Shown here piece after piece: positions 1 through 26,902 of a stretch of 26,902 bases of DNA. The DNA lies in contig DYJG01000001.1 in NCBI GenBank assembly GCA_020723225.1, positions 1 to 26,902 of the forward strand, written 5' to 3'. The notes beneath the pieces were generated by a model. It worked only from the letters and a program-made list of their open reading frames with translations, made no database searches and was not told where the DNA came from. The position numbers and the translations under genes were made by a program. Each line of letters starts with the position of its first letter. Within the stretch, counting starts at the first letter, position 1. Origin of the DNA: Desulfobacca acetoxidans (GTDB taxonomy: Bacteria > Desulfobacterota > Desulfobaccia > Desulfobaccales > 0-14-0-80-60-11).

Positions 1-282
1 GGGGAGGTCGCCGACGCCCGCCAGGTCGTCGGCCGTGAGGACGGCCACGACGCCCGGCATCGCGCGGGCGGCGGTGGCGCCGACCGCGAGGATCCGGGCG
101 TGGGCGTGGGGCGAGCGCAGTATCTTGACGCACAGGGCGTCGGACGTCGCGATCAGGTCCGAGACGTAGCGGCTCCCGCCTCGCAGCAAGCGTTCGTCTT
201 CGAGACGACGGACGGGGCGGCCCACGCTGGGACCCTCAGCCGCCGGAGGATGCAAGTCCGGGTTCTGGGTCTGGTTGTCCAT
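1..282 (-). CDS. Xanthine dehydrogenase/CoxL-family molybdopterin-binding large subunit, N-terminal 94 aa (runs off the window edge)
   Basis: Not in the ORF track. Manual translation from ATG at 282: MDNQTQNPDLHPPAAEGPSVGRPVRRLEDERLLRGGSRYVSDL...ILRSPHAHARILAV...AARAMPGVVAVLTADDL. The VGRPVRRxED.RLLRG, RSPHAHARI and PGVVAVLT motifs are typical of the family. AAGGGGG precedes the ATG. Confidence 0.9.
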   Translation of the reverse strand, partial: MDNQTQNPDLHPPAAEGPSVGRPVRRLEDERLLRGGSRYVSDLIATSDALCVKILRSPHAHARILAVGATAARAMPGVVAVLTADDLAGVGDLP

Positions 283-384
283 TAAACCCCCTTGAAAGCA
301 ACCGCTTACAAGCACCGGGTCAGGAGGTCCTGCAGCTTTCCCTCGAGCTTTGCGCCGATCTCGGCCACCTCGGGAACACCGAAG

Positions 385-886
385 GAGCGCATCCCGGCAG
401 CACCACGGGGCCGTGAAGTTGAGGCGCGACAGCACTCAGCGAGTTGCCCCCCCCGCCCGACCCCTTGCCACGCAAAACATCGCGCAGCGAGGGGCCGCCG
501 TCCGGGCCAAGCAATGAGGTGACCATGTCACGGTCTCCCACCACGTACAGCGCAGGGACGTCGATCCTTCGCCCCCGGAAAGGCGCGAGCAATTCGTTGT
601 TGTATTCGATGTTCCGGTACCAGTTGAAGGCTCCAGTGAAGGCATGCTCGCCGTGCAGGGCGAAGTCCTCGGCGTACACCTGAATGTCATCCTCCGTCAG
701 CCAGGCCGGGAGAGCGGGCGACTCCGGCATGGTGTCCAGGAGGCCCAGACCTTCGGGTATGACCAACGGGCGGGGCTCCCTGCCGAGGGGGTTGTCGCCT
801 GAGGCGCCGACCAGGAGGCGGCGGAAGGAGGTCGGGATGTCGCGGGCGAGCTCCGCATCAGCGACTCCCGGCTGCTGGAAATGCGG
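385..886 (-). pseudogene. Internal fragment of an epoxide hydrolase (EphA-like alpha/beta hydrolase), truncated at both ends
   Basis: Part of ORF 320..1087: HFQQPGVADAELARD...WLTEDDIQVYAEDF...FTGAFNWYRN...VPALYVVGDRDMV...VVLPGC. The nucleophile half is absent upstream of ~886. The expected GH(W) catalytic His after LPGC is replaced by unrelated sequence. Confidence 0.75.
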
Positions 887-926
887 CACTGATCGCACCA
901 ATAACTCAATCGGAGGTATGTATCCA

Positions 927-1229
927 ATGGCACAAGATGATCCTTCAATGCGCGGCAACAGATCACGAAACGAAACGGATGGTCGTCTCAGAAAGACCCG
1001 CGACGACAAGCACGTCGGTACCCTGGAAAAACAGTATGACAGGGACTTCGTGGTGCGCTCGGACATGCATGTGGACACCCTGCTCAAACAGACCGGTCAT
1101 TCATCGGTGAGCAAGCTTATAAAAAACGGAGCGGGCGTCCCCGCCCGTCAAACTCTGGGGAGACGGCCGCCCCACCGGCTCAGCGTCGGGATACCGTATT
1201 GTCATCATAATTGGAGATCCATATCTTGA
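927..1229 (+). CDS. Small conserved-looking hypothetical protein ([57 protein letters not shown]...), C-terminal tail probably read-through
   Basis: GGAGG at 912-916 lies 10 nt before ATG 927. From memory it resembles a widespread ~65-aa family with a VGTL.K.Y..DF.VRSD motif (not verified). After ~1126 the frame runs through a minus-strand terminator and overlaps the convergent gene. Confidence 0.55.
1121..1148 (-). terminator. Rho-independent terminator of the collagen-like gene
   Basis: Minus strand reads ACGG-GCGGG gacg CCCGC-TCCGT followed by TTTTT, about 30 nt downstream of the stop at 1180. Confidence 0.7.
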
Positions 1230-3087
1230 CGCCGTCAAAGGCCAGCCAATGGGGGGAATTTCCCACCGGAATGGTCCCCAGGAGGGCCCCGTCCGCGGCC
1301 CGCAGCTTGGTGACGGTGTTGTCCAGGGAATTGGCCACCCAGATACTGGCGCCGTCAAAGGCCACCCCGTAAGGAAAGGACCCCACGCTGTAGGTTCCCA
1401 CCAGGGAGCCGTCGCTGGCCAGCAGCTTGGTAACGTTGAAGGTCAGGGAGTTGACCACCCAGATATTGGCCCCGTCAAAGGTGATGCCCCGGGGAGAGCC
1501 GCCCACCCCGTAGGTCCCCAAAACAGTCCCGTCGCTGGCCAGCTTGGTGACGCTGTTGCCGTCATAGTTGGTCACCCAGATATTGGCGCCGTCCGAGGCA
1601 ATGCCATAGGGGCCGTTACCCACCCCAAAGGTGTCCTGGATGCCCCCGTCGCCGGGGTTGAGTTTCATGACGTTATTGCTGCCGTAGTTGGCCACCCAGA
1701 GATAGACACCGTCAAAGGCAATGCCGGCGGGATTGTTGCCTACGCTATAGGTGCCCAAGATGTTCCCGTCGCTGGCCCGCAGCTTGATGACATTTTGGGA
1801 GCCGTAGTTGGTCACCCAGATGTTGGCGCCGTCAAAGGCCACGCCCAGGGGATTGAAATCCATGCTATAGATTCCCAGCAGTTCTCCGTCGCTGGCCCGC
1901 AACTTGGTGACGGTGTTGCCGGGGGCGGCGTTGGCCACCCAGATATTGGCGCCGTCAAAGGCCATGCCCTCGGGACGGGTGCCCGTCCAGATATCGGGCA
2001 AGGTCCGGATCGCCGGGTACCAGCGCAGAAGGGCGATCTGCTGGGGGTTCAAGGAAGCCCCAGCCGGGCCTTGGGGTCCGGTGGGTCCCTGCGGCCCCTG
2101 GGGACCGGTGGCGCCGGTTGCCCCCGTATCTCCTTTGGGTCCCTGGGGGCCGGTCGCTCCGGTTTCTCCTTGGGGACCTTGAGGGCCGGTGGCCCCGGTG
2201 TCGCCTTTAGGTCCCTGGGGGCCGGCAGCCCCGGTAGGACCCGGGGGGCCTTGGGCTCCGGTGTCGCCCTTGGGTCCCGCAGGTCCGGTTGCCCCGGTTG
2301 CCCCGGTGTCCCCCTTGGGGCCTGCCGGACCCGCGGGGCCGATATCACCCTGGGGGCCTTGAGCGCCCGTGTCTCCCTTGGGACCCGCAGGCCCCGCCGG
2401 GCCGGTGGCCCCGGTGTCGCCTTTGGGCCCCTGGGGTCCTGCCGGGCCCGCGGCGCCGGTATCCCCTTTAGGCCCGGGAAGTCCCTGGGGTCCGGTTTCT
2501 CCTTGAGGGCCTTGGGGGCCGGTGGGTCCGGCAGGCCCGATGGGTCCTCGGGGGCCGGTGTCTCCCTTGGGGCCTGCGGGTCCCGGAGGTCCCGGGGGGC
2601 CGTCGGGACCCGCATAAGTGAAGCGTAAACCTACAACCAGGGCGGCCCGGCTATGCGAGGTGAAGTGCAATGTGACGTAATCGGTTCCCGGGGTCAATGT
2701 CCTGGGAAAGATGGAGGATACATCCACCTCCTCCATCATGTTGGGTGTAAGGGTAAGAGGCAATCCCGTTTTTGATCTTTGCACCCGGGTATATCTCTTC
2801 CCCTTTGCGGATAAGGACAGATGCAGGTCATAGGTGGTGGCGCCTCTGGCTCCGCCGATCAGGACCACTTTGGCCTGGGAAAACGACGTCAGATTGTCCG
2901 GAATCGCGAAGCAAAACCGAGTATTGGAGTTGGCAGTTATCGGCCAGTCTCCCATTGCAAGATTCGAGGCCCCCACCTGGGGACTGACCCAGATCTCATT
3001 GGCCCGGGTCATGGTGGAAAAACCCGGGAAGATGATGAAAATCAACAAGTACAAGGCTATTATCGAACATTTTCTGTTGAGGGCCAT
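1180..3087 (-). CDS. Secreted collagen-like protein with C-terminal 7-bladed beta-propeller (YVTN/NHL-like), 635 aa
   Basis: Start reassigned to ATG 3087 (AGGAG RBS, signal-like [29 protein letters not shown]). About 62 uninterrupted Gly-X-Y triplets, then [12 protein letters not shown], then seven ~40-aa repeats with a [10 protein letters not shown] core. Confidence 0.9.
1183..1985 (-). repeat. Seven propeller-blade repeats at nucleotide level
   Basis: CCGTCAAAGG-like cores (plus strand) start at 1232, 1352, 1472, 1589, 1709, 1829 and 1952, giving periods of 120, 120, 117, 120, 120 and 123 nt. Confidence 0.9.
2053..2610 (-). repeat. Gly-X-Y collagen repeat tract (about 62 triplets; recurring GPKGDT unit)
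   Basis: Counted directly from GPD (2610) to GAS (2053). Confidence 0.95.
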
Positions 3088-3217
3088 AGTTTCTCCTATC
3101 TTCGCCCGAGATACCGCAGGTGATCTCCCGGCTGCGTCCCAAAGGAATAGACGCCGGGGCGCAACTATGCAATCCTTTGATTTCCTTATCCTCAAGGCAG
3201 CCCTTCTGGGGAGGTGT

Positions 3218-5455
3218 TCAGCTTTCCTCCAGAGCCTGTAATTCCCTGGAACTCCGACGGATATTGCTGGAGAGCACCTTTCCCACATTAAACATCAATT
3301 TTAGGGCCACCGCGGGTTCCGTCCGGCATAAAGCCTCAAACTCCCGGTAGGGCAGGATCAAGGCCTCGGAGTCTTCTTCGGCCCAGACGTCGGCGGAACG
3401 CGGTTTGGCGTCCAGCAGGGCCATCTCTCCGACAATGACTCCCGGACCAAAGGTAAACACCCTCTTGAAACGATTCTCCTGGGGCAGGCGCATCTTGATG
3501 GTTACCGTGCCTTTGGTCAGAAGAAATAAGTCCCGGTTGGTATCTCCTTCGTGAATCAGGACCTCGCCTTGTCGATACCCTCGAACCCTCAACCTCCCTT
3601 GCAGGACCTCCAATTCCCGGTCGGTAAACCCTTGGGTAATCTCCATCCGGTCCAGGGGAACTTCTGCCGGTTTCTCCCCGGCATAGCTCTTCGCCAAAAG
3701 ATCTTCCTCGGCCCATTCCAGGGCGGCATCGGTATCCGGATAAAATTGGCCTTGCTGGAGTACCCTATGCAAATCCATGATCTCGACAAGCTTCCAGAGG
3801 GCCGGATGGCCCTGGAGATAGCTGACCAACAGGTGTTTCCCACGCCTGTGGGCGCTGGTGATCAGATGCAGCAGAACATTGGCGCCGGTGCTGTCAATTT
3901 CGTTCACCCGCTTCAGATCCAGGATCGAGTAATCCGCCGTTCCCCAGGCCTTCTCAACTTCTTTGGCCAGGCTCTCGGCAGAGCCGAAAAACAGGGGGCC
4001 ATGAAGTTCAAAGACGACAATCCGCCGGCCCTCCTGCCCCAGGGTGGCGGTGTGCGCCCCGGGACGCCGCTTCTTCGAATGCACCTGGTCCCCATAGTAA
4101 GTGCGGTGGATAACCGACTTGCCCATTTTGGCAATGAACATCAGCGAAGAAATTACCACCCCGATGCCCACCGCTTCGATCAGATTGAAGATGACGGTTA
4201 TGACTGCTACGGTCGCGCAAATTAACAGGTCAAAGAGGATATCCTTTTCCTGTTTAAAGGGAATTTTACGGCGCTGCCGGGCCTGGACGGCCAGTTTGCC
4301 GATGATGTTTAAGGTGCCTTTATCAACCAGGCCGATGGCCACGGCGATGATAATCCCGGCGATTACCGCCAGGGGAATCCTCCCCACCAGGGAGCCAAGC
4401 ACCAGGATAACCAGGAGAATGATGACGCTGAACATCATCCCTGACAGGTGGGTACGGCCGCCGGCCTTGAAATTGGCCAGGGTCCATGACAAACCCCCAC
4501 CGGCAAAGATTGCCCCGAAGGCTGAAGAGACGATATTGCCGAGCCCCTGGCCGATCAACTCTTGATTGCTGCGGTGGTGGATGCCGCTCAGGTGATCGGA
4601 GGCTACCGACGTCAGGAGAGACTCCAGGGAGCCGAGTATTCCCAGGACCAGACCGGGTACGAGGAGGTATGGCAGAAATGCCTTAACCTGTTTGATGTCC
4701 CAGGTTCGCAGCAGATTGACAAAGGCCTCCGGCTCCGGCCATTCCCCGCCGATTTTGCCGATGACCGGTCCCAGGGAGGAGAAGCCGTTTATGGCGCCGA
4801 GGCCATAGTAAAACGCCGTTCCCACCAGCAATCCGGCAATACTGCCCGGAAGGCCCTTAATCCAGCGGGGCGCCGCGAAAATGGCGGCCAGCGTAGCCCC
4901 TCCTACTATTATGGTCAAAGGTTCAATGCTGGAAAGGTGCTGGAGAACGGCGATAAAACCCGAGGCGCCGTCGATGCCCAGAAGCGGTCCGAGTTGATGC
5001 TGAACCATAATAAAGGCAATGCCATTGCTGAATCCGGCCACCACTGGATAGGGCACATATTTGCTGAGATTGCCGCAGCCCAGCGCCCCCAGGCAGACCT
5101 GGAAAATCCCGCCGATGAGGACGGTGAGGGAAACCAGCCCGACTAGCACCGCCATCCGGGGGGCCATGGCCTGGGGAATATGCGGATTCGCCGCCAAGGC
5201 CGCCACCAGGGAGGCCAAAACCAGGGTGGTGGAAGCCTTGGGCCCGGTTATCTGCAGGGGATTGCCCCCGAGCCAGGCGGCGAAGAAGCCGGCAAAGATC
5301 ACGGTATGGAGGCCGAGGAGAGCGCCCAGGGCCATGGAGCCAACTCCAAGAGGAGCGAAAACGATAATGCCATAACCGATGCACGAAGGCATGGTGATGG
5401 TGGCCGCGGTAACCGCGCCCGCTAAGTCTCCCTTGAAGTTTGAAAAGATCGCCAT
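3218..5455 (-). CDS. SulP/SLC26 family anion transporter with STAS and cyclic-nucleotide-binding domains
   Basis: [11 protein letters not shown]...GYG N-terminus, [30 protein letters not shown] ([11 protein letters not shown]...EIDSTG) and cNMP domain (GEVLIHEGD...[15 protein letters not shown]). Start 5455 is preferred because 5605 overlaps the upstream gene. Confidence 0.93.
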
Positions 5456-5534
5456 TCCTGCCCCCGGCTGCGCCAAGGATAATAAACTCAGATAGGTTAA
5501 GATTAATGACCGGACCAAACCGGAATGAAACCGA

Positions 5535-6539
5535 TTACTGCCGGCTTTGTTGCTCCTTTGAGGTTTCGCGGCGAAAATATAATTCTTCGGCATTCTTGCC
5601 GGCAATCATTTCACTTATTCGGAGGGGGAGCAGATTTATCAGGTTATTGTAGCGGGCGATAGTTCTCCCCAAGTGATCGAAATGGCCGCACAGATCGGTG
5701 CCCAGCATGAATCGCTCGGGGAATTCTTTAATGATCTTAATCCAGGCCGGTTTAGGCTCAAGTCCGCTGCAAATGGCCTCTTCGTAAATTATCCAGGATA
5801 AATCCACATACAGGTTCCGGTGGGATATCAGCATTTCCCGGATCATGGCGGCATAATTTTTATGGGAGACGCGTCGGGAACAACCGCAATGGGCCCAGAT
5901 AAAAGTAGTCTGCGGGAATTTCCCCAGAGCTTCTTTCATTTCATGCAGATATTCAAAGCGGTCATGGTGTCCCACGGAAGTGCTGTTTTGATGGATGCAT
6001 CCCGGCAAATCCCTTTCGGCGCAGAAGACGTAAATATCATGGAGCGCGGGATGATTTACCCGGGCCGGTTCTCCTTCGGTAAGAGCCGTGAGATCATCGT
6101 GTCGTAACAGCAATTCACCGATGCCTCTCCAAAAGGGATATTTCTTGAACATGTATTCCACATAATCGATCGCCAACCGGTCCGTGGGGTTAAAGCCGCA
6201 AAGAGTGGGAGCCAGCATGTTTTGCTCTTCGCTGGAAAGTTTCAGATATTCGTCGGCGACGATTTCATCGGTGCTGGCAAAGTAGTAGCAAGGGGAGTCG
6301 TCATCGAGATAATAGCTCGGCCTTTCCGGTTCGGATTCCGCCCATTTTTTGATTACGGGCAAACCAAAGATGACGGATTTCTCTATATTCGCCTGCTTCA
6401 TCCTGTCAATTAAAACCTGGAGTCCTTCGGTGTTTTGGCTGAAATCCACCAGGTGTATATGCATATCGGTTACCGGCAACTGGGCTGTCTCCTCAGGCAC
6501 CTGGTCAATCTTTTTCCGGAAGTGATGGGAGAAACTCAT
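5535..6539 (-). CDS. Amidohydrolase_2-type metal-dependent TIM-barrel hydrolase
   Basis: DMHIH metal motif, GIGE, CIH, WAHCG, LYVDLS and GTD motifs. GAGGAAG RBS before ATG 6539. Confidence 0.85.
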   Translation of the reverse strand: MSFSHHFRKKIDQVPEETAQLPVTDMHIHLVDFSQNTEGLQVLIDRMKQANIEKSVIFGLPVIKKWAESEPERPSYYLDDDSPCYYFASTDEIVADEYLKLSSEEQNMLAPTLCGFNPTDRLAIDYVEYMFKKYPFWRGIGELLLRHDDLTALTEGEPARVNHPALHDIYVFCAERDLPGCIHQNSTSVGHHDRFEYLHEMKEALGKFPQTTFIWAHCGCSRRVSHKNYAAMIREMLISHRNLYVDLSWIIYEEAICSGLEPKPAWIKIIKEFPERFMLGTDLCGHFDHLGRTIARYNNLINLLPLRISEMIAGKNAEELYFRRETSKEQQSRQ

Positions 6540-6611
6540 ATTCTTCCTCGTGCCGGAAACGCGCTCCCGCAAAACCGGGATTCAGGCGCGGCCCCGGGCA
6601 TTAACGCGGGA

Positions 6612-7520
6612 TTAATCCAGGAGCAGCATTAGCGCCGGCGCCGATCTCTGGCTGGGCGCGCCCCAGGGGGTGGAGGTCATGCCCATCTGGGCCTTGCCGT
6701 TGTTCCCCAATAAGGTCAGTGCGCCGCTGCCGGTGTCAATCCGGTAAAAATTGCCGTTAAAATCGCCGCCGTAGAGGGTTTCGCCCACAAAAGCCAGGCC
6801 CGTGACCGCGGTTTGCCCCCAGCCGTCGCCGATCAGGGTGGCTTCGCCGGTAAGCAGGTCAAAGGTGGCCAGCGAATATTTGATAATCTCTTCGTCCGTT
6901 GTCCGCACCACGCTGCCATACAATATGGTACGGTCCATGGGGCCGGCCAGGTCGCCGCCGTCCATTTGGGGGGGACCGATCCCCATGGCGGTGTAAATAC
7001 CGGGGGTGGCGCTCATGGGCCCGTAATATTGGTAGGTGTTATCAAGGCCGCCGAACTGATAAACGCCCCCGGCTCCGTTGTCGGTGGTCCCGAGCACGCT
7101 GCCGCCAAAGAGCAGGTTTTCTTCACCGAATAAGACCCCCAGGCCCGAGATGCCCAGGCCCTCTGAAATTGCAGCGGTTTCGGTAGCACGCACCTTGCCT
7201 TCTGTCGGGTGAAGAAAATCCAGGACATAAAACCTGGTCTCGGCAAAGACATCGCTGAAAACGCCGAACATCCAGGAACCGTCAAAGGCAATGTCCTGCA
7301 AGTAAATCAAGGCTCCCTGGCACTCGATGTCCCCCACCTTGGTGGCGGCCCCGGTGGCGGTGTCCACCGTATAGAGGGTGGACCACGTGGTTAGCGGCGG
7401 CTCCACGTTTTTTTCCTGGGCCAGCATGTACACCGTACCCGCATCCGCCCCCGGCTCCGCCCCGAAGGCGAAGGCCAGGACCAATATCATCATGAGGCAA
7501 ACCACCCGTCTGCTGCGCAT
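6612..7520 (-). CDS. Secreted beta-rich/propeller-like protein with hydrophobic C-terminal tail (...SAPALMLLLD)
   Basis: AGGAGG RBS before ATG 7520. Signal peptide MRSRRVVCLMMILVLAFAFGA. Repeated LYTVDTATGAATKVG / LATFDLLTGEATLIG / FYRIDTGSGALTLLG strands. Confidence 0.75.
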   Translation of the reverse strand: MRSRRVVCLMMILVLAFAFGAEPGADAGTVYMLAQEKNVEPPLTTWSTLYTVDTATGAATKVGDIECQGALIYLQDIAFDGSWMFGVFSDVFAETRFYVLDFLHPTEGKVRATETAAISEGLGISGLGVLFGEENLLFGGSVLGTTDNGAGGVYQFGGLDNTYQYYGPMSATPGIYTAMGIGPPQMDGGDLAGPMDRTILYGSVVRTTDEEIIKYSLATFDLLTGEATLIGDGWGQTAVTGLAFVGETLYGGDFNGNFYRIDTGSGALTLLGNNGKAQMGMTSTPWGAPSQRSAPALMLLLD

Positions 7521-7726
7521 AAACCCTCCTTTGGCAGGGCTGCCGGCGCTTGCGTTGCCCACCTTGCCGGCGGGTAGGGCAACGGCGCACCTGAATCCCT
7601 GCACCGCCGGCTCAGCGGCCGGGCTGGGGCAGATTCACCCCCTGCCCGGCCTGCAGCCCTGGAAATCCACCAACCCGGGACCCGGGGATAGCCCCGCCGC
7701 CCCGCAAATAATCCGCCAAGGCCCAA

Positions 7727-8056
7727 CTATTTTTTCAAATAAATGGCCCTGATATTCAGCCGGGCTCCTCCAAGGTCGCATAAAACCTTGACCTGCTTAT
7801 TATTGACAATGGCGGTCAAGGCCACAGCCAAAAATTCCTTGGCCCAGTCCGCGGGAATGAAAAATTCTTGACTCCCCTCCCAGGCGGGGGGTTCTGCGGC
7901 ATGGGTTAAAAACAGCCGGGTCGATAAAGACCCCATGGGGCCCCCCTGGTCCACCGTGCAGTCGTACCAAGCGGGCTGCGCCAGCGCGGGGGTGGAGAGG
8001 CAAAGCCCCAAAATACCTAGGGCCAAAAGAACGGTTGCTAATCCTTGGATCTTCAT
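7727..8056 (-). CDS. Small secreted hypothetical protein (about 110 aa, two Cys in mature part)
   Basis: Signal peptide ending ALA-Q. AAGGAGG RBS abuts ATG 8065 and is correctly spaced for ATG 8056. Confidence 0.75.
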   Translation of the reverse strand: MKIQGLATVLLALGILGLCLSTPALAQPAWYDCTVDQGGPMGSLSTRLFLTHAAEPPAWEGSQEFFIPADWAKEFLAVALTAIVNNKQVKVLCDLGGARLNIRAIYLKK

Positions 8057-8101
8057 TTTTTCCATCCTCCTTGCGGTCTTAACGCTTTATTTGTTGATAC
8101 G

Positions 8102-8434
8102 TTATTCCAATCCAGAGTCCGCCTTATCCGTAAAAAGTCTCCAGGTTCTAATAGGGAAAGTGGGGGGCATCCGGAAATCGGGAGCGCAAATTGTTCCCGG
8201 GCGCCGGCCCAGGCCGGCGGCGATCTTTTTGAGTTCTTCCGGGGTCAACTCCTTGCCGGCGGCTACCGCCAACTCTTCAATCACCTGTTTGTATTCCTCC
8301 AGGATAAAATCGAACCCCGCCGCCTTGATGATCGTCTGCCGGGTTTCCAGGCCGGGCGCGGCTTCCAGCCGATCCTGCAAGGCCTGATCGGTTGCGATCC
8401 TTTTGAGAAAATCCCTGACTGACTGTACGGACAC
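8102..8434 (-). CDS. Nif11-like leader RiPP precursor 1
   Basis: MSVQSVRDFLKRIATDQALQDRL...AAGFDFILEE...ELTPEELKKIAAG, then core LGRRPGTICAPDFRMPPTFPIRTWRLFTDKADSGLE. GTG start with AGGAGG RBS. Confidence 0.88.
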   Translation of the reverse strand: MSVQSVRDFLKRIATDQALQDRLEAAPGLETRQTIIKAAGFDFILEEYKQVIEELAVAAGKELTPEELKKIAAGLGRRPGTICAPDFRMPPTFPIRTWRLFTDKADSGLE

Positions 8435-8449
8435 AATGCTACCTCCTCT

Positions 8450-8722
8450 TTAGAGTCTTAAGTAATTGTAATGGGGTCCTTTACAAGCGCACCAGCCGCC
8501 GCCTCCGCCGATACTTTCGAGTTCCTCCCGGGTCAACTCCCGGGCGGTGGCCTCCTTAATTTCTTCCACCACCTGCCTGAACTCCTCCAGGGTGAACCCT
8601 CCCCCGGCCGCCTGAATGATCCGCCACCGGGACTCCAGGTCGGGCGCGGTTTCCAGCCGGCCCTTCAACTCCGGATCGCTCTCGATCCTTTGGAGAAAAT
8701 CCCTGGCTGACTGCAAGGACAT
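8450..8722 (-). CDS. Nif11-like leader RiPP precursor 2
   Basis: MSLQSARDFLQRIESDPELKGRL...ELTREELESIGGGGG, then core WCACKGPHYNYLRL. AAGGAGG RBS. Confidence 0.92.
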   Translation of the reverse strand: MSLQSARDFLQRIESDPELKGRLETAPDLESRWRIIQAAGGGFTLEEFRQVVEEIKEATARELTREELESIGGGGGWCACKGPHYNYLRL

Positions 8723-8858
8723 GATGTTATCCTCCTTGCGGGGTTACTCTCCGAACCGGCTTAAAGCAGGTAAGATAAACGCCTGTCTCAGAAGGTCCCA
8801 TAATAGCCGCTCATAAGAATTTCCAGCCGTTGCCGGCCATGGGAAACCGCAGCTCACG

Positions 8859-9991
8859 TCAAAATGCTTTCTTCCAGTGATGGTTCACGCCCACGTAAGC
8901 CTTGGCCACCAGTCCCGTCCCGGTTCGATGACCATCTTCAAATGGCTGATGGTCCGTATGAAATAGCTCAGTTCCTCCAGGCGGGATTGGAGACAGCGGC
9001 GGCGCAGGGCCGGGGGCAAGTTGATCAGGTCCGCGCCCATGGCGGTGGAGCCGGAGATATTTCGCAAGGCCTCCCCTTTGGCCCGGGTGCACAGATTTAA
9101 GCGGCAGAGTTCATCCAGAATTCTTCCCAAACGGGGATCAGGGAACGAGTTGACCGGGGTCAGCATGAGATCCAGGCCGACCTTGGGCTGCACTTCCTCC
9201 AGCAAGTCCAGGTGCAGGATGAATTCGTCGTCATAAGGACTGAGCATCTCCAGAACTTTCGCCACCCCGGGCAGGTCGGCGGGAACCCTCGATTCCCTCA
9301 AGTATTCCAGGATTGCCTCTCCCGGCATCTCCAAACAGAGGCGCAGCACCGCGGGGCGCCGGGACAGCATGAAGCCGATCTGCCCCAGCCGCGCCTCCCC
9401 GGGCAAAAGCTCCAGGCAGGAAAAGGCAGCGGCAATGCCAGCCGTAGAGAATGCCTCGCCCAGTTCCCGGGACAGGACCGCGAGTAGAGAGCTGTACCTC
9501 TGAATTTGACCGGTCCGGGACTGGCGGTGGTTAGCTGGAGTTAGGAAAAAGCTGGGTGAGTAAGGCTGTGTTCCGTTAATATCGAATTCGAGCCAGATCG
9601 CCTTGATCTCCTGGTGCAGCAGCTCTCCGGGCTGATTCCATCTCTCGGCCAGTCGCTGTAAGACAAACCAGGAGTTATCCCCGGCCCCAAGCCCGGCAGG
9701 CCGCCGGGCGGCCAGGGCTGCGGCGCAGCCAAGTTCCGCCGCGGCCCGGAAGGAGATATCCGCCCGGGCCGCCGCCTCCCCCAGGAAGAATTCGAAAAAG
9801 AAACCGCCCAGAGCGCAGGGGCCGGGCACCCGGGACGCGACTTCCAGAATCCGGGCATAATAGTCCGCGGACACCAGACTGGCCGGAATAGCCGGTCGGA
9901 TGGCCCGAAAATACGCGGCCCCGGATTCATCTTCCCGGAGCCAGGCCTCCAGGAGGTTCTTCGGCTCCGGTTCCCAAGTTACGACTTTCAT
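8859..9991 (-). CDS. RiPP-associated hypothetical enzyme, possibly an ABBA-fold aromatic prenyltransferase; 1-nt frameshift near the C-terminus
   Basis: ORF 8885..9991 has FFFEF.LG..ADIS, IWLEFD, IGFMLSR...LRLC, LHLDL...PKVGLD and RTISHLKMV. The neighbouring frame (ORF 8859..9092) supplies GLVAKAYVGVNHHWKKAF. One extra G at the GGG run (plus-strand CCC 8914-8916) joins them. The fold call is inference. Confidence 0.5.
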
Positions 9992-10101
9992 AAGAATCGA
10001 TATCCTCTTCCCCGGGGGTTCCCGGTTACATCTCCTCCCAAGGTGAAAAAAGGTTACATTGGGGGGCGACCCTTACCCCCCGTTTCCCGGGCATCCCTCG
10101 A

Positions 10102-10234
10102 TCACATCGCTTTTGGGCTGCAATCATGATAGGGGCATAACAAGCGGGAACACCAATGCAAAGGGCACCAGCCCCCTAAAGGCCTGGTCGGTGTCGATCC
10201 TTTTCAGAAAATCCTTGACTGACTGTACGGACAT
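10102..10234 (-). pseudogene. Nif11-like precursor 3 with internal leader deletion and frameshift; hidden core GG-WCPLHWCSRLLCPYHDCSPKAM
   Basis: AGGGAGG RBS, then ATG 10234 MSVQSVKDFLKRIDTDQAF (first 39 nt differ from precursor 1 at 3 positions). A +1 shift gives GGWCPLHWCSRLLCPYHDCSPKAM-TGA (10104-10102). Confidence 0.8.
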
Positions 10235-10247
10235 GCAATTATCCTCC

Positions 10248-11576
10248 CTATTTATTTTTGGTCGATGAATTTTCCTGCCGCTTTGTCCGGTAACGGACTT
10301 CCAGAAACTCGGTGAACCGGCTTTTCAGGGGCATGCAGGTGTTGAAGTCTTCGCCCTGAAACAGGCGGCGGGAGCGAAAATGGGGGCAGCCGCCGCTGCA
10401 CCGGGGGAGGAAGAGACACCGGCGGCAGGTGTCGTCCGCGAAGACCTCCGTGCCCATCATGTACCTGGACAGCAGGGAATAATTCCACTCCCGGTCCGGG
10501 AAGATGGAACCCGCCACCCACTCCGGGTTGCCCACGTCGTGCCAGCAGTTGTAAATCTCTCCCTCGGGGCCGATGAGGAAGCTGTTGCGCCGTTTGGCCA
10601 TGCAGGGGGTAGGATTGGGAAAGGGGTCCGGACTCCAGTCATTGCCATCTTCCCGGTACAACTCCATCAAGAGGTCATCCACCTCTTCCGAAGAATATTC
10701 GCAGTGCGCGTCCGGGTTTTCCCGGGGGCCGTCTTTGACGATTCCCGGGTAAACATTGAGGTTTTTTCCCTGGAAGCGTTGCCTCAGTTGGCCGCGCGCC
10801 TCGAAAAACTGCGCCCGGTTGCTTTGGTCCATGTTGACCCGCAAGTTCAGGCGTCCCGGCCAGCGCTCCAGCAGGCGTTCCACGTTGGCCATGATCACCC
10901 CGTAGGAATCGCCCCGGGTGGCATGGGGCCGGCGGCGGTTGTGGATTTCTTCAGGGCCGTCGATGGTGATTTGGATGGACTCGATCTTCAGGTCTTCCAG
11001 TTGGCCGATGCGCTCCTCGTCCAGCAGGTAGCCGTTGGTGACCATGCTTGCCTTGTACGGCACGTCCAGGGCCTTGAAGTCTTCCGTAAGCCGGCGGATG
11101 CGGTCGAATTCCAGGAGGGGTTCGCCGCCGAACCAGCAGATGTCCAGAAACTTGAGTTGGCCGAAGAGCTTGAAGCGTTCGACAAAGGCCAGTAATTGGG
11201 CATGGACCGCGTCGTTCATCCGCTGGGGCCGCTTGTGCCGCTGGTAGCAGTAAGTGCAGCGGAAATTGCAGGCCAGGGTGGGCACGATGGTGAGAGCCAG
11301 GAGGCTGCTGTGCAGGTTGTTCAGGTTCCGGCTCAACAAGTTCAGGTTCAGGAGGTCCCGCTCTTCCCCGTTCTCCACCAGGATCTTGGCCCGACGAAGT
11401 TGCAGCAGCAGCGCGGGGTTATTGGTGAAATCGTAGGCTTCCGGGTTTTCCCGGATTTTTTTCAGTTCCGCGGCCAACTGCGGCTCAGCCGCCGCGAAGG
11501 TGTTGGACAGGGAGTTGTAAAGCAGATAGCAGCCTTCGGGTGACTGCCACAGCATGGTATAGTCGGACCATTTCAA
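10248..11576 (-). CDS. Radical SAM/SPASM peptide maturase with probable N-terminal RRE
   Basis: CNFRCTYC (CxxxCxxC), WFGGEPLL, TNG and QITIDG motifs. SPASM cysteines PC...NCW...CRRCLFLPRCSGGCP...C. N-terminal MKWS..YLLYNSLS is a winged-helix-like segment. TTG start with GGAGGA RBS overlapping the upstream stop. Confidence 0.93.
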   Translation of the reverse strand: MKWSDYTMLWQSPEGCYLLYNSLSNTFAAAEPQLAAELKKIRENPEAYDFTNNPALLLQLRRAKILVENGEERDLLNLNLLSRNLNNLHSSLLALTIVPTLACNFRCTYCYQRHKRPQRMNDAVHAQLLAFVERFKLFGQLKFLDICWFGGEPLLEFDRIRRLTEDFKALDVPYKASMVTNGYLLDEERIGQLEDLKIESIQITIDGPEEIHNRRRPHATRGDSYGVIMANVERLLERWPGRLNLRVNMDQSNRAQFFEARGQLRQRFQGKNLNVYPGIVKDGPRENPDAHCEYSSEEVDDLLMELYREDGNDWSPDPFPNPTPCMAKRRNSFLIGPEGEIYNCWHDVGNPEWVAGSIFPDREWNYSLLSRYMMGTEVFADDTCRRCLFLPRCSGGCPHFRSRRLFQGEDFNTCMPLKSRFTEFLEVRYRTKRQENSSTKNK

Positions 11577-11580
11577 GGGC

Positions 11581-11871
11581 TTATCCTCCGGACCCGGCGA
11601 GTTCGGGAAAAATCAGGGCGCCGATCTTATCCAGCCGGGCCTTGACGCGCTCTGCCTTGGTGGGCGGCGGCGCCACCGGGGCCATGTCGAAATACAGGTC
11701 GAAGTCGAAGACCTCCAGGACCGGGCCTGCGGGGACTTCCCGGCCGCCGGCCTCTTGGAGGGCCTCCCGGGGTTGGAGCAGGACCTTCTTCCTAAACTCG
11801 TCATCCACCGCGGCCTTGCGGTCCGCGGCCCGAAGCGCGGCGGCCAGTTCCGACGGAGACCAGTGGCTCAT
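11581..11871 (-). CDS. NHLP (nitrile-hydratase-like leader) type small protein, 96 aa, ending GSGG with no core
   Basis: GAGGAG RBS before ATG 11871. MSHWSPSELAAALRAADRKAAVDDEFRKKVLLQPREALQEAGGREVPAG matches the NHLP pattern (KA..D.EFR..LL..P..AL.E..G..P). It is the true gene inside track ORF 11581..12522. Confidence 0.72.
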   Translation of the reverse strand: MSHWSPSELAAALRAADRKAAVDDEFRKKVLLQPREALQEAGGREVPAGPVLEVFDFDLYFDMAPVAPPPTKAERVKARLDKIGALIFPELAGSGG

Positions 11872-12152
11872 GGCTTTCTCCTCAAGAGGTTGGAGATGGG
11901 GTGTAAAAAAATTCCATTTCCGGGATTTGAGAATGCTTATGGTTGCCGCTTTTAACCCCGACCTTTTCACAAAGACGAAGATAAAGTTTAAATTTTGGTC
12001 TGCCGATGAATTTTTTAAGGCAAAATATGCTAACATCGCGGCGTCATCTCCTGATCGGGCCCCCCGGCCGGGCAACCTCCCTGCTTCAGCGGGCACTGCC
12101 CGGGTACAACTGAATTTTATTGGGCCGAAAAACCGAGTCAATTTATTCGGTT

Positions 12153-12181
12153 CGAAACGGCCAGAATCTGGGACGAAACGG
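12153..12181. promoter_or_regulatory. Candidate LytTR-binding direct repeat
   Basis: CGAAACGG at 12153-12160 and 12174-12181 (21-nt period; CCGTTTCG on the minus strand), in the divergent intergenic region next to a LytTR regulator. Confidence 0.4.
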
Positions 12182-12217
12182 ACGCGTGGCCCCGAATTAG
12201 TCGAAAGGCGGCGGTTC

Positions 12218-14344
12218 ATGAGCCTGCGCACCAAACTTCTCGTTAGCCTGGCCCTGGCGGTTATCCTGGGTATCAGCCTGGCGTCCTGGGCAGTGTACCG
12301 GTTCGCCCGGGACGAACTGGAAGCCTCGAAACGCCGGCATCTGGCCCAGGAGGCGGAGATGCTGGCCCGGCAGACCGAGGCTTGGCTGCAATTAGCCAAG
12401 TCGAACGTGGCGTTATGGACCGACATGCCTTCAGTCCGGGAGGTGGCCCTAAATCCGGGCAATTCTGCCAGCGTCGCCGAGGTCTGCGGCTTTTTCCGGC
12501 GCGTCGTGGAGATCGGCGGCATCTATCAGAACGTCAATTTGATGGGCCTGGACGCCGCCTGCCTGGCTTCGTCCGTCCCCAGCCGCATCGGTTTAAAACG
12601 CATGCAGGAAGTGGTCGCCACCCGCCTGGATTTTAAAGAGGCTTTAACGGGCAGGGCTGTTGTTACACCGATGTTTACGTCCGCTTCAAACGGGCGAACC
12701 ATCATTGGCATTTCGGCCCCGGTATTTGAGGGTGCGAAGATCATTGCCGTGATCCGGGTGGTGATTGACATGGCCTTTTTCGACGATGTGCTCCTGAAGC
12801 CGAAGGATGTGAGAACTGCCGGCCGCTCCGGTATTTTCGATCCGAAGTTCGTCGAGTCGAAGGACACCACGTATCTCAAGTATCGGGATATCAGCGATAT
12901 TTTCATCAAGGGGAAAAAATACTTGCCTCTGGAGATCCCGGCGCCGGCCGCGGAGTTTGCCCGGGAGAGCGGCATCATTCAATACCCTGATAAAAAATTG
13001 GGTGACATCCTGGCCGCCTTTCACCGGATCAAGGAACCCGAGTGGATCATTGTCTTGGAGGAGCCGCTCCAAGAGATTTTGGCGCCCATCCGGAACGTGG
13101 GCCGGGTAGCTTTGGTGTCGGCGTTTTTTTTGATCTGTGCGGTTTTCGGGGTGGTCTTTTTTCTGGTCAATCCCAGGCTGCGCGGTATTCTCAGTTGTCT
13201 GCGCCTGGCCCAGGAGATCGGCGGGGGGAACCTGGAGGCCAGGCTGGATTTGGGCGCCCATGACGAGATCGGCAGGCTGGCCCAGGGGTTGAACACCATG
13301 GCCGCCGATCTGGCCGGCAGCCGCCAGGCCCTGGAAGAGGCTGAACGCACCTACCGGGGGATTTTCGAGAACGCCGTGGAAGGGATCTTTCAGATCGACC
13401 GGGATAATCGTTTCATCGCCGCCAATCCCTCCTTTGCCCGCATCATGGGCTTTGCGGAGCCCGGGGAATTGCTGGGCCGGCCCTTCCCCGCCAGCTTTGC
13501 GGATCCGGCCCAAAGGGAGGCCTTCTTTGCCGAGCTCGAGTCCCGGGGGATAGTGGAGGGTTTTGAGTTCAACTTTATACGTCGGGATGGCGCCCTCGTC
13601 GGGGCCGGTTCCCTGTTCGCTCAGGCGGAAAAAGATGACTCCGGCCAAATCGTTCTCATCCAGGGCATGCTGGCGGACATCACCGAAAGACTGAAAGCGG
13701 AGCGGGAGCGGCAGCGGGCCGAAGAGGCGGAAAGCCACCTGGCCCGGTCGCGCCTGCAGGCCCTGCGCTACCAGATCAACCCCCATTTCCTTTTTAACAT
13801 CCTGAATTCCATCGATGCCCTGGCCAAACAGGCGCCCCAGAAAATCCCCGATCTTATTCGCGAGCTCTCCCGCTATCTGCGTTTCACTTTGACGGAGCAA
13901 AAAGACGGCCTGGTGCCCCTCCACCTAGAACTGGACGCCATCACCAGCTATCTCAAACTGGAAAAAATCCGCTTTGAGGACGACCTGGTGGTGGAAATTA
14001 TTACCTCCCCCAATTGCGGCGAGGCCCTGGTTCCGGAGTTGTTGATCCAACCCCTGGTGGAGAATGCCGTAAAGTACGGCATGAAGACTTCGCCCATGCC
14101 CCTGCGGATTGCCATCAGGTGCACCTTGACCGAGAAGATGTTGGAGGTGGAGGTGGCCAATACGGGGAAATGGCTCAGTGACACGGAAGCCGGGCAGGCC
14201 AAGAGCGGCATCGGTTTGCAGAACCTGCGCCAGAGACTGAATCTGCGCTACCCCGACACTTCCAGTTTGACACTCGAAGCCCGGGGAGGGTGGATAATTG
14301 CCAAAGTAGACCTTCCCTTTACTAGGTTTGATAAGGATGCCTGA
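12218..14344 (+). CDS. LytS-type sensor histidine kinase (TM-Cache-like-TM-HAMP-PAS-His_kinase-HATPase)
   Basis: Real start MSLRTKLLVS at 12218. HAMP (DEIGRLAQGLNTM), PAS (IFENAVEGIFQ), LRYQINPHFLFNILNSI, IQPLVENAVKYG and GIGLQNL motifs. Confidence 0.93.
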   Translation: MSLRTKLLVSLALAVILGISLASWAVYRFARDELEASKRRHLAQEAEMLARQTEAWLQLAKSNVALWTDMPSVREVALNPGNSASVAEVCGFFRRVVEIGGIYQNVNLMGLDAACLASSVPSRIGLKRMQEVVATRLDFKEALTGRAVVTPMFTSASNGRTIIGISAPVFEGAKIIAVIRVVIDMAFFDDVLLKPKDVRTAGRSGIFDPKFVESKDTTYLKYRDISDIFIKGKKYLPLEIPAPAAEFARESGIIQYPDKKLGDILAAFHRIKEPEWIIVLEEPLQEILAPIRNVGRVALVSAFFLICAVFGVVFFLVNPRLRGILSCLRLAQEIGGGNLEARLDLGAHDEIGRLAQGLNTMAADLAGSRQALEEAERTYRGIFENAVEGIFQIDRDNRFIAANPSFARIMGFAEPGELLGRPFPASFADPAQREAFFAELESRGIVEGFEFNFIRRDGALVGAGSLFAQAEKDDSGQIVLIQGMLADITERLKAERERQRAEEAESHLARSRLQALRYQINPHFLFNILNSIDALAKQAPQKIPDLIRELSRYLRFTLTEQKDGLVPLHLELDAITSYLKLEKIRFEDDLVVEIITSPNCGEALVPELLIQPLVENAVKYGMKTSPMPLRIAIRCTLTEKMLEVEVANTGKWLSDTEAGQAKSGIGLQNLRQRLNLRYPDTSSLTLEARGGWIIAKVDLPFTRFDKDA

Positions 14345-15092
14345 CGACCCCAAACCTTTGCCGGCCCTGATTGTGGACGATGAACGGCTGGCCCGGGAGA
14401 ATCTCCAGGGCCTGCTGGCCGCGTATGAGGAGATTGTGGTAATCGGCGAAGCGCGCAATGCTGCGGAGGCCCGGCGTATGATCGCCGATCTGCGTCCCGG
14501 TCTGGTTTTTCTGGATATTCAGATGCCGGGCGGGTCGGGGTTTGACTTGCTGGAGCAGCTCGAATTTCCACCGCCCATCATCTTTGTCACTGCCTTCGAT
14601 GAATTCGCGGTGCGGGCTTTTGAAGTCAACGCCCTGGACTACCTTCTAAAACCGGTGGAACCGGCACGGCTGGCCCGGGCCATCAGGAGGGTGGGCCAGC
14701 GGACTACCGAACCGTACGGGAGAGCCGCTCCGCTGCACGGCACGGACCGCGTCTTTCTGGATACCGGGTGGCAGGCGGTATTCTTGCCGGTGGCGGAAAT
14801 TGCCGTCATCCAGGCCAAGGGCAACTACACCCAGGTAATCGACGTCCACGGCCGCAGCTACCTGGTGCGAGTTCCCCTGCACCAGTGGGAAAAGAGACTG
14901 CCGGTTGAAGATTTCGTCCTGCTGGACCGCTCCTTAGTGATCAACCGCTGCCAGATTACCCGATATGTCCTCCACACCCGCCGGGCCGAGCTCTACCTGG
15001 GCGCCATTGCTCAACCCTTTCTCCTGGGCCGCCAGGGGCTGCGCCGGTTCAAGGAACAGGTGCTGCCTTATGCCGGTGAAAAAAAACCCTGA
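14337..15092 (+). CDS. LytTR-family response regulator
   Basis: Receiver (LIVDDE, FLDIQMP, FVTAF, DYLLKP) plus LytTR domain (IAVIQAKGNYT...FVLLDRSLVIN). ATG 14337 overlaps the kinase stop. Confidence 0.92.
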   Translation: MPDDPKPLPALIVDDERLARENLQGLLAAYEEIVVIGEARNAAEARRMIADLRPGLVFLDIQMPGGSGFDLLEQLEFPPPIIFVTAFDEFAVRAFEVNALDYLLKPVEPARLARAIRRVGQRTTEPYGRAAPLHGTDRVFLDTGWQAVFLPVAEIAVIQAKGNYTQVIDVHGRSYLVRVPLHQWEKRLPVEDFVLLDRSLVINRCQITRYVLHTRRAELYLGAIAQPFLLGRQGLRRFKEQVLPYAGEKKP

Positions 15093-15187
15093 TAGAGCCG
15101 GTTCAAGTCCCCCCTCAGCCGGACAAAATCGGTCGCAGAATCCTGGATAATCGTCTGGCAAAACTTGACCCGCCTGTCACCCGCTAG

Positions 15188-16446
15188 GTTCGTCACCTGG
15201 CGCTGGTGGTCATCACCGTGGGCCTCCTCAACCTGGCCGCCCTGCGGTACGTCTCCCGACAGCGCCGGGACCTGAATTTACGGATGATCCAGGAAAGCGG
15301 CAAGCTCATGGGCGCATCCATGGACGGTTTGAACATGATCGAAACCCTCAAGGCCGCGGGCGCGGAGTCTACCTTTTTTGCGCGTTGGTCCGGGTACCAG
15401 GCCAAGGTCATTGATGCCCAACAGCAATTCGGGACTTACAGCTATTACCTGAACGCGGTGCCGCCCCTGCTCACCACGCTGAACAATGCCGCGGTCATCG
15501 GCCTGGGCGGTTTCCTGGTCATGAAGGGGGAGATTTCCATGGGGATGCTGGTGGCCTTCCAGAGTTTCATGATGGCCTTTATCGCCCCTTTAAACCAACT
15601 GGTGGGGCTGGGCGGCGAACTGCAGGAAACCGCCGGCGACCTGCGCCGGGTCACGACGTGCTCCGCTACCAGGAGACCCCAGAATTCCAGGAGGTTTCAA
15701 GGCCCCAGGCTCCCCCGATCCCCAAACTCACCGGGCAACTGGAACTCAGGAACATTACCTTCGGATACAGCAGCCTGGCCCCGCCTTTAATCCAGGACTT
15801 CCACCTGAAGTTGGACCCCGGCACCCGGGTGGCCCTGGTGGGTCCCTCCGGGTCCGGCAAATCCACCATCGCCCGGCTGGTCTGCGGGCTCTACCAACCT
15901 TGGGAAGGGGAAGTGCTGTTGGACGGACGGCCCCGGGAGAACTACTCCCGAGCCTTGCTCTCCCAATCCCTCTCCATGGTGGACCAGAGCATCCTTTTAT
16001 TTGAAGGAACGGTGCGGGAAAACCTCACCCTGTTCGACCGGAACATTCCGGAGCAATCCTTGACCCAGGCCGGCAAAGACGCCTGTATTCATGAAGAGCT
16101 GATGGCCCGGGCCGGCGGCTACGATTGCCAGGTGGTGGAGGGAGGGGCCAACTTCAGCGGCGGACAGCGCCAGCGTCTGGAAATCGCCCGGACCCTGGTC
16201 AACGACCCCACCATCCTGGTCTTGGACGAAGCCACCAGCGCCCTGGACCCGGTCACCGAAGTGCTCATCGACGATAACCTGCGGCGCCGGGGCTGCACCT
16301 GCCTCATTGTGGCCCACCGCCTCAGCACCATTAGGGATTGCGACGAGATCATCGTCCTGGATCAAGGCAAGGTGGTGCAACGGGGCCGCCATGAACAGCT
16401 CATGGCACAGGAAGGTTTGTATGCCGCCCTGATTCACACTGAGTAA
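15188..16446 (+). pseudogene. NHLM bacteriocin-system peptidase/ABC transporter (TIGR03796-like), 5'-truncated and frameshifted
   Basis: Begins mid-TM domain after in-frame TAG 15185 with no start or RBS: ...ETLKAAGAESTFFARWSGYQAK... The frame breaks at ~15653 (cgggtc[g]acgacgtg = RV-DDVLRY), then a complete ABC domain follows ([36 protein letters not shown]). The C39 peptidase domain is missing. Confidence 0.88.
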
Positions 16447-16508
16447 AACCAAAGAAAATGGGGGGGATACTGGATATTTATGGAGAAAAAGGATTTGCGG
16501 GACTCGCG

Positions 16509-16642
16509 CCCCCCTCACTCTGCCCTCTCCCCCCCCTCCGGGGGGAGAGGGAAATGCCAGGCATAGCTATAAAATAATAACTTATGGATATGCCAGTATT
16601 AATCCCCTCTCCCCTCGGGGGAGAGGGCTAGGGTGAGGGGGG
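16509..16642. repeat. Inverted pair of REP-like CCCTC(A)CCCT..CCCTCTCCC...GGGAGAGGG palindromic elements; third degenerate copy at ~16683-16716
   Basis: Each unit has a CCCTCTCCC/GGGAGAGGG hairpin. The two units face each other around an AT-rich ~50-nt spacer. Confidence 0.8.
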
Positions 16643-16790
16643 TGTCTTGGATAGCAAGAGATGGATTACTAAGGAAAAGACTCCACTCATCCCTAACCCT
16701 TCTCCTTCAGGGGGGGTGACTGGCTGATACCGTTGGTTTGGACGTTGAAGTGACTTTTGCAAAAGACTTGGGAAAACGGAAAACGCCATA

Positions 16791-17505
16791 ATGCCCCCTG
16801 ATCTGGATTTCTGGCTGCAAAACGGGAGCGTCCAGGATGGGGATAGCAACGCTCCGATTTTGCTCAACCAGGGACGACGCGCCTGGCTGGTGCTCTCCGG
16901 CGGCATGGATATCTTTGCCGTGCGGCTGGCGGACGGCCGGGCCGTGGGAGTGCGCGTCCACCTTTTCCGGGTGCCTGCAGGCCAGGCCTTTTGGGAACTG
17001 GAGGGAAAAGCCGACCGGAAAGTGGCCTTGCTGGCCGTGGCCTTGCCGGAGACCAGGCTGGCCGAACTCGGACAGGAGCATGTCCGGGAGTTGGCCCGGC
17101 AACCCGCGGCGGCCGAAAAGATTCGGGAATTGCTGGACAAATGGCTGAGCGAGCTATCCCGGGTGCCCGCCGGTTTAAGGCCGCCCCCCCATGACTGCCT
17201 CTTTCTGCGTCCGGGAATGTCCGTGGCCCTGCAACCCGGCCAAACCGCCACTTCCAGGCAGGGAGTCGTCTGGGTTGGCCTCCAAGGCGGCGCGGCCAAG
17301 CCCATGGGCCTGGACGACCTGCCCCCGCTTCCGGCCGGGTCGGCCTGGTTTCCCCTGGTTCCCGGCGTCTGGCTGGAGGCCGCCACCGACCTCACCTTGC
17401 AAGTATGGGCCACGGATGACTTTTTCTTAAGGGACCTTACTTGGCAGGCGCTGACTAATTTTCACGGCCTGATCCTGGAAGGCGTTGTCCGCTCCCGGCA
17501 GCAGG
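16791..17505 (+). pseudogene. N-terminal fragment of NHLM bacteriocin-system ABC transporter (TIGR03797-like cNMP-like N-terminal region)
   Basis: SNAPILL...AWLVLSGGMDIFAV...G.RVHLFRVPAGQAFW...WFPLVPGVWL. TM and ATPase domains are absent because the frame continues into TolC-like sequence. Confidence 0.75.
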
Positions 17506-18096
17506 TCCTCCTGGTGGCCGCCCAAAAGAATCTCAAGCCGGAGCTCAATGCGACCCTGGGCCTGGGTTACGGAGGGCTGCAAGAGTCCGGCAATTTCCGG
17601 GATTATCTTAACTCCATCAATCACAACACCGTCGGCCTCAATTACTCCGCGTCCCTGATGTTCAAGTACCCGTTGGGAAACAACGCGGCCGAGGGCCTCG
17701 CGGCCCAAAAACTGGCCCAGAAACGCCAGGCCCAGATTCAGTCTGCTGATTTGGATCGAAAAATAAGGTCCAATGTCCTGGTGACCCTGGAGGCCTTGAC
17801 CCGCTACACGGCTGCGCTGAAGAAGGCCCGGGAGGCCGTGGCTTTGTACCAGCGGGGATCATGCCGATGAAAACCTGAGATTCCGCATGGGGGTGTCCAC
17901 CATCATCGATCTCATCACTGTGCAAAAACGGCTTTCCACCGCCATGGTCACCGAGGTGGACAGCCATTTGGACTACGCCAATGCCGTCATCAGACTGCGC
18001 TTTGAAACCGGAACCTTGATTGTGAAAGAAAAGGACCAGTATCGGGTAGAAATGAAGCGGCTGATTCACATCCCCGAAGCCAATGGCGCCACTTGA
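17506..18096 (+). pseudogene. C-terminal fragment of TolC-family outer-membrane efflux protein, with a frameshift at ~17856
   Basis: AAQKNLKPELNATLGLGY...SASLMFKYPLGNNAAEG...; after the GGGG run the +1 frame gives ENLRFRMGVSTIIDLITVQKRL...YANAVIRLRFETGTL. Confidence 0.78.
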
Positions 18097-18808
18097 TAGA
18101 GACTCGGTTGGCAGTCCAACGTGGCTTAAATATCGTCCTTCTCATAGTATGGTAGGTTTTGGCGAAAACCGGGATGCCGGCTATCTGCTATGCTCCGAAA
18201 CTTATCAACATGCTGAAAATACTACATATTAATGACATAACCGGTTTAGGGCATGGCGACGTATAGCTGTGAGTGCTAATCAAACTGCAGCCACGTTGGC
18301 AAGTCTGTCAGCCCTGATTGAATACCTCGGATTACTTACTTGCGGCCCCACTTATAGCGGGAACCACGAATAGGAGACTGGCTTGGATTCTAACTGAATA
18401 CCACACCACCCCAATAACCTTGACTTTGCACATAGGAGCTATTTGCGGCTTCCACCTAACCCCGCAGATCGATTGCGAATTAATTTCTTTATGAAAAAAT
18501 ATGTGCTATCCTGCCCCCCACGAGACCTCGGGCGAAAAATTGACCGTAAATGACCAAGGCGCACATTGCAGGGGGTATTATGGGTATATTCATCGGTTGG
18601 TATGGCAGATATTCTCGTGACATGGCACTCGCATTGAAACGTTTCCATGCGATTTTATCGTGCAACTTGAGGGGGGGTTAAGAATCGATGGCTGTTTCAC
18701 TGCACCGGGCAATAATTGGTGGGTTGAACTCATGGACATTCTAAAGCGCGCCGAAGTAGGAATATGATGTTTGACCCGTAGAGCCTCTCATCCCCTTGGC
18801 TGCCACTG

Positions 18809-18916
18809 TATGAAACTGTATGGATATGGCTGCATAAGCTTCGGGTAGCCATGGTGCGGCCAGGCCGTGACCGCTTGTCCGGTATCATTGAGATTGACGA
18901 AACCTATATTCATTGA
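18809..18916 (+). mobile_element. IS1595-family transposase remnant (36 codons)
   Basis: Manual translation YETVWIWLHKLRVAMVRPGRDRLSGIIEIDETYIH* matches the IS1595 segment W.WLHKLR.AMVRPGRDRL.G.VE.DETY, which includes the first DDE Asp. Confidence 0.82.
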
Positions 18917-18947
18917 GTTATTAAACGATCCATAAGGAGACTAGGTA

Positions 18948-19433
18948 ATGCGGCCCAAAAGGTTTTTACTTTGTTTTATCATAGGCATGATGATGGCGTC
19001 CTTCTTACCTCTCTCCCAGGGCCTGGCTTTTTCCGAGGCGGGGCTTTCCCGGGGGCAACTGGTTTATGTCCCGGTTTACTCCCATGTCTATTGGGGTGAT
19101 CTGGAAAAAAAATTTCTCTTGACCGGCATAGTGAGCATTCGCAATACAGACCCGAATCATGCCATTACAATAATTCTTGCAGATTACTATGACTCTGATG
19201 GGAAACTCATCAGGAGCTATTTGCCAAAACCATTGACCCTCAACCCCATGGCCTCCACTCGTTTCATAGTCAAAGAATCGGATACGAAAGGCGGGTCGGG
19301 GGCCAACTTTCTGGTAAAATGGAAGGCTGATACTGAAGTCAACGAACCCATTATGGAAGGGGTGATGATCGGTACAGCTTTCTCTCAGGGAATTTCCTTC
19401 ACCTCCCGGGGGAAAACGATCAAGAATAAATAG
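18948..19433 (+). CDS. DUF3124 family periplasmic protein
   Basis: GQLVYVPVYSHVY, SIRNTD, DYYDSDGKL, GGSGANFLVKW and EPIMEGVMIG motifs. AAGGAG RBS. Confidence 0.9.
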   Translation: MRPKRFLLCFIIGMMMASFLPLSQGLAFSEAGLSRGQLVYVPVYSHVYWGDLEKKFLLTGIVSIRNTDPNHAITIILADYYDSDGKLIRSYLPKPLTLNPMASTRFIVKESDTKGGSGANFLVKWKADTEVNEPIMEGVMIGTAFSQGISFTSRGKTIKNK

Positions 19434-19859
19434 CTCCCCTGTAATGCTCGGTCCTTTAAAACTTTTTGGTTCCACCCGGCAAAACCAGACGTCACAGGTT
19501 TAAAGCCGGTTCCGGACCAGAATAGGTCACCCAAGACCGGCTGACGACGATGATAAAGGTTCCAGTTTCCAAGGGTTGCGGAACATCAGAGCCGAATTTT
19601 GTTGACTCTGCGATTTCTGACATGATATACACCACTTAACTTTTAGCTTTAATTTTCTTTTAATCGCCCCTTTATATTGCTTACCACCGCCAGAGGTGGG
19701 AAGATTTTTCAGGGGAACCTAAGATGATAATAATTAAAAGTAATGAAGTACAACCTTTCAAGCGTGACCCTTGGATGATCGGCTAAGCCTTCCCTTTCCC
19801 TTCTCCACATTACTTAATAATAACTGATTTTAGCATAGATATAATAAGCTGATATTTCT

Positions 19860-19879
19860 TCTATCCATAAATGGATAGA
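19860..19879. promoter_or_regulatory. Perfect palindrome TCTATCCAT-AA-ATGGATAGA in an AT-rich upstream region
   Basis: 9-bp arms seen directly. An extra TATCCAT half-site lies near 19902. Confidence 0.4.
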
Positions 19880-20022
19880 CAAAATAGCTTATTGTGTATC
19901 TTATCCATTGTGCTCTATTTTTTGTGCTCATAGCTGACCCCATTATTCTTTACTTACATATAATAATTACCTACTAAGAAATAACGACATGTGATATGAA
20001 ATTTGATATGAAGGATTGATTT

Positions 20023-21066
20023 ATGTTTAAAAATAATGCCTTAAAGCTGATGGCCATATTGTTCTTAATTGCAGCTTTAAGCATTTTTATATTTGTAACC
20101 CGGCATACCCAATATCATTATCACTCGGTCTATCGGGAATTTTATTTTGTCCCCTTGATTTTGGCAGCATTTTGGTTCGGCTTGCGCGGCACCTTGTTGG
20201 CGGCGGGCGTTATCACTTTGTTTTATCTGGCGTTTATCGGTTTTTTTTGGCAAGGGCTATCTGTAGAAAAAATCAATACTTTCATAGAAATCATCTTTTT
20301 GAATGTTGTGGCCCTCATCCTGGGCATCCTCAGGGAGCGCGAATATCGAGAGCACCGCCGCACCCAAAAGATGGAGCATTTGGCGGTTATCGGCAAAACG
20401 GTTTCAGGCATTGCCCACGACATGAAAATTCCCTTAGTGGCCATTGCCGGTTTTTCCCGGCGAATCTTGAAAAAACTCGGGGAGGATGATCCCCATCGGG
20501 AAAAGCTGACCATCATATATCAGGAGGCGCAACGGCTGGAAAACATGGTCAGGGACATGTTGGACTATGCCCGTCCCTTAAATCTGTACCGGTCTCGGGA
20601 GGATGTGAATCAAATAATTCAGGAAAGTATAAATATTGTTAAAGAAGTTGCCGGAAAAAAGCAAATAACCATTAAAGAAAAACTATTTCCCGAGATGCCT
20701 CCTGCTGAGTTGGACCCCATGAGGATTAAGCAGGTGTTTATCAATTTATTGACCAACGCCATTCAAGCCTCTCCCTTCGGGGAGCCGGTGCTCGTGCGTT
20801 CTTCCGTCAAAGGGGAAAAAATTGTTATCGACGTCACCGATCACGGGCGGGGGCTTACCGCTGATCAGAAAGAGAATATCTTTACCCCGTTTTTTACCAC
20901 GAAAAAAGAAGGGGTCGGGCTTGGCCTGACCATGGTGAAAAACATCGTTTCCGCCCATGGTGGAGAGGTTCAATTCTTTGACAATCCTCCTCCGGAAACC
21001 GGCGTCACTTTTCGAGTTATCTTACCCAAGGACTCCAGAGTCTTGTCTCCATCGATAAAGAAGTAA
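20023..21066 (+). CDS. Membrane sensor histidine kinase (HisKA + HATPase_c)
   Basis: TM helices, H-box IAHDMKIPL, N-box NLLTNAIQAS, DHGRG, FTPFFTTK and GVGLGL motifs. Confidence 0.92.
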   Translation: MFKNNALKLMAILFLIAALSIFIFVTRHTQYHYHSVYREFYFVPLILAAFWFGLRGTLLAAGVITLFYLAFIGFFWQGLSVEKINTFIEIIFLNVVALILGILREREYREHRRTQKMEHLAVIGKTVSGIAHDMKIPLVAIAGFSRRILKKLGEDDPHREKLTIIYQEAQRLENMVRDMLDYARPLNLYRSREDVNQIIQESINIVKEVAGKKQITIKEKLFPEMPPAELDPMRIKQVFINLLTNAIQASPFGEPVLVRSSVKGEKIVIDVTDHGRGLTADQKENIFTPFFTTKKEGVGLGLTMVKNIVSAHGGEVQFFDNPPPETGVTFRVILPKDSRVLSPSIKK

Positions 21067-21073
21067 AAGAACT

Positions 21074-23056
21074 ATGCCGGTTCCCATTTTAACCGATCTC
21101 GTCATTATCTTCGGCCTCTCCATAGTGGTCCTGTTCATCTGTCACCAGCTCCGGGTGCCGGTGACGGTGGGGTTTATCCTCACCGGGATTCTGGCCGGCC
21201 CTCACCTGCTGGGTTTGGTCAAGGCCGTACACGAAGTAGAAATATTGGCGGAAATCGGGGTTATTCTATTACTCTTCACCATCGGCGTGGAATTTTCCTT
21301 CGCCAATCTTCTGCAGATCAGACAATCGGTGCTGGTAGCGGGCCCCATCCAGGTGGCCGCCACCTGTCTGGCCGGGCTGTTTCTATCCCTGCAATTCGGC
21401 AAGACCGTGGGCGAGGCAATTTTCATCGGCTTTCTGGTGTCCCTGAGCAGCACCGCCATCGTCCTCAAACTCCTCCAGGAGCGGGCCGAAGTTGACACCC
21501 CCCACGGCCGCACCAGCCTGGGCATCTTGATCTTTCAGGACATTATCATCGTGCCCATGATGCTCTTGGTCCCCTTGCTGGCTGGGGCGTCGGAAAATAT
21601 CGGGACTTCTTTTCTCATATTGTTGGCCAAAGGTCTGGTAATCATTGCCTTGGTAATCGCCAGCGCCAAGTGGGTGGTGCCCCATGTCCTTTACCAGGTC
21701 GCCCGCACCGGCAACCGAGAGCTCTTCCTGTTGTCTATTGTGCTGATCTGCATGGCCGTGGCCTGGCTGACGGCCCAGGCCGGCCTCTCCCTGGCCCTGG
21801 GGGCCTTTCTGGCCGGGTTGATCGTCTCCGAGACCGAATACAGTCATCAGGCTCTGGGCAATATCCTGCCGTTTCGGGATGTCTTTGCCAGTTTCTTTTT
21901 CATCTCCATCGGCATGTTGCTGGATGTGGGTTTTCTCCTTAAACATCCGGGGGTCATCGCCCTGCTCACCCTGGGGGTGTTGCTGGTCAAGGCCCTCCTG
22001 GCCGGCTCCGCCGCCCTGTTTCTGAAATTTCCCCTGCGTACCGCCATTCTGGTCGGCCTGGCCCTCTGCCAGGTGGGGGAATTCTCCTTCATCCTCTCCA
22101 AGGCGGGGCAGAGCCAAGGGTTATTTTCGGGTGACAGTTATCAACTCTTCCTGGATGTGACCATCATTACCATGGTGACCACCCCCCTGATGATGGCTCT
22201 GGCGCCCCAGGCCGCGAATTTTGTGTTGCGCTGGCCGCTGCCACAAAGATTGAAACTGGGGGCGCATCTGCAGGAAGAAATAAGCAAATCCACACCTGGG
22301 GACCACCTGATCATCGTCGGTTTTGGGGTGAACGGACGCAACCTGGCCCGGGCCGCCAAAACGGGGGGAATTCCCTATGTCATCATTGAAATGAACCCGG
22401 AAACGGTCCGCCGGGAAAGGGAGAGCGGCGAACCGATTTTTTATGGCGACGCGACCCAGGAAGAAATCTTGAAACACGCCAACATCAAAGAGGCCAGAAT
22501 TGTGGTGGTGGTCATCAACGACCCGGCGGCCACCCGGCGGATTGTCACTCTGGCCCGCAGCCTCAATCCAAGGGCCTATATCATCGTTCGCACCCGCTAT
22601 CTCCAGGAATTGCAGTCTCTGTTTGATCTGGGCGCCGATGACGTCGTGCCCGAAGAGTTTGAAACCTCGGTGGAGATCTTCACCCTGGTCTTAAGGAAAT
22701 ACCTGGTGGCCAAAGAAGAGATCGAAAGATTTGTTACCCAGGTGCGGGCCGACGGCTACCTGGTTTTACGAGGTATCTCCAAGGAGATAGATTCTGGGCT
22801 CAGGCACCTGCATGACTTCGAGATCAGCACTTTTCGCTTGAGCGAGCGGGCTCCCTTGGCGGGCAAATCTCTGGCCCAGGTCGAGTTGCGCAAGAAATTC
22901 GGGGTGACGGTCCTGGCCATCCGCCGCGATTCCCAGATGCTGTCCAATCCAGAGCCGGATATGCAGCTTCTGGCCAACGATCTCTTGATAGTCATGGGGA
23001 CCCCCGATAATCTAAGCAACTCCATTTGGTTATTTAAAAATCCAGAAAAGAGTTGA
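21074..23056 (+). CDS. CPA2 monovalent cation:proton antiporter with TrkA-N (KTN) and TrkA-C domains (KefC-like)
   Basis: LAEIGVILLLFTIGVEFS, SLSSTAIVLK, IFQDI, LGAFLAGL, CQVGEFSF, IIVGFGVNG and FYGDAT motifs, plus a C-terminal RCK_C. Confidence 0.93.
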   Translation: MPVPILTDLVIIFGLSIVVLFICHQLRVPVTVGFILTGILAGPHLLGLVKAVHEVEILAEIGVILLLFTIGVEFSFANLLQIRQSVLVAGPIQVAATCLAGLFLSLQFGKTVGEAIFIGFLVSLSSTAIVLKLLQERAEVDTPHGRTSLGILIFQDIIIVPMMLLVPLLAGASENIGTSFLILLAKGLVIIALVIASAKWVVPHVLYQVARTGNRELFLLSIVLICMAVAWLTAQAGLSLALGAFLAGLIVSETEYSHQALGNILPFRDVFASFFFISIGMLLDVGFLLKHPGVIALLTLGVLLVKALLAGSAALFLKFPLRTAILVGLALCQVGEFSFILSKAGQSQGLFSGDSYQLFLDVTIITMVTTPLMMALAPQAANFVLRWPLPQRLKLGAHLQEEISKSTPGDHLIIVGFGVNGRNLARAAKTGGIPYVIIEMNPETVRRERESGEPIFYGDATQEEILKHANIKEARIVVVVINDPAATRRIVTLARSLNPRAYIIVRTRYLQELQSLFDLGADDVVPEEFETSVEIFTLVLRKYLVAKEEIERFVTQVRADGYLVLRGISKEIDSGLRHLHDFEISTFRLSERAPLAGKSLAQVELRKKFGVTVLAIRRDSQMLSNPEPDMQLLANDLLIVMGTPDNLSNSIWLFKNPEKS

Positions 23057-23083
23057 AAGAAGATTAACCAAAAGGAAAACGAC

Positions 23084-24037
23084 ATGACGGCCGATTCCTA
23101 TCCTTATCACCGCATTCTCATCCCCTTTGACGGCAGCCCCTCGACGCACAAGGCCCTGGAGTGGGCAGCGCACCTGGCCCGGGCCGGGGGCGAGGCCGTG
23201 GAAAACATCACTTTGCTCCGGGTGATCGGCGGCGGTTATCTGGCTCGGCACATTCAAAACGTGGACCTCCGAGTCACGCGCATGGACCAGGTGGAAGCCT
23301 GGCGCAGGGTGCGCCAGCATCACCTGGATCATGAAATCATGCCTTCCCTGGAGGAAGCCAAGAAGATCCTCCAGGAACAGGGAGTAACCGCTCCTGTGGA
23401 AACCAGGGTTGCCGAAGGAAAGATCGGGGAAGAGATCATTCGCCTGGCCGCCTATGGCCGGTATGACGCCATCGTTATGGGACGGAGGGGATTGTCCCCG
23501 GTTAAGGGATTATTCCTGGGGAGTGTGACGCGCCAGGTCTTGTCGCTGGCCCAAAGGATTACTATTTTTGTGGTGGGTCCGGAAACGGTCTTTAATCCCG
23601 ACTGTCCCATTTCTCCCCTGCTGCTGCCGGTGGACGGCTCGGAGCCGGGCCTTGCCGCGGTCCGCCAAGGCGCGGCCCTGGCCCTGAACTTCAAGGACTG
23701 CGAACCCTGGTTGACTCTGCTCCACGTTGTCGACCTTTTTTTACTGGGAACGGCTTATGCCGAAGGAACCGCCCCCTTTATCGAGGAGGGGGAGAAAATC
23801 CTGGCAAACAGCCATCGCCTCCTGGAAGAGAGCAGCCTGGAAGATATGGTTGCCGAAAAATTGCTGGCCGGACATCCATCGCGTGTGATCGCCAGGGAAG
23901 CGGAGGAAGGCCAATATTCCCTGATCCTGATGGGGGCCCGGGGGTTATCTCCCCTGAAGCAACTGATTCTGGGCAGTGTCTCCGGCGATGTCATGTATCG
24001 GCTCTCGCGACCGGTTATCGGGATCGTTTATCCTTGA
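23084..24037 (+). CDS. Tandem universal stress protein
   Basis: Two USP domains: ILIPFDGS...IVMGRRGLS...LGSVT and LLPVDGS...ILMGARGLS...LGSVS. Confidence 0.92.
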   Translation: MTADSYPYHRILIPFDGSPSTHKALEWAAHLARAGGEAVENITLLRVIGGGYLARHIQNVDLRVTRMDQVEAWRRVRQHHLDHEIMPSLEEAKKILQEQGVTAPVETRVAEGKIGEEIIRLAAYGRYDAIVMGRRGLSPVKGLFLGSVTRQVLSLAQRITIFVVGPETVFNPDCPISPLLLPVDGSEPGLAAVRQGAALALNFKDCEPWLTLLHVVDLFLLGTAYAEGTAPFIEEGEKILANSHRLLEESSLEDMVAEKLLAGHPSRVIAREAEEGQYSLILMGARGLSPLKQLILGSVSGDVMYRLSRPVIGIVYP

Positions 24038-24161
24038 GAGGTATCGGCCTGGCCCCCTGCAACTCCTTTGAGATCAATTTCACCTTGAGAAATTGATCCT
24101 GAACCGGGTTTTTAACCAGGCATATCGGGTCATTTACCCGATTATTGATATTGGAGGAAAG

Positions 24162-26902
24162 ATGCAGTGGTATCAGCTTGACATTGATCGGGTTTTTGGG
24201 GACCTGAACACCTCGGAGCATGGTTTGGCCGATACCGAAGTCAGGGAGCGCCTGCAAAAATTCGGACCCAACAAACTGGCGGAAGAGGAAAGGATCAGCA
24301 GGCTGAAAATCCTGCTCCACCAGTTTAAAAGCCCGCTGATTTACATCCTGCTCATCGCCGCGGTGGTGACTGCCTTTCTCCAGGAATACAAGGATACCGG
24401 AGTAATTGTGTTTATCTTACTCCTGAATGCCGTGGTCGGCTATATCCAGGAGTACAAGGCGGAGAAAAACGTCCGGGCCTTGAAAAAAATGGTGGTGGCC
24501 AAGGCCCGGGTACTGCGGGACGATAAAGAGCAGGAAATTAACAGCGAGGACCTGGTGCCGGGGGATATCGTCTTCCTGGCCTCCGGCTCCCGGGTGCCCG
24601 CGGACCTCCGGCTCATAACGGCCATCGAACTCAGGGCCGACGAGTCCATGCTCACCGGGGAATCCATTCCGGCAGAAAAGATTACGTCCGTCATCCCGGA
24701 GGAAAATCTCACCCCCGGGGACCAGAGAAACATGGCCTTTATGGGGGCCGCGGTGGTGAACGGCAGGGCCAAAGGGGTAGCGGTGGCCACGGGGTCCAGG
24801 ACGGTCCTGGGCCGGATCGCCAGGGACGTCCAGGAACTCGGGGTGACGAAGGCTCCCCTTCAGGAGAAGATTGACCGGTTTGCCCATACCATCGGCATCA
24901 TCGTCCTGGTTGCCTCCTCATTGCTCTTTCTCATCGGCATCCTGGTGGGTGAAAGCGCCAAGGATATGTTCATGACCGCGGTGGCGGCGGCGGTGGCCGC
25001 GATCCCCGAGGGCCTGCCCATCGTCGTGACCATCACCCTGGCCATCGGCGTGGCCCGCATGGCCCAGCAAAACGCCATCATCCGCAAACTGCCGGCGGTG
25101 GAGACTTTGGGCAGCACCACCGTGATCTGCTCCGACAAAACTGGCACTCTTACCAAAAACGAAATGACCGTGCAGCGGGTCTATGACGGCGGCCATATCT
25201 ACGAGCTTACCGGCAGCGGCTACGAACCCCGGGGCGACATCCTGGAAGAGGGACGGCACATCAAACCTGCCGCCGATGCCGACCTGCTCATGCTTTTCCG
25301 GATCGGGCTCCTGTGCAACGAATCCGATATTTACCTGGAGGACGAACAGTATAAGGTGAACGGAGACCCCACCGAAGGCGCCCTGATCGTCTCCGCCATG
25401 AAGGCGGGGTTGAGCCCTGAAGGGGAGCGGGAGCGGTATCCGCAGCTGTTCATCATTCCTTTTGAGTCCGACCGCGGTTATATGGCCACCCTCCACCAGC
25501 AAGGGGACCGCAACCTGTTGTTTGTCAAGGGCGCGCCGGAAAAGCTTTTGGAAATCTGCGAAAAGTGTCGGCTGGATGCCTGGGAGGGAGTTCCCCGGGT
25601 GGCCGACCACTTTGCCCGGGAGGGCTTGCGGGTGTTGGGCATGGCCTACAAGGAAACCCCCGCCCGGCAGACGGAAATCACCATGGCCGACCTGAAAACC
25701 GGGCTGATCTTCGCCGGGCTGCAGGGGATGATTGATCCGCCGCGGCCCGAGGCTATAGACGCGGTGTCCGGCTGCAAGAAGGCGGGCATCCGGGTGGTGA
25801 TGATCACCGGGGATCACGCGGTCACTGCCGAAGCCATCGCCAAAAAACTGGGCATTGAGGAAGAAGAAGAGATCATCGAAGACCTGGCGGCCAAACCGAC
25901 GGAAGCCATGACTGATGAAGAACTTTTTACCGTCACCAGGGAGATGGCCAATGTCCTGGCCCTCCGCTCCGGCCTTGATGGCCGGACGTCTTCAAGCCTC
26001 ACCGGCAAACACATTCAGGCTATGAGCGACATGGAGTTCTTTGCTTTCACCAAAGAAGTCCTCGCGGCGCTGGTCAAACGATCGGGTCCTGAGGGCGCGG
26101 TGCGCAAGGTGCTGGCCGGCAAGGAACTGGAGACCATGAGTGACACGGCTCTTTTCCACCTTGTGCAGAAAGTCTCGGTCTACGCCCGGGTCGCTCCCCA
26201 TCATAAGCTTCGCATCACCCAGCAATTGCTCAAACATGGAGAGATTGTCGCCATGACCGGGGACGGGGTGAACGACGCCCCGGCGCTAAAAGCGGCCCAC
26301 ATCGGGGTGGCCATGGGCAAAACCGGCACCGATGTAGCCAAGGAGGCCTCGGACATGGTCATTGCCGATGATAATTTCGCGAGCATTTACCAGGCTGTGG
26401 GGCTGGGGCGGATCGTTTTTGACAATATCCGCAAGGTTACTTTTTTCCTGATCCCCACCGGCATCGCCGCCATCATCTCCATCCTGGCCACCGTGATGTT
26501 GGGGCTGCCCCTGCCTTACCTGCCCGCCCAACTCCTGTGGATCAACCTGGTGACCAACGGCCTCCAGGATGTGGCCCTGGCCTTTGAGCCGGGGGAGAAG
26601 GATGTTCTGGACCGGCCTCCCCGGCATCCCCAGGAAGGCATCATGTCCAGTCTGCTCATCCAACGCACCATCCTCGTGGCCCTCTTGATTTCCGCCGGAG
26701 TGGTCTATGCATTCATCCACGCCCTGAAAATGGGAGCTTCCCTGGAGAAGGCCCGGACCATCGCCGTCACCACCATGGTCTTTTTCCAGTTCTTCCAGGC
26801 ATTTAACAGCCGGTCCGAGTTACAGTCCCTCTTCCGTATGAACCCCCTGGGCAATCCCTTCCTCTTTTTCGGCACCATAGCCGCGTTCCTCGCCCACCTG
26901 GC
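24162..26902 (+). CDS. Cation-transporting P-type ATPase (P2, Ca2+/PacL-like), runs off the window end
   Basis: Not in the ORF track. GGAGG RBS then ATG 24162. One open frame carries TGES, PEGL, DKTGT (25134), KGAPE, MIDPPR, MITGD, TGDGVNDAPALK and LWINLVTN. Confidence 0.95.
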   Translation, partial: MQWYQLDIDRVFGDLNTSEHGLADTEVRERLQKFGPNKLAEEERISRLKILLHQFKSPLIYILLIAAVVTAFLQEYKDTGVIVFILLLNAVVGYIQEYKAEKNVRALKKMVVAKARVLRDDKEQEINSEDLVPGDIVFLASGSRVPADLRLITAIELRADESMLTGESIPAEKITSVIPEENLTPGDQRNMAFMGAAVVNGRAKGVAVATGSRTVLGRIARDVQELGVTKAPLQEKIDRFAHTIGIIVLVASSLLFLIGILVGESAKDMFMTAVAAAVAAIPEGLPIVVTITLAIGVARMAQQNAIIRKLPAVETLGSTTVICSDKTGTLTKNEMTVQRVYDGGHIYELTGSGYEPRGDILEEGRHIKPAADADLLMLFRIGLLCNESDIYLEDEQYKVNGDPTEGALIVSAMKAGLSPEGERERYPQLFIIPFESDRGYMATLHQQGDRNLLFVKGAPEKLLEICEKCRLDAWEGVPRVADHFAREGLRVLGMAYKETPARQTEITMADLKTGLIFAGLQGMIDPPRPEAIDAVSGCKKAGIRVVMITGDHAVTAEAIAKKLGIEEEEEIIEDLAAKPTEAMTDEELFTVTREMANVLALRSGLDGRTSSSLTGKHIQAMSDMEFFAFTKEVLAALVKRSGPEGAVRKVLAGKELETMSDTALFHLVQKVSVYARVAPHHKLRITQQLLKHGEIVAMTGDGVNDAPALKAAHIGVAMGKTGTDVAKEASDMVIADDNFASIYQAVGLGRIVFDNIRKVTFFLIPTGIAAIISILATVMLGLPLPYLPAQLLWINLVTNGLQDVALAFEPGEKDVLDRPPRHPQEGIMSSLLIQRTILVALLISAGVVYAFIHALKMGASLEKARTIAVTTMVFFQFFQAFNSRSELQSLFRMNPLGNPFLFFGTIAAFLAHL

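Follow-up and report, generated by a model that had tools for sequence, protein, structure and literature searches.

The window analysed here, a stretch of 26,902 nt from a Desulfobacca acetoxidans metagenome-assembled genome (MAG; 84% complete, 808 contigs, coverage ~7.5x), carries a RiPP cluster on its minus strand, and the features that matter below are collected in Table 1. The radical SAM/SPASM gene (rSAM) is intact. Its product displays a visible CxxxCxxC motif, scores 64.9 bits against PF04055 and 52.4 bits against the SPASM model TIGR04085 (cut-off 27), and is 78-79% identical over its full length to the orthologs of two congeners, G004 and G005; by these matches it belongs to the generic radical SAM/SPASM maturases. 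The NHLP-like gene preceding it terminates with a stop codon 2 nt ahead of the rSAM start codon. Divergent from the cluster, at 12200-15092 (+), lie genes for a Cache-HAMP-PAS LytS-type histidine kinase and a LytTR response regulator, and this flank is syntenic in G004 and in the related contig L116. LytTR systems often sense peptides, and the LytS/LytTR pair may regulate the RiPP cluster or sense its product. At 1180-3288 (-) the window further contains a 702-aa open reading frame with collagen triple-helix repeats (PF01391, 98.7 bits).

Table 1. Features around the leader-core junction and in its neighbourhood (window positions)
Feature	Position	Strand	Basis or remark
5' fragment of the precursor gene presumed to have come first behind the rSAM gene in the ancestor	10177..10234	-	RBS + ATG, codons 1-19
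GG + 22-residue core + stop	10102..10176	-	+1 frame relative to ATG 10234; from the precursor preceding the PT-barrel gene
Deletion junction TTTA/GGGGG	10176..10179	-	synteny with G004 and L116
Open reading frame from ATG 10234	10124..10234	-	36 aa, stop 10126-10124
Intact radical SAM/SPASM RiPP maturase, 442 aa	10248..11576	-	PF04055 and TIGR04085 over cut-offs
96-aa NHLP-like protein ending in GG, no obvious core	11581..11871	-	TIGR03793 22.4 bits vs 50.9; L116 1753-2043
Conserved 368-aa PT-barrel (ABBA prenyltransferase fold) gene	8885..9991	-	directly downstream of the core
Nif11 precursor 2, intact, core starts GWCAC	8450..8722	-	47.1 bits; orthologs in G004 and L116
Nif11 precursor 1, PPTFP-type core + C-terminal extension	8102..8434	-	ortholog in G004

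A leader start and a Cys-rich core lie in two reading frames

Right behind the rSAM stop, an ATG at 10234 (-) with GGAGGA upstream opens a leader fragment of 19 Nif11-leader codons (57 nt, 10234-10178), which is followed by a single surplus base, the A at 10177. From 10176 (-), the +1 frame then reads GG and WCPLHWCSRLLCPYHDCSPKAM up to a stop codon at 10104-10102, with Cys at core positions 2, 7, 12 and 17 and with the motif CPxHxC occurring twice at a 10-residue period. Minus-strand translation thus bears out what the original prediction had described at this place, namely the DNA of a third precursor in which a leader start gives way to GG and an off-frame Cys core with CX4 spacing. The core is absent from the list of open reading frames because its frame contains a stop codon upstream and has no ATG, GTG or TTG ahead of the core. 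The frame that does start at ATG 10234 encodes 19 Nif11-like residues followed by 17 residues matching nothing in the relatives' precursors, and this tail overlaps the core in a different frame.

The 36-aa product scores 19.7 bits against TIGR03798 (cut-off 32.3), aligning to model positions 1-21 of 68 only, and 22.1 bits against PF07862 (cut-off 23.8). The window copy consequently falls outside the Nif11-leader family, as it stays below both cut-offs, does not hold leader and core in one frame and has its L(X)4L region deleted. Its similarity to the window's two other leaders covers the 5' part and breaks off after GCCTTT-A. A MAFFT alignment of the three window precursors misplaced the core, and the single large gap became visible by gap-tolerant pairwise alignment and BLAST. 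A genome-wide search found no second copy of the core in the MAG.

Intact orthologs carry the same core behind a full leader

P0001 is encoded in G004, a congeneric Deltaproteobacteria MAG (contig QZIZ01000056.1; its locus coordinates are given as L022), and P0002, found by a protein search with P0001, sits on L116, a 15.6-kb contig. Both are intact 96-aa precursors with a full Nif11 leader, GG and a core nearly identical to that of the window; the leaders end in ELTPEEL...AGG, and P0001 scores 75.2 bits against TIGR03798, over its cut-off. GG and core of the window match P0002 in 22 of 24 residues (92%; E 4e-20 pairwise and 6.6e-12 genome-wide) and P0001 in 20 of 24 (83%), with the four Cys positions and both CPxHxC motifs common to all three sequences. 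Homologs joining an intact Nif11 leader to this core, on whose existence the original prediction had staked its case, are exactly what P0001 and P0002 represent. As for the 10-residue doublet that it had pointed out, the repetition of CPxHxC holds and is conserved in three of three orthologs; the two halves are, by manual count, only ~43% identical at the nucleotide level, and a recent duplication is therefore not demonstrated.

The genomic setting of the core is shared as well. L116 and window DNA are 82-87% identical, the 1.3-kb syntenic block holding the window core is 82% identical at the DNA level, and the core stands directly upstream of the conserved 368-aa PT-barrel gene in the window, G004 and L116, with the GC-rich hairpin in its 3' flank also conserved. 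Together with the match to P0002, this block shows that the off-frame core is more than an accident of translation. In G004, at least 14 Nif11 precursors follow the rSAM gene, P0001 (precE) being the fifth. The leaders of these arrays are conserved and their cores hypervariable; given that the other cores possess differing Cys spacings, the five-residue Cys period is a property of one ortholog group and not of the cluster. Between window and G004 the core differs by six synonymous and four non-synonymous changes, with no internal stop. This pattern looks like purifying selection, and it would be equally expected if the deletion described below were recent.

A degenerate WCP[LF]HWC pattern occurred at 89 places in the genome contigs, of which only one (on QZIZ01000056.1) is real, the rest being chance occurrences in unrelated frames; a longer degenerate core pattern had no match in the metagenome contigs, a set that evidently lacks the JGI contigs that carry the core, so that this absence carries little weight. 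The intact precursor family, defined by a Nif11 leader, GG, W and two CPxHxC motifs, is an uncharacterised type, and it always adjoins the gene of the PT-barrel enzyme within arrays whose enzymes include an rSAM/SPASM protein and a B12-rSAM methyltransferase.

Synteny places a multi-kilobase deletion at the junction

By BLAST, window positions 11882-10179 correspond to L022 695-2397, which comprises the rSAM gene and the first 56 nt of G004 precA, and window positions 10176-8868 correspond to L022 4772-6082, running from the GG codon of precE/P0001 through the 368-aa gene. The gap between these two blocks in G004 is 2,372 nt in length (length mod 3 = 2) and contains what the window is missing: the rest of the first precursor, three further precursors, a 215-aa open reading frame and the fifth precursor's leader. 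In L116, 4.1 kb separate these two blocks, and a B12-rSAM gene lies within that interval as well. The loss of roughly 50 codons with a shift of frame, as originally read from the window, hence holds with respect to leader loss and frame shift and was underestimated in extent, because the deletion is 2.4-4.1 kb in size and spans several genes.

There is no evident microhomology at the junction, indicating an illegitimate deletion and not homologous recombination between leaders, which would give an in-frame chimeric gene. In the relatives, the core lies 2.4-4.1 kb downstream of the rSAM gene. Its position beside the rSAM gene in the window is thus a consequence of the deletion, and the proposal that it is the most likely cognate substrate on account of its adjacency to the rSAM stop has to be given up, since this adjacency is a deletion scar. 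Inside the arrays of three relatives (L022:3397-4044, L116:4227-4829 and L023:4475-5053), within the stretch deleted in the window, there is also a conserved open reading frame of ~200 aa, for which no Pfam or NCBIfam family was found.

Further losses in the precursor arrays

Relative to G004, a second deletion of ~4.5 kb removed five to six precursors together with the gene of a TIGR03975 B12-rSAM C-methyltransferase. In all, the window cluster has lost the B12-rSAM gene and ~10 precursor genes; no TIGR03975 member over the cut-off was found anywhere in the 84%-complete MAG, and precursor 2 is the sole intact GWC-type core left in the window. In G004, within L022:9175-11443, the ortholog of precursor 1 follows a 650-aa TIGR03975 RiPP radical SAM C-methyltransferase (616 bits) whose gene is missing in the window. 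Precursor 1 itself ends in a 15-residue C-terminal extension that is absent in G004.

L116 bears scars of its own. Right behind its rSAM stop, at L116:3389-3560 (+), a single Logan contig holds an out-of-frame remnant with differing breakpoints, in which 11 leader codons are joined, in another frame, to ...TPDELQGVAGG and a GKAGSGC-type core that belongs to another precursor type. At L116:9767-11242 (+) there is a truncated, 404-aa TIGR03975 B12-rSAM gene covering model positions 1-392 of 606, and behind it follows a 72-aa fragment matching the C-terminus of the window's 330-aa open reading frame (6612-7604), another deletion scar. The remnant and the truncated B12-rSAM gene of L116 indicate that deletions in these arrays are recurrent and independent.

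The gene downstream of the core encodes a PT-barrel protein

An AF2 model of the 368-aa protein (pLDDT 91.0, pTM 0.89) aligned to CymD with a VIA Z of 17.4 (rmsd 3.9 A over 290 residues) and, over ~290 residues, to MpnD, DMATS enzymes, TleC, AmbP1 and NphB with VIA Z of 13-17, and the best 50 Foldseek matches were all aromatic prenyltransferases. The protein accordingly has the PT-barrel fold, and prenyl transfer is predicted from this fold. At the level of sequence, none of 81 homologs matched Pfam (with regard to membership of PF11468, PF11991 or PF19156), and the family profile found no match among PDB sequences; the family counts 1,552 representatives at E <= 0.001. The window gene carries a 1-nt deletion near 8914-8916, as a result of which the C-terminal AKAY strand can be read in another frame only. 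This strand is conserved, and an alignment of 81 sequences shows its Lys and Tyr to be almost invariant.

Discussion

Breakpoints, synteny, intact orthologs and recovery of the junction in an independent assembly are all in evidence, and with a probability of roughly 0.85 we regard the feature as a deletion-derived pseudogene of a Nif11 precursor, in which the 5' end of one gene has been fused to the 3' end of another. The ancestor would have had the order rSAM/SPASM gene, several precursors, a last precursor with the CPxHxC-CPxHxC core and the PT-barrel gene, a layout that three congeners still have. The loss of roughly 2.4-4.1 kb would then have brought codon 19 of the first precursor, plus 1 nt, next to the last precursor's GG codon. 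Because this join does not preserve the reading frame, translation from ATG 10234 would yield 36 aa, the final 17 of them frameshift sequence, and would not produce the core. We infer that the remnant is without function. Most of the leader went with the deletion, including the L(X)4L motif and the ELTPEEL region, so that 19 leader residues are left. In the Nif11 precursor MppE, a folded four-helix bundle at the N-terminus precedes a disordered region that contains the L(X)4L motif, and both the bundle and the motif are needed by the ABBA prenyltransferase MppC and the hydroxylase MppG (PMC12715784; bioRxiv 10.64898/2026.10.04.756588). What counts against a pseudogene is that the remnant retains a good RBS and an ATG and that its core is free of internal stops, with the substitution pattern described above.

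That the MAG is fragmented and of low coverage, with repeated leaders that are hard to assemble, raises the possibility that the organism has an intact longer gene or array and that the join arose during sequencing or assembly. However, a Logan contig of the probable source run X1 (a subsurface metagenome), which is an independent k-mer assembly, spans 9600-10592 with 0 differences at a depth of 7.5. Among the X1 contigs there is neither a different sequence upstream of the core nor the longer allele for which the original prediction had suggested a search, and the only other X1 contig touching the feature is the precursor-1 locus, by way of the common leader start. Moreover, the sequences flanking the junction lack homology to each other and have no long k-mer in common, which would make a repeat collapse or a de Bruijn misjoin implausible, and no further copy of the intact core was found in the MAG. 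We do not regard the junction as an artefact of the assembler, and an intact gene concealed by faulty sequence is very improbable. Somewhat different is the case of strain-level polymorphism, where the deleted allele was assembled and cells with an intact array coexist in the sample. Since the core shows no additional damage, the event could be a recent one, and our check of the junction was made on Logan contigs of three runs, a kind of assembly that drops minor variants and thus hides minor alleles. Against such a mixture, the X1 contigs show no alternative allele, and X2 and X3, runs of the same study, are without the locus; we consider it unlikely.

The deletion-derived pseudogene also has to be set against two readings in which the fused DNA has a function. 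A hidden third precursor, as the original prediction had it, would require a +1 slip at UUU-A-GGG, where skipping the A at 10177 after the Phe codon yields exactly ...DQAF-GG-WC..., that is, a 19-residue mini-leader followed by GG and the four-Cys core, for modification by the rSAM enzyme. RBS and ATG are intact and the core is undamaged. However, AGG, at 13.1 per 1000 in the window's genes, ranks third among the Arg codons in usage; it is not rare, so no pause of the hungry-codon kind is to be expected there. The site was created by a multi-kilobase deletion and is not conserved, the orthologs being plain in-frame genes, and the comparable scar of L116 has another frame offset and another sequence. 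In addition, both the L(X)4L motif and most of the helical bundle, on which Nif11-dependent enzymes rely (PMC12715784; bioRxiv 10.64898/2026.10.04.756588), would be missing from the slip product. A slip of this kind is therefore hardly credible; if it were true, it would mean that a Nif11-type maturase works with a drastically shortened leader. What remains of the hidden precursor is that the DNA is derived from Nif11 genes and contains a genuine RiPP core. In the window this core is not part of a working gene: its frame differs from that of the leader start and offers no start codon, and most of the leader is gone. Equally far-fetched is the possibility that the 36-aa frame, being open, equipped with an RBS and ending in a hydrophobic tail, encodes a functional, new small protein whose head resembles a leader: the final 17 residues result from reading GG and core in the other frame, and the 36-aa frame is unconserved in the genomes searched, where the relatives have an in-frame precursor instead.

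Taken as a deletion-derived pseudogene, the window locus represents ordinary gene decay and should be neither annotated nor followed up as a functioning precursor or a CefA/CefB locus. For tests directed at radical-SAM cross-linked and possibly prenylated peptides, P0001 and P0002 are suitable and the window locus is not. The window, G004 and L116, together with the gene order of G005, portray multi-precursor RiPP arrays that have been reshaped and eroded by repeated illegitimate deletions, and they advise caution in genome mining, where adjacent genes may reflect a deletion scar.

For the ancestral peptide, and by extension its intact orthologs, the likely route would begin with leader-guided Cys cross-linking by the rSAM/SPASM enzyme. 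The PT-barrel enzyme may then prenylate an aromatic residue, probably the Trp after GG, and the leader would be removed by cleavage after GG. A C39 peptidase domain is present elsewhere in the MAG. A complex prediction for the window rSAM and precursor 2 scored 0.02, a value that counts neither for nor against binding.

Comparison with known systems

Because of its Cys-every-fifth core, the locus had been tentatively compared with the CefA/CefB system of NCBIfam. The resemblance goes as far as Cys at every fifth core residue and a neighbouring rSAM/SPASM gene with a weak full-length CefB match, and it is a resemblance only. The rSAM protein scored 165.1 bits against CefB (NF038107), whose cut-off is 600, and TIGR04463 (195.6 vs 525) and Clo7bot (178.2 vs 600) both scored higher than CefB; with 88 bits against TIGR03974 (cut-off 425) and 115 against PapB (cut-off 340), the protein remains below the threshold of every named NCBIfam equivalog. 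On the precursor side, hmmscan of P0001 against all NCBIfam models at E <= 0.1 returned the Nif11 leader and weak or trivial matches in the GG region only, with no CefA-type family among them, and NF038106, whose accession stands next to that of CefB and whose identity as the CefA model is unconfirmed, had no match in G000 or G004. No relevant publication on Cys-every-fifth, CefB or TIGR04463 came up in a literature search. Unlike CefA, the precursors here carry a long Nif11 leader, and only one ortholog group shows the CX4C period. The locus thus does not belong to CefA/CefB.

The closest solved structure for the rSAM protein is 5wgg/5why (E 4.5e-17, residues 94-399), which we take to be the SCIFF thioether maturase CteB. 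The maturases of SCIFF (CteB) and of ranthipeptides (PapB) are similar to the window system in having a SPASM domain and Cys-rich cores, with CteB as the best match among solved structures. However, the window rSAM is far below their equivalog cut-offs, and thioether chemistry is here a prediction.

RiPP precursors with Nif11-like leaders make up the family of TIGR03798 and PF07862 (Haft et al. 2010, as cited in PMC12715784), of which P0001 and P0002 are full members. The first 19-21 residues of the window copy match the start of the model; the copy differs from the family in that the match is confined to model positions 1-21 of 68, is below the cut-off and leaves the core out of frame.

A literature search found no paper on a RiPP combining an rSAM/SPASM enzyme with an ABBA prenyltransferase. 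In the Mpp system, MppC is a Nif11-leader-dependent ABBA prenyltransferase that acts on a Trp of the thioether-cyclised (lanthi)peptide MppE, with the leader needed in cis (PMC12715784). The window locus departs from this system in that its substrate gene and its PT-barrel gene are both damaged. The intact family departs from it in its cyclase, which is a radical SAM/SPASM enzyme and not a LanM, and in its 368-aa protein, which is linked to prenyltransferases by fold alone. What the two have in common is a Nif11 leader, a thioether-type macrocyclase and an ABBA-fold gene beside a Trp-containing core. By this analogy, MppM/MppC/MppE would be the closest characterised counterpart of the intact family, the latter using a radical SAM cyclase where the Mpp system has its lanthionine synthetase.
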